Source: a virus (lineage: Duplodnaviria; Heunggongvirae; Uroviricota; Caudoviricetes). From it: a stretch of 12,878 nt of DNA. The position numbers and the translations under genes were made by a program. The stretch lies in IMG/VR virus record IMGVR_UViG_2681813225_000019. One strand, given 5' to 3'. Within the stretch, counting starts at the first letter, position 1, and the number at the start of each line of letters is the position of its first letter. Positions 1-12,878 of the stretch are shown here, one piece after another. The notes beneath the pieces are model-generated. The model saw only the letters and a list, made by a program, of their open reading frames with translations. It had not been told where the DNA came from and searched no databases.

Positions 1-11
1 TGTTCTACTAA

Positions 12-1466
12 TTGGATGCACTACCCCATATTGAAGGGGCGAGCAAACAAAGTGATTTTGTCCAGGCGGGTTATCAGTATGGTTTTAATAATTTATTGAC
101 GCTGTATGGTGGCTCGATGGTCGCGAATAATTATTACGCGTTCACTTTGGGGACTGGCTGGAATACACGCATTGGTGCCATTTCCGTCGATGCCACGAAG
201 TCGCATAGTAAACAAGACAACGGCGATGTGTTTGACGGGCAAAGTTATCAAATTGCCTACAACAAATTTGTGAGCCAAACGTCGACGCGTTTTGGTCTGG
301 CGGCCTGGCGTTATTCGTCGCGTGATTACCGGACATTTAACGATCACGTTTGGGCAAACAATAAAGATAATTATCGCCGTGATGAAAACGATGTCTATGA
401 CATTGCCGATTATTACCAGAACGATTTTGGCCGTAAAAATAGCTTTTCTGCCAATATGAGCCAGTCATTGCCAGAAGGCTGGGGGTCTTTGTCCTTAAGT
501 ACTTTATGGCGTGATTACTGGGGGCGCGGTGGCAGTAGTAAAGATTATCAACGGAGTTATTCCAATAACTGGCGGCGGATAAGCTATACCCTCGCGGCAA
601 GCCAGGCGTATGACGAGAATCATCATGAAGAGAAACATTTTAATATTTTTATATCGATTCCCTTTGATTGGGGTGATGACGTTTCGACGCCTCGTCGGCA
701 AATATATATGTCTAACTCAACGACGTTTGATGATCAGGGGTTTGCCTCAAATAATACGGGATTATCAGGAACCGTTGGAAGCCGGGATCAGTTTAACTAT
801 GGGGTCAACCTGAGTTATCAGCATCAGGGAAATGAAACGACAGCTGGGGCGAATTTGACCTGGAACGCGCCGGTTGCGACAGTGAATGGCAGTTATAGTC
901 AGTCGAGTACTTATCGACAGGCTGGAGCCAGTGTTTCAGGGGGCATTGTCGCCTGGTCGGGTGGCGTTAATCTGGCGAACCGTCTTTCCGAAACGTTTGC
1001 TGTGATGAATGCGCCAGGAATTAAAGATGCTTATGTCAATGGGCAAAAATATCGCACAACAAACCGTAATGGAGTGGTGATATACGACGGAATGACACCT
1101 TATCGGGAAAATCACCTGATGCTGGATGTGTCGCAAAGCGATAGCGAAGCAGAATTACGTGGCAACCGGAAAATTGCCGCCCCTTATCGCGGCGCGGTTG
1201 TACTGGTTAATTTTGATACCGATCAGCGCAAGCCCTGGTTTATTAAAGCGTTAAGAGCGGATGGTCAACCATTAATGTTTGGTTATGAAGTCAATGATAT
1301 CCATGGTCATAATATTGGCGTTGTCGGCCAGGGAAGCCAGTTATTTATTCGCACCAATGAAGTACCGCCATCGGTTAATGTGGCAATTGATAAGCAACAA
1401 GGACTTTCATGCACAATCACCTTCGGTAAAGAGATTGATGAAAGTAGAAATTATATTTGCCAGTAA
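12..1466 (+). CDS. yehB: Fimbrial outer-membrane usher protein, C-terminal ~484 codons (chaperone-usher pathway); gene body starts upstream of the window
   Basis: Long ORF with usher-like C-terminus (Gly/Ser/Asn/Tyr-rich beta-barrel-type composition, ending ...GKEIDESRNYICQ). It is directly followed by a fimbrial adhesin-like gene and sits next to rcnB/rcnA/rcnR, as in the yehABCD-rcn neighbourhood of E. coli K-12 (gene order from memory). In-frame TAA at 9-11 just upstream of the first possible start (TTG at 12). Confidence 0.8.
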   Translation: MDALPHIEGASKQSDFVQAGYQYGFNNLLTLYGGSMVANNYYAFTLGTGWNTRIGAISVDATKSHSKQDNGDVFDGQSYQIAYNKFVSQTSTRFGLAAWRYSSRDYRTFNDHVWANNKDNYRRDENDVYDIADYYQNDFGRKNSFSANMSQSLPEGWGSLSLSTLWRDYWGRGGSSKDYQRSYSNNWRRISYTLAASQAYDENHHEEKHFNIFISIPFDWGDDVSTPRRQIYMSNSTTFDDQGFASNNTGLSGTVGSRDQFNYGVNLSYQHQGNETTAGANLTWNAPVATVNGSYSQSSTYRQAGASVSGGIVAWSGGVNLANRLSETFAVMNAPGIKDAYVNGQKYRTTNRNGVVIYDGMTPYRENHLMLDVSQSDSEAELRGNRKIAAPYRGAVVLVNFDTDQRKPWFIKALRADGQPLMFGYEVNDIHGHNIGVVGQGSQLFIRTNEVPPSVNVAIDKQQGLSCTITFGKEIDESRNYICQ

Positions 1467-1481
1467 TAGTCAGGTGGTTCT

Positions 1482-2516
1482 ATGGAAATTCGCATAATGC
1501 TATTTATATTAATGATGATGGTTATGCCTGTGAGCTATGCGGCATGTTATAGTGAGTTATCTGTTCAGCACAATTTGGTTGTTCAGGGGGATTTTGCACT
1601 TACTCAAACACAAATAGCGACATATGAGCATAATTTTAATGATTCGTCATGCGTGAGTACAAATACTATCACCACTATGAGTTCGTCGGATATTATTGTT
1701 GGACTTTATAACGATACCATAAAATTAAATTTACATTTTGAATGGACCAATAAAAACAACATCACGTTGTCAAATAATCAGACCAGTTTCACCAGTGGTT
1801 ATTCAGTTACGGTGACACCTGCGGCCAGTAATGCAAAAGTGAATGTTTCTGCGGGGGGCGGCGGTTCAGTGATGATTAATGGTGTTGCGACATTATCCAG
1901 TGCTTCATCATCGACACGCGGGAGTGCCGCGGTACAATTTCTACTGTGTTTATTAGGTGGCAAGTCATGGGATGCATGTGTAAATAGCTACAGAAATGCA
2001 TTGGCACAAAATGCAGGTGTCTATTCCTTTAATCTGACATTGTCATACAACCCGATAACCACAACCTGCAAACCGGACGATTTATTAATTACTTTAGACA
2101 GTATTCCCGTTTCACAATTACCAGCCACAGGTAACAAAGCAACAATTAATAGTAAACAAGGGGATATTATTCTGCGTTGTAAAAATTTATTAGGTCAACA
2201 AAATCAAACATCACGGAAAATGCAGGTGTATTTATCAAGTTCTGATTTGTTAGCCGGCAGTAACACGATCCTGAAAGGTGCAGGAAATAATGGAGTCGGA
2301 TTTATGCTTGAAAGCAATGGTTCTCCAGTCACATTTTTAAATATCACTGATAACAGCAAAGGATACACAAATTTAAAAGAAATTGCGGCAAAGTCAAAAC
2401 TTACAGATACAACGGTTTCAATTCCGATAACTGCCAGTTACTACGTCTACGATACAAACAAAGTTAAATCTGGCGCACTGGAGGCAACCGCATTAATCAA
2501 CGTGAAATACGACTAA
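1482..2516 (+). CDS. yehA: Fimbrial adhesin-like / fimbrial subunit protein with N-terminal signal peptide (344 aa)
   Basis: ATG at 1482 preceded by AGGTGG; hydrophobic signal-like N-terminus (MEIRIMLFILMMMVMPVSYAA); Ser/Thr/Asn-rich; position immediately downstream of the usher and convergent with rcnB. Symbol assigned from synteny, from memory. Confidence 0.8.
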   Translation: MEIRIMLFILMMMVMPVSYAACYSELSVQHNLVVQGDFALTQTQIATYEHNFNDSSCVSTNTITTMSSSDIIVGLYNDTIKLNLHFEWTNKNNITLSNNQTSFTSGYSVTVTPAASNAKVNVSAGGGGSVMINGVATLSSASSSTRGSAAVQFLLCLLGGKSWDACVNSYRNALAQNAGVYSFNLTLSYNPITTTCKPDDLLITLDSIPVSQLPATGNKATINSKQGDIILRCKNLLGQQNQTSRKMQVYLSSSDLLAGSNTILKGAGNNGVGFMLESNGSPVTFLNITDNSKGYTNLKEIAAKSKLTDTTVSIPITASYYVYDTNKVKSGALEATALINVKYD

Positions 2517-2572
2517 TAACAAGCAAGACGAGCAAGTGGCTAATAATAAAAAATAACAAGGTGTCTGCATTT

Positions 2573-2599
2573 CCCCCTCATGATGAGGGGGCTTTTTTT
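2573..2599. terminator. Rho-independent terminator between the convergent yehA-like and rcnB genes
   Basis: Inverted repeat CCCCCTCA (2573-2580) / TGAGGGGG (2584-2591) followed by a T7 run (2593-2599); the T-run overlaps the rcnB stop codon on the opposite strand. Confidence 0.55.
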
Positions 2600-2936
2600 A
2601 GCGATGATAAAAAATCTCACCGTCGTAGGCTTTAATGATTTTACCGTCGGTGTCGCTGATCAACACGTACGCGCCACCCATATAGGTCCAGTGCGTCCCG
2701 GCATCAGGCGCGGGCAGGTTACGTAACTGCCACTGCTTAATGTTGTACTCATCGGTGCGGTACATCTCTGGGACGGTATCACCTGGTTTGAAATGCTTAA
2801 AGTCAGCAATGAAACTACTTAACTCATACTTAGAAATTCCCGAGGTATTGGTCGAACCCGCGGTGGCTGGTGCGGCCCAGGCGGCACTGGTAACCAGCAA
2901 AAGCACACCCAGCAACATCTTATTTTTAATGGTCAT
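2598..2936 (-). CDS. rcnB: Periplasmic nickel/cobalt homeostasis protein RcnB (YohN), 112 aa
   Basis: Minus-strand ORF; chosen start is the ATG at 2936 (MTIKNKMLLGVLLLVTSAAWA signal peptide), preceded by GGAGAG, not the 187-aa upstream extension in the ORF track. Sequence recognised as RcnB/YohN; lies downstream of rcnA. Confidence 0.88.
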   Translation of the reverse strand: MTIKNKMLLGVLLLVTSAAWAAPATAGSTNTSGISKYELSSFIADFKHFKPGDTVPEMYRTDEYNIKQWQLRNLPAPDAGTHWTYMGGAYVLISDTDGKIIKAYDGEIFYHR

Positions 2937-3157
2937 AAACTCTCCACTTTGGGGATCTGTAATATCAGTCGCATATCTTTCCTGCCATACAATATAACTG
3001 ACAAGCGATATTTTGTTAGTGATCCCATGATTTCGTAAAAAGTGTAAATGAAAGGATGCCCTAAAAGCATCCTTAGCGAGCAGAGGGTCAGCGGAAATAG
3101 CTGATTTAAGAATCATCCTGGGCTGAAGATAACATGCAAGCCTAAAGGATTGAGTTA

Positions 3158-4003
3158 TCACATTATGCCCATGAAGCCATGTACGCCCATATACACACCG
3201 ACTAAGCCAATCAACAGACTGGAAAAATAGGGGGCGCGTTTAGCGAGAGTGTTAAATCCGCTCCAGCGTTTTGCGACCTGCTGAACGCTGATTGCTGCGC
3301 CAACGCCTACGGTGACAAGCGTTAACGCCAGGCCAATGCTGAAACTGACGACCAGTGTTGCGCCCAGTGTCAGGGCTTTCAACTGAATGCATATCAATAG
3401 CACGGTAATTGCTGCCGGGCAGGGGATAAGGCCACCGGTTAAGCCAAATAACAAAATTTGCCAGTTGGTGACCTCTCTACCATCAAAGCGTCGTTTAATG
3501 TCATTGGCATGGGCTCGTGCATGGGCATCCTGATACTCGCCATGTTCGTGATGGTGATGATGTCCATGGTCGTGGTGATGTTCGTGGTCTTGATGATGTT
3601 CGTGATCGTGATGATGGTGATGATGCTCATAATCATACTCGTGCATATTCTCCAGCCAGTTGCGTTCGCCGCGCCAGGTACGCCAGAACATCCAGAACGC
3701 GGTGCCAATAATGATCACTGCGGAAATCAGCTGGAGCCACGGTTCTGCTGATTGAGCAGTAAAGCGCTTGCTGATCACCATCCCGCCAAAGGCAATTAAC
3801 CAGACCACTGCGGTATGCGAAATAGTTGCTGCCAGTCCGAGCATTACCGCTTGTTTAATGGTGCCTTTGATGGCGATGATAAACGCCGCCATCATCGTTT
3901 TTGAGTGCCCTGGTTCCAGGCCATGAAGCGCACCAAGTAAGATGGCGCTGGGGATGAAGAACCAGGCGTTTCCTTGCTGAAGAAGAGTTGTAAATTCGGT
4001 CAT
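3158..4003 (-). CDS. rcnA: Nickel/cobalt efflux transporter RcnA with histidine-rich cytoplasmic loop (281 aa)
   Basis: Membrane protein with an internal His-rich stretch (EHHHHHHDHEHHQDHEHHHDHGHHHHHEH) encoded by repetitive CAT/CAC-rich DNA around 3530-3650; divergent from rcnR with RcnR operator motifs in between. Confidence 0.92.
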   Translation of the reverse strand: MTEFTTLLQQGNAWFFIPSAILLGALHGLEPGHSKTMMAAFIIAIKGTIKQAVMLGLAATISHTAVVWLIAFGGMVISKRFTAQSAEPWLQLISAVIIIGTAFWMFWRTWRGERNWLENMHEYDYEHHHHHHDHEHHQDHEHHHDHGHHHHHEHGEYQDAHARAHANDIKRRFDGREVTNWQILLFGLTGGLIPCPAAITVLLICIQLKALTLGATLVVSFSIGLALTLVTVGVGAAISVQQVAKRWSGFNTLAKRAPYFSSLLIGLVGVYMGVHGFMGIM

Positions 4004-4040
4004 GATAATAATTCTTAGTATTAATTCGGCAATCTGATTC

Positions 4041-4075
4041 TACTCCCCCCCAGTACCTGATACTACACCCCAGTA
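4041..4075. promoter_or_regulatory. Two RcnR operator sites in the rcnA-rcnR divergent promoter region
   Basis: TACTCCCCCCCAGTA (4041-4055) and TACTACACCCCAGTA (4061-4075). On the opposite strand these read TACT-G(n)-AGTA, the published RcnR recognition pattern (TACT-G6-N-AGTA). Confidence 0.7.
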
Positions 4076-4123
4076 GATTAATAGTGCTATGATTTTTCAT
4101 ATTCTTGTTAACCAGGTGTTGCC

Positions 4124-4396
4124 ATGTCTCATACAATCCGTGATAAACAGAAACTGAAAGCGCGTGCCAGTAAGATTCAGGGCCAGGTCGTGGCGCTCAA
4201 GAAAATGCTCGACGAGCCGCACGAATGCGCTGCAGTTTTACAACAGATTGCTGCTATCCGTGGCGCGGTAAACGGTCTGATGCGGGAAGTGATTAAAGGT
4301 CATCTGACGGAACACATCGTTCACCAGGGGGATGAGCTAAAACGTGAAGAAGATCTGGATGTCGTTCTGAAGGTGCTGGATTCATATATCAAATAA
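4124..4396 (+). CDS. rcnR: Ni(II)/Co(II)-responsive transcriptional repressor RcnR (CsoR/RcnR family), 90 aa
   Basis: 90-aa ORF ([38 protein letters not shown]...) recognised as RcnR; divergent from rcnA. Confidence 0.92.
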
Positions 4397-4486
4397 TTTA
4401 TTAACGCGATTGTAAAACTGCCGTTTTTCCTCGTTTACAACGCGTGCGCTGGACATTACCATCCTCCTCTGCGATTTATCATCGCA

Positions 4487-4537
4487 ACCAAACGACTCGG
4501 GGTGCCCTTCTGCGTGAAGGCTGAGAAATACCCGTAT
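4487..4537 (+). promoter_or_regulatory. 5' portion of the thiM TPP riboswitch aptamer (thi-box), truncated at an island junction
   Basis: AACCAAACGACTCGGGGTGCCCTTCTGCGTGAAGGCTGAGAAATACCCGTAT matches the E. coli thiM aptamer as I remember it, including the CUGAGA thi-box core. The expected continuation (CACCTGATCTGGATAATGCCAGCG...) is absent; island-type sequence follows. Confidence 0.7.
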
Positions 4538-4666
4538 TTTCTCATTTAGTGTTTTTTGTGGTTCGGGGTTGTTCGTGGTTGTTTGGATATATATTTGATA
4601 TTAAATGGAATGTTGCGTTTTCTTGTTTGTTATTGTTCGTCGTTGTTCGTAGAGCTTCAACGAAAT

Positions 4667-4690
4667 GTGTGGTCAGTTGTGTGGTCAGTT
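4667..4690 (+). repeat. Perfect tandem direct repeat, 2 x 12 bp (GTGTGGTCAGTT), 36 bp upstream of the int start
   Basis: GTGTGGTCAGTT at 4667-4678 and again at 4679-4690. Confidence 0.6.
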
Positions 4691-4725
4691 TTTTGGGGCT
4701 GGAGGACTGAAAAGAGGATCTGATA

Positions 4726-5946
4726 GTGGGAAAAGCACTAAACAAACTGAGCGATTCGACATTAAAAAAATTGGCGGCTGTCCAGGCAGAAAAAGAGCGT
4801 TTTTACTCCGACGGGGGCGGGCTGGAGATTAAACACTCAAAAGGCGGAAAATTAACCTGGTATTTCCGGTACCGAACGGGAGGCCGTGAGGTTGCCGCAG
4901 AGCGGTTAAAGCTGGGGGCTTACCCTGAATTGTCGCTGAAAGCTGCAAGGGAAAAACGCGCACAGTGCCGGGCATGGCTGGCTGAGGGTAAAAACCCCCG
5001 TTATGAGTTGTGCGCCACAGTACAGGAAGCGCTAAAACCCGTTACGGTGAAGGAGGCGATTAACTACTGGCTGGAGGAATATGCGAAGGATAACCGCAAA
5101 GACTACATAAAGCTGGTGCAACGTATGGATAAGCACATCATTTGCCATATAGGGGCAATTCCTCTTGATAAATGCGACACAAGGCAGTGGATCGCATGTT
5201 TTGACCGTGTACGAAAAAAAGCACCAGTAGCAGCGGGGCACGTCATGCAAACCTGCAAACAGGCGCTAAAGTTCTGCCGCAGGAGACGCTACGCGTTCAG
5301 TAATGCCCTGGACGATTTGATCGTCAGCGATGTGGGTAAGAGAGCAGAAATTCGCGAGAGGGTGCACAGTAACAGCGAATTAAAGGAAATTTTACGCGCT
5401 ATTGATGGTGATGTGTTCGCGCCTTACTACAGCGCGTTAATGCGCTTGCTGATTGTGTTCGGGTGCAGAACTGCAGAGGTCAGACTTTCAGAGATCAAAG
5501 AATGGGATCTGAAAGAAATGTTGTGGACAGTGCCAAAAGAGCACAGCAAAACGAAGGTAACGATATTCAGGCCAATCCCCGATGGCATTTTGCCGTTCAT
5601 TCAGAAGCTGGTGGATCAGAACCGGCATACAGGGTTATTGCTCGGAGAACTGAAAAAAGATACCACGGTAGCGCAATATGGGCGAAATGCGCATAAGCGG
5701 CTTAACCAGGAACATTGGTCACTGCATGACTTTCGCCACACGTTTACAACGATGCTGAACGATTTAGGTGTCGATCCGCATATCGTGGAGCACATCACAG
5801 CGCATCAGATGCCCGGTCAGCAAAAAACCTATAACCATTCACGCTATTTACAGGCGAAGCGGGACGCTCTGAATCTGTGGGTTGAGCGCCTCGATGTGCT
5901 GGCTGGAAATCATGAAAATATTGTTATGCTGAAGGTGGCCAAATGA
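4726..5946 (+). CDS. int: Tyrosine-type site-specific integrase (P4-like family), 406 aa
   Basis: GTG start at 4726 with AGAGGA seven nt upstream. C-terminal catalytic signature present (LHDFRHTF gives the HxxR box; YNHSRY gives the catalytic Tyr region). N-terminus resembles P4-family integrases (LSDSTLKKL). Adjacent to the island junction. Confidence 0.93.
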   Translation: MGKALNKLSDSTLKKLAAVQAEKERFYSDGGGLEIKHSKGGKLTWYFRYRTGGREVAAERLKLGAYPELSLKAAREKRAQCRAWLAEGKNPRYELCATVQEALKPVTVKEAINYWLEEYAKDNRKDYIKLVQRMDKHIICHIGAIPLDKCDTRQWIACFDRVRKKAPVAAGHVMQTCKQALKFCRRRRYAFSNALDDLIVSDVGKRAEIRERVHSNSELKEILRAIDGDVFAPYYSALMRLLIVFGCRTAEVRLSEIKEWDLKEMLWTVPKEHSKTKVTIFRPIPDGILPFIQKLVDQNRHTGLLLGELKKDTTVAQYGRNAHKRLNQEHWSLHDFRHTFTTMLNDLGVDPHIVEHITAHQMPGQQKTYNHSRYLQAKRDALNLWVERLDVLAGNHENIVMLKVAK

Positions 5947-6716
5947 AATTACCTAAAAGACTCTATTATCCGTTACCTGAAGCGGCAGAAAAGTTAGGCT
6001 GTGCAATAAAAGATCTTTATCATTACGCATATATAGGTGCTCTTAATATTTCTGTATATATACCAAAAATTGATGCTAAAAAATTCAATTTTTCATTATG
6101 TCATTTTATCAATGGTTGTAATGAGGAAGAATTAATAAAATATCCTTTCAATGATGAATCTGCTGTTTTTGGAAGTAATTTTACAGTTGGTTTAACTGGT
6201 GACACTGAATTTTTAGATAGTGCCATTATTGGTCCTGTAGGGAATTCTATCAAATGTTATTATGTTAGCAGCTTATCAGGGTTTTATTATACTCCGGCAT
6301 ATGTTTTTGCTGATGTCGAATTTAGCATGAGACAATATATAAAATGTTCTCATCTTACGAATAAGTATGGTGATGATAATCTCATGTATGTTTTTTGTAA
6401 GGGTGGTTATGAATTTGATGTTAACTATTTGTGTGTGATGGCTAGTGATTTAGATAATATAAAAAATACGGGAGACTTCCCGAAGATAACAGAAGATAGC
6501 CCAAAAGCATCGTCAAAAAGGAATGAGGTTATTTACTCTTTAATTAAACTTATTCCAGAAATGGGTGATGTAGACCTGGACACGGAATCATTACCTAAAA
6601 TAGCAGATTTAATTGATTCTATAGCTGCATCCAGAGGGATAGAATTTCCAAAAACACATTGGCAGACATGGCAAAAGTATTTGGGGCGTGAATCTCAACA
6701 AAAACGTAAAAAGTGA
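5943..6716 (+). CDS. Hypothetical protein, 257 aa, AT-rich accessory/cargo gene of unknown function
   Basis: Uninterrupted ORF whose ATG overlaps the int stop (ATGA at 5943-5946). Visibly more AT-rich than flanking int and alpA. N-terminus (PLPEAAEKLGCAIKDLYHYAYIG) looks like a short helix-turn-helix; the remainder has no motif I recognise. Confidence 0.8.
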   Translation: MKLPKRLYYPLPEAAEKLGCAIKDLYHYAYIGALNISVYIPKIDAKKFNFSLCHFINGCNEEELIKYPFNDESAVFGSNFTVGLTGDTEFLDSAIIGPVGNSIKCYYVSSLSGFYYTPAYVFADVEFSMRQYIKCSHLTNKYGDDNLMYVFCKGGYEFDVNYLCVMASDLDNIKNTGDFPKITEDSPKASSKRNEVIYSLIKLIPEMGDVDLDTESLPKIADLIDSIAASRGIEFPKTHWQTWQKYLGRESQQKRKK

Positions 6717-6744
6717 TATCACGTGCTGGTAGTGTGATATCACA
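6713..6744. promoter_or_regulatory. Two copies of the 10-bp palindrome GTGATATCAC, 12 bp apart; candidate operator
   Basis: GTGATATCAC at 6713-6722 (overlapping the stop of the 257-aa ORF) and at 6735-6744. Confidence 0.4.
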
Positions 6745-6771
6745 CAAACGGCGTTTTACTACCGCCTAGAA

Positions 6772-6807
6772 TCGTCCTCGTTCGGCAACGTTCGAGGACG
6801 TTTTTTT
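6772..6807 (+). terminator. Terminator-like hairpin plus T7 run ending at the alpA start codon; the 3' arm carries the alpA Shine-Dalgarno
   Basis: TCGTCCTCG (6772-6780) ... CGAGGACG (6793-6800) followed by TTTTTTT (6801-6807) and ATG at 6808. GAGGA within the 3' arm is the only SD-like sequence for alpA. Confidence 0.5.
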
Positions 6808-7032
6808 ATGAATCAAAATACACAATTTCAATCACTATCAGATCGCGTAATCCGTGAGGATGAATGCCGTAAGTTAACAGGAGTGTGCCGCACTACACGC
6901 TACGAACTGGAGAAAAAAGGGAATTTCCCGTCACGCCGTAATCTGGGTGGTCGTTCAGTAGGTTGGCTGCTTTCCGAGGTTATGGAATGGGTTAAAAGCC
7001 GGGATCGTATTAATTCAGGCAAGGCAGCGTAA
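6808..7032 (+). CDS. alpA: AlpA-family phage regulatory protein / excisionase-like HTH regulator, 74 aa
   Basis: Small ORF with the AlpA-like C-terminal pattern (GGRSVGWLLSEVMEWV) and a central HTH (CRKLTGVCRTTRYELEKKGNFP); positioned between the int-proximal cargo and the replication module. Confidence 0.88.
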   Translation: MNQNTQFQSLSDRVIREDECRKLTGVCRTTRYELEKKGNFPSRRNLGGRSVGWLLSEVMEWVKSRDRINSGKAA

Positions 7033-7143
7033 AGGGGGGCATATGACACATAAAACAAAGGCGACCGCAGAGGGCCGCCAGTGGCATAACACTAAACTTG
7101 AGCATATCCAGAATACCAGGTTGTTGGCTGGTGGGCAATGCAA

Positions 7144-7320
7144 TCAGTCTGGTTCAGTTCGTTGCCATAACTGCGAAGCTCTCTCCTTTGATGAGTATTC
7201 TTTAAGGTACTTCTCAAGGGCAAAAGAACACGGCGCGAATCGTTCTGATTCATGCTCTTTCTTTCTGAGTCGTCTTTTTCGTGCAGGTGATGTTTTTTTG
7301 GTTGATTCTTCGTTGGTCAT
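7144..7320 (-). CDS. Possible small basic protein, 58 aa (below the cut-off of the supplied ORF track)
   Basis: Hand-translated minus-strand ORF, ATG at 7320 to TGA at 7146-7144: MTNEESTKKTSPARKRRLRKKEHESERFAPCSFALEKYLKEYSSKERASQLWQRTEPD. It lies 57 nt downstream of the RHH-like gene. No clear SD, so this is weakly supported. Confidence 0.3.
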   Translation of the reverse strand: MTNEESTKKTSPARKRRLRKKEHESERFAPCSFALEKYLKEYSSKERASQLWQRTEPD

Positions 7321-7377
7321 TGTGTGCGCCTGTAAAGCAATGCGCCGTAGTACCTCACACCACGGCGCTGGTGATGG

Positions 7378-7557
7378 TTACTCCTGCTCTTTGGCCTTGC
7401 GGCGCTGGCGGCGTTTGATTTCGCCTTTAACGGCAGTAACTATAAATTGCGCTTTGCTTTCACCTTCATCTAAATTTTTTTCTAAGTCTGCAACAACATC
7501 ATGCGGGAATCTGGCATTTAACTGTTGCGACTTATTATTTGTTGAACCTGTTGCCAT
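7378..7557 (-). CDS. Ribbon-helix-helix (CopG/Arc-like) small DNA-binding protein, 59 aa; candidate island repressor
   Basis: Minus-strand ORF from the internal ATG at 7557 (SD GAGAGGA upstream): MATGSTNNKSQQLNARFPHDVVADLEKNLDEGESKAQFIVTAVKGEIKRRQRRKAKEQE. The pattern fits an RHH fold (strand QLNARFP, then two helices). The 114-aa extension in the ORF track is not protein-like. Divergent from the replication operon. Confidence 0.55.
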   Translation of the reverse strand: MATGSTNNKSQQLNARFPHDVVADLEKNLDEGESKAQFIVTAVKGEIKRRQRRKAKEQE

Positions 7558-7740
7558 TACTGAATCCTCTCTAAGTTGGTGCGATTCAGTATACACAAAA
7601 AAATTCAGAGAAAAAGGCTTGAAGTGCGATTCACTTGCTGATAGGTTAAAAACAGATGGTGCGATGCACCAAATAACAACGCCCCGCAGTGCGGGAACAC
7701 ATACGGGGCGTCTAACCAACAACGTAAACTAGGAGCCGTT
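7558..7740. promoter_or_regulatory. Divergent control region between the RHH gene and the replication operon, with inverted repeats
   Basis: 9-bp inverted repeat TACTGAATC (7558-7566) / GATTCAGTA (7585-7593) spanning the RHH gene SD. GTGCGATTCA occurs at 7579-7588 and 7623-7632; TGGTGCGAT at 7577-7585 and 7657-7665. Further hairpin-like segments at about 7658-7670 and 7693-7706 were read by eye. Confidence 0.45.
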
Positions 7741-8298
7741 ATGGTTGCCGTAAATCATATACCACACCTTGTACACACACAAACGGCCTTTGTGTGGCGT
7801 TTTCTGGCCCTGAATATCGGAGAAAAAAACCAGTTGATCGCCAGTGTCGAAAATAGCTATGATTCCCGCGCACCTCATAAAACGGGTGCCGGGATTGGCG
7901 TCCTGGGCAAAACTGAAGCGCATAACACGCGCCCCGCGTGTTTTTTTGTGCCGCATAGTCACACCTTATCAATGGTGGGCTGTACGGGGGCGGAGCAATC
8001 CGCGCCGGTTTCTTCAGTGTCCGGTTACGCCAACCCTGTACAGTCCGCCACCAGCGAAATTGGCGTTTCCGGTGGCGGTTATCTTAACCACACTGAGGAG
8101 GCTGCCAACATGGCTACTATCCCTACCCTTGTACATTCTCAAACCGCCTTTCTCTGGCGCTTTATCATCTTTGGCGCGTCAGAACATCAAATCATCCACG
8201 TAACCGCCTGGACGGAACGCGAAGCGCGTAGCCGTTGCCCGTCAGGTTGTGTTGCTGTATTCGCCGCCCGTATTCGTCAGGGGGTGTGCCATGCTTAA
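7741..8298 (+). CDS. First ORF of the replication operon; 185-aa ORF made of two tandem paralogous small-protein modules (possibly two genes, with the second starting at 8110)
   Basis: ATG at 7741 with AGGAG upstream. Module 1 (...HLVHTQTAFVWRFLA...) and module 2 (MATIPTLVHSQTAFLWRFIIF..., own GAGGAGG SD at 8095-8101 and ATG at 8110) are clearly related. The module-1 equivalent of the module-2 C-terminus (VAVFAARIR) appears in a different frame (RVFLCRIV). Confidence 0.5.
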   Translation: MVAVNHIPHLVHTQTAFVWRFLALNIGEKNQLIASVENSYDSRAPHKTGAGIGVLGKTEAHNTRPACFFVPHSHTLSMVGCTGAEQSAPVSSVSGYANPVQSATSEIGVSGGGYLNHTEEAANMATIPTLVHSQTAFLWRFIIFGASEHQIIHVTAWTEREARSRCPSGCVAVFAARIRQGVCHA

Positions 8299-8476
8299 AA
8301 CCTTCCGTGTATTTGCCAGCGCTGTTAACCCACTAGGCCACACAATTGGTATCGCTCAGAATGTGAAGGCTGTTAATGTTCAGACGGCTATTGCTGCGGT
8401 GAGAAGCGAATCATCAGAATATGGCTTATCACAAGTCATTATTTCAGCAGTGTATGAATTAAAAGAGGTGCATTAA
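8291..8476 (+). CDS. Hypothetical small protein, 61 aa
   Basis: ATG at 8291 with AGGGGG six nt upstream, overlapping the previous ORF's stop; MLKTFRVFASAVNPLGHTIGIAQNVKAVNVQTAIAAVRSESSEYGLSQVIISAVYELKEVH. The longer start at 8249 is less likely. Confidence 0.55.
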   Translation: MLKTFRVFASAVNPLGHTIGIAQNVKAVNVQTAIAAVRSESSEYGLSQVIISAVYELKEVH

Positions 8477-8667
8477 TGAAGGAAATTACATTACACGAAG
8501 CCGCTGAACGTGCGCACCAGACAGAAATTATTTGCCGCCTTCTTGAGGTATACCCTAATAAATTAAATGATGGTGATATATCCGCATTAGCTGGCCTTCT
8601 GGCAAAACTGTCAGGAAGTGTTGCGCTGTGGTTAATTGATGAGAGAGCCGAACGCTATGAAAAATAA
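8476..8667 (+). CDS. Hypothetical small protein, 63 aa
   Basis: ATG at 8476 overlaps the upstream stop (TAATG); SD AAGAGGTG at 8463-8470. Confidence 0.6.
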   Translation: MKEITLHEAAERAHQTEIICRLLEVYPNKLNDGDISALAGLLAKLSGSVALWLIDERAERYEK

Positions 8668-8899
8668 TAAACTGGCGACCAGTGAATTAAGAAGCCTTGC
8701 CAACAGCGCAATATCTTTAAACAACGCAGCAAACGAAGTAATGAATATGTGGCTTCAGTCGCTGGTGAATAATGAACGCAATGAATCAACTGCAAGATTA
8801 ATATTAGCCGTTTCTGAATTACTGGATAGTTCAACCAGCAAAATAGAGAGCATATCAGAGAAGATTAACGGCTTATCAGGTCACGCTATCGGGGAATAA
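8657..8899 (+). CDS. Hypothetical small protein, about 80 aa (alternative start at 8636)
   Basis: ORF in the same coupled operon; ATG at 8657 overlaps the end of the previous gene; starts MKNNKLATSELRSLANSAISLNN.... Confidence 0.55.
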   Translation: MKNNKLATSELRSLANSAISLNNAANEVMNMWLQSLVNNERNESTARLILAVSELLDSSTSKIESISEKINGLSGHAIGE

Positions 8900-8904
8900 A
8901 AATA

Positions 8905-9204
8905 ATGAAACTTAAATATCCTGGCTTAACTGACAGCGGCAAAACTCGCACTAAATTCATGCGCGGGGATATTTACCGCGACCAGTACGGCGGCACGGTA
9001 ATGATTAAGGGCGTGGAGGAACGGCGCGTAACCTACCATCGTGAAGGCTACGAATATGATTGCGTGATGCCTGTTTATCAGTTCCGGCGTGATTTTTCTC
9101 TGGTACAGGCAGCGCCCCGCAGTAAACCAACCAGCAGGGAGAAAGCACGCGCCAATATTCAGGAAATAAAAAAGATGCTTAACGTATTCAGGGGTAAGAA
9201 ATGA
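8905..9204 (+). CDS. Hypothetical protein, 99 aa
   Basis: ATG at 8905 following the upstream stop at 8897-8899; its stop overlaps the start of the replication gene (ATGA at 9201-9204). Confidence 0.65.
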   Translation: MKLKYPGLTDSGKTRTKFMRGDIYRDQYGGTVMIKGVEERRVTYHREGYEYDCVMPVYQFRRDFSLVQAAPRSKPTSREKARANIQEIKKMLNVFRGKK

Positions 9205-11333
9205 AACTGGCACCGAACGTAAAAAAACAGCCACGCGGAATAAAACACAAAGACACAGAGGTAATTATTTTCGCGGGTAGTGATGCCTGGTCGCACGCGA
9301 AACAATGGCAGGAGCAGGATGGCCCCGCATCCGGCGATAATGTTCCGCCTGTGTGGCTTGGGCCAAATCAGCTTGCCGAACTTGATGCGCTGAAAATTGT
9401 TCCGGATGGAAAAAAACGCGTAAGGCTGTACCAGGCCGGAGAACTGGATTTGGTGGAGACCAAAAAGATTGGTCAGAAGCTGGCGGCGGCAGATATTCAG
9501 GACGCAAATTTTTACCCCGAAGGAATGCACGGTCAGAAGGTGGAGAACTGGCGCGAATATCTGGCCCGTGAGCGGCAGAATCTTTCTGATGGTCTGGTTA
9601 TTGAGTTTCCGGTAAAGAAAAAAGATACCGGAAGCCATAGCGATGACGAATTAAAGCCACGCGTTGAAAGTCGCGCCGATGGTGTTTTCTGGGTAACGCC
9701 CAAAGTGGATAAGCAGTCAGGCGAAATTATCCGGCCTGAGACGTGGTTATGTTCTCCGCTTGAACTACTGGGAACGGGGACGATCGGTAAAGAGCATTAC
9801 CGCGTGATGCGCTGGAAAAAAACCGCAAACCATAAAGTCATCACAATGGCGATCCCGTGTGGTGGTATCGGCGACCGTGACGGCTGGCGGTTACTTAAAG
9901 ATCACGGGCTGAACGTGACAACCAACGGCAAATACAGGGCAATCCTGGCGGACTGGATGCAGTTAAGCGGAAGCCATGAGGAATGGCAGTTAAGCACAAC
10001 AACGGGCTGGCATTTTGGCGCGTACATCATGCCGGACGGTTCGATCATTGGTGAATCTGAAAAACCGATCCTGTTTACCGGAAAAAGCGCCGCGATTAAC
10101 GGTTATTCCGTGGCGGGCACGGCGGATGGCTGGCGCGACAGCGTGGCGCGGCTGGCTGGCGGTAATGCCTCAATGATACTGGGTGTGGCAACGTCACTGG
10201 CAGCGCCTTTAATTGGCCTTGTGGGTGCTGACGGCTTCGGGGTGCATCTTTTCGAACAGTCATCGGCAGGTAAGACCACCACGCAGAACATCGCATCAAG
10301 TTTATGGGGAGAGCCGGACGCGCAGCGGCTGACCTGGTACGGCACGGCGTTAGGTATTGCCAATGAGGCCGAGGCCCATAATGACGGGCTTTTACCACTG
10401 GATGAGATAGGCCAGGCCGGAAATGCGCGGGAAGTGTCAACGTCTGCTTATACGCTGTTTAACGGTTCAGGGAAATTGCAGGGGGCGAAGGATGGCGGCA
10501 ACAGGGAGATCAAACACTGGCGAACGGTGGCAATCAGCACCGGAGAAATGGACGTTGAGACATTCCTCAAAAGTGAGGGGATAAAAGTTAAGGCGGGGCA
10601 GCTTGTCCGACTGCTTAACGTTCCGATGGAAAAAGCCACGAAATTTCACGAATACAGCAACGGTAAGGAACATGCTGACGCGTTAAAGGATGCCTGGACA
10701 GCAAATCACGGGGCGGCGGGTCGTGAGTGGGTTAAATGGCTGGCAGGCCACCAGCAGGAGGCAAAGGACACGGTAAGGGAATGCCGCGAACGGTGGCGCA
10801 ACCTGATACCGGAGAGTTACGGCGAGCAGGTCCACCGCGTGGGTGAACGTTTCGCCATACTGGAGGCCGCGCTTGTGCTTTCCGGTCATGTAACTGGCTG
10901 GGTCGTGCAGGAATGCCGCGACGCGATACAGCATAACTTTAATGCCTGGGTGAAGGAGTTCGGCACAGGTAACAGGGAATTTAAACAGATGGTTGAACAG
11001 GCTGAGGCGTTTTTGTCGTCGTTTGGGTTTAGCCGCTACCTTCCGTACCCCAATACAGATGAGCGTGATTTACCGATTAAAGAGCTTGCCGGATACAGAA
11101 AAGGGAGCATTCGCAACGAAGATGACGAGATGCGCTATTACACGTTCCCGCACGTGTTTGAGAGTGAGATAGCGAAGGGATTTAATCCGGCGCATTTTGC
11201 GCGTGCCCTGGATGCTGCCGGAATGCTGGAGAAGGGAAGCGATCGCCGATACAAAAAAAAGGCGCTGGGCAAGATTGGGGGTAAGCAGCATGTTTTTTAC
11301 GTGCTGATGTTCCAGCCTGATGATGAAGATTAA
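9201..11333 (+). CDS. Island replication protein, 710 aa: primase/helicase-like with a central P-loop NTPase (DUF927-type, family assignment from memory)
   Basis: Large ORF translationally coupled to upstream genes. Walker A-like SSAGKTT and Walker B-like LLPLDEIG present. Immediately followed by an iteron array, the arrangement seen in satellite/PICI replication modules. Confidence 0.88.
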   Translation: MKLAPNVKKQPRGIKHKDTEVIIFAGSDAWSHAKQWQEQDGPASGDNVPPVWLGPNQLAELDALKIVPDGKKRVRLYQAGELDLVETKKIGQKLAAADIQDANFYPEGMHGQKVENWREYLARERQNLSDGLVIEFPVKKKDTGSHSDDELKPRVESRADGVFWVTPKVDKQSGEIIRPETWLCSPLELLGTGTIGKEHYRVMRWKKTANHKVITMAIPCGGIGDRDGWRLLKDHGLNVTTNGKYRAILADWMQLSGSHEEWQLSTTTGWHFGAYIMPDGSIIGESEKPILFTGKSAAINGYSVAGTADGWRDSVARLAGGNASMILGVATSLAAPLIGLVGADGFGVHLFEQSSAGKTTTQNIASSLWGEPDAQRLTWYGTALGIANEAEAHNDGLLPLDEIGQAGNAREVSTSAYTLFNGSGKLQGAKDGGNREIKHWRTVAISTGEMDVETFLKSEGIKVKAGQLVRLLNVPMEKATKFHEYSNGKEHADALKDAWTANHGAAGREWVKWLAGHQQEAKDTVRECRERWRNLIPESYGEQVHRVGERFAILEAALVLSGHVTGWVVQECRDAIQHNFNAWVKEFGTGNREFKQMVEQAEAFLSSFGFSRYLPYPNTDERDLPIKELAGYRKGSIRNEDDEMRYYTFPHVFESEIAKGFNPAHFARALDAAGMLEKGSDRRYKKKALGKIGGKQHVFYVLMFQPDDED

Positions 11334-11355
11334 TCCCCTGTGTGAGGAAAAAAAT

Positions 11356-11671
11356 TGCGGGTTATGCGGGTTATCCTGTGTATAAGTGTATTAAGCGCAT
11401 GAATATAAAGGAAATCAATAACCCGCACGTAACCCGCAAAAGGGCATTTATAACCCGCAAAAGCACGATTATAACCCGCAGGCGAATAACTGAAGTAACA
11501 CCGGACAGTCATGCGTAACCCGCAGAAAAAACCCCGTTTGCGGGTTATTTTGAGCATTTTGCGGGTTATGTGGTGAGCAAATAATAAACAGGGCGTTTTG
11601 CAACATGCTGATATAAAAGGATAAAAAATGGTTAGCACGCTAAGATAACCCAATAACCCGCATAACCCGCA
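11356..11671. repeat. Iteron array; putative origin of replication of the island
   Basis: TAACCCGCA at 11419, 11430, 11451, 11472, 11516, 11654 and 11663; inverted copy TGCGGGTTA at 11356, 11365, 11539 and 11560. Spacings of 9, 11, 21, 21 and 21 bp approximate helical-turn multiples. An AT-rich tract (ATATATATATAAATT, about 11681-11695) follows. Confidence 0.75.
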
Positions 11672-11705
11672 CATGTTTCTATATATATATAAATTGAGGT
11701 GGCAA

Positions 11706-11957
11706 ATGACCAGAACACGCAGAGACAGAACAGAGCCGAAATATAAAGCGTTAGATATAACAGAGCTGGCCTTAAAGGTGGCAATCAGAACGATAGACCG
11801 ACATGTAGGGGAAGGATACGCGAAGGAACATCCCGACCTGATAAGCGCATTCATGACCACAGCAGCGGCAAACTTTGCCACGTTGACAGAACGGGAGATT
11901 GCCGAAGCGGAACAGGTAACAACCATCAACGTTAAAACCGGAGAGCAGACAGCATGA
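11706..11957 (+). CDS. Hypothetical protein, 83 aa (start chosen at the internal ATG with GAGGTGG SD)
   Basis: ATG at 11706 preceded by GAGGTGG (11694-11700); stop overlaps the start of the SSB-like gene (ATGA at 11954-11957). The longer start at 11673 lies in the AT-rich origin tract. Confidence 0.6.
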   Translation: MTRTRRDRTEPKYKALDITELALKVAIRTIDRHVGEGYAKEHPDLISAFMTTAAANFATLTEREIAEAEQVTTINVKTGEQTA

Positions 11958-12364
11958 CAGCACAGATAGCGGCTTACGGGCGGCTGGTGGACGACCCGCA
12001 GGTAAAACAGACCAGCAAGGGAACACCGATGACGCTGGCGCGTATGGCGGTATCGCTGCCATGCAGCCAGGCACATGACGGACAGGCGACGTTATGGTTA
12101 TCGGTTATCGCATTTGGCAAACAGGCCGATTTCCTGGCTAAACATCAAAAAGGCGATGTTGCCAGCGTATCCGGCACGATGCAGGTAAGCCAGTGGACCG
12201 GACAGAACGGGGAAACGCGGCGGGGGTATCAGGTTATTGCAGACAGCGTAATCAGTGCCCGTGCGGCACGTCCTGGCGGGAACAGACGCAAGACCACAGG
12301 CACACAGGGTAATCAGCCACCAGCGGAAGGCGATGACCCTTACGGTGATGATATTCCGTTCTGA
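11954..12364 (+). CDS. ssb: Single-stranded DNA-binding protein-like (OB fold, acidic C-terminal tail), 136 aa
   Basis: SSB-like layout: IAAYGRLVDDPQVKQTSKG, W...V.AFGKQADFLAKHQKGDVASVSGTMQVSQWTGQNGETRRGYQVIAD, Gly/Pro/Gln-rich linker and C-terminal DDIPF, the SSB protein-interaction tip. Confidence 0.85.
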   Translation: MTAQIAAYGRLVDDPQVKQTSKGTPMTLARMAVSLPCSQAHDGQATLWLSVIAFGKQADFLAKHQKGDVASVSGTMQVSQWTGQNGETRRGYQVIADSVISARAARPGGNRRKTTGTQGNQPPAEGDDPYGDDIPF

Positions 12365-12376
12365 GGGGTGGGGACG

Positions 12377-12649
12377 ATGGTACATGACCGCATAGCGGAA
12401 GAACTGGAGGCGAAAGGCTTTTACCGGAGAGCGTCGGCGCGATGGGGTGAAGTCATGCAACTGGTGGAGACAGACAAGGAACGGCATCACATCACGATGC
12501 GACGGCTGGAATGTTCCAGGAAGGCACAGAGGCCACCGGAGCCGCCGGATAATTACGGAGACCTGAAAAAGGCGGTCGATCGCACTTATGCCGAAATGGG
12601 TATGGATGGTGCTGGTGATGAAATATGGCGAAATTACCAGGACAGATAA
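12377..12649 (+). CDS. PerC-family transcriptional regulator-like protein, about 90 aa (alternative GTG start at 12368)
   Basis: MVHDRIAEELEAKGFYRRASARWGEVM... resembles the N-terminal region of PerC/Pch-type regulators, as recalled from memory. ATG at 12377 preceded by GAGGGGTGGGGA. Confidence 0.7.
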   Translation: MVHDRIAEELEAKGFYRRASARWGEVMQLVETDKERHHITMRRLECSRKAQRPPEPPDNYGDLKKAVDRTYAEMGMDGAGDEIWRNYQDR

Positions 12650-12655
12650 TCACAC

Positions 12656-12678
12656 AGCCGGAGCAATCCGGCTTTTTG
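12656..12678 (+). terminator. Rho-independent terminator downstream of the perC-like gene
   Basis: AGCCGG (12656-12661), loop AGCAAT, CCGGCT (12668-12673), then TTTTT (12674-12678). Confidence 0.65.
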
Positions 12679-12878
12679 TCATGTTTTGTAAATTATTTGT
12701 TCGTGGTTGTTCCACGTTGTTCACTGAGCGGATCGGCATATTTTACCCGAACTGAATCATGATTATTCTCGCCCGTGGTGCCAGGACGCTGGGGCCACTT
12801 TCCCGCCTGTTAATGTTCTCGCCAATATTCATTACCAGGCGGGAAAACGAACGGTGCGATTGCTGATTTCCTTATGAA

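Follow-up and report, generated by a model that had tools for sequence, protein, structure and literature searches.

The window (the whole stretch of DNA analyzed here, 12,878 nucleotides) carries in its host part the end of the yeh fimbrial operon, the genes rcnB and rcnA on the minus strand, and rcnR, which is the gene named 'frmR' in the 2018 PICI table. From position 4100 to position 4537, the window is 100% identical to Escherichia coli K-12 W3110, an identity shared by thousands of other E. coli genomes. It breaks off at 4537 (…CTGAGAAATACCCGTAT), a position inside the thiM TPP aptamer, and satellite DNA occupies the window from 4538 onward. The features surrounding this break are as follows.

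4124-4396, + strand: rcnR, encoding a repressor that responds to Ni/Co; no further host gene lies between it and the thiM leader (ORF list; identical DNA annotated by PGAP in K-12 and carriers).
4434-4462, + strand: promoter-like TTTACA-17-TACCAT, the probable native thiM promoter, which stays at attL and faces int (consensus scan).
4488-4537, + strand: orphaned 5' half of the thiM TPP aptamer, consisting of the P1 5' strand, P2, the P3 hairpin, the CUGAGA junction and the P2 3' strand (100% identical to the K-12 riboswitch at positions 2889-2938 of locus L001).
4524-4537, no strand assigned: attL copy of the 14-bp att core AGAAATACCCGTAT (direct repeat at both island ends; identical to the published EcCI224 core).

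The annotated TPP riboswitch of K-12 is equivalent to window positions 4488-4584. Across the break, K-12 reads ...ACCCGTAT followed by CACCTGATCTGGATAATGCCAGCG (in a longer reading, …GGGGTGCCCTTCTGCGTGAAGGCTGAGAAATACCCGTAT followed by CACCTGATCTGGATAATGCCAGCG), and the window reads ...ACCCGTAT followed by TTTCTCATTTAGTG. Aptamer helices were assigned from the Rfam alignment of the intact aptamer and were then mapped onto the junction sequences. In this assignment, the 14-bp core extends over J3/2 and the P2 3' strand and takes in the first 3 nt of J2/4. The half of the aptamer that is retained at attL is the pyrimidine-sensor arm.

Covariance-model scores agree with a truncated aptamer. The Rfam gathering score for TPP riboswitches (RF00059) is 54.3 bits, and the intact K-12 aptamer, which serves as a control, scores 71.2 bits. 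In the window, no TPP match was found at the gathering level. A permissive Rfam scan returned the fragment at 21.0 bits (E=0.066), with only the P1 5' strand, P2, P3 and CUGAGA truly aligned.

An earlier, sequence-only reading had placed the junction inside the thiM aptamer at about 4537, with the 3' half (the pyrophosphate-sensor half together with the P1 3' strand) replaced by island DNA and an integrase gene beginning about 190 bp later. Each of these points holds. Identity to K-12 stops at 4537, the lost half gives way to island DNA, and int starts at 4726, 189 bp after the break. The two aptamer strings on which that reading relied both agree with the K-12 and window readings. In island-free references, the leader reads CCCGTATCACCTG and not CCCGTATTTTCTC.

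The satellite and its integrase

The island part of the window contains the following features.

4538-12878, + strand: left-hand 8.3 kb of a phage satellite of the PICI family, assigned by homology to the capsid-forming (cf-PICI) type (similarity to the L003 and EDL933 elements).
4623-4692, + strand: arm repeat block with two tandem copies of TGTGTGGTCAGT (4666-4689), a candidate arm-type integrase-binding site (duplicated in the other arm).
4726-5946, + strand: tyrosine integrase (int), 406 aa, with an N-terminal arm-DNA-binding domain and a GTG start (Pfam Arm-DNA-bind_3, E=2e-18; Phage_integrase, E=8e-17).
6808-7032, + strand: AlpA-family regulator, a PICI cycle activator or excisionase-like protein (Pfam Phage_AlpA, E=3e-16).
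7870-8055, + strand: isrK-like RNA at 7870-7946 (Rfam, 66.0 bits, gathering level) and C4 antisense RNA at 7968-8055 (Rfam, 77.6 bits, gathering level).
8905-9204, + strand: DUF4222 gene, preceding the primase gene (Pfam, E=2e-23).
9201-11333, + strand: primase/replicase with a DUF927 domain (Pfam DUF927, E=1e-48).
11954-12364, + strand: SSB (Pfam, E=1e-16).
12368-12649, + strand: PerC-family activator (Pfam, E=3e-43).

An Ash-family ORF is also present among the island genes according to Pfam, and for three island ORFs that lack a Pfam match, no PADLOC or PHROGs match was found. The isrK-like and C4 RNAs make up a P1/P4-type immunity RNA module beside Icd-like genes, and Icd-like genes are annotated at the equivalent place in L003.

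The window's own genome is absent from the set of 5,426 complete E. coli genomes, in which its island part is matched best, with 97.7% identity over 90%, by a 16-kb element of the O157:H7 strain MB41-1 (locus L003). The EDL933 element, which is the cf-PICI prototype, matches with 95.9% identity over 61%, and the shared module extends from 7126 on. The first 2.6 kb of the island, int included, is unmatched in EDL933-type genomes, where the shared part sits elsewhere on the chromosome.

The integrase has both domains above their Pfam cut-offs (PF13356 at residues 8-94, 66.7 bits; PF00589 at residues 216-374, 62.0 bits), and its alignment shows the HxxR box (LHDFRHT). It is 100% identical to the MB41-1 protein and 97% identical to that of EcCI224, and PGAP places int at the equivalent position in genomes that share the junction. 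A 70-bp stretch of the window arm is identical to one located 63 nt before the right core in L003, and 25-30 bp stretches are common to both arms in two other carriers, strains 90-9280 (L002) and Ecol_224 (L005). The doubled TGTGTGGTCAGT occurs in both arms of all three of these elements and, in the window, solely at 4666-4689. A tandem repeat in each of two arms is the layout expected for the arm-type sites of an arm-binding integrase, and we regard these repeats as candidates for such sites. The domain pair, along with the putative arm sites, is what characterizes a P4-type tyrosine integrase.

The general arrangement is that of a PICI, with int at one end beside an att site that has direct repeats, and with AlpA and primase modules extending rightward from int, all on the + strand. 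In published accounts, including bioRxiv 10.1101/2022.09.08.507074, cf-PICIs are 10-18 kb long, encode an integrase and regulation and replication modules, carry their own capsid-to-terminase module, and have no tail or lysis genes. The 15-kb element of L002 encodes an integrase, an AlpA-type HTH regulator, Icd-like proteins, primase, SSB, capsid, prohead protease, portal, connector, HNH, TerS and TerL, with about 700 bp of non-coding DNA between the TerL side of the island and thiM and thiD. The 16-kb element of L003 similarly carries capsid, protease, portal, connector, HNH, TerS and TerL. No tail or lysis genes are annotated in L002, L003 or L005, and both L002 and L003 conform to the published cf-PICI definition. 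The window element is therefore probably a cf-PICI too, a subtype assigned by homology, and its packaging genes would lie beyond the window end.

The right junction and occupancy of the site

The window stops 8.3 kb into the element, and the right junction (attR) was read in the junction-sharing genomes L002, L003 and L005. In each, the far end of the island reads AATTAGTA, then the core AGAAATACCCGTAT, then CACCTGATCTGG, and then thiM, with K-12 homology resuming at the core. The longer form in L002 is …AATTAGTA, AGAAATACCCGTAT and CACCTGATCTGGATAATGCCAGCGTAGGGAAGTC…, again followed by thiM. The 14-bp core is an exact direct repeat at both ends in L002 and L005, and the left copy in L003 differs by one A-to-G SNP (AGAAATGCCCGTAT). 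A direct repeat of the core, and the 3' half of the aptamer preceding thiM, are accordingly both present at the far end.

Of the aptamer, attR keeps only P4 and P5, which form the pyrophosphate-sensor arm, and the P1 3' strand; the expression platform and thiMD follow. In L002, this junction scores 35.1 bits in the Rfam TPP model, below 54.3. The remainder of the leader is separated from the left half by 10.7-16.1 kb, and no aptamer is rebuilt there. Neither attL nor attR places both sensor arms and the closing P1 in one RNA, and both score below the RF00059 gathering score (21.0 and 35.1 bits). Neither junction is a TPP aptamer, and the sensor is not rebuilt by the island. In annotations by PGAP, the thiM riboswitch is present in island-free genomes and is absent from the carriers L002, L003 and L005; the split of the aptamer accounts for the failure of annotation pipelines to report a thiM riboswitch in carrier strains.

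We considered whether the island end supplies a substitute for the lost aptamer half, and we rejected this idea. The island end has no P3, reads GUAAGA in place of CUGAGA, and differs among variants (…ACAGGAATTAGTA versus …ACAAAAATTAGTA), such that it is not conserved.

The attL junction was found in 76 of 5,426 complete E. coli genomes (120-bp spanning query, fully covered) and the attR junction in 75 of the same 5,426 (301-bp spanning query, fully covered). When attL and attR coordinates were paired, the insert size at the site was 10.7-16.1 kb, all within the satellite range. The site is therefore occupied in ~1.4% of complete E. coli genomes, and by differing satellites, because the classical PICI EcCI224 and cf-PICIs use the same site and the same integrase type. 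Carriers are diverse, and include O157:H7, ETEC, SMS-3-5 and ST648 strains, with sources in poultry, pigs and wildlife. A typical O157:H7 genome (L004) has an intact and annotated riboswitch, and MB41-1 and three relatives carry a satellite, so the O157:H7 lineage offers natural pairs with and without the element. These recurrent natural riboswitch-disrupted alleles, some within one lineage, would allow a test of the worth of thiM control to the cell.

The excised form of the site (attP) was not matched by an exact 28-mer in IMG/VR viral contigs or by a degenerate 31-mer in JGI metagenome contigs, and it is thus the multiple independent occupants that point to current mobility at the site.

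A junction of this kind could in principle arise from a chimeric assembly, or a half-thi-box likeness could be fortuitous. The sole point for such an artifact is that the window's own genome is absent from the complete-genome collection. The artifact is refuted by the recurrence of the same junction, with its right junction and direct repeats to match, in 76 genomes that were finished independently, and by a flank that is 100% identical to the K-12 leader. Chance is refuted as well: the left flank is related to the K-12 sequence by descent, and the core recurs exactly where homology to K-12 resumes at the far end.

The data support an integrase-mediated attachment-site junction within the thiM TPP aptamer. 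We assign a probability of roughly 85% to the explanation as a whole, namely that 4524-4537 is the attL of a PICI-family satellite that splits the thiM riboswitch aptamer. On this explanation, a P4-type tyrosine integrase recombines the 14-bp core AGAAATACCCGTAT within the aptamer (J3/2, the P2 3' strand and the start of J2/4). Integration parts the two sensor arms and the two P1 strands. The promoter side, with the P1 5' strand, P2 and P3, stays by rcnR and faces int, whereas thiMD, with its expression platform, the P4/P5 arm and the P1 3' strand, comes to lie 10.7-16.1 kb off, behind island DNA. Unlike islands that target tRNA genes, the satellite carries no replacement for the lost half.

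Expression of thiMD and int in carriers

The regulatory consequences of this split were assessed by thermodynamic folding and consensus scans only. Within 4380-4780, the promoter-like sequence at 4434-4462 stands alone in matching the strict sigma-70 consensus, and a scan found no terminator-like site between it and int. The host thiM promoter could therefore now read into int. Any thiM promoter, whatever its exact place, has to be upstream of the aptamer and hence of the junction, and thiMD is thus presumably parted from its native promoter. The sequence-only reading had predicted that thiMD either lost its native promoter and riboswitch or acquired a 5' region from the island; at the far junction, these alternatives turn out to apply together.

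Crystal structures from 2006 of TPP aptamers, the thiM one of E. coli and those of plants, reportedly show the pyrimidine ring held by the P2-P3 arm and the pyrophosphate held by the P4-P5 arm via Mg2+. TPP binding needs both arms in one RNA. In the free wild-type leader, predicted folding leaves the Shine-Dalgarno (SD) sequence open (unpaired probabilities of 0.85/0.85/0.79), and when the aptamer helices are enforced as a mimic of the ligand-bound state, the unpaired probability is 0.00. The attR leader gives 0.90/0.73/0.79 for 5' ends up to ~170 nt before the thiM start (locus positions 35480-35556) and ~0.4 with a longer 5' extension (35440 and further upstream). The fold of this leader that sequesters the SD is less stable by 3.3 kcal/mol, with no ligand pocket left to compensate, and the leader retains the anti-anti-SD strand GCCAGCGUAGGGAAG, which pairs with the anti-SD. 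The attR leader would be unable to bind TPP. The hybrid leader would be stuck in the fold in which GCCAGCGUAGGGAAG holds the anti-SD, such that the ribosome-binding site would be open, thiamine repression would be lost, and translation would be blind to TPP.

A strict promoter scan of 700-1,000 bp upstream of thiM at the right ends of the three islands found none. With a relaxed scan added, the 330-1,000 bp of island DNA upstream of attR yielded no promoter that was convincing or conserved. Terminator-like hairpins are present on the thiM strand upstream of attR in each of the three islands. Both thiM and thiD are annotated as intact in the three carriers (L002, L003 and L005). The thiM stop and the thiD start overlap by 4 nt, which implies one shared transcript and probably translational coupling. 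Carriers may express thiMD via a weak, unrecognized promoter or via read-through that is aided by the open leader, or else they may be thiamine-limited.

The first of these outcomes corresponds to an insertion that is compensated, and we consider this quite possible, although somewhat short of an even chance. An outward promoter in the right arm would drive adequate, thiamine-independent expression of thiMD, and the insertion would be nearly neutral physiologically. As a corollary, int in the circular form would be transcribed from this promoter across attP, so that integration would amount to a promoter swap. The intact thiM and thiD genes in three carriers, the 76 occupied genomes of varied source and serotype, and the predicted SD-open leader all accord with this idea. 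The right arm is AT-rich over its final ~70 bp, and in L002 there is a weak promoter match, TTTATG-18-TATTAT (8/12), 23 nt before the core. However, this match is missing from the right arms of L003 and L005, no strict consensus promoter lies within 700-1,000 bp upstream of thiM in the three islands, and conservation of the right arm is explained equally well by binding of integrase and IHF in attP.

The same scans bear on a second possibility, that the insertion is costly. Here, thiMD would be nearly promoterless and would yield little ThiD, carriers would be auxotrophic or slow-growing without thiamine, and the satellite would persist on gut thiamine. De novo synthesis of thiamine depends on the HMP-P kinase step of ThiD, and with a 4-nt overlap and one transcript, thiD would share the fate of thiM. 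The native promoter is necessarily parted from thiMD, and upstream of attR there are terminator-like hairpins on the thiM strand and no consensus promoter. Yet thiM and thiD are free of decay in the carriers examined, a very small amount of ThiD may be enough, and any read-through would be used to the full by an SD-open leader. We found no phenotype data on carriers, and on the above evidence we regard a costly insertion as unlikely.

A third possibility is that the arrangement acts as a regulatory switch, in which reversible excision restores thiamine control, or in which the host promoter and the truncated leader place int under the control of thiamine status. Judging by sequence, an intact aptamer would be regained if the element excised precisely at the 14-bp core, and the host thiM promoter does face int. 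However, the orphaned 5' half cannot bind TPP alone, as the pyrophosphate arm is missing, and we saw no attP/attB heterogeneity in viral and metagenome contigs and nothing that would indicate host-regulated excision. Moreover, PICI excision is linked to helper-phage induction in published accounts (PMC6092414; bioRxiv 10.1101/2022.09.08.507074). We therefore view a regulatory switch as very improbable.

The integrase clade and comparison with known systems

To the split aptamer of E. coli there is a parallel in Salmonella. The attL string had 0 matches in 100,044 species-representative genomes, and an integrase-based locus search in the same set yielded no confirmed relative. In a large protein database, the integrase belongs to one E. 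coli cluster at 99% identity with 588 member sequences, after which there is a gap to relatives with 76-68% identity. Five such relatives (P0002-P0006, 68-76% identity) are encoded after yehB/yehA-like fimbrial genes and rcnB, a Salmonella-type locus, and several of them are named Salmonella enterica by NCBI. In all six loci (L006-L011), the sequence upstream of int is …GACGACTCGGGGTGCCCTTCTTTGTGAAGGCTGAGAAATACCCGTAT followed by TWTCTAAYTTAG… (in a shorter reading, ...GGGGTGCCCTTCTTTGTGAAGGCTGAGAAATACCCGTAT followed by TWTCTAAYTTAG). The aptamer is broken at the same nucleotide as in E. coli, and a tandem TGTG[T/A]GGTCAGT repeat then follows upstream of int, the same tandem motif as in the window arm. 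Rfam gave no TPP match at E<=0.5 in L006 and L009, as is expected for half an aptamer, and the sequences themselves show the identity to the 5' half in E. coli. An equivalent promoter-like sequence, TTTACA-17-TATGCT, is found upstream of the aptamer in Salmonella. A further E. coli relative (P0007, 68% identity) is located beside a LysR regulator and M20 peptidases, and its upstream region has no aptamer sequence.

A thiM-aptamer-specific integrase clade thus appears to span two genera, as judged in Salmonella from left junctions only. The E. coli and Salmonella versions of the 5' aptamer half differ only in the P3 loop, and invariance is therefore the simplest explanation for the choice of target. 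Under our proposal, the aptamer would be targeted for its sequence invariance across genera, much as tRNA genes are, and no regulatory purpose would be involved. We more tentatively entertain a broader generalization, which we rate as possible but doubtful, that the clade (68-99% identity) is specialized on the thiM aptamer and that each insertion is a riboswitch knockout that leaves thiMD thiamine-blind and transcribed from the island, with int under the host promoter.

The attachment site itself has been catalogued. Table S1 of Fillol-Salom et al. 2018 (ISME J, PMC6092414) lists PICI EcCI224 of strain Ecol_224 (CP018948.1 1961620-1972242, 10.6 kb) with the core AGAAATACCCGTAT and the location frmR-thiM. 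This element is our locus L005, and the published core is the core derived here. The same source gives 8 PICI att sites in E. coli, and two of the sites in its Table S1 are named by flanking genes, yicC-dinD and frmR-thiM, which means that at least some PICI sites are non-tRNA. For cf-PICIs, Alqurainy et al. (bioRxiv 10.1101/2022.09.08.507074) describe six E. coli attB sites, four of them in common with classical PICIs. The sequence-only reading had called a riboswitch attachment site unusual on the ground that islands usually target tRNA or tmRNA genes. A riboswitch target that is left unrepaired is indeed unusual, but the tRNA/tmRNA baseline is weak because non-tRNA PICI sites exist.

In the available main text and supplements of Fillol-Salom et al. 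2018 (PMC6092414), riboswitch, thiamin and TPP are not mentioned in this context. A literature search on thiM, riboswitches, PICIs and integration sites found no paper on an element that splits a riboswitch aptamer, although such an absence is not proof. As far as we have found, then, the site has been known since 2018 as an ordinary intergenic one, and its riboswitch identity, the lack of repair and the Salmonella parallel have gone unremarked.

The element is a further member of the known PICI/cf-PICI satellite family at a catalogued site. What is new is the destruction of a riboswitch at that site, and no long-standing question is opened by it. The finding extends the logic of tRNA targeting, in which an invariant structured RNA is a cross-genus landing pad, to a cis-regulatory RNA, and such a landing pad may help to explain the establishment of satellites in different genera. 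If carriage (~1.4% of E. coli) does alter thiamine physiology or satellite maintenance, this would be the first described element to use, and to inactivate, a riboswitch aptamer as attB.

The nearest known system is EcCI224. It shares with the window element an identical core and chromosomal site (frmR-thiM being rcnR-thiM), an integrase with 97% identity, and the layout of AlpA, Icd-like, DUF4222 and primase genes. In contrast to the window element, EcCI224 is 10.6 kb long and has a protease-capsid fusion and a DUF1441 gene, with no full packaging module, whereas the window element has the EDL933-type DUF927 primase and PerC module. EcCIEDL933, the prototype cf-PICI, resembles the window element in its replication and regulatory module (95.9% identical over 61% of the island part), and it has the defining capsid-to-TerL set in common with L003, the closest full-length relative. 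It differs in that the int-containing first 2.6 kb is unmatched and its chromosomal position is another one.

Islands in tRNA and tmRNA genes, and satellite P4, are similar in having an arm-binding tyrosine integrase, a short core in a conserved structured RNA, and a target that is shared across genera. Elements that target tRNA genes or icd normally bring a copy of the displaced gene end, so that the target stays functional (PMC10111431). By comparison, the identity block of the thiM-site satellite spans just 14 bp, and no aptamer is restored (21.0 and 35.1 bits). A likeness also exists to elements that govern gene integrity by regulated excision, or active lysogeny (comK, sigK and spsM; helper-embedded PICIs, PMC10111431), in that a functional unit is split and precise excision would restore it. 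Unlike these gene-interrupting elements, the thiM-site satellite splits the sensor of a cis-regulatory RNA, and not a coding sequence.

The thiM leader and the attachment core

In O157:H7 genomes, about 2.2 kb of extra DNA lies between rcnR and the thiM aptamer, both in a satellite-free genome with an intact riboswitch (L004, 4296-6568) and in the satellite-carrying strain MB41-1 (L003, 9678-11950). This DNA carries small outer-membrane-protein genes and hypothetical genes, and supplants the leader and promoter region of K-12 to within about 10 nt of the closing helix P1. The thiM promoter therefore varies by lineage, although the aptamer is intact nonetheless.

The left core copy of MB41-1 (L003, 11987-12000) reads AGAAATGCCCGTAT, and the right copy has A at the variant position. 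If this difference came from attP, and not from later mutation, strand exchange would have occurred left of core position 7.

Satellites that share the thiM site

Salmonella elements at this site (L010 and L011) exceed 11 kb and carry a second, unrelated tyrosine recombinase (L010, 17332-18312; L011, 17253-18233), two ProQ-domain genes and a D5_N/DUF5906 primase rather than DUF927. Given these differences, we conclude that the thiM attachment site is common to satellites of quite different content.

A GC-rich 11-bp hairpin, ACCGAGGGCGGAATTCCGCCTTCGGT, is kept in the satellite right ends of E. coli 90-9280 (L002, 35046-35071) and Ecol_224 (L005, 23260-23285), within a 700-1,000-bp non-coding stretch that separates the last satellite gene from thiM. 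The hairpin may act as a terminator or belong to the packaging (cos) region.

Accessory genes and RNAs of the window's satellite

Features of the region after int, and the satellite-encoded activator (window coordinates)
5943-6716: island ORF, 257 aa, on one side of alpA
7043-7732: island ORF, 229 aa, on the other side of alpA
7741-8298: ORF with an Ash-family match (Pfam)
7870-8055: isrK-like Hfq-binding RNA and C4 antisense RNA, side by side (Rfam)
12368-12649: PerC-family activator (E=3e-43)

Neither ORF flanking alpA has a match in Pfam, PADLOC or PHROGs. A different gene (DUF6387) occupies the position of the first in 90-9280 and Ecol_224, which marks this slot as variable and accessory.

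The isrK-like RNA (66.0 bits) and the C4 antisense RNA (77.6 bits) both score at gathering level, and Icd-like genes adjoin the pair. The Ash-family ORF runs across the two RNAs and is perhaps not a genuine gene. The RNA pair is an RNA immunity module in the style of P1, P7 and P4, here carried by a cf-PICI-type (capsid-forming) element.

Follow-up and report, generated by a model that had tools for sequence, protein, structure and literature searches.

Results

Gene content of the locus

The DNA analyzed was a viral stretch of 12,878 nucleotides (IMG/VR record IMGVR_UViG_2681813225_000019), hereafter the window. A tyrosine integrase gene of a phage-satellite island, int (positions 4726-5946, + strand; 406 aa; Pfam Arm-DNA-bind_3 and Phage_integrase), is followed on the same strand by an ORF for a 257-aa, int-overlapping, three-module protein that we refer to as X (5943-6716, from the ORF list and family alignment) and then by alpA (6808-7032; 74 aa; Pfam Phage_AlpA, E = 3e-16). 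AlpA is the master activator and excision regulator of Gram-negative PICIs (PMC6092414). The island also encodes a DUF927 primase, SSB, PerC, and isrK/C4 RNAs. In the ORF list, the X start codon and the int stop codon share the bases ATGA (5943-5946), and an SD-like AAGGTGG (5932-5938, + strand) is located within the final int codons, 4 nt upstream of the X ATG. This overlap, first noted in a sequence-only reading of the locus, recurred as a 4-nt ATGA overlap in 16 of the 19 family loci with a readable junction, and most family loci contained the junction gaaGGTGGc.aaATGA with the SD-like site conserved. Because the X family resolves into 19 clusters at 90% identity and into 390 at 50%, we conclude that X is a real gene.

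X has a GC content of 0.323 (GC3 of 0.18-0.26), compared with 0.495 for int (GC3 of 0.55), 0.46 for alpA, and 0.48 for the island, which bears out the earlier impression that X is more AT-rich than its flanking genes. An identical X allele was present in 47 STEC genomes, at two sites.

X occupies a variable slot between int and alpA

Wherever flanks were readable, X relatives followed int without exception and, save for L034, preceded alpA; the islands concerned were PICI or cf-PICI satellites. These relatives originated from E. coli, Salmonella, Klebsiella, Providencia, Buttiauxella, and metagenomes, with identities down to ~26%; the remote members were exclusively metagenomic. The int-X-alpA synteny was maintained across islands with different primases and in islands with or without capsid genes. 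Searches of 50,697 phage records and 72,556 plasmid records returned no match to the X family, and scans of species-representative genomes revealed a single locus, in Buttiauxella. For none of the family members examined was a Vibrionaceae source identified, with most of the 390 clusters carrying no taxonomy.

Comparison of gene content at this position across related islands showed that the slot is variable and that X is not present in every one. Islands at the same chromosomal site with 97-100% identical int genes contained X, an X in which only the center was swapped, a divergent member of the family, or, unrelated to X, a DUF6387 gene. The slot was empty in cspD-site islands of another int/alpA allele, and no remnants of X or of the dyad boxes described below were found in the empty slots examined. 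An identical cassette spanning the int tip, X, the intergenic region, and alpA was also found at another chromosomal site in islands whose int was only ~65% identical. X is thus exchanged horizontally among phage-satellite islands of E. coli, and the earlier proposal of a variable, separately acquired slot gene was correct. Since close islands presumably work with an empty slot or with DUF6387, X is presumably not a universal part of alpA control. A relationship between X and DUF6387 (PF19924) was rejected on an hhalign probability of 0.2%; PF19924 was matched by the slot gene of the DUF6387 island (L003) at E = 7e-26 and gave no match to X.

X is a mosaic of three modules

Four segments could be distinguished along the plus-strand reading frame of X. 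Module 1 (aa 1-40; 5943-6062) is an excisionase/AlpA/MerR-like winged helix, module 2 (aa 41-176; 6063-6470) is a beta-rich, hypervariable central domain, a predicted disordered linker (aa 177-186; 6471-6500; pLDDT <50) follows, and module 3 (aa 187-257; 6501-6713; pI of 9.4) is a basic helical C-terminal module of what we term type A, with the sequence landmarks …LIKLIPE…GIEFPKTHWQTWQKYLGR…KRKK. Mean pairwise identities within the family were 0.56 for the N-terminal module, 0.23 for the center, and 0.54 for the C-terminal module. Module 2 is also the most AT-rich part of X, with a GC content of 0.30, and no fold match to it was found. Identity of the center fell to 0.12-0.14 between proteins with 95% identical C termini, and 33 protein pairs had C-terminal identity of at least 0.9 yet central identity of <0.5. 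At one locus (L005), an intragenic swap had replaced only the segment corresponding to 6000-6520. By sequence comparison, this mosaicism appears typical of a specificity domain.

The N terminus of X had previously been described as HTH-like, and its fold proved to be that of an Xis/MerR-type, excisionase-like winged helix. Module 1 was the part common to the variant architectures inspected across the 390-cluster superfamily, and its recognition helix is poor in basic residues and has one Asp and one His that do not vary. Profile and structure searches, which the sequence-only reading had proposed as a check, yielded nothing beyond weak HTH hints and a generic wHTH, and family, PDB, and BFVD searches agreed with it that the other ~220 aa contain no recognizable domain. 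This remainder of X had no relative in Pfam, NCBIfam, PADLOC, PDB, or BFVD, and searches of X and 61 architectural variants against Pfam, NCBIfam, PHROGs, and PADLOC produced only the weak N-terminal HTH hints. With Pfam at E≤0.1, X had no match and so no HTH_17 or Phage_AlpA profile match; HTH_17 was weakly matched by only 2 of 61 X relatives (E of ~1e-3). The sole PADLOC match to X was mad1 at E = 0.015 over residues 8-34, and neither the X variants nor the DUF6387 slot gene matched PADLOC models. In X we found neither an effector domain nor a signature of transmembrane segments or of enzymatic activity. The R-x6-H sequence of X (R130/H137) is located in the hypervariable center and was not conserved in the family alignment, so HEPN was rejected, in line with the earlier decision not to call it.

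Paired dyad boxes follow the C-terminal module of X

The paired palindromes noted earlier at the 3' end of X were confirmed as two dyad boxes, neither assigned to a strand. Box 1, GTGATATCAC (6713-6722), overlaps the X TGA stop codon and starts at -95 from the alpA ATG; box 2, GTGATATCAC (TGTGATATCACA; 6734-6743), starts at -74, with the two centers 21 bp apart. In the window alone, the pair is only mildly unusual, as 9 of 200 shuffles contained at least two matches; because the pair is conserved across genera, it is far more than expected by chance. No other GTGA-NN-TCAC sequence was found in the window, and no such site occurred near attL. Type-A loci contain two GTGA-NN-TCAC boxes, 20-22 bp apart, at the X stop codon, and an exact box was found at the stop codon in 19 of 19 type-A loci versus 0 of 14 other loci. 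In the intergenic alignment, the half-sites were the sole invariant columns, with spacers and flanks diverging freely. Coding constraint does not explain the boxes, since they lie outside the ORF in one locus (L018). Box 2 was degenerate in L007, L016, and L026 and in type B.

A second type of C terminus, type B, pairs with (T)GGAA-N1-2-TTCC(A) dyads that are similarly placed, at roughly -95/-74, and lie within the final codons of the gene. Within type B, G-I-P is changed to E-I-S by symmetric base changes that preserve the dyad. In a third subtype, two copies of GGAATATTCC are spaced by 21 bp. We observed two to three operator classes, each with one C-terminal class, in about 12, 4, and 1 lineages. 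Box class, as judged from these alignments, follows the C-terminal module of X and neither AlpA nor the N-terminal helix. Part of this covariation could be linkage, with the boxes overlapping or abutting the C-terminal coding sequence.

Other readers and roles of the boxes were considered. AlpA alleles did not segregate with operator class (0.64/0.59/0.59), nearest neighbors crossed classes with the same recognition helix, and the DUF6387 island has no boxes and an AlpA that is 95% identical; autoregulation sites for AlpA were therefore rejected. The N-terminal helix of X was equally similar across operator classes, and recognition of the boxes by this HTH is disfavored because the same N terminus occurs with both classes. 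An RNA hairpin or terminator formed by the boxes was also rejected because we observed no stem covariation between box 1 and box 2 (0.033 versus 0.029; 298 of 500 shuffles were as high) and changes at the centers mostly break pairing. These comparisons indicate that the boxes are conserved as sequence, as for a protein site, and not as an RNA stem. The palindromes had been taken to suggest that X is under its own control; they are at the 3' end of X, in the upstream region of the alpA promoter. Because the boxes are at a fixed distance from alpA and covary with the C-terminal module, they point to control of alpA by X and not to autoregulation.

The alpA promoter and leader hairpin

A -10-like hexamer read from the sequence, TAGAAT (6767-6772, + strand), presumably marks the alpA core promoter. 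This promoter has no match to a -35 element (ACAAAC at that position); the X-less DUF6387 island has TTGCTT there. In every aligned locus, an xAxxAT hexamer adjoined the hairpin described below, and a constant ~28-30 nt separated box 2 from the -10/hairpin. For an inferred transcription start site at about 6779, the box centers would be near -40.5 and -61.5.

The alpA leader contains a hairpin, CGTCCTCG…CGAGGACG, followed by T7 (6773-6807, + strand, by covariation and folding), with the alpA Shine-Dalgarno sequence GAGGA (6794-6798) inside its 3' arm. Six of nine pairs showed compensatory changes (covariation score of 0.413 versus 0.241 in shuffles; 0 of 500 as high), and the 116-nt fold of 6700-6815, hairpin included, was at -40 kcal/mol (z = -5.7). 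The hairpin was present in the DUF6387 island too. It is likely both a terminator and an SD-sequestering insulator against read-through from int and X.

Discussion

A candidate regulator of alpA

X looks far more like a modular DNA-binding switch on the alpA promoter than an anti-phage defense gene. We propose, with about as much confidence as doubt, that X is a regulator cotranslated with Int that binds the box operators to gate alpA and uses its variable center as an input domain. Through the ATGA overlap and the internal SD, X would be translated along with Int and would consequently be present in the quiescent island. The C-terminal module would occupy both dyad operators just past the X stop codon; at 21 bp apart, or about two helical turns, these would point to approximately the same side of the helix. 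Bound at about -41 and -62 of a promoter that lacks a -35 element, X would gate the transcription of alpA, which serves the satellite as master switch of its excision and replication. This geometry suggests class-II-type activation, with repression as the alternative, and the leader hairpin would insulate alpA from int-X read-through. The cassette-swapped center most plausibly has a sensing role, as suggested by its variability: it may recognize a helper-phage protein or another infection cue and thereby set which phages induce the island. The N-terminal Xis-like helix, the most conserved part of X, is given no role by the proposed model.

Helper phages induce alpA transcription by a route that was not identified (PMC6092414). 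A tentative and rather doubtful extension of our proposal is that, in some Gram-negative PICIs and cf-PICIs, the X family provides the helper-phage sensor that has been missing, Stl-like in function and evolutionarily unrelated to Stl. Synthesized together with Int, X would occupy its cognate alpA operators until binding of a helper-phage protein by the center turns alpA on. Exchange of the center would then retarget a satellite to new helpers, and exchange of the C-terminal module with its operators would create orthogonal regulatory circuits. X offers a testable candidate mechanism by which certain satellites may sense a helper phage, and the class of int-overlapping genes gains in enterobacteria a concrete picture of a modular protein with a swappable input domain and defined operators, namely pairs of GTGA-NN-TCAC or GGAA-N-TTCC at -95/-74 of alpA. 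If correct, the proposal would account for helper specificity in the satellites that mobilize virulence and defense genes among STEC and Klebsiella and would make orthogonal sensor-operator parts available for engineering PICI "drones." Should it be wrong, what remains is an orphan accessory gene followed by a motif of unusual conservation.

Alternative explanations

The sequence-only reading had regarded X as a candidate cargo or defense system. In a version of this idea that we consider unlikely, X would be an accessory anti-phage or interference protein of the Tai/Rpp type whose center binds and blocks a phage protein, leaving the HTH and the boxes for expression control only. A slot that is variable or empty in related islands, an AT-rich gene that has spread recently (as the identical allele in 47 STEC genomes at two sites), and a hypervariable, recognition-like center would all fit, immune systems have been reported at PICI 5' ends (PMC11364771; PMC10085698), and some satellite interference proteins are without an enzymatic domain. 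Our findings do not support the defense reading, as X, its variants, and the DUF6387 alternative had no defense-model match, X has no effector domain, and the family was found only in int-X-alpA and never in phages, plasmids, or defense islands. Moreover, operators located 3' of X at the alpA promoter would be useless for autoregulation, and the N- and C-terminal modules have been kept over genera together with their cognate DNA sites.

X could alternatively have a structural role in excision or integration, serving as an RDF at att DNA together with Int and AlpA; the boxes would then be architectural or of no consequence. This view draws on the excisionase-like fold of the N terminus, its retention in every variant architecture inspected, and the obligate translational coupling of X to Int. 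Deletion of iolg abolishes PICMI115 excision, and the authors proposed an Int-IOLG-AlpA complex (PMC10803314). We nevertheless regard this role as improbable: the conserved DNA sites are at alpA, about 2 kb from attL, and not at att arms, with no further GTGA-NN-TCAC in the window, and the recognition helix, with its invariant Asp and His, is poor in basic residues. A hypervariable center of 130-200 aa with class-switching C termini would be unexpected for an architectural RDF, and in both EcCICFT073 and PICMI115 excision is triggered by AlpA on its own (PMC6092414; PMC10803314). It seems very unlikely that another factor, a helper-phage regulator or host protein, reads the boxes and that X is an unrelated hitchhiker abutting them. 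The connection between X and the boxes rests on sequence, and simple physical linkage would be enough for a C-terminal type and its adjacent boxes to stay together; yet the boxes were missing in every case without X, as in the DUF6387 island, though alpA and its core promoter and hairpin are retained, each operator class pairs with one C-terminal class, and symmetric substitutions maintain the type-B operators inside coding sequence. The motif is, to our knowledge, not a CRP or FNR consensus, and our literature search returned no description of it, only unrelated primer sequences.

Relationship to known systems

The closest precedent for X, by analogy, appears to be IOLG. The iolg gene of the Vibrionaceae satellite PICMI115 overlaps int, is constitutively expressed with it, and is required for helper-induced excision (Nat Commun 2024, PMC10803314). 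Like X, which lies between int (4726-5946) and alpA (6808-7032) of a satellite, IOLG genes are situated between int and alpA of AlpA-type satellites with starts overlapping the int stop by 1, 4, or 13 nt; ATGA, the overlap of X at 5943-5946, is the commonest. Both also fall into many unrelated or fast-diverging families without an annotated domain and are missing from some related elements; for PICMIs, 13 iolg/icg families are distinguished. IOLG belongs to Vibrio PICMIs, in contrast to the enterobacterial PICIs and cf-PICIs of X, and the two are likened by position and not by sequence. Unlike for X, a three-module architecture, cassette swapping, and cognate alpA operator pairs have not been described for IOLG, whose sole known phenotype is loss of excision (PMC10803314).

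SaPI Stl and Rpr of Gram-positive PICIs would share with X the logic of a satellite DNA-binding regulator that is present before infection and very divergent between islands. In Stl/Rpr, the variable part ties induction to the helper by binding a specific protein of the helper phage, whereas sensing by X is only inferred. A PDB sequence and fold search revealed no relation between X and Stl/Rpr beyond a generic wHTH. Stl is divergently transcribed and represses, whereas X is codirectional, coupled to int, and has operators at activator-like positions of a promoter without a -35 element.

Proteins of the excisionase/AlpA/Vis/MerR group consist of a single domain of about 55-90 aa, in contrast to the 257 aa of X with its two further modules and no Pfam match. 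The recognition-helix equivalent of X is poor in basic residues, and the class-specific sites do not covary with this domain. An RDF is typically a small single-domain protein acting on att arm sites; X has three modules and sites at the alpA promoter.

PICI and P4 anti-phage hotspots resemble the X slot in being variable, int adjacent, AT-rich, and horizontally exchanged (Fillol-Salom 2022, cited in PMC11364771; Rousset 2022, PMC9122126). Hotspot cargo is portable, found elsewhere, and detected by PADLOC/DefenseFinder, whereas the X family is confined to its slot, without an effector, and apparently wired to alpA. Defense systems occur in several genomic contexts, and X occurred in one. Satellite-encoded Bro-N, AntA, Rha, and ORF6N proteins, which are located after alpA and have other domains and no detected homology to X, likewise shuffle DNA-binding and other modules.

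A variable gene slot between int and alpA

The window opens in E. coli chromosomal DNA with yehB, yehA, rcnB, rcnA, and rcnR and ends within an integrated island whose first gene is a tyrosine integrase (int; 4726-5946). Next come a 257-aa ORF (X; 5943-6716, plus strand), alpA (6808-7032), a minus-strand YlcI/YnfO-like gene, the isrK and C4 antisense RNAs (7870-8055), small PHROG ORFs, DUF4222, a DUF927 primase, SSB, and PerC. Phage-inducible chromosomal islands (PICIs) of Gram-negative bacteria are arranged in this order (PMC6092414). The top match of 5300-7100 was E. coli strain 10671, at 100% over that span. Among 5,426 complete E. coli genomes, 55 carried X; in 47 the allele was 100% identical, with carriers in O157:H7, O145:H28, O103:H2, and O121.

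Confirming the sequence-only reading, X overlaps the int stop codon through ATGA and is more AT-rich (GC 0.323; GC3 0.18-0.26) than int (GC 0.495; GC3 0.55) or alpA (GC 0.46). The N-terminal HTH suspected in that reading appears as a winged helix (aa 8-40) in an AlphaFold model built on 19 homologues (pLDDT 77.9, pTM 0.60), which we judged usable; a beta-rich centre (51-166), a disordered linker (177-186), and four C-terminal helices are predicted to follow. As had also been anticipated, the rest of X matched nothing in Pfam, NCBIfam, PADLOC, PHROGs, PDB, or BFVD, and the C-terminal module has no recognisable DNA-binding fold. The R-x6-H motif, rightly not called HEPN, is not conserved among relatives.

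Comparison of related islands upheld the proposal that X occupies a variable accessory slot. At the rcnR site, islands with int 97-100% identical carry a 239-aa X relative in which only about 6000-6520 is exchanged (L005), a relative divergent over its whole length (L004), or an unrelated DUF6387 protein (L003). The slot is empty in cspD-site islands with another int/alpA allele, leaving a ~410-bp spacer and no X remnant; Int in cspD islands is 407 aa when X is present and 412 aa when the slot is empty. Furthermore, cspD/clpS-site islands with int only ~65% identical match the window at 100% over a stretch that begins in the final ~90 bp of int and includes alpA, placing the recombination breakpoint inside the int 3' end. 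This 1.2-kb cassette (~5851-7050 and loci L001 and L002; int end, X, intergenic region, and alpA) is thus 100% identical between islands at rcnR/thiM and at cspD/clpS. The DUF6387 occupant (331 aa; 3644-4639 of L003 from ETEC6335, and similar hits H39-H45) also has an ATGA overlap with int and is AT-rich (GC 0.33); it matched no defence model and has no dyad boxes 3' of the gene.

X itself is mosaic. In pairwise comparisons of 31 full-length relatives, identity averaged 0.56 and 0.54 in the N- and C-termini and 0.23 in the centre, and 33 family pairs combined C-termini at least 90% identical with centres below 50%, down to 12-14%. An exhaustive profile search gave a superfamily of 390 clusters; all variant architectures inspected from these keep the N-terminal helix. 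Their centres are dissimilar and measure between 130 and about 200 aa, and they end in either of two main C-terminal types, A (…KYLGR) or B (…DVELDYVE). In P0100, a remote metagenomic relative of 380 aa, the N-terminal HTH plus a ~100-aa unit occurs in two tandem copies, suggesting that the N-terminal module and adjacent domain may duplicate as one block.

Relatives down to ~26% identity (Klebsiella, Providencia, Salmonella, Buttiauxella, and metagenomic contigs) always lie 3' of int and, with the single exception of L034, 5' of alpA, and the int/X junction is ATGA in 16 of 19. Their islands have different primases, with capsid genes present or absent. Searches of 50,697 phage and 72,556 plasmid records detected no relatives.

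Dyad boxes covary with the C-terminal module of X

The palindrome GTGATATCAC occurs twice before alpA (6713-6722 and 6734-6743; boxes 1 and 2). Every type-A locus carries a pair of GTGA-NN-TCAC boxes, spaced by 20-22 bp and starting at the X stop codon, where an exact box was found in 19 of 19 type-A loci versus 0 of 14 others. The only invariant columns in a 13-lineage intergenic alignment were the half-sites, one hairpin position, and the alpA start codon. A box1:box2 stem showed no covariation (0.033 versus 0.029 in shuffles), ruling out the boxes as an RNA stem, while the hairpin just 5' of alpA covaries (6 of 9 pairs compensatory; 0.413 versus 0.241; 0 of 500 shuffles). The boxes are therefore conserved as sequence, like a protein site.

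Type-B loci share the type-A N-terminus and carry another pair, (T)GGAA-N1-2-TTCC(A), at about the same -95/-74 from the alpA ATG, embedded in the last X codons. Symmetric substitutions here, GGGAATTCCC (G-I-P) versus GGAAATTTCC (E-I-S), keep the dyad and alter the peptide. In a third subtype, GGAATATTCC is present as two copies spaced by 21 bp. AlpA does not sort by operator class: identity is 0.59 between classes, against 0.64 within A and 0.59 within B, its alleles have nearest neighbours across classes with an identical recognition helix, and the DUF6387 island, whose AlpA is 95% identical, shares the -10 and the hairpin and lacks the boxes. Thus, operator class covaries with the X C-terminal module. 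Judged from sequence, the palindromes are candidate operators tied to X; their presence at the X 3' end had been correctly noted, and control of X itself, as then proposed, was not supported.

The alpA promoter and leader hairpin

In all loci, a -10-like hexamer (TAGAAT in the window, 6767-6772) directly precedes the hairpin, and a constant ~28-30 nt separates the end of box 2 from the hairpin that follows it. A TSS near 6779 would put the box centres at about -40.5 and -61.5, where CRP-type activators classically act (class II and class I, respectively). At -35, the window reads ACAAAC, versus TTGCTT in the X-less L003 promoter.

The leader hairpin (6773-6807) covaries strongly over 13 lineages and keeps a repeated GAAC/AAC motif in its loop. 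Its 3' arm includes the alpA Shine-Dalgarno, and T7 (6801-6807) is followed directly by ATG. The hairpin looks like an insulator that would terminate int-X read-through at T7 and render it untranslatable by sequestering the Shine-Dalgarno, with PalpA-started transcripts escaping: alpA's own mRNA would lack the hairpin if it began within the 5' arm.

A candidate regulator of alpA

The closest published entity to X is iolg of Vibrio PICMIs, which lies in the same place, likewise overlaps int through ATGA, falls into many unrelated families, and is expressed constitutively alongside int; excision requires it, by a mechanism left open (PMC10803314). The DUF6387 protein may be another, unrelated iolg family. 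X is a well-delimited new variant of this int-overlapping-gene class, with a concrete, testable proposed mechanism. In PICIs, helper phages induce alpA transcription via an unidentified inducer (PMC6092414). In the likeliest model, to which we give an even chance, X, translated together with Int, would bind its cognate operator pair and gate alpA, the hypervariable centre acting as input domain; we lean slightly towards activation rather than repression.

The main weaknesses of this regulator model are that no DNA-binding fold is recognisable in the C-terminal module, that the boxes are physically linked to this module, and that the conserved Xis-like N-terminus is unaccounted for. The same linkage is what speaks for the boxes being read by another factor, which we nevertheless consider very improbable. 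That X serves as a cofactor of the excision complex is unlikely, though less so. Similarly doubtful is a binding-type defence or interference protein, since X is always 3' of int and absent from phage and plasmid records, whereas portable defence genes behave otherwise. The earlier proposal of a defence system under its own control was therefore not supported, given this invariant int-X context and the covariation of the boxes with the C-terminal module.

Other features of the island

isrK (7870-7946, plus strand; 66 bits) and C4 antisense RNA (7968-8055, plus strand; 77.6 bits) lie directly 5' of an icd-like ORF and form a P1/P4-type RNA immunity module within a PICI-like island, and therefore an RNA-based repression layer apart from the int-X-alpA module. 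The 229-aa ORF on the plus strand at 7043-7732 is probably not a real gene: opposite it lies a minus-strand reading frame (7378-7722) whose product matches PHROG 949 over residues 55-113, and at the corresponding position of related islands RefSeq has a short minus-strand gene of the YlcI/YnfO family. The island also encodes a full-length PerC-family regulator (12368-12649; E=3e-43). A PerC-like gene of EcCIMP1 silenced LEE expression (PMC11773190), and most carriers here are LEE-positive STEC.

Between rcnR and int, 4488-4593 gave a broken, sub-threshold TPP riboswitch match (21 bits versus a gathering score of 54.3; E=0.066). The island appears to be integrated into the thiM leader/riboswitch, so that the aptamer is split by attL. 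A tandem direct repeat, GTGTGGTCAGTT x2 (4667-4690), lies ~35 nt 5' of the GTG at which int starts, and repeats of the GTTGTTCGT type occur at about 4560-4650; these repeats may serve as arm sites for the integrase or as elements of the int promoter.

Follow-up and report, generated by a model that had tools for sequence, protein, structure and literature searches.

How does a phage satellite prevent transcription of its integrase gene from switching on the activator gene that lies downstream, and through which control region could a helper phage lift this restraint? AlpA is described in the literature as the master activator or excisionase-type regulator of Gram-negative PICIs, and it is necessary and sufficient for the start of the life cycle of these phage-inducible islands. 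AlpA is positively autoregulated and phage-induced (PMC6092414); helper phages induce alpA transcription by a route given as unknown in papers published from 2018 to 2025 (PMC6092414 and PMC11773190; also PMC10803314), and no repressor or sensor for the Gram-negative islands was identified in the literature searched. The present study concerns the 91 bases 5′ of alpA, the control region of a PICI-type phage satellite from an E. coli host. The term “window” refers below to the whole stretch of DNA that was analysed (12,878 nucleotides).

Organisation of the locus

The genes int, p257 (encoding a 257-aa protein), alpA, DUF4222 and DUF927 primase follow each other in the window (Table 1) in the order of a Gram-negative PICI or cf-PICI satellite; such elements are recognised by co-oriented int, alpA and primase-replicase genes, a small size and, in cf-PICIs, a capsid module. 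A near-identical locus, L001, encodes SSB, PerC and a major capsid protein further along, and the synteny int-p257-alpA was found in all relatives. The unit upstream of alpA is int, and its read-through would enter alpA. The AlpA of the window (74 aa, PF05930) has a sole PDB match, 8c3t, an AlpA-family protein of 73 aa; an AlpA search of genome contigs returned four loci, which were distant and uninformative.

Table 1. Coordinates of the features of the int-alpA region in the window.
Feature	Position	Strand	Remarks
int	4726..5946	+	P4-type tyrosine integrase; Pfam Arm-DNA-bind_3 and Phage_integrase
p257	5943..6716	+	257-aa gene; ATGA overlap with int; no Pfam, PADLOC or PDB family
O1, GTGATATCAC	6713..6722	.	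p257 TGA stop codon (6714-6716) inside the palindrome
O2, GTGATATCAC	6734..6743	.	21 bp centre to centre from O1
TAGAAT	6767..6772	+	-10-like hexamer; also the 5′ half of the hairpin's lower A/U extension
Hairpin	6773..6800	+	5′ arm 6773-6780, apical 12 nt 6781-6792, 3′ arm 6793-6800
GTTCG-N5-GTTCG	6780..6794	+	Direct repeat in the top of the hairpin
T7 tract	6801..6807	+	Directly 5′ of the ATG (6808); doubles as SD-to-ATG spacer
alpA	6808..7032	+	74 aa, Phage_AlpA family; Pfam PF05930, E = 3e-16

A hairpin over the alpA ribosome-binding site

The preliminary description had placed a GC-rich hairpin with a T7 run immediately in front of the alpA ATG, in the path of any read-through that passes from int and the 257-aa gene into alpA, and had located the only alpA SD in the 3′ arm of this hairpin; both statements agree with the present analysis. 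The region 6700-6830 folds at -40.2 kcal/mol (z = -4.6), a stability reached by none of 200 shuffles, and the hairpin, lower A/U extension included, has an energy of -19.0 kcal/mol. The stem is formed by pairing of CGTCCTCG with CGAGGACG, and above it come a TT/TT internal loop and then two inner C-G pairs, which are capped by a GCAA loop. The sequence GAGGA (6794-6798) in the 3′ arm is the sole SD of alpA.

A comparison of about 20 diverged leaders, in which covariation was counted on an 11-bp helix in 14 distinct leaders, clearly indicates that the pairing is maintained. In these 14 leaders, 95.5% of the cells are paired, compared with 32-54% when the helix is slid, and seven of the 11 pairs have changed on both sides, a score reached by none of 500 shuffles; RNAalifold recovers the identical helix. 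The hairpin is kept through compensatory and G-U changes, and the level of pairing in the core 7-bp stem, 99.1% when G-U pairs are included and 93.8% for Watson-Crick pairs alone, points to an RNA of the plus strand. In the relatives the SD (GAGGA, GAGGG, GAGAG, AGGAG, AGGTG or AAGGG) always lies in the 3′ arm, 6-9 nt separate the stem end from the ATG, and the SD is thus contained in a stem under selection. Comparative sequence evidence therefore supports the view of the hairpin as a selected RNA structure that would bury the alpA SD. Since the relatives keep both the hairpin and the palindromes considered below, both elements are far beyond chance. A small GGCG/CGCC stem is confined to the E. 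coli group, and an Rfam scan of the leader yielded sub-threshold noise only and no family.

Termination and read-through

Taking an intrinsic terminator to be a GC-rich stem-loop with a U-tract of at least 5-7 directly after it, the window contains the corresponding sequence, namely an 8-bp stem with six G-C pairs followed by T7; a simple terminator scan missed it, and the sole cause was the loop limit of 8. The T-run is conserved only in leaders of the E. coli/Salmonella type, and L118, L119, L124, L138-L140 and L146 keep the hairpin and have no U-tract. The occurrence of the hairpin without a T-run in several lineages argues that hiding of the SD, and not termination, is the conserved function; termination appears to have been added to it in E. 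coli and Salmonella. The dual gating suggested earlier can accordingly be retained in its translational half, where the covarying stem speaks for SD occlusion, but not as a conserved gate of termination and antitermination.

These data bear on the reading in which alpA lacks its own promoter and depends for expression on regulated int-p257 read-through, with the hairpin as an attenuator, induction as antitermination combined with opening of the SD, and the palindromes as the binding site of the controlling factor. The conservation of the hairpin, its T7 ending at the ATG, the absence of a visible -35 element and the positive autoregulation and phage induction of AlpA would all suit such a scheme, which does not sit easily with the hairpin-keeping lineages that are missing the U-tract. 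A conserved alternative pairing, antiterminator or anti-sequestor, was not found upstream of the hairpin, because the 28 nt there are unconserved. A function of AlpA as a Q-like antiterminator, as in Pseudomonas aeruginosa, was also rejected; the names coincide, but the proteins are unrelated. The P. aeruginosa AlpA is a different, larger protein with residues beyond 140, a Q21-like fold (eight helices, C-terminal HTH) and an ABE between -35 and -10, whereas the PICI AlpA is a 74-aa winged-helix protein, so that nothing supports the antitermination put forward previously. Moreover, alpA of the island EcCIEDL933 has its own transcription start sites (TSSs) near the gene, and in PICMI115 early induction is seen for alpA but not for int (PMC10803314). 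We consider alpA expression by regulated read-through unlikely.

A possible promoter of alpA

Contrary to the earlier statement that no separate alpA promoter is visible, the -10-like hexamer TAGAAT adjoins the 5′ arm, and alpA may have its own promoter. The hexamer adjoins the stem in all 16 palindrome-bearing leaders, in 12-13 of which the stem is preceded by A, A, A and T (positions -4 to -1), but it also pairs with the A/U tail; no -35 element is visible in the alpA leader. The fixed distance between the hexamer and the palindromes suggests a promoter, whereas the pairing with the A/U tail would explain the hexamer as well and does not require one. In the EDL933 Cappable-seq tables, the alpA TSSs of EcCIEDL933 lie 27-44 nt 5′ of the start of the gene, which corresponds to 6764-6781 when transferred to the window, although EDL933 is without a p257-type leader, so that the tables give analogous information only. 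The int TSS of EcCIEDL933 appears in nearly all conditions, and a terminator-like hairpin is present between its int and alpA. A P4-like alpA at 0.318 Mb of EDL933 was discarded as a comparison since its architecture is different.

The paired palindromes

The two perfect palindromes reported 5′ of alpA were found at the expected place, with a spacer of 11 bp (6723-6733) rather than the 12 bp originally given. With one mismatch allowed, GTGATATCAC has two matches in the 12.9-kb window, compared with 0.29 expected; two matches were obtained in nine of 200 shuffles and were adjacent in none. All palindrome-bearing relatives (about 20 loci) contain GTGA-N2-TCAC pairs, mostly 21 bp apart and in some cases perfect palindromes, which are kept while the p257 relatives are 30-52% identical and while spacers and flanks are not conserved. 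O2 and the stem are a fixed 28 nt apart in the relatives (29-30 in the window group), the sequence between being unconserved except for the last hexamer. In a distant branch, a TGGAATATTCCA-N9-TGGAATATTCC pair with the same 21-bp period replaces GTGA-N2-TCAC directly 3′ of the stop codon. Dyad symmetry, helical phasing and conservation above the surroundings, the features of a paired operator of a dimeric DNA-binding protein, are thus all present, and the sequence comparison supports the palindromes as a conserved putative protein-binding site. No additional GTGA-N2-TCAC sites, which would be a sign of autoregulation, were found near int. Similarity to the operators of CRP, LexA and lambda was assessed by visual inspection alone and dropped because the flanking bases are unconserved.

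The minimum-free-energy fold pairs the two palindromes with each other, as would be expected if the region were an ordinary operon end, where the hairpin and T7 would terminate int-p257, the palindromes would form a 3′ stabilising RNA stem and neither would regulate alpA; the canonical terminator signature of the window and the terminator-like hairpin at the same place in EcCIEDL933 fit this description. An RNA stem, however, should covary, and both sites stay GTGA-N2-TCAC at 30% protein identity. The central dinucleotide varies freely (TA, AT, AA or TT), Klebsiella variants have lost the O1-O2 complementarity and retained the dyad symmetry within site 1, and an L146 variant has likewise lost the complementarity between the sites; the free central dinucleotide and the Klebsiella variants favour protein binding over an RNA stem. 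The fixed spacing between O2 and the hairpin and the persistence of the hairpin without a U-tract, always with the SD inside and at a fixed distance from the ATG, also disagree with an operon end, which we regard as very improbable.

p257 as the candidate regulator

Wherever the palindromes occurred in the loci examined, a p257-family gene preceded them; islands with DUF6387 in the place of p257, or with no gene between int and alpA, do not have them, despite AlpA proteins 92-100% identical. O1/O2 and p257 are adjacent, so this co-occurrence could partly reflect linkage. The predicted layout of p257 includes an N-terminal helix-turn-helix, a variable β-rich middle and a conserved C-terminal helical part. 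The AlphaFold 2 model has a pLDDT of 78, and of about 90 in the N-terminal β-α-α-β element; the top Foldseek matches of the N-terminal domain are HTH DNA-binding proteins, among them a phage Xis and the N-termini of MerR-family proteins, at a non-significant E of about 2. Pfam matches in the family are marginal, with one distant relative matching HTH_17 at 1.7e-6. Profile searches of p257 against Pfam, PHROGs, PADLOC and PDB, Foldseek searches of the whole protein against PDB and BFVD and an hhalign comparison of the N-terminus with AlpA gave no usable match; a comparison with the DUF6387 cargo of sister islands indicated that it is unrelated to p257.

Because the palindromes travel only with p257 and an N-terminal HTH is predicted, p257 is the probable binder of the palindromes. 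Of the binders named in the preliminary description, the 257-aa protein, which co-occurs and co-varies with the sites, thus remains; the RHH protein is the host RcnR, encoded outside the island, and AlpA is 92% identical in islands without palindromes. Alternatively, the palindromes may be operators of another protein, a helper-phage regulator or a host factor, with p257 as an unrelated accessory or excision protein alongside. The HTH call for p257 is weak, L150-L152 share its N-terminal domain and have a different C-terminus and no palindromes, and pairs of GTGATATCAC also occur in unrelated phage contigs, all of which would be compatible with a foreign binder. Those contigs, however, differ in spacing and context, the sites follow p257-family genes exclusively, and the replacement of the sites by a different palindrome of unchanged phasing in the distant p257 branch would be unexpected for a shared host or phage factor. 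Binding by such a protein therefore seems rather doubtful.

A model of alpA control

The model that we favour, with a probability of roughly one half, is an operator-controlled alpA promoter that starts inside the hairpin, with p257 on the operator pair and read-through silenced. The two operator sites would be located at about -40 and -61 of a promoter with the -10-like TAGAAT and without a -35, and we infer that its transcript would begin where the 5′ arm ends, about 7 nt beyond TAGAAT; lacking the anti-SD arm, this RNA should be translatable. The hairpin would exist as RNA only in transcripts arriving from upstream, i.e., from the constitutive int-p257 operon, in which it would bury the alpA ribosome-binding site and, in E. 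coli and Salmonella, also terminate transcription at the U-tract. Given a start inside the hairpin, only read-through transcripts from int would be silenced, and stray transcription would be unable to trigger the island. The hairpin could thus act as an RNA safety catch, which would explain how constitutive int transcription is stopped from firing the island.

p257 is a likely candidate for the regulator through which helper phages act, and a phage-responsive activator is slightly favoured over a repressor by analogy, since the int-overlapping gene of the Vibrio PICMI is needed for induction. More tentatively, p257 might be the missing master regulator and helper-phage sensor in a large group of Gram-negative PICIs, whose conserved N-terminal HTH would occupy O1/O2 and whose hypervariable middle would recognise a helper product and so switch the alpA promoter, as a functional Gram-negative counterpart of SaPI Stl that has an unrelated fold and is co-directional with int; the fold-back hairpin would make this the sole route to AlpA. 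The region offers parts that can be mutated, including the conserved operator pair and a candidate regulator from the enigmatic class of int-overlapping genes. If their roles are confirmed, helper specificity would be predictable from the variable domain of the regulator, and the engineering of PICI-based delivery vehicles would gain a clean handle.

Comparison with known systems

Taken singly, the elements of the region have known precedents; their combination and the candidate regulator are undescribed. For IS10 and IS50, Davis, Simons and Kleckner in 1985 and Krebs and Reznikoff in 1986 reportedly described fold-back inhibition, which acts on transcripts that read through into the element. 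There, as here, sequence lying 5′ of a dangerous gene's ribosome-binding site folds back onto that site as a hairpin; this 5′ sequence is found only in incoming transcripts, and the own promoter of the element starts inside the hairpin and gives a translatable transcript, a start that is predicted in the alpA leader. Unlike in IS10/IS50, the external transcription at alpA comes from the element's own int operon, and the U-tract adds termination in E. coli and Salmonella. The Tn916-type terminator insulators (PMC11658703) similarly place a GC-rich stem and U-tract between a constitutive unit and genes harmful if expressed prematurely, but the alpA terminator stem is at the same time the SD-occluding stem, and its U-tract is dispensable in related lineages.

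p257 resembles Stl of the SaPIs (Gram-positive PICIs) in being an island DNA-binding protein, in this case a putative one, beside int, with conserved DNA-binding and highly variable parts. Stl sits on the operators of the induction genes, where helper phages act, and the same is proposed for p257. Stl is, however, a divergently transcribed, proven repressor, whereas p257 is co-directional, overlaps int and has a putative operator over its own stop codon, and the two have no sequence or fold relationship. By position, with the ATGA overlap with int and a place upstream of alpA, p257 can be likened to iolg of the Vibrio PICMI, a class with many unrelated families of unknown function (PMC10803314). 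In PICMI115, helper-induced excision requires the int-overlapping gene, whose role, as proposed by the authors, lies in the excision complex and not in alpA transcription (PMC10803314); operators or a leader hairpin have not been described.

The P4 Vis/PLL region and C4-type immunity of P4/P1 are comparable in that int-type functions are followed by a gene of the AlpA/Vis family and that the same island contains IsrK-like and C4-like RNAs. In contrast to P4, the C4/IsrK module is located 1 kb downstream of the alpA leader, and pairing with the leader does not rise above shuffled controls and was rejected both for the C4-like RNA (-34.3, shuffled targets -34.1 ± 4.9) and for the IsrK-like RNA (-41.0, shuffled -31.4 ± 4.7, i.e., about 2 s.d. 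better, with a shuffled minimum of -44.0). The TGT-N12-ACA sites of P4 late promoters are absent.

The GTTCG repeat

The GTTCG-N5-GTTCG direct repeat in the hairpin DNA recurs upstream of int, at 4561-4575 and 4635-4649, giving three matches compared with 0.04 expected. Pairing of a GTTCG-type motif between attL and the leader was also found in other islands, with co-variation of GTTCG and GTTCA in about three independent lineages and one discordant case (L128). Being common to the hairpin DNA and the int-proximal att arm, the motif probably binds Int or AlpA, which would add feedback to the control of alpA.

Genomic Context of the alpA Leader

The window originates from an E. coli chromosome, the region being 100% identical to strain 10671 and O157:H7 MB41-1, and from about position 4540 onwards it represents a phage satellite of the PICI type. 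A nearly identical locus (L001) encodes SSB, PerC and a major capsid protein further on, which makes the satellite a relative of the capsid-forming PICIs. The literature establishes AlpA as master activator in Gram-negative PICIs, with activation of its own gene, and describes a rise in alpA transcription brought about by helper phages through a mechanism left unexplained (PMC6092414; PMC11773190; cf-PICI preprint).

At the island start, a match to the 5' half of the TPP (thi-box) riboswitch (GGGGUGCCCUUCUGCGUGAAGGCUGAGAAAUACCCGUA) ends; the Rfam score (21 bits, E = 0.038) is under the gathering threshold as only this half matches. The satellite appears to have integrated within the thiM leader riboswitch beside rcnR. 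In related islands that occupy other att sites, the int-proximal end likewise carries the shared core CCGTATTTTC.

Features of the island and its left flank (positions in the window)
Feature	Position	Remark
RcnR	4124-4396	host nickel/cobalt repressor; outside the island
TPP riboswitch, 5' half	4488-4545	
GTTCG-N5-GTTCG	4561-4575; 4635-4649	between att core and int
Tandem TGTGGTCAGT x2	4668-4677; 4680-4689	just upstream of int
int	4726-5946	
p257	5943-6716	257-aa gene; ATGA overlap with int
O1, GTGATATCAC	6713-6722	contains p257 stop codon (6714-6716)
O2, GTGATATCAC	6734-6743	21 bp centre to centre from O1
Hairpin stem	6773-6780 with 6793-6800	
GTTCG-N5-GTTCG	6780-6794	5'-arm end, apical part and first base of 3' arm
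SD (GAGGA)	6794-6798	within 3' arm
T7	6801-6807	
alpA	6808-7032	Pfam Phage_AlpA, E = 3e-16
229-aa gene	7043-7732	no family; directly after alpA
185-aa mechanical ORF	7741-8298	probably no real gene; lies over the RNAs
IsrK-like and C4-like RNAs	7870-8055	
DUF4222; DUF927 primase		further genes of the island

A Conserved Hairpin Predicted to Occlude the Ribosome-Binding Site

The elements noted in the preliminary description, namely a palindrome pair, a hairpin containing the SD and a T7 run before alpA, are all present where it placed them. Structure prediction for 6700-6830 gave a fold with z = -4.6; AGAA/UUUU pairs extend the lower part of the hairpin. Leaders were collected from four sources (E. 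coli genomes, IMG/VR contigs, contigs with p257 homologues and metagenomes), and all those of this alpA group share a common layout: a 7-bp stem enclosing a 12-nt apical part, followed by 6-9 nt and the ATG. The stem arms vary by lineage, including GTCCTCG/CGAGGAC, GCCCTCG/CGAGGGC, GCTCTCG/CGAGAGC, GCTCTCG/CGAGGGC (one U-G pair), GCCCTTG/CGAGGGT (two G-U pairs), GCTCCTG/CAGGAGC, CCACCTG/CAGGTGG and ACCCTTG/CAAGGGT. Among 14 distinct leaders, 95.5% of the cells of the 11-bp helix are paired, versus 32-54% with slid partners, and both sides have changed in seven of the 11 pairs; none of 500 shuffles attained the score of the helix, and RNAalifold recovers the identical helix. In 16 leaders, core stem pairing is 99.1% with G-U allowed and 93.8% with Watson-Crick pairs alone. 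One stem position shows the series C-G, U-G, U-A, valid on the plus strand only; this succession is the classical RNA path of pair change. This covariation marks the hairpin as an RNA structure under selection, formed on the plus strand. The SD lies inside the 3' arm in every leader of the group, so the earlier suggestion of SD occlusion is well supported. More distant alpA alleles of the MREINED type (L006, L007) have a weak A/U hairpin only, and an Rfam scan of the leader found no fitting family.

The U-tract is present in the window group, L004, L005, L137, L128 and L070, and is replaced by other tails in L118 (ATTAGATT), L119 (ATATCCAT), L124 (ATTTAAAT), L138 and L139 (ATTTATCT), L140 (AATCATTT) and L146 (ATGCCCCA). 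In the leaders without it, A-rich bases preceding the stem pair with the tail, so that a 10-13-bp stem buries the entire ribosome-binding site as far as the ATG. On comparative grounds, occlusion of the ribosome-binding site is the conserved function of the hairpin and termination is not; in E. coli and Salmonella, the occluding stem doubles as a predicted intrinsic terminator. The proposed transcriptional gate may apply to the terminator form in these hosts, but is not a conserved feature, since several lineages keep the stem and lack the U-tract. Antitermination, also proposed, found no backing: a search across the leaders revealed no conserved alternative pairing upstream of the hairpin. 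A link to the Pseudomonas AlpA antiterminator was rejected, as that is a different protein.

The Palindrome Pair and Its Candidate Binder

The two palindromes are separated by 11 bp (6723-6733), not by the 12 bp first given, which corresponds to a centre-to-centre distance of two helical turns; no further match to GTGATATCAC, with one mismatch allowed, occurs in the window. Of the binders initially suggested, the "RHH protein" turned out to be the host RcnR, encoded outside the island. AlpA is not the binder either, because the palindromes are absent from sister islands in which AlpA is 92-100% identical and p257 is replaced by a DUF6387 gene or missing. The pair is kept after p257 relatives of only 30-52% identity, with unrelated spacers and flanks (L128, L070, L118, L119, L124, L137, L140, L142, L162-L175 and others); most spacers measure 11 bp, and in most cases the stop codon overlaps the first site. 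GTGA-N2-TCAC is constant and the central dinucleotide is variable, e.g., GTGAATTCAC in Klebsiella, GTGAAATCAC with GTGATTTCAC in L149 and L170, and GTGAAATCAC with GTGAAATCGC in L146. In several of these variants the two sites are no longer complementary, which speaks for a dimeric protein reading the outer half-sites rather than for an RNA stem. In a distant p257 branch (L153-L155), TGGAATATTCCA-N9-TGGAATATTCC directly follows the stop codon, differing in sequence and having the same 21-bp phasing and location. This co-variation of protein and site is the strongest argument for p257 as the probable binder. In the branch of P0019, with a different C-terminus (L150-L152), palindromes are not visible and the SD hairpin is kept.

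Sequence searches with p257 found no match in Pfam, PHROG, PADLOC or PDB families. In the family alignment, the N-terminus (LPERLYYPLPEAAEKLGC..DI.H) and the C-terminal part are conserved and the middle is hypervariable. The AlphaFold model has a pLDDT of 78 (about 90 for an N-terminal beta-alpha-alpha-beta unit), and Foldseek matches of the N-terminal domain are nearly all DNA-binding HTH domains (NtrC4, RcsB, DeoR, mycobacteriophage Xis, MerR-family MtaN and BmrR) with E ~2, as expected for 35 residues. HTH_17 matched one close member (0.13) and one of 66 distant relatives (1.7e-6 for the protein as a whole). At the 50% level, the family defined by this domain comprises about 400 representatives; nearly all of the best matches listed are 230-320 aa long and bear the domain N-terminally. 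The model and these matches point with moderate strength to an HTH protein.

The module recurs in L149 (~745-900), where a p257 relative, GTGAAATCAC-N11-GTGATTTCAC and a hairpin that sequesters the SD (12-nt loop) precede a gene whose product (MLNTIFTPPTPEQRR...) does not resemble AlpA. An unrelated phage group (L056, L060-L064 and ~40 other IMG/VR contigs of 35-60 kb) contains dense arrays of TGATATCA / GTGATATCAC repeats with a 12-bp spacer, in up to eight copies, beside a promoter-like TTGACATATAA region; these probably form a cluster of iterons or operators for a different regulator whose half-site is similar.

A Putative alpA Promoter and the Sign of Regulation

Eight diverged lineages have exactly 28 nt between the end of O2 and the stem, against 29-30 nt in the window group; the sequence between is unconserved save the last hexamer (TAGAAT, TACAAT, CAGAAT, CAAAAT, CAATAT, TTAAAT, AATAAT or TAAGAT). 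This geometry suggests an alpA promoter that starts inside the hairpin. With the hexamer as -10, transcription would begin about 7 nt downstream, on the final base of the 5' arm (~6779-6780), the O2 and O1 centres would lie near -40 and -61, and a -35 would be missing, a trait of activator-dependent promoters. RNA made from such a start would be unable to fold into the hairpin. The predicted arrangement is comparable to IS10/IS50, where read-through entering from outside is silenced by a fold-back structure and the element's own transcript starts within that structure. Since the hexamer pairs with the tail as well, its conservation can be explained without a promoter. Indirect support comes from EcCIEDL933, the prototype cf-PICI, in which Cappable-seq placed alpA TSSs 44, 36 and 27 nt before the start codon in most conditions and an int TSS in nearly all (PMC10469882 supplement); transposed to the window, the alpA starts fall at 6764-6781. 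EcCIEDL933 (L159; EDL933 1679500-1684500) has neither the leader hairpin before alpA nor an int-overlapping gene; a hairpin resembling a terminator (AAAGGCAT..ATGCCTTT) instead follows int and precedes the alpA promoter.

In Vibrio PICMI115, helper-induced excision requires the int-overlapping gene, alpA in trans bypasses the phage, and alpA belongs to the early phage-induced regulon, int being constitutive (PMC10803314). By analogy of position rather than by homology, p257 would be a phage-responsive activator if functionally equivalent to that gene; a repressor or roadblock of the Stl type is also possible.

Taken singly, the cis elements (operator pair, SD-occluding hairpin, intrinsic terminator) belong to known kinds. 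The literature searched contained no description of their combination before alpA, of their tie to an int-overlapping gene family or of the candidate regulator. Operator pair, hairpin and candidate regulator together make induction of Gram-negative PICIs directly testable.

GTTCG Repeats and Neighbouring Elements

The three GTTCG-N5-GTTCG repeats compare with 0.04 expected by chance (0 of 200 shuffles reached three), and their distribution over attL and the leader recurs in other islands, with a GTTCA variant at both places in Klebsiella and a mixed state in L128. The embedded repeat accounts for the fixed 12 nt of the apical part and its TT/TT or AA/AA mismatches in place of a longer stem. 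The apical 12-16 nt occur in two orientations among islands, CGTTCG..CGTTCG and CGAACG..CGAACG (window 6781-6792; L005, L128 and others), both retaining the internal mismatch, so that the AA and TT forms look related by an inversion of the segment lying between the arms. The probable binder of the repeats is Int (arm-type sites) or AlpA (excisionase-type direct repeats). At the positions of the repeats and tandem upstream of int, related islands carry GTTCA pairs and TGTAGTCAGT or GGTGTATCACG tandems; these elements are probable Int arm-type sites, AlpA sites or both, located at the int promoter.

Pairing of the alpA leader with the C4-like RNA was not convincing against shuffled targets, and pairing with IsrK, ~2 sd better than shuffled targets, was still inside their range; both were rejected. 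The RNAs themselves score above the Rfam gathering threshold (IsrK 66 bits, C4 antisense RNA 77.6 bits) and are accompanied by a weak a1/b1 target match; the region has the appearance of an antisense immunity module of the P1/P4 type that lies upstream of the Icd-like gene. The gene following alpA is highly variable, encoding the antirepressor-type proteins Phage_pRha, AntA or ORF6N in relatives (L137, L140, L141), and this position is likewise variable in the cf-PICI literature.

Follow-up and report, generated by a model that had tools for sequence, protein, structure and literature searches.

A candidate autoregulated, specificity-swappable YlcI repressor encoded divergently from the icd-led operon of an AlpA-type island

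The window, i.e., the whole stretch of 12,878 nucleotides from a Caudoviricetes record (IMG/VR IMGVR_UViG_2681813225_000019), carries int (4726-5946, + strand) and alpA (6808-7032, +), the latter encoding an AlpA-family regulator (Pfam PF05930, E 3.4e-16) and running convergently with a leftward unit. The first gene of this unit is ylcI-like (7378-7557, - strand), and its translation, MATGSTNNKSQQLNARFPHDVVADLEKNLDEGESKAQFIVTAVKGEIKRRQRRKAKEQE, is a 59-aa protein of the YlcI/YnfO family with a predicted ribbon-helix-helix (RHH) fold. Its Shine-Dalgarno sequence, GAGAGGA, is located at 7566-7572 (-), and a GGAG/GAGG motif is kept at the same position across loci. Directly 3' of the stop codon there is a hairpin (7342-7368, -), a weak terminator or processing site, which forms the left edge of the swappable cassette described below and stands between ylcI and orf58 (7144-7320, -). 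This small basic ORF may belong to the leftward unit as its second gene, with a terminator beyond it (7079-7060, -). Its coding status is ambiguous, being doubtful because conserved DNA runs beyond its stop codon, and it is restricted to Escherichia and Shigella (10 clusters), whereas ylcI is found far more widely.

The ylcI ORF is a genuine small gene with wide conservation, and its product has a confidently predicted RHH fold, in agreement with the original prediction of a 59-aa RHH-like protein. It matches the NCBIfam model YlcI_YnfO_N (NF041551) with 63.3 bits against a cutoff of 30 (E 1.5e-17), where protein residues 9-50 cover model positions 1-42, and RefSeq labels the identical gene YlcI/YnfO; clusters of this type (59-61 aa, n = 134) are spread across many enterobacterial genera. 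The alignment displays a strand, a helix, a G-E-S/T turn and a second helix, and the AlphaFold model of the monomer (pLDDT 88.6) likewise predicts a strand-helix-helix order. Regarding the turn expected of RHH proteins, Gly-X-Ser/Thr/Asn linking the two helices such that helix B points its N-terminus at the DNA, it corresponds to G32-E33-S34: G32 is nearly invariant in the close YlcI homologues (n = 35), E33 is invariant in 35/35 of them and conserved in at least 90% of a broader 37-sequence alignment, and Arg16 is invariant or nearly so in the alignments. The Pfam scan of the 59-aa protein gave no family at E ≤ 0.01 and, at E ≤ 10, sub-threshold RHH families only, including CB_ParB_C and PSK_trans_fac; the matches to these two and to PDB 3no7 have E-values of 0.013-0.035, and the best one in the profile search of PDB sequences (E 0.035) is the RHH ParB 3no7. 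Comparison with Arc by hhalign gave a probability of 8-37%, HTH families were matched neither in Pfam nor in NCBIfam, and tblastn against 50,697 phage records returned zero matches. YlcI is proposed to bind DNA; its YlcI/YnfO family is uncharacterised, with literature searches yielding it only at annotation level. The YlcI of E. coli K-12 is also a family member; its neighbours are lambda-type cos/nohD, and this different context led to its being dropped as a same-architecture comparison.

On the opposite strand, both orf58 and ylcI are covered by a 229-codon ORF (7043-7732, +) with the Shine-Dalgarno AGGGGGG, whose ATG lies 11 nt past the alpA stop and whose TAG (7730-7732) shares nucleotides with the Shine-Dalgarno sequence of the following ORF (ATG at 7741). 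This is a coupled-ORF arrangement of the P4 eta/kil type next to alpA, with translation of the frame being predicted. The + frame across ylcI is free of stops in 38/38 loci, against an expectation that 60% would have one, and in L001, L045 and L047 the long frame runs in-frame through to the icd stop; the 'Icd-like' and 'ash' annotations of the long protein amount to more than 1000 clusters. The original prediction overlooked this antisense, stop-free ORF chain coupled to alpA. Codon-position statistics separate ylcI and the + frame poorly, because their wobble positions coincide. Between ylcI and the ATG that follows on the + strand (7741) there are indeed 183 bp, as first reported, but what was described as an intergenic stretch falls inside this frame.

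Two divergent promoters are proposed within these 183 bp. The leftward one, P_L, would serve ylcI through a -10 element, TATACT (7588-7593, -), belonging to GTATACTG, which, at -37 to -30 from the ylcI ATG, shows at least 90% conservation across 39 unique upstream regions. The rightward one, P_R, would comprise the -35 element TTGAAG (7619-7624, +) and the -10 element TAGGTT (7642-7647, +), with a predicted start at about 7654; TTGA is invariant in the 39 unique sequences and a TAnnnT element follows 17-18 nt further on. The P_R -10 of the window is weak, and the relatives have TATAGT, TAAAGT, TAATGT and similar elements. As a consensus promoter scan of the window called neither P_L nor P_R, the proposal of both rests on cross-locus conservation. 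Downstream of P_R, the leader of the icd transcript bears a conserved hairpin (7679-7711, +; arms 7679-7686 and 7704-7711) followed by TCTAACCA. RNAalifold on 31 sequences gave nine pairs for it, eight of them with compensatory changes, bearing out the earlier mention of hairpin-like segments. An Rfam search with this hairpin returned no match at the gathering or E-value threshold, and the pairing of C4 with this first leader (7653-7745) was equal to or below that of shuffled sequence.

The same region holds three copies of a box with the consensus GTG-CGAT(T/G)-CA(C/G), the general form across loci being an 11-13 bp pseudo-palindrome, GTG-N5-CAC. Both O1 and O2 come from a repeat search combined with cross-locus comparison: O1 (GTGCGATTCAG, 7579-7589) adjoins the ylcI -10 and spans the predicted ylcI transcription start, and O2 (GTGCGATTCAC, 7624-7634) lies within the P_R spacer. 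The remaining box, O3 (TGGTGCGATGCACCA, 7657-7671; core GTGCGATGCAC, 7659-7669), stands shortly after the predicted P_R start. At the level of words, GTGCGATTCA stands at 7579-7588 and again at 7624-7633, with GTGCGATGCA at 7659-7668, and the longer AGTTGGTGCGATTCA (7574-7588) matches AGATGGTGCGATGCA (7654-7668). Dinucleotide shuffles of the 183 bp yielded a duplicated 9-mer with a third copy (up to one mismatch) in 19 of 2000 cases; GTGCGATTC, searched at up to one mismatch, has six matches in the whole window against 3.0 expected, of which two exact copies and one single-mismatch copy fall within the ylcI upstream region. The 9-bp inverted repeat at the ylcI Shine-Dalgarno, TACTGAATC (7558-7566) and GATTCAGTA (7583-7591), is present as originally described and 100% complementary, with inverted repeats of at least 9 bp arising in 22/2000 shuffles; as a conserved element it was rejected, since it has its full length in only 3 of the 37 unique upstream regions and is mostly reduced to TACTG/CAGTA in relatives. 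The chance argument drawn from the window by itself is moderate, and it is the cross-locus comparison that carries the significance.

This comparison covered 42 loci, spread over about 20 genera of enterobacteria, where the boxes keep fixed positions from the ylcI ATG, at -30, -75 and about -100 to -113; the third one is seen in nearly all loci, between -99 and -113, in either orientation. Among 11 distinct box types, the boxes differ by 0.9-1.1 mismatches of nine within a locus and by 2.8-3.2 between loci, and in 100,000 permutations the within-locus agreement observed was never attained, so the repeated motifs of the original prediction are upheld. The boxes vary in concert with each other and with the β-strand of YlcI: their GTG/CAC ends are invariant or nearly so, and their variable centre tracks β-strand residues 11-15. 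The boxes of EcCICFT073, for instance, are GTGGGCCAC, and the O157 type is GTGGCTGAC. A strict code from β-strand to box was rejected, because the boxes of L001 (GTGGTATTCAC) differ by 2 nt and in their positions and orientations, despite the identical strand KSQQLNARFP. The co-variation is in part co-inheritance, as box and protein are physically linked.

Natural mosaics delimit the unit in which gene and boxes travel. The exchangeable cassette, with ylcI, P_L, P_R and the three boxes, spans approximately 7369-7675, as judged from homology breaks between islands: homology with L045 breaks off at 7370 and returns at 7670, this island having the same flanks around another Arc-like/RHH-like ORF with its own ATGGTAATTACC repeats, and the only complete gene within the swapped segment is ylcI or the Arc-like substitute. 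In L001 and L048, the flanks are unchanged but enclose different ylcI alleles and different boxes. Compared with the window, L001 has the same int, alpA and primase but a different ylcI and boxes, whereas L002 has identical ylcI and boxes but different int, alpA and primase; the block 7126-7824 is 99.4% identical to this unrelated island. The boxes thus co-segregate with ylcI and not with alpA, int or primase. Since they are placed on promoter elements, change together and follow ylcI in this way, the GTGCGAT repeats behave as YlcI operators in the comparative analysis and are candidate binding sites; gene, promoters and boxes most likely make up one swappable specificity unit, resembling an immunity region. 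EcCICFT073 also has the cassette, as does a capsid-forming PICI of O157 with capsid, protease and portal genes. It occurs once in each of 71 genomes; as chance alone predicts roughly one genome with two copies, this count has no power to show whether identical cassettes exclude one another within a genome.

The + strand ORF that follows P_R (7741-8298, 185 codons; Pfam and NCBIfam) is composite, with about 25 N-terminal codons of icd, a region harbouring isrK and C4 (Pfam Phage_ASH) and an Icd-like C-terminus, where NF033153 matches residues 137-180 with 60 bits; it resembles P4 eta, and L002 has an intact 65-aa icd from the same ATG. Inside it, a promoter-like site from the consensus scan only (TTGATC-18-TATGAT, 7834-7863, +) precedes an isrK-type RNA related to P4 seqA (7870-7946, +; Rfam RF01394, 66 bits against a gathering cutoff of 50), which includes an intrinsic terminator found by terminator scan (7924-7942, +). 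Then come a C4/CI-type antisense immunity RNA (7968-8055, +; RF01695, 77.6 bits against 45) and a short Icd-like ORF of 62 aa (8110-8298, +; ATG at 8110; NF033153), the Shine-Dalgarno of which is overlapped by a target complementary to the C4 loop (8090-8101, +). The loop (8009-8020) forms nine contiguous pairs with 8090-8098, the duplex beating 288 of 300 shuffles. Positions 7870-8298 therefore hold an RNA-immunity unit of the P4/P1 type, separate from the ylcI cassette. These RNAs and the second icd, within what was taken as the first rightward gene, escaped the original prediction; its claim that ylcI is divergent from the replication operon holds in that the operon is icd-led and ends in primase, but P_R first enters the icd/isrK/C4 leader. 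The order ylcI cassette, icd fragment, isrK, C4 and icd recurs with another ylcI allele in O157:H7 NE 1092-2 (L048), and ash, YlcI/YnfO and Icd-like annotation rows recur together in many other E. coli genomes. Islands with ylcI and without C4 (L001, L002 and CFT073) have P_R directly before icd and the replication genes.

From these observations, YlcI is a rather probable candidate for a repressor that controls the icd-led operon, regulates its own gene and can be swapped for variants of other specificity. Dimers or higher oligomers of YlcI would bind O1, O2 and O3, which would limit YlcI synthesis and keep P_R closed in the resting island, P_R being the predicted driver of the icd-led early/replication operon that ends in primase. 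As P_R enters the icd fragment and then the RNA immunity unit, the replication genes would lie behind two control layers, the second one consisting of the promoter-like site, isrK with its terminator, C4 and the second icd, whose Shine-Dalgarno is predicted to pair with C4. When a helper phage turns on alpA, translated read-through transcripts would probably run across the cassette, clash with the transcription of ylcI and continue into the operon, by analogy with the P4 late promoter reading through eta. The contribution of YlcI in the window may be small, since P_R transcripts would hit the isrK terminator and C4 before the replication genes; as the frame of ORF 7741-8298 stays open across the RNAs, translated P_R transcripts could read through, similar to P4 eta. 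In EcCICFT073, replication is triggered by AlpA over-expression alone (PMC6092414), which indicates that the repression would be overridable and that YlcI lacks the dominance of a master repressor such as Stl. A further-reaching reading is possible but doubtful: the YlcI cassette, an exchangeable module antisense within the AlpA-coupled, eta-like ORF, would supply the immunity repressor so far missing from Gram-negative and capsid-forming PICIs, helper-induced and translated read-through from the alpA promoter would flip the switch through convergent transcription over ylcI, and the box/protein types would decide which satellites, co-resident or incoming, silence each other.

Among the alternatives, the one that fares best, although unlikely, is that the cassette is functional but marginal, a recently recombined passenger in which YlcI regulates itself and damps a minor promoter, with the real control of the replication operon in the window left to AlpA-driven read-through and isrK/C4. 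The position of the icd fragment, isrK terminator and C4 after P_R, the weak P_R -10, the induction of EcCICFT073 by AlpA alone and the near-identity to the L002 block, suggestive of recent exchange, are consistent with it; however, the tandem layout recurs in L048 with a different ylcI allele, the C4-less islands place P_R right before icd and the replication genes, and the open frame through the RNAs makes read-through possible. It is improbable that the boxes are bound by another factor, such as AlpA, the product of the long + ORF, or a host or replication protein, with YlcI having its targets elsewhere. Linked sequences do co-inherit, and iteron-like repeats are frequent in satellites, but the mosaics tie the boxes to ylcI, which (or its Arc-like substitute) is the sole complete gene exchanged with them, the RHH β-strand and the box centre co-vary, and the boxes sit on promoter elements rather than in the origin region downstream of primase.

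In ylcI-orf58, a small basic ORF comes after an RHH gene, as it would in a type II toxin-antitoxin module with its typical autoregulation through operator repeats, and the two could accordingly be read as a small addiction pair whose RHH antitoxin regulates its own promoter through the boxes and plays no role in island induction. This is very improbable: orf58 matched no family in Pfam or NCBIfam, recognised toxins included, and was rejected as a toxin or partner, its coding is ambiguous and its range narrow, a hairpin separates the two ORFs, and two of the three boxes lie on the divergent P_R, away from the ylcI promoter. That ylcI is no gene, only a shadow frame of the long 'Icd-like/ash' ORF, is scarcely credible, for despite the stop-free + frame in every locus, its numerous annotated clusters and the coinciding wobble positions, the protein has a confident RHH model and an RHH-specific residue pattern, its ATG, Shine-Dalgarno, -10 and terminator-like hairpin are all conserved, second codon positions of the ylcI frame vary less than first ones across loci (7960 vs 9070), K-12 YlcI occurs in another context and an analogous RHH-like ORF substitutes for it in L045.

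The earlier observation is thus confirmed and its interpretation partly supported. A repressor role for YlcI would matter because a concrete candidate lies within model islands, namely EcCICFT073 and the O157 capsid-forming island, where it is readily missed, as annotations often take the overlapping long ORF on the opposite strand. YlcI/YnfO, hitherto only a name, gains a predicted fold, predicted operators and a natural series of protein-operator pairs. Moreover, the antisense embedding ties the control of PICIs to the eta/kil logic of P4 and suggests an activator-repressor wiring. Should the binding prediction be wrong, the locus would hold an ordinary small regulator beside known C4/isrK RNAs.

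Regarding satellites, Fillol-Salom 2018 (PMC6092414) described a global repressor in Gram-negative PICIs as 'unclear', with AlpA, an activator, as the only regulator found. Literature searches on RHH proteins in PICIs and on repressors in capsid-forming PICIs or EcCICFT073 gave annotation-level mentions only, and no searchable paper reports such a repressor, in line with the claim that the module is not usually described for AlpA-activated E. coli islands. The proposed analogy with Stl, in turn, extends neither to homology nor to organisation. Stl/Rpr (PMC6092414) is similar in being divergent from a satellite replication operon and in its proposed island-silencing role; however, it is a large HTH protein with no homology to the 59-aa RHH protein YlcI, and its gene runs in the direction of int, whereas ylcI (-) points against int (+) and converges with alpA. 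Stl is also relieved by helper-phage proteins, whereas EcCICFT073, which carries the ylcI module, is induced by AlpA over-expression alone. Compared to the plasmid RHH regulators CopG and omega, which use contiguous heptads, the YlcI boxes are 35-45 bp apart and come without a partition or copy-control partner gene.

The immI region of P22 has two RHH repressors, Arc and Mnt, acting at the divergent promoters Pant and Pmnt. YlcI has no threshold Pfam match to Arc, and the single 21-bp operator of P22 contrasts with three separate boxes of 11-13 bp; besides, the ylcI locus belongs to a satellite, would regulate an icd-to-primase operon and has its gene embedded antisense in another ORF. The immI region of P1 and P7 follows the order c4 antisense RNA, icd and ant (Rfam RF01695, RF03163), and the likeness concerns the downstream layer only, where C4 precedes an icd-like ORF and a C4 loop complements the ribosome-binding site of that ORF; P1 also uses the C1 repressor at Op51, in contrast to an RHH protein in the ylcI island. 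The immunity region of P4, with PLE/PLL, CI RNA and seqA/seqC, nested eta/kil and Vis (PMC10111431), shares an alpA/vis homologue, a coupled long ORF with an internal promoter, a CI-like C4 with a seqA-like isrK, and the ending of the long ORF in a short ORF of the cell-division-inhibitor type before the primase operon. The P4 region has no described protein repressor, whereas here an RHH gene with its candidate operators lies antisense within the eta-like ORF, and in many islands (L001, L002 and CFT073) the RHH cassette replaces the RNA system altogether.

The elements from which a repressor switch had been proposed for this island are all present in the sequence, namely a 59-codon ORF (ylcI) at 7378-7557 on the minus strand, a 183-bp gap up to the ATG at 7741, the inverted repeat TACTGAATC/GATTCAGTA, three GTGCGAT-containing copies and a hairpin at 7679-7711. 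Judged from the window alone, the repeats are only moderately unusual: approximately 1% of dinucleotide shuffles match either the inverted repeat or the repeated motif, the latter having 6 matches in the whole window against 3.0 expected, with two exact copies and one 1-mismatch copy in this region. The 9-bp inverted repeat of the original observation is complete in no more than 3 of 37 relatives and is a by-product of the junction between the -10 and the first box (O1) and of the conserved TTCAGTAATG start context. The observation itself is confirmed, and the repressor interpretation built on it is partly supported, as can be seen below.

The protein scores 63.3 bits against the NCBIfam profile YlcI_YnfO_N (cutoff 30), and the identical gene carries the YlcI/YnfO annotation in RefSeq; a Pfam scan returned no family at threshold. 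Its homologues form 134 clusters with a near-constant length of 59-61 aa, distributed in Escherichia, Klebsiella, Salmonella, Enterobacter, Citrobacter, Morganella, Proteus, Hafnia, Yersinia, Pectobacterium, Xenorhabdus and others, and the family is small, as an exhaustive profile search of 1.84 billion proteins retrieved only 92 representatives at 50% clustering. The alignments follow the RHH pattern, in which a variable strand closing with R-x-P precedes two helices separated by a G-E-S/T turn, the second of them ending in the basic tail EIKRRQRR. A first structure model from a shallow alignment was weak, and a deeper alignment gave an AlphaFold pLDDT of 88.6, the RHH fold being well supported but predicted. 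No function of YlcI/YnfO was found in the literature searched, which mentions the family only under the label "prophage-associated protein", among the contents of Enterobacter capsid-forming PICIs. The namesake YlcI of E. coli K-12, at the DLP12 locus (L049 5252-5446, minus strand), lies just upstream of a lambda-type cos site and nohD, a context that differs from that of the satellite cassette.

When the DNA upstream of the gene was read at 42 loci with ylcI relatives, one genome per species, a 9-nt core was found in three copies at every locus, at -30, -75 and about -100 to -113 from the ATG, the third in either orientation. The flanks of these boxes are conserved as GTG-N5-CAC, while their centre is lineage-specific, the copies in one locus differing alike. 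Among 11 distinct box types, the mismatch is 0.9-1.1 of 9 within loci and 2.8-3.2 between loci, and none of 100,000 permutations was as good as the agreement observed. The centre varies in concert with the strand of the protein, KSQQLNARFP being accompanied by GAATCGCAC, KSQMTTVRIP by GA(A/C)ATACAC, KSQQIVSRVP by GAATGCCAC, KSRQKTARVP by GACTCCCAC, KSLQ(V/L)SVRLP by GAACACCAC and KSQS(V/I)TVRVL by GTCTTACAC; further E. coli islands carry GTGGGCCAC (CFT073) and GTGGCTGAC (O157:H7). Arc contacts DNA through Q9, N11 and R13, and, with the YlcI strand aligned on Arc, Q12, N14 and R16 occupy these positions. Little or no variation is seen at R16 and in the GTG/CAC flanks, while residues 12 and 14 vary, as does the box centre, a pattern that would be expected of a recognition ribbon. 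A strict strand-to-box code was rejected, because in an O157 capsid-forming island (L001) the strand is the same and the boxes, GTGGTATTCAC / TGGTATTCAC, differ at two positions. Those boxes stand at -53, -77 and -97, their placement and orientation being different from the window's.

Scoring conservation position by position in 39 unique upstream regions, two near-invariant blocks appear outside the boxes. The first, GTATACTG, at -37 to -30 from the ylcI ATG, provides a -10 TATACT. In the second, which is on the opposite strand, TTGA precedes a TAnnnT element by 17-18 nt (TATAGT, TAAAGT or TAATGT; TAGGTT in the window). They can be read as putative back-to-back promoters, P_L for ylcI, with its -10 at 7593-7588 (minus strand), and P_R for the rightward genes led by icd, with its -35 at 7619-7624 and its -10 at 7642-7647 (plus strand). 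A generic promoter scan of the window called neither, so this step is drawn from conservation. O1 (7579-7589) lies over the predicted P_L start, O2 (7624-7634) in the P_R spacer and O3 (7657-7671) just past the P_R start, and this placement predicts repression of both promoters.

The window begins in the Escherichia chromosome (yehB, yehA, rcnB, rcnA, rcnR) and continues into the integrated island, whose plus-strand genes are int at 4726-5946, one hypothetical gene, alpA at 6808-7032 (Pfam AlpA), one gene with DUF4222 at 8905-9204 and one for a DUF927 primase at 9201-11333. Its closest complete-genome relative, L001, occupies the same chromosomal site and goes on into major capsid, prohead protease and portal genes, being consequently a capsid-forming PICI. 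The rcnR-int interval covers 4397-4725 in the window and 7362-9872 in L001, the latter with three extra genes that are absent from the window, one coding for an outer membrane protein, one for a hypothetical and one for an HTH-like protein; no tRNA gene lies at this attachment site. At 6776-6807 (plus strand), a hairpin (GTCCTCG...CGAGGAC) with a tail of seven Ts abuts the alpA start codon, where it may serve to terminate transcription of the preceding gene or to attenuate alpA.

Natural mosaics are better than linkage at indicating which protein would bind the boxes. The window and L001 have int, alpA, a small ORF (orf58) and everything from 8257 onward in common at 97-98% identity, whereas 7409-8256 differs, boxes included. 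In the unrelated island L002, int, alpA and primase differ, whereas 7126-7824 is common at 99.4% identity, with identical boxes. The boxes follow neither alpA, int nor primase. Strain NZRM4169 (L045, NZ_CP032789.1) retains both flanks, with the hairpin that follows the ylcI stop on one side and the leader hairpin plus icd on the other, but has lost ylcI, whose place is taken by an unannotated 57-codon ORF (MSTPLEKRSPPYQMRLPEDFRAQLEEAAKADGDTSLATWIKRVLRKEL..., 4049-4222, minus strand) with a sub-threshold Pfam Arc match and an hhalign probability of 64% to the YlcI profile, and the locus has its own repeated palindrome, ATGGTAATTACC. The sole RefSeq annotation there is a long "Icd-like" pseudogene, which lies on the opposite strand. 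The swapped unit is therefore one small RHH-type gene with both promoters and the matching repeats, approximately 7369-7675, and the leader hairpin is its right-hand boundary. This hairpin, conserved in the leader of the icd transcript (7679-7711, plus strand) and followed by TCTAACCA at 7712-7719, has compensatory changes in 8 of 9 pairs among 31 sequences, without an Rfam match or a U-tract. Downstream of ylcI, orf58 (7144-7320, minus strand; basic, 58 aa), with a good terminator at 7079..7060, is confined to Escherichia and Shigella (10 clusters) and may be non-coding, because DNA conservation runs past its stop; the plus-strand frame over it encodes a conserved Cys/His motif, GGQCxQSGSVRCHxC.

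The plus strand across the entire ylcI gene is stop-free in 38 of 38 loci. In 39 unique sequences, the other four non-coding frames have stops in 38-39 and this frame in none, while synonymous-codon resampling of ylcI placed a stop in it in 60% of sequences (minimum 15/39 over 300 trials). The frame reaches at least 298 nt beyond the ylcI ATG in 28 of 38 loci, through the operators and the hairpin into icd, and in L001, L045 and CFT073 it opens just past the end of alpA and closes only with the icd stop (348, 314 and 428 codons, respectively). In the window (7043-7732, plus strand), it starts at ATG 7043, 11 nt past the alpA stop, with the Shine-Dalgarno AGGGGGG, and ends at a TAG overlapping the Shine-Dalgarno of ATG 7741, the subsequent ORFs being mutually overlapping. 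Proteins of the long ORF form more than 1000 clusters of 300-370 aa, labelled "Icd-like" or "ash family", and ylcI is often left uncalled because this ORF is annotated instead. Codon statistics are unable to separate the two frames, as their wobble positions coincide; constraint is strongest at second positions of the ylcI frame (7960 versus 9070 changes), which together with the fold evidence points to ylcI as the primary coding frame. The plus frame seems to be selected mainly for staying open. In P4, eta is coupled to the alpA homologue and holds the immunity promoter and CI RNA, late-promoter transcripts read through only if eta is translated, and Kil is a nested short form (PMC10111431); the window frame, beginning directly after alpA, mirrors this eta/kil nesting.

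The segment 7741-8298, which had been counted as the leading gene of the replication operon, is a composite ORF. Its first ~25 codons are the start of an intact 65-aa icd located behind the identical cassette in L002, followed on the plus strand by a promoter-like site (7834-7863), an isrK-type RNA with terminator (7870-7946, 66 bits), a C4 antisense RNA (7968-8055, 77.6 bits) and a second, short icd (ATG 8110), whose Shine-Dalgarno region ACACUGAGG is complementary to the C4 loop over 9 bp. The unit is an RNA immunity of the P1 immI / P4 CI-seqA type, previously noted in Gram-negative PICIs (PMC10111431). The same tandem layout is present in an O157:H7 genome (L048) with another ylcI allele, and the set of ash, YlcI/YnfO and Icd-like features recurs in annotations of many other E. 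coli genomes; L001, L002 and CFT073 possess ylcI without C4 or isrK. The Pfam Phage_ASH match (residues 40-133 of the 185-codon ORF) coincides exactly with the isrK/C4 region, so what is annotated as an "ash family protein" may for the most part be conserved RNA genes in translation.

The module is also present in EcCICFT073, the experimentally studied prototype (ylcI at 8474-8653, minus strand, of L047), where P_R reads TTGACG-18-TATAGT and the boxes, two GTGGGCCAC and one GTGGGGGAC, precede icd and the primase operon. The O157 capsid-forming island carries ylcI as a 101-aa variant (L001 12522-12827, minus strand), with an extra C-terminal helical region and a β-strand as in the window protein. 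With a 431-bp query, 1883 of 5426 complete E. coli genomes were found to contain related DNA, the window's own allele being in 71, at one copy per genome, and no detectable YlcI relative is encoded in the 50,697 phage records searched by tblastn.

What the analysis shows is the anatomy of the locus, its conservation, the concerted variation and the mosaics, together with the matches to RNA families and the predicted fold. The mechanism is inferred: YlcI dimers would bind O1-O3, shutting P_R and throttling P_L in the resting island, and C4/isrK, where present, would act as a second, RNA-based block. Upon helper infection alpA would be switched on, as shown for EcCICFT073 by Fillol-Salom et al. 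(PMC6092414), and translated transcripts from the alpA promoter would cross the cassette against ylcI into the operon. This read-through is the weakest of the steps; a scan found no plus-strand terminator between 7032 and 7740. It would reconcile a resident repressor with the induction of EcCICFT073 by AlpA alone (PMC6092414).

RHH repressors on divergent promoters are already known. New are the assignment of the YlcI/YnfO family to such a role, an architecture of three boxes whose specificities can be exchanged, the occurrence of this system in model Gram-negative PICIs, which have no known repressor, and the antisense embedding in an alpA-coupled open frame; a literature search, with subscription journals outside its coverage, found no paper on any of these four points. 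An acknowledged gap in PICI biology then becomes open to a few simple experiments. Regarding known systems, the analogy to Stl of Gram-positive PICIs in the original prediction does not extend to membership of the Stl/Rpr family, from which the window protein differs in fold and in orientation relative to int, both of which were tested. The closest in working is the Arc/Mnt switch of P22 immI, here joined to an immunity leader of the P4/P1 type.

Follow-up and report, generated by a model that had tools for sequence, protein, structure and literature searches.

A reading frame of 185 codons at positions 7741–8298 (plus strand) of a 12,878-nucleotide stretch of viral DNA, here called the window, raises the question of what is encoded by a frame whose two ends resemble each other and whose interior carries one run of seven A and one of seven T. 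The original prediction described two tandem, related small-protein modules and proposed a frameshifted duplicate, slippage-prone phase variation or a fused two-domain protein. Our analysis leads to a different answer. With a probability of roughly 0.85, the locus is the immunity region of a satellite island of the P4-like/PICI type and is built like that of phage P4. This reading is based on RNA genes, promoter and terminator motifs, covarying complementarities, nested ORFs, homology to P4 Eta and Kil and the conservation of an open frame, all of which were observed in this analysis.

The 185-aa ORF was recovered in the ORF list, as predicted, with AGGAG at 7731–7735, 5 nt before its ATG. Nested at its 3' end lies a 62-aa ORF (8110–8298, plus strand). 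The ATG of this second ORF at 8110 is preceded by GAGGAGG, which agrees with the expectation that it has a Shine-Dalgarno sequence of its own. The 62-aa product matched NCBIfam model NF033153 (phage_ICD_like), a 48-position domain, with 57.2 bits (57–60 bits overall; cut-off 25), and the faint resemblance to Icd-like proteins that had been suspected was thereby confirmed. Within the 185-aa ORF the phage_ICD_like match spans residues 137–180. The long ORF starts upstream of an internal promoter and reads through two RNA genes into this kil/icd-like ORF.

The similarity between the two ends of the long ORF was evaluated by local alignment. IPHLVHTQTAFVWRFLAL (residues 7–33 of the long ORF) aligns with IPTLVHSQTAFLWRFIIF (residues 4–29 of the nested ORF). 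The local score with BLOSUM62 was 75–80, compared to 23 ± 4 in shuffled sequences (maximum 47), corresponding to a z of about 14. At the nucleotide level the repeat core 7757–7803 matches 8117–8163. The N-terminal similarity between the two proposed modules is consequently real, but it extends over approximately 27 residues and does not comprise whole modules. The C-terminus of the first copy had been located in another reading frame (RVFLCRIV, matched with VAVFAARIR). The translation in the alternative frame reached a score of 25 against the nested ORF, a value attained by 33% of the shuffles, and the RVFLCRIV stretch is the terminator of an IsrK-like RNA rather than a displaced C-terminus. 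A 43-aa stub alone gave no match to NF033153; in the longer stub of the related locus L022 a second stretch was detected by the same model. Crude pN/pS ratios were 0.37 for kil and 0.38–0.59 for the stub at the start of the long ORF (module 1), the latter calculated from few alleles. The stub ratio is suggestive of constraint at the protein level, short of being conclusive. Folding of module 1 revealed no RNA structure (z = +0.5). Minus-strand ORFs spanning the region (7729–7972) were also considered and found to be without support.

Between the two ends the DNA carries a series of RNA-level elements on the plus strand. A promoter scan revealed a sigma-70-like promoter, TTGATC-18 nt-TATGAT, at 7834–7863 (9/12 matches), which is the counterpart of P4 PLE. 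Both hexamers were invariant in all promoter-region variants recovered with the search pattern. In the long frame they encode QLI and YD, which are conserved residues of the Pfam match in the middle of the ORF. Only 6 nt separate the end of the promoter from the 5' end of an IsrK/seqA-type leader RNA (7870–7946), identified by Rfam RF01394 with 66 bits at a gathering score of 50. In the literature IsrK is identified with seqA of P4, and C4 with CI, the immunity RNA of P4 (PMC3632133; PMC4825925). The leader contains two target sites, a (TTGGCGT, 7895–7901) and b (ACTGAAG, 7912–7918), and ends with an intrinsic terminator found by terminator scan, a hairpin at 7924–7942 followed by the T7 run. 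Downstream lies a C4/CI-type antisense RNA (7968–8055; Rfam RF01695, 77.6 bits compared to a threshold of 45) with the exposed loop b' (CTTCAGT, 8012–8018) and the single-stranded segment a' (ACGCCAA, 8027–8033). The last element is a seqC-type target (8060–8101), recognized by duplex energy and covariation. Its site a (TTGGCGT, 8060–8066) is followed by site b (ACACTGAGGAGG, 8090–8101), and this second site includes the Shine-Dalgarno sequence that precedes the kil-like ORF. The leader, promoter and terminator expected of a P4-type region are hence all present as motifs, and transcription from them is predicted.

The two homopolymers belong to these elements. Both exist as described, although their positions had been given one base off and are 7823–7829 for A7 and 7941–7947 for T7. 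The A7 run occupies –47 to –41 of the internal promoter, where a proximal UP element would be located. The T7 run supplies the U-tract of the IsrK terminator. Two homopolymers of 7 nt inside one ORF could in principle act as slippage tracts and toggle the long ORF between on and off states. We regard such phase variation as extremely improbable. Among 18 distinct promoter-region sequences from 26 loci, a sample smaller than the 143 copies found in E. coli genomes, the A run was 5–7 long and varied by substitution only, without indels, and it held its fixed register of –47 to –41 beside the –35 hexamer. The T run forms the terminator tail in all IsrK homologues including that of P4, and T7 was found in 74 of 85 terminator matches. 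Moreover, runs of at least 7 bases are commonplace in the window, which contains 15 of them.

The interaction of the C4-type RNA with its putative targets was analyzed by folding, covariation and duplex energy. The C4 sequence folded with z = –5.2 into the three-helix structure of the family. In the intramolecular helices of C4 and IsrK 96% of the positions were paired, with compensatory changes in 20 of 45 pairs. Pairing between the leader sites and C4 a' and b' was found in 99.2% of the cells across 16 specificity types, and 12 of 15 pairs showed compensatory changes. For C4 and the downstream sites, including the Shine-Dalgarno sequence, the corresponding values were 94.1% (16 types) and 13 of 19 pairs. 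Slid controls for both pairings yielded 32–49%. Duplex energies were computed with the exposed C4 loops only, because scans with the whole C4 are uninformative: once its long stem is unfolded, strong energies appear at every position. The exposed part of C4 in the window formed a duplex of –32 kcal/mol with the leader (z = –4.0) and of –39 kcal/mol with seqC (z = –5.6). Thus, the complementarity comprises two sites, seqA upstream and seqC downstream over the ribosome-binding site of the first gene. The distance from the 3' end of C4 to the kil ATG was 56 nt in every locus examined. A further pairing of the exposed C4 with positions 7794–7815 of module 1 (–26 kcal/mol, z = –2.6) suggested a third target. 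It was judged to be due to chance, since the TGGCGT at this position is a conserved Trp-Arg codon pair that remains unchanged where the C4 specificity differs, for example in L010.

The middle of the long ORF can also be read as protein. Pfam Phage_ASH (PF10554) matched residues 40–133 with 63.3 bits, and these residues correspond exactly to the promoter and the RNAs. A protein search returned 780 relatives, mostly of 166–205 aa, and hundreds of them encode one long ORF. Of the 45 unique sequences from leader to ATG, 36 had no stop codon in the kil frame, whereas 7 were open in one of the remaining frames and none in the other; because the long protein had served as query for collecting these loci, the numbers are biased toward open frames. 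Taken by itself, the window gives its open frame weak statistical support (P = 0.017 for the full 369 nt; P = 0.13 for the RNA portion), and the +1 frame likewise lacks stops in the RNA portion. The nine unique sequences with stops in the kil frame are those of L031 and L065 and seven from L066–L084, loci that are taken to be P1-like from their large contigs and 71-aa Icd.

A genuine protein of two or three domains, composed of the Icd-like stub, an "Ash" domain and the Icd-like domain and with the RNA matches as a secondary matter, would account for the frame being open in most homologues and for the existence of a Pfam family for the middle. It would also suit the many relatives in which the frame runs into much longer ORFs, and the listing of Phage_ASH among the HMMs of the domain-swapping "Bro network" in PMC10111431. 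Several observations argue against it. The crude pN/pS of the middle segment was 0.78–0.87 in the ORF frame and 0.91–1.04 in the other frames, so nearly equal in all three that no codon-phase constraint was detected. AlphaFold, run with a shallow alignment of 24 sequences from which the P4 row was left out, gave a pLDDT below 50 and no secondary structure for residues 1–133; a fold was predicted for residues 134–179 alone, a small beta-beta-alpha-beta unit. The conserved residue blocks all coincide with promoter hexamers, RNA stems or target sites, and substitutions obey base-pairing rules. The IsrK terminator is furthermore read in different frames in P4 and in the window (RVFFC and ACFFV, respectively). 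Phage_ASH as an independently folding, selected protein domain is not supported by the pLDDT and pN/pS values. Since PF10554 also covers residues 22–146 of P4 Eta (82 bits), that is, promoter, leader, CI and seqC, the family appears to represent the RNA cassette in translated form, and Pfam Phage_ASH appears to be largely a translation of a promoter and two RNA genes. The fused protein proposed originally exists in a formal sense, but its middle consists of promoter, RNA genes and target sites without codon-phase constraint or predicted fold, and we consider a true multidomain product unlikely. For the immunity region these results fit the P4 model, in which translation across the cassette matters and the peptide made from the middle does not.

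The comparison covered eighty IMG/VR loci together with several loci from E. coli. The order isrK followed by C4 was found in all 20 related loci scanned with Rfam and, using nhmmer, in all untruncated members of the set of 80. The Icd-like N-terminal copy of module 1 is confined to a subset of loci, in which four forms can be distinguished. In the first (Shigella L003 and E. coli L089) the same island context holds one Icd-like gene of 66 aa that starts with the N-terminus of module 1, and the RNAs are absent. This form is widespread in complete E. coli genomes, where 10 of the 12 matches listed were single contiguous matches; a contig scan with the single protein detected one locus, the Shigella single-gene form. 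In the second (L090 and, by annotation, L091) a complete icd, headed in L090 by the same N-terminus, precedes a cassette ORF with an ATG that overlaps the icd stop codon. L090 possesses a second cassette with a C4 match and without an IsrK-type leader. In the third form (L022, L023, L087 and L088) a long stub of about 45 codons (...FIALSTAQPRVITIEATSEQEARQ), which resembles the kil allele of L042, is fused in frame to the A-tract and promoter. The window represents the fourth form, an in-frame fusion with a short stub of about 28 codons (7741–7833). It was found in 143 complete genomes (coverage of at least 80%), and the matches listed were all 99.7% identical. The left boundary of the cassette was always the A-tract. 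Representatives of all four forms occur in E. coli. Judged from this series, the most plausible identity of module 1 is a 5' stub of a resident icd-like gene, with the cassette joined to it in frame.

These data bear on the proposal that module 1 is a frameshifted, decaying icd-like duplicate and the long ORF a chance read-through. Only the first 27 or so residues of the copy survive, and in strain E2865 PGAP assigns the corresponding region to an incomplete "ash family" pseudogene and a separate Icd-like gene, as a decaying duplicate would lead one to expect. That region is nonetheless 99.7% identical to the window, without gaps or frameshift and with the frame open. The supposed out-of-frame C-terminus lacks significance. 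Short and long stubs represent two independent fusions, and both keep the frame across the junction; in the tandem form, coupling links the cassette ORF to the gene before it; and synonymous change in the stub exceeds non-synonymous change per site. The frameshifted duplicate was rejected because the long frame, intact here, is encoded as a single ORF of 166–205 aa in hundreds of homologues, an outcome that the original prediction had itself named as refuting it; decay of a duplicate is thus very unlikely.

The annotation of homologous DNA varies. Besides the pseudogene and Icd-like gene of E2865, the homologous region of another strain is annotated as one 179-aa Icd-like protein, and the names of relatives vary between "Icd-like", "ash family" and "Ash-like/Icd-like". 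RefSeq treats the same DNA in three ways, as an "ash family" pseudogene next to an Icd-like gene, as a long "Icd-like" protein and as a fusion named "Ash-like/Icd-like". Annotation of the two RNA genes is rare, with two Stx-phage records as exceptions. These usually unannotated RNA genes explain the conservation of the ORF DNA. A possible way for cassettes to move between elements is suggested by the single, tandem and fused forms. The RNA immunity cassette (A-tract, promoter, leader, C4, target and kil) might be a portable unit that is always joined to a resident icd-like gene so that upstream translation crosses the cassette; the direct repeats that the stub forms with the 5' end of kil would then serve as handles for the gain or loss of RNA immunity, and the need for uninterrupted translation would keep the junctions in frame. 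We put this scheme forward tentatively and hold it to be possible rather than probable.

The genetic context of the locus is that of an integrative element. The window starts with an E. coli-type chromosomal segment containing yeh fimbrial genes, rcnA and rcnR. It is followed by the element with genes for an integrase (4726–5946), AlpA (alpA/vis homologue, 6808–7032) and two small proteins on the minus strand (7144–7320 and 7378–7557), one of which belongs to the YlcI/YnfO family. A gap of 183 nt separates the divergent ylcI/ynfO-like gene from the ATG at 7741. In this gap a repeat finder detected three copies of GTGCGAT(T/G)CA on the plus strand (7579–7668). They are the sole occurrences in the window, and the triple recurs with identical spacing in L002 and L032. 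The array is a candidate for operators or an upstream regulated promoter of the long ORF. Downstream, a 61-aa ORF (8291–8476, plus strand) begins with an ATG at 8291 that overlaps the stop codon of the kil-like ORF (ATGCTTAA); on account of this overlap the two are probably translationally coupled. No match was obtained for the 61-aa ORF in Pfam or NCBIfam, and PGAP chose the identical start for its homologue in L001 (4623–4865). From the gene arrangement it probably heads an operon that leads via a DUF4222 gene (8905–9204) to a DUF927-type primase gene (9201–11333); an SSB gene is found at 11954–12364.

P4 provides the model for how such a region may operate. According to PMC10111431, which summarises Forti et al. 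1999, P4 eta contains a constitutive promoter whose transcript is terminated via CI/seqA interactions. Read-through allows translation of Kil, a truncated Eta. Only the upstream late promoter yields full-length Eta, whose translation prevents termination (same summary). We propose that in the window the internal promoter would likewise be constitutive and would drive a transcript comprising the terminator-bearing leader followed by the C4/CI-type RNA. Mature C4 would pair through its two exposed segments with the leader site and over the ribosome-binding site of the 62-codon gene, whose translation would thereby be blocked; by analogy with P4 and P1, pairing may also cause premature termination. 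The block of kil together with premature termination would keep the downstream coupled operon (small ORFs, DUF4222 and primase) off in the resident state. The 185-codon ORF would be the counterpart of P4 eta and be translated only from transcripts begun further upstream, and the operator-like repeat array suggests a promoter there. Ribosomes crossing leader, C4 and target sites would override the RNA block, so that the selected feature of the middle would be its openness and not its amino acid sequence. Indirect support for a relief of termination by translation comes from the kil frame, kept open in 36 of the 45 unique sequences. The start of transcription, the processing of the RNA, its possibly Rho-dependent termination, the effect of translation and the toxicity of Kil are inferred here from the analogous systems. 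Inhibition of cell division or killing on overexpression is known for P1 Icd (cited in PMC8201110) and for P4 Kil (cited in PMC10111431).

The comparison with P4 itself was performed on the genome sequence (NC_001609; L004). On its minus strand isrK (8615–8692) and C4 (8420–8507) occur in the same order as in the window. P4 eta (8168–8767, minus strand; start MMM, 197–199 aa) ends with kil as its last 65 codons (8168–8365), and P4 Kil matched NF033153 with 76 bits. As the window shares this layout and these family matches, its ORF is an eta-like frame with a nested kil-like gene. Both loci encode an Icd-like Kil of 62–65 aa at the end of a frame of approximately 185–199 aa which begins upstream of an internal promoter. 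Both have 56 nt between the C4 3' end and the kil ATG, with ..GGAGGCTGCC.. before the ATG, and two-site complementarity to leader and ribosome-binding site. They differ in specificity, with a' being TTCTCAC in P4 and ACGCCAA in the window and b' being CCTGTGAA and CTTCAGT, respectively. They also differ in the spacer between leader and C4, which measures 108 nt in P4 and 21 nt in the window. The long ORF of the window opens with the Icd-like stub instead of the P4 Eta N-terminus. In contrast to the coupling seen in P4, the long frame of the window does not adjoin alpA/vis, as minus-strand genes lie between them; in the relatives L001 and L090 it is coupled to an upstream gene.

The immI operon of P1/P7 consists of c4 RNA, icd and ant1/2 (Citron & Schuster 1990; Riedel et al. 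1993, as cited in PMC8201110). As in the window, an Icd-family gene has its ribosome-binding site covered by the C4 target; C4 and target reside on one transcript, as is predicted for the window. In P1/P7 the C4 RNA is processed from that transcript and translation of the Icd-family gene is needed for downstream expression; both may apply to the window by analogy. The leader of the window is of the IsrK type with a terminator, unlike the P1/P7 c4-a1b1 element (RF03163), which Rfam did not detect in the window and which is present in L035 and L036. The gene overlapping the icd-like stop encodes an antirepressor in P1/P7, whereas it is the 61-aa ORF without family match in the window. The seven unique sequences from the loci taken to be P1-like also lack the long open frame.

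The isrK-orf45-anrP-isrJ region of Gifsy-1 in Salmonella (PMC4825925) resembles the window in having an IsrK with its own terminator, followed by a C4-like processed RNA (STnc1160) on read-through transcripts. A further likeness is that STnc1160 overlaps a short ORF conserved in nucleotide and not in amino acid sequence, and translational coupling to the next gene, reported for Gifsy-1 (PMC4825925), is probable in the window. In Gifsy-1, however, the downstream gene encodes the antirepressor AnrP, and IsrK activates translation in trans (PMC4825925). With its Icd-like downstream gene, the window is by analogy better explained by P4-type repression than by Gifsy-1-type activation.

Gram-negative PICIs and helper-embedded PICIs, as presented in PMC10111431, share with the window int, alpA, an Ash/Icd gene, DUF4222, primase and SSB, and relatives of the window island also carry capsid and terS genes. 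The paper reports immunity RNAs in PICI Bro-zone genes. The Bro zone it describes is like the window in that Rfam C4 and isrK matches fall within a Phage_ASH-containing ORF. In the passages of PMC10111431 consulted, neither the Icd-like stub nor the single, tandem and fused series is described. The present results leave the known mechanism unchanged. They provide a multi-allele covariation series for an interaction of three partners, leader, antisense RNA and ribosome-binding site, and this series defines immunity specificities across P4-like satellites, PICIs, lambdoid prophages and loci taken to be P1-like. The P4-type arrangement is already known, and the locus adds another case to it, with the in-frame Icd-like stub as a minor variant feature.

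The insertion site of the island is the thiM TPP riboswitch. At window positions 4488-4537 only the 5' half of a TPP aptamer was present, which scored 21 bits with the Rfam TPP model and thus fell below the gathering score of 54. The island junction lies near 4537/4538. Among 5426 complete genomes of E. coli, 5404 matched the window as far as position 4537, and in only 72 did the match extend into the island. In strain PKF11 (locus L091) the same riboswitch site was occupied by an 11.5-kb PICI, whose ends at L091 positions ~880 and ~12530 both carried the core AGAAATACCCGTAT. The 3' half of the aptamer remained next to thiM, and a search for a complete TPP riboswitch in PKF11 detected none. 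Since the riboswitch is split and no complete copy was detected in this strain, control of thiMD by TPP is probably lost in strains that carry the island.

A block of at least 39 nt, beginning with TTGTTTGTTATTGTTCGTCGTTGTTCGTAGAGCTTCAAC and containing many short GTTGTTCGT and GTGTGGTCAGTT repeats, was located upstream of int at window positions 4625-4690. In PKF11 it was found near both island ends (L091 979-1017 and 12384-12422). These blocks may represent arm-type sites of the integrase. At window positions 11349-11697, directly downstream of the primase gene, at least 12 copies of the iteron TGCGGGTTAT were observed in both orientations, followed by a (TA)n stretch. This array is probably the replication origin of the element, and a 248-aa ORF predicted on the minus strand of this segment is unlikely to be genuine.

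A 229-aa ORF on the plus strand (7043-7732), located after alpA and ahead of the long ORF, is probably no real gene. Two minus-strand reading frames in this region, a YlcI/YnfO-family gene of 59 aa starting from the ATG at 7557 (7378-7557) and a 58-aa ORF (7144-7320), are annotated likewise in related islands of E. coli. In the gap that separates the divergent ylcI/ynfO-like gene from the long ORF, the partly palindromic motif GTGCGAT(T/G)CA was found in three copies (7579-7588, 7624-7633 and 7659-7668; spacing 45 and 35 nt) and nowhere else in the window. The identical triple with the same spacing was observed in the related loci L002 and L032. It is a candidate operator array.

In several related islands (L009, L013-L016, L020, L034, L036, L037, L090 and L091) a second C4-type RNA was located ~480 nt downstream of the first. 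In L036, which was scanned with Rfam, a leader of the c4-a1b1 type instead of IsrK was reported ahead of the second C4 RNA. Because of this second C4 RNA and, in L036, its own leader, islands with two C4-type RNAs carry tandem immunity cassettes.

In lambdoid prophages (L068-L071 and phage records) the same IsrK-C4 unit occupies the 5' section of a long ORF. There, the portion after C4 is a Rha-type antirepressor, which shares with kil the start context ...EAAxMAT(I/T)P.

Follow-up and report, generated by a model that had tools for sequence, protein, structure and literature searches.

The repeat array at 11356–11671 of the viral DNA studied here, a stretch of 12,878 bp (hereafter the window), is very probably the vegetative replication origin (oriPICI) cognate to the adjacent initiator, Rep, in a capsid-forming phage-inducible chromosomal island (PICI) of the EcCIEDL933/Sakai Sp7 type. 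The array has a defined anatomy, it is conserved in relatives, and its iteron covaries with the C-terminus of Rep. A first-pass annotation of the same DNA had proposed an origin recognised by the adjacent initiator, and this proposal finds computational support in the position, co-occurrence, layout, specificity and constraint of the repeats.

The 9-mer TAACCCGCA, or its complement TGCGGGTTA, occurs in 11 exact copies, all of them within the array, and no further exact copy was found in the rest of the 12,878-bp window. When one mismatch was allowed, 13 matches were counted in the window against a shuffle mean of 3.3, and none of 200 dinucleotide shuffles attained this number. The copies form four blocks with opposite orientations (2 minus, 5 plus, 2 minus and 2 plus; Table 1), and the first one begins 23 nt past the TAA stop codon (11331–11333) of the 9201–11333 gene. 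The number of copies, their arrangement in blocks and their place immediately downstream of the replication gene were all found as the first-pass annotation had described them. The centre-to-centre distances of consecutive iterons are 9, 54, 11, 21, 21, 44, 23, 21, 94 and 9 bp, with a Rayleigh peak at a period of 10.7 bp (R = 0.78, best over 5–25 bp; p ~0.008 versus random non-overlapping placement). Both 9-bp tandem pairs fall off-phase. Therefore, the helical phasing claimed earlier is real, but looser than the proposed multiples of 10.5 bp.

Table 1. Features of the replication region, with positions in the window.
Feature	Position	Strand	Description or basis
pri-rep gene	9201–11333	+	710-aa primase-helicase initiator with DUF927 core ('RepA-type', Rep-A here)
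Inferred iteron-specificity domain, Rep residues ~610–710	11028–11330	+	Covariation
Post-stop motif TCCCCTGTGTGAGG	11334–11347	+	Conservation
Module I	11356–11480		2 minus copies, 45-bp AT-rich spacer, 4 plus copies (11, 21, 21 bp)
TAACCCGCA copies, minus strand	Starts 11356, 11365, 11539, 11560	-	Exact match
TAACCCGCA copies, plus strand	Starts 11419, 11430, 11451, 11472, 11516, 11654, 11663	+	Exact match
AT-rich spacer I	11374–11418		45 bp, 31% GC; between module I iteron sets
Perfect DnaA-box consensus TTATACACA	11377–11385	-	Within spacer I
Module II	11516–11697		Lone plus copy, 2 minus copies, 85-bp AT-rich spacer, 2 tandem plus copies, TTTC(TA)n tract
AT-rich spacer II	11569–11653		85 bp, 36% GC; between module II iteron sets
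Degenerate TAACCCAA	11646–11653		Inside module II spacer
Candidate DNA-unwinding element ATGTTTCTATATATATATAAATTGA	11673–11697	Strandless	Duplex stability
PHROG 1231 small protein	11706–11957	+	PHROG and RefSeq annotation of the 100%-identical record
SSB	11954–12364	+	RefSeq annotation of the 100%-identical record
PerC/PchE-like activator	12368–12649	+	RefSeq annotation of the 100%-identical record

The AT-rich tract that had been reported to follow the array was recovered as well, since the segment at 11673–11697 (-22.9 kcal/mol, 99.98th percentile) is the weakest 25-mer in the whole window. Other signals were found around the repeats. A (C)TGTGTGAGG-like sequence right after the rep stop is kept in all E. 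coli copies and is present in most arrays of other iteron classes. The perfect DnaA box in spacer I, expected at about 0.018 per 400 bp, is kept in the E. coli TAACCCGCA origins, with one mismatch in L027, and it is absent from the other iteron classes. Since it is conserved solely within the TAACCC class, it is not a feature of the family. Neither the IHF consensus nor GATC was found within the origin.

The element is a capsid-forming PICI of the EcCIEDL933/Sakai Sp7 type, located in tqsA of E. coli O157:H7. With the 2.8-kb replication region (9201–12000) as query, 100% identity was found with E. coli O157:H7 strain SS TX 754-1, and 97% with the Sakai prophage-like element Sp7 and the EDL933 element. 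In the SS TX 754-1 record, the island sits in tqsA and continues downstream with capsid, protease, portal, connector, HNH, TerS and TerL genes, and the same capsid-forming gene set is present in Sakai Sp7. The window itself holds the int, regulator and replication modules, with integrase, Ash-like regulator and DUF4222 genes upstream of the Rep gene. Capsid-forming PICIs are defined as islands of 10–18 kb that carry int, regulators, a replication module and capsid, portal, HNH, TerS and TerL genes of their own, with no tail or lysis genes, and the gene sets seen in the window, SS TX 754-1 and Sp7 agree with this definition. The EDL933/Sp7 element is the model capsid-forming PICI EcCIEDL933 (bioRxiv 10.1101/2022.09.08.507074), which replicates once the helper is induced according to the legend of Fig. 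S3 of that preprint. The EDL933/Sakai element appears only as a candidate ('PIC1?') in the supplement of PMC6092414, without an iteron sequence, and a description of the origin is absent from two papers on capsid-forming PICIs.

Rep matched Pfam DUF927 over residues 171–438 (E = 1.4e-48) and PHROG 1139, DNA primase (E = 1e-185). Among PDB sequences, matches were obtained with 8tch, a staphylococcal 'Pathogenicity island protein' (E = 2.4e-12), and with 5dgk, deposited as 'Active helicase' (E = 0.0025), which we take to be Cch. A weak NCBIfam match to Cch1 was also found. By analogy with related initiators, residues ~610–710 probably fold as a winged helix. This C-terminal domain scored 24.1 bits (E = 3.9e-5) against Pfam HTH_56, the Cch HTH, for a gathering score of 26.2, and the score was below the threshold in all family members tested. 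The AlphaFold2 model of the domain, built from a 14-sequence alignment, had a pLDDT of 54, and no match was obtained when PDB sequences were searched with a profile of the same alignment.

To collect relatives, a single genome of each bacterial species was scanned with the protein as guide, which gave 21 loci of other Enterobacterales with Rep relatives of 55–74% identity. Their hosts include Escherichia albertii, Winslowiella, Cedecea, Serratia, Rahnella, Pantoea, Citrobacter, Yersinia, Pectobacterium and Tenebrionibacter. The rep stop and the downstream DNA were readable in 20 of these loci (L029 ends at a contig end), and all 20 carry 4–12 copies of a ~9-bp repeat at no more than 450 bp from the rep stop. 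The repeat itself depends on the lineage (TAACCCAC, CTTGTCCCA, CTTATCCCA, TGAACCACG, TGAACCAAC or TGAACCGnn). The Shigella locus L031 has a different Rep type, with TGTCTACC iterons. The shared layout starts with two tandem inverted copies at about +25 and +34 from the rep stop, followed by four direct copies spaced 11, 21 and 21 bp apart, a lone direct copy, and two inverted copies 23–24 and then 21 bp further on. It ends with an AT-rich spacer of 52–94 bp, 2–3 tandem direct copies 9 bp apart and a (G)TTTTGTTTATATATA-type tract. The offsets of 11, 21, 21, 23–24, 21 and 9 bp are kept in 11 contiguous arrays of the TAACCC, TGAACCAAC and TGAACCACG classes. Nearly all of the arrays shown for these three classes have the final tract after their last tandem iterons, in weaker form in L016 and L024. 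In addition, the best period lay between 10.4 and 10.8 bp in 11 of 11 contiguous arrays from four iteron classes (scan of 8–13 bp). The first-pass annotation had suggested searching for the 9-mer in related islands and helper phages. The islands gave the same or lineage-specific arrays, and no array was found among the phages: the phage database contained a single match, of 67 bp, in an unannotated 2.2-kb record, and the helper phages of that collection are therefore devoid of the array.

The array is composite. When the 373-bp intergenic region was used as a BLAST query, its two halves, modules I and II, were found to occur separately. Module I adjoins rep in every case, and its offsets are also seen in other iteron classes. 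Module II, whose spacer contains conserved non-iteron motifs in the alignment, is contiguous with module I in about 141 E. coli genomes, among them the window, Sakai, L002 and L003. In L010, L034 and L035, it is located 8–11 kb from rep, at the right end of the island, and ssb comes directly after module I. In L011 it is found 2.3 kb downstream, past ssb, proQ and perC, and the distance is 2.2 kb in L028, 4.8 kb in L025 and 6.2 kb in L022. This split arrangement recurs across other genera and iteron classes, and the DNA between the split modules carries cargo, for example MazF-type toxin or tail-like genes.

Among E. coli genomes, module I was found in 252, module II in 300 and either of them in 301. 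These counts put module II in about 251 of the 252 Rep-A genomes, an approximate figure because separate BLAST queries differ in sensitivity. Each of the inspected Rep-A loci has module II once, proximal or distal, and the genome counts likewise give close to one module II per Rep-A copy. Such approximate counts are as would be expected if module II were a required, position-independent part of the replicon. By analogy with crr and ori of P4, modules I and II would probably both be needed in cis, with their adjacency being dispensable.

About 49 E. coli genomes contain module II without module I and without the Rep-A C-terminal domain. The four orphans inspected (L008, L009, L033 and L032) are PICIs with P4-alpha-like or RepA-helicase-type initiators, which have complete origins of their own plus a TAACCCGCA module II at the right end. 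Since they are found in islands with an unrelated Rep, at least some module II copies persist without a cognate initiator, which weighs against the origin reading. Lesions were present in two of the four orphan copies, one having a substituted iteron and another a deleted tandem iteron, and the seven cognate copies were free of lesions. This would agree with the orphans being young relics of a recombinational replacement of the rep cassette, the numbers being too small to exclude a function. Whether cognate or orphan, module II at the right end is followed, about 80 bp further on, by a conserved block. In L006 and L008, 37 bp of this block are identical to the cos site annotated in phage phiP27, and in the other right-end copies the block is similar to the cos-like block of these two loci.

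For the mapping of specificity, Rep proteins were aligned and their pairwise identity was calculated by region. Over residues 610–710, mean identity was 77.5% (minimum 62) for pairs with the same iteron versus 44% (maximum 70) for pairs with different iterons. Over residues 300–600 the groups did not differ (75.5% and 72.6%, respectively). The seven iteron classes track the class of the Rep C-terminus. As judged from these alignments, only the ~100 C-terminal residues of Rep go with the iteron class, and the helicase core does not. The same comparison reveals a natural domain swap in the Rep of E. albertii L011, with 92% identity over residues 300–600, 39% over 610–710 and a different iteron. 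Otherwise syntenic E. coli islands carry other Rep alleles that share solely the N-terminal 125–160 residues, and these alleles have rep-proximal iterons of their own (TGTCTACC, TGTTCACC and AAAGTGAGG).

Co-occurrence and constraint were also studied. In 5,426 complete E. coli genomes, DNA of the Rep C-terminal domain was detected in 252 genomes at 263 places, and the counts for module I were identical (252 genomes, 263 places). When diverged E. coli copies of module I were compared, 1 of 54 iteron columns was variable versus 36 of 111 other columns (p = 1.8e-6). For module II, 10 of 36 iteron columns and 71 of 129 other columns were variable (p = 0.0046), and all ten variable iteron columns stem from two orphan copies.

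In PICI and SaPI origins, the iterons are located immediately 3' of rep, with opposed sets around an AT-rich region (PMC6092414, PMC9371898), and a pri-rep-ori clone of EcCICFT073 replicates (PMC6092414). SaPI Reps are self-loading hexameric helicases that bind iterons just downstream of rep through a C-terminal winged helix, and they bind and melt the origin without ATP; their origin has its AT-rich region flanked on either side by two or more iterons, which point in opposite directions (PMC9371898). The layout of these origins was also found here. The origin lies immediately 3' of pri-rep in the window and in the 20 readable relatives, opposed iterons surround AT-rich DNA twice (2 minus/4 plus in module I and 2 minus/2 plus in module II), Rep is a DUF927 superfamily-3-like helicase with a primase, and Rep alleles are matched with iterons in the seven classes as well as in the three other E. 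coli alleles. The array resembles those of SaPI1, SaPIbov1, SaPI5 and EcCICFT073 in having 6–12 short iterons, in opposite sets with an AT-rich region, 3' of rep. The initiator is likewise of the self-loading DUF927/SaPI-Rep type, with a C-terminal domain giving origin specificity. Since such origins have been published for Gram-negative PICIs and SaPIs (PMC6092414, PMC9371898), the origin does not represent a new class. Nevertheless, the iterons are of 9 bp in the window, whereas SaPI iterons are of 5–6 bp, and the host element of the window makes its own capsids. The array also differs from PICI and SaPI origins in containing two complete iteron/AT units in tandem and in the separability of module II, which is kilobases away in many relatives.

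P4 is comparable as an E. coli phage satellite whose fused primase-helicase binds short repeats via its C-terminal part. In the annotated P4 record, crr is directly 3' of alpha and ori is 4.7 kb away, with the type 1 repeat TGTTCACC in both, and this pair parallels module I and the distal module II of relatives. The P4 repeat quoted in the first-pass annotation agrees with the record. Unlike in P4, the clusters are contiguous in the window; in many of its relatives they are 2–11 kb apart. The repeats are different, P4 holds no TAACCCGCA, and P4 alpha gave no BLASTP match to the window Rep at E <= 1e-3, so the earlier statement that the replicon is not simply P4-type is correct. Among the E. 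coli alleles, B and C match P4 alpha at 41–49%. P4-alpha-like Reps occur in the PICIs L008, L009 and L033, of which L009 and L033 use TGTTCACC.

Iteron plasmids (pPS10, F, R6K, P1 and RK2) also have phased initiator-binding repeats adjoining an AT-rich unwinding region. Their iterons are direct repeats of 17–22 bp, recognised by a non-helicase winged-helix Rep, and host DnaA and DnaB are needed; extra iteron clusters can serve copy control. The window array does not have the makeup of an iteron-plasmid origin, since its repeats are of 9 bp and in both orientations, and the initiator is itself a helicase-primase. With the MCM-like helicases Cch/Cch2 of SCCmec, Rep shares the DUF927 core, and the Cch HTH is the closest Pfam match for the C-terminal domain, but the similarity is distant. 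To our knowledge, no iteron origin of such layout has been described for SCC elements.

A mechanism can be proposed from homology with SaPI Rep and from the replication of the EcCICFT073 pri-rep-ori clone, on which binding, melting, loading and replication would all be modelled. The induced island would make Pri-Rep, a DUF927 self-loading helicase fused to a primase, whose C-terminal ~100 residues, probably a winged helix, would read the 9-bp TAACCCGCA iterons. Each module would present diverging iteron sets around an AT-rich spacer, with the copies roughly on one face of the helix (period ~10.6 bp). Rep oligomers on the iterons would then melt AT-rich DNA, for which the (TA)n tract at 11673–11697 offers the weakest duplex, after which the helicase would self-load and its primase domain would begin synthesis.

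Other readings of the array were considered. It is possible, if unlikely, that the two modules differ in their job, one of them being the true start and the other a cis-acting enhancer or else a site for copy control or handcuffing, such as P4 crr or the inc iterons of plasmids, or module II being linked to packaging. The distance of 2–11 kb between the modules in many relatives, the single module II, proximal or distal, of the inspected Rep-A loci, and P4 itself, with one repeat shared by crr next to alpha and by the remote ori, are in favour of different jobs. Against them, each module alone has the SaPI-type minimal layout of diverging iterons and an AT-rich spacer (PMC9371898). The packaging variant is suggested by the location of module II about 80 bp from cos in many islands, the right-end copies being followed by the exact phiP27 cos match or a similar block. 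However, module II is far from the right end in the window, and searches of the window, L001 and L036 gave no match to the cos-like block. Moreover, the iterons of module II consistently go with the Rep C-terminal class rather than with the terminase: L009, L034 and L035 share one TerS protein accession but have different rep-proximal iterons. A further proposal, which we regard as rather improbable, is that the origin is genuinely bipartite over 2–11 kb and that the orphans are functional handles, either for replication in trans by a Rep-A PICI or for titration of Rep. If the bipartite reading were true, a P4-like design would have arisen in a SaPI-Rep-type replicon, and functional orphans would mean satellite-on-satellite exploitation or incompatibility. 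This bipartite and orphan aspect is the part worth pursuing.

Initiators of iteron replicons often autoregulate, and the start codon at 11706, which has a GAGG ribosome-binding site, lies 35–50 bp downstream of the final tandem pair and its (TA)n tract. The repeats might thus be mainly transcriptional operators, bound by Rep or by another island protein, for the downstream ssb-perC-capsid operon, and not an origin. This is quite unlikely, since the array is downstream of rep and not upstream, no sigma-70 consensus promoter was found in 11250–11800, and the distal module II copies keep the (G)TTTTGTTTATATATA-type (TA)n tract with no gene behind. Covariation with the C-terminus of a helicase-initiator, together with the published PICI origin assays, also favours an origin over operators. 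Arm sites for integrase or excisionase, or a cos/pac packaging site, have hardly any likelihood and were rejected. Module II is indeed near attR in other islands, adjoining cos-like sequence. However, the window array is mid-island, ~5.4 kb from int, the same 9-mer is used despite different integration sites (dinD, clpS, yifB, hpt and tqsA), the attL/attR flanks share another repeat (TTGTTC units, GGTGTAGT units), and the 9-mer follows the Rep C-terminus.

The basic conclusion, a Rep-cognate origin 3' of pri-rep, is expected from published PICI biology. A full-text literature search for the 9-mer TAACCCGCA returned no relevant paper. In searchable text, three things appear undescribed: the TAACCCGCA iteron with its specificity group, the conserved two-module layout common to several iteron classes, and module II as a separable unit with orphan copies. 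An origin of this type may already be shown in Fig. 2a of PMC6092414. For the model EcCIEDL933-like family, the analysis locates to the base both the origin and the probable specificity domain, and capsid-forming PICIs of the EcCIEDL933 type move genes between species. Seven iteron classes on a fixed layout, together with a domain swap, make up a system for the recognition code of self-loading helicases, and the series of iteron classes could be used for building orthogonal replicons. In addition, a separable module II and orphans next to cos suggest how satellites may recombine their replication cassettes, and orphan copies raise the question of cross-replication or competition between co-resident islands.

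Finally, a few candidate features near the array were explained otherwise. The Rfam search gave a single match, at chance level. Two terminator-like matches in 11250–11800 were on the minus strand, as by-products of the inverted iterons, and a predicted RNA hairpin at 11506–11572 (folding z = -4.4) reflects just the complementarity of the iterons.

Module I, the part of the iteron array that adjoins the Rep-A primase-helicase gene, contains a perfect match to the DnaA-box consensus in its spacer. Such a match is expected by chance about 0.018 times per 400 bp. It is preserved in the E. coli copies, has one mismatch in the Tenebrionibacter locus L027, and was not found in the other iteron classes compared. 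In addition, the motif that follows the rep stop codon is kept across genera as a (C)TGTGTGAGG-like sequence in most arrays compared, and its conservation is independent of the iteron sequence. The positions of these and the other features are collected in the table below.

Features in the window and in loci of related islands (L-numbers)
Feature	Location	Strand	Context
DnaA-box consensus TTATACACA	window 11377-11385	minus	AT-rich spacer of module I
Post-stop motif TCCCCTGTGTGAGG	window 11334-11347		immediately 3' of rep stop
248-aa ORF	window 11330-12076	minus	antisense to entire origin and downstream gene
Three TTGTTC-N4 units, 10-bp period (TTTGTTCGTGGTTGTTCCACGTTGTTCAC)	window 12690-12730		directly after PerC-like gene
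Orphan TAACCCGCA module II	L008 20599-20753; L009 17831-17985; L033 13983-14127; L032 13983-14136		right end of E. coli PICIs
Cargo separating origin modules	L028 12204-12638; L025 11904-15027; L022 12088-15271		Serratia islands

Three E. coli PICI initiators that are otherwise unrelated to Rep, two of P4-alpha-like type and one of the "helicase RepA family" type, resemble it at 42-87% identity over the N-terminal 125-160 residues or so (residues 1-160, window 9201-9690). This sharing points to recombination of a cassette-like kind, with the exchange falling just within rep. Even among Rep-A proteins the N-terminal region is a mosaic: blocks of 50 residues range from 28 to 100% identity.

The E. 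coli origin L003 (NZ_CP148314) carries three additional tandem 8-bp TAACCCGC units (24 bp, at about 3312-3362) preceding the final TAACCCGCA pair, which suggests that the number of copies in the tandem block varies by a slippage-type process. The Yersinia pekkanenii locus L021 has three copies of the TGAACCAAC array, at 7137-7396, at 11719-11978 and from 12873, and its rep match is spread over 2.85 kb. This reflects either a duplication of the rep-ori region or an interrupted rep gene.

Module II occurs without its cognate Rep in about 49 E. coli genomes. The PICIs that carry the four inspected orphan copies encode another Rep type and have complete origins of their own; two of these four copies have a small lesion. 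About 80 bp downstream of the right-end module II lies a conserved block, which in L006 (3215-3251, equivalent to about 20832-20868 in L008) includes 37 bp that match the annotated cos site of phage phiP27 exactly, CCGCCCCGTCAAATTTTTACACCCGCGAAATTAAAAA. An origin module and a probable packaging site thus lie side by side in the islands with module II at the right end. Similar blocks are present in L009, L010 and L032-L035. BLAST gave no match to the cos-like block in the window, nor in either of two full islands, L001 and L036, the latter carrying the window island's own right end.

The gap between modules I and II looks like an insertion hotspot. By Pfam scan, the Serratia cargo is a MazF/PemK toxin in L028, and L025 has tail genes of Dit-like, baseplate-hub-like and gpV-spike-like type; the ORFs in L022 match in order and length. 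Tail-type genes are unusual for a satellite-like island.

The antisense ORF that covers the origin is probably spurious. It has no RefSeq annotation in the identical record; a comparable antisense "hypothetical protein" is annotated by RefSeq over module II in NZ_CP126940 (L005 2955-3710).

In related islands, both the attL and the attR flank have TTGTTC-like repeats with GGTGTAGT(C/T)A doublets after them, and the same kind of repeats and doublets occurs where the window's own island ends on the right (L036, about 22960-23030). The TTGTTC repeats may be arm-type sites for integrase that have been taken over, in mid-island, for a regulatory role. L034 and L009 have an additional mid-island TTGTTC-type copy, upstream of their capsid operon.
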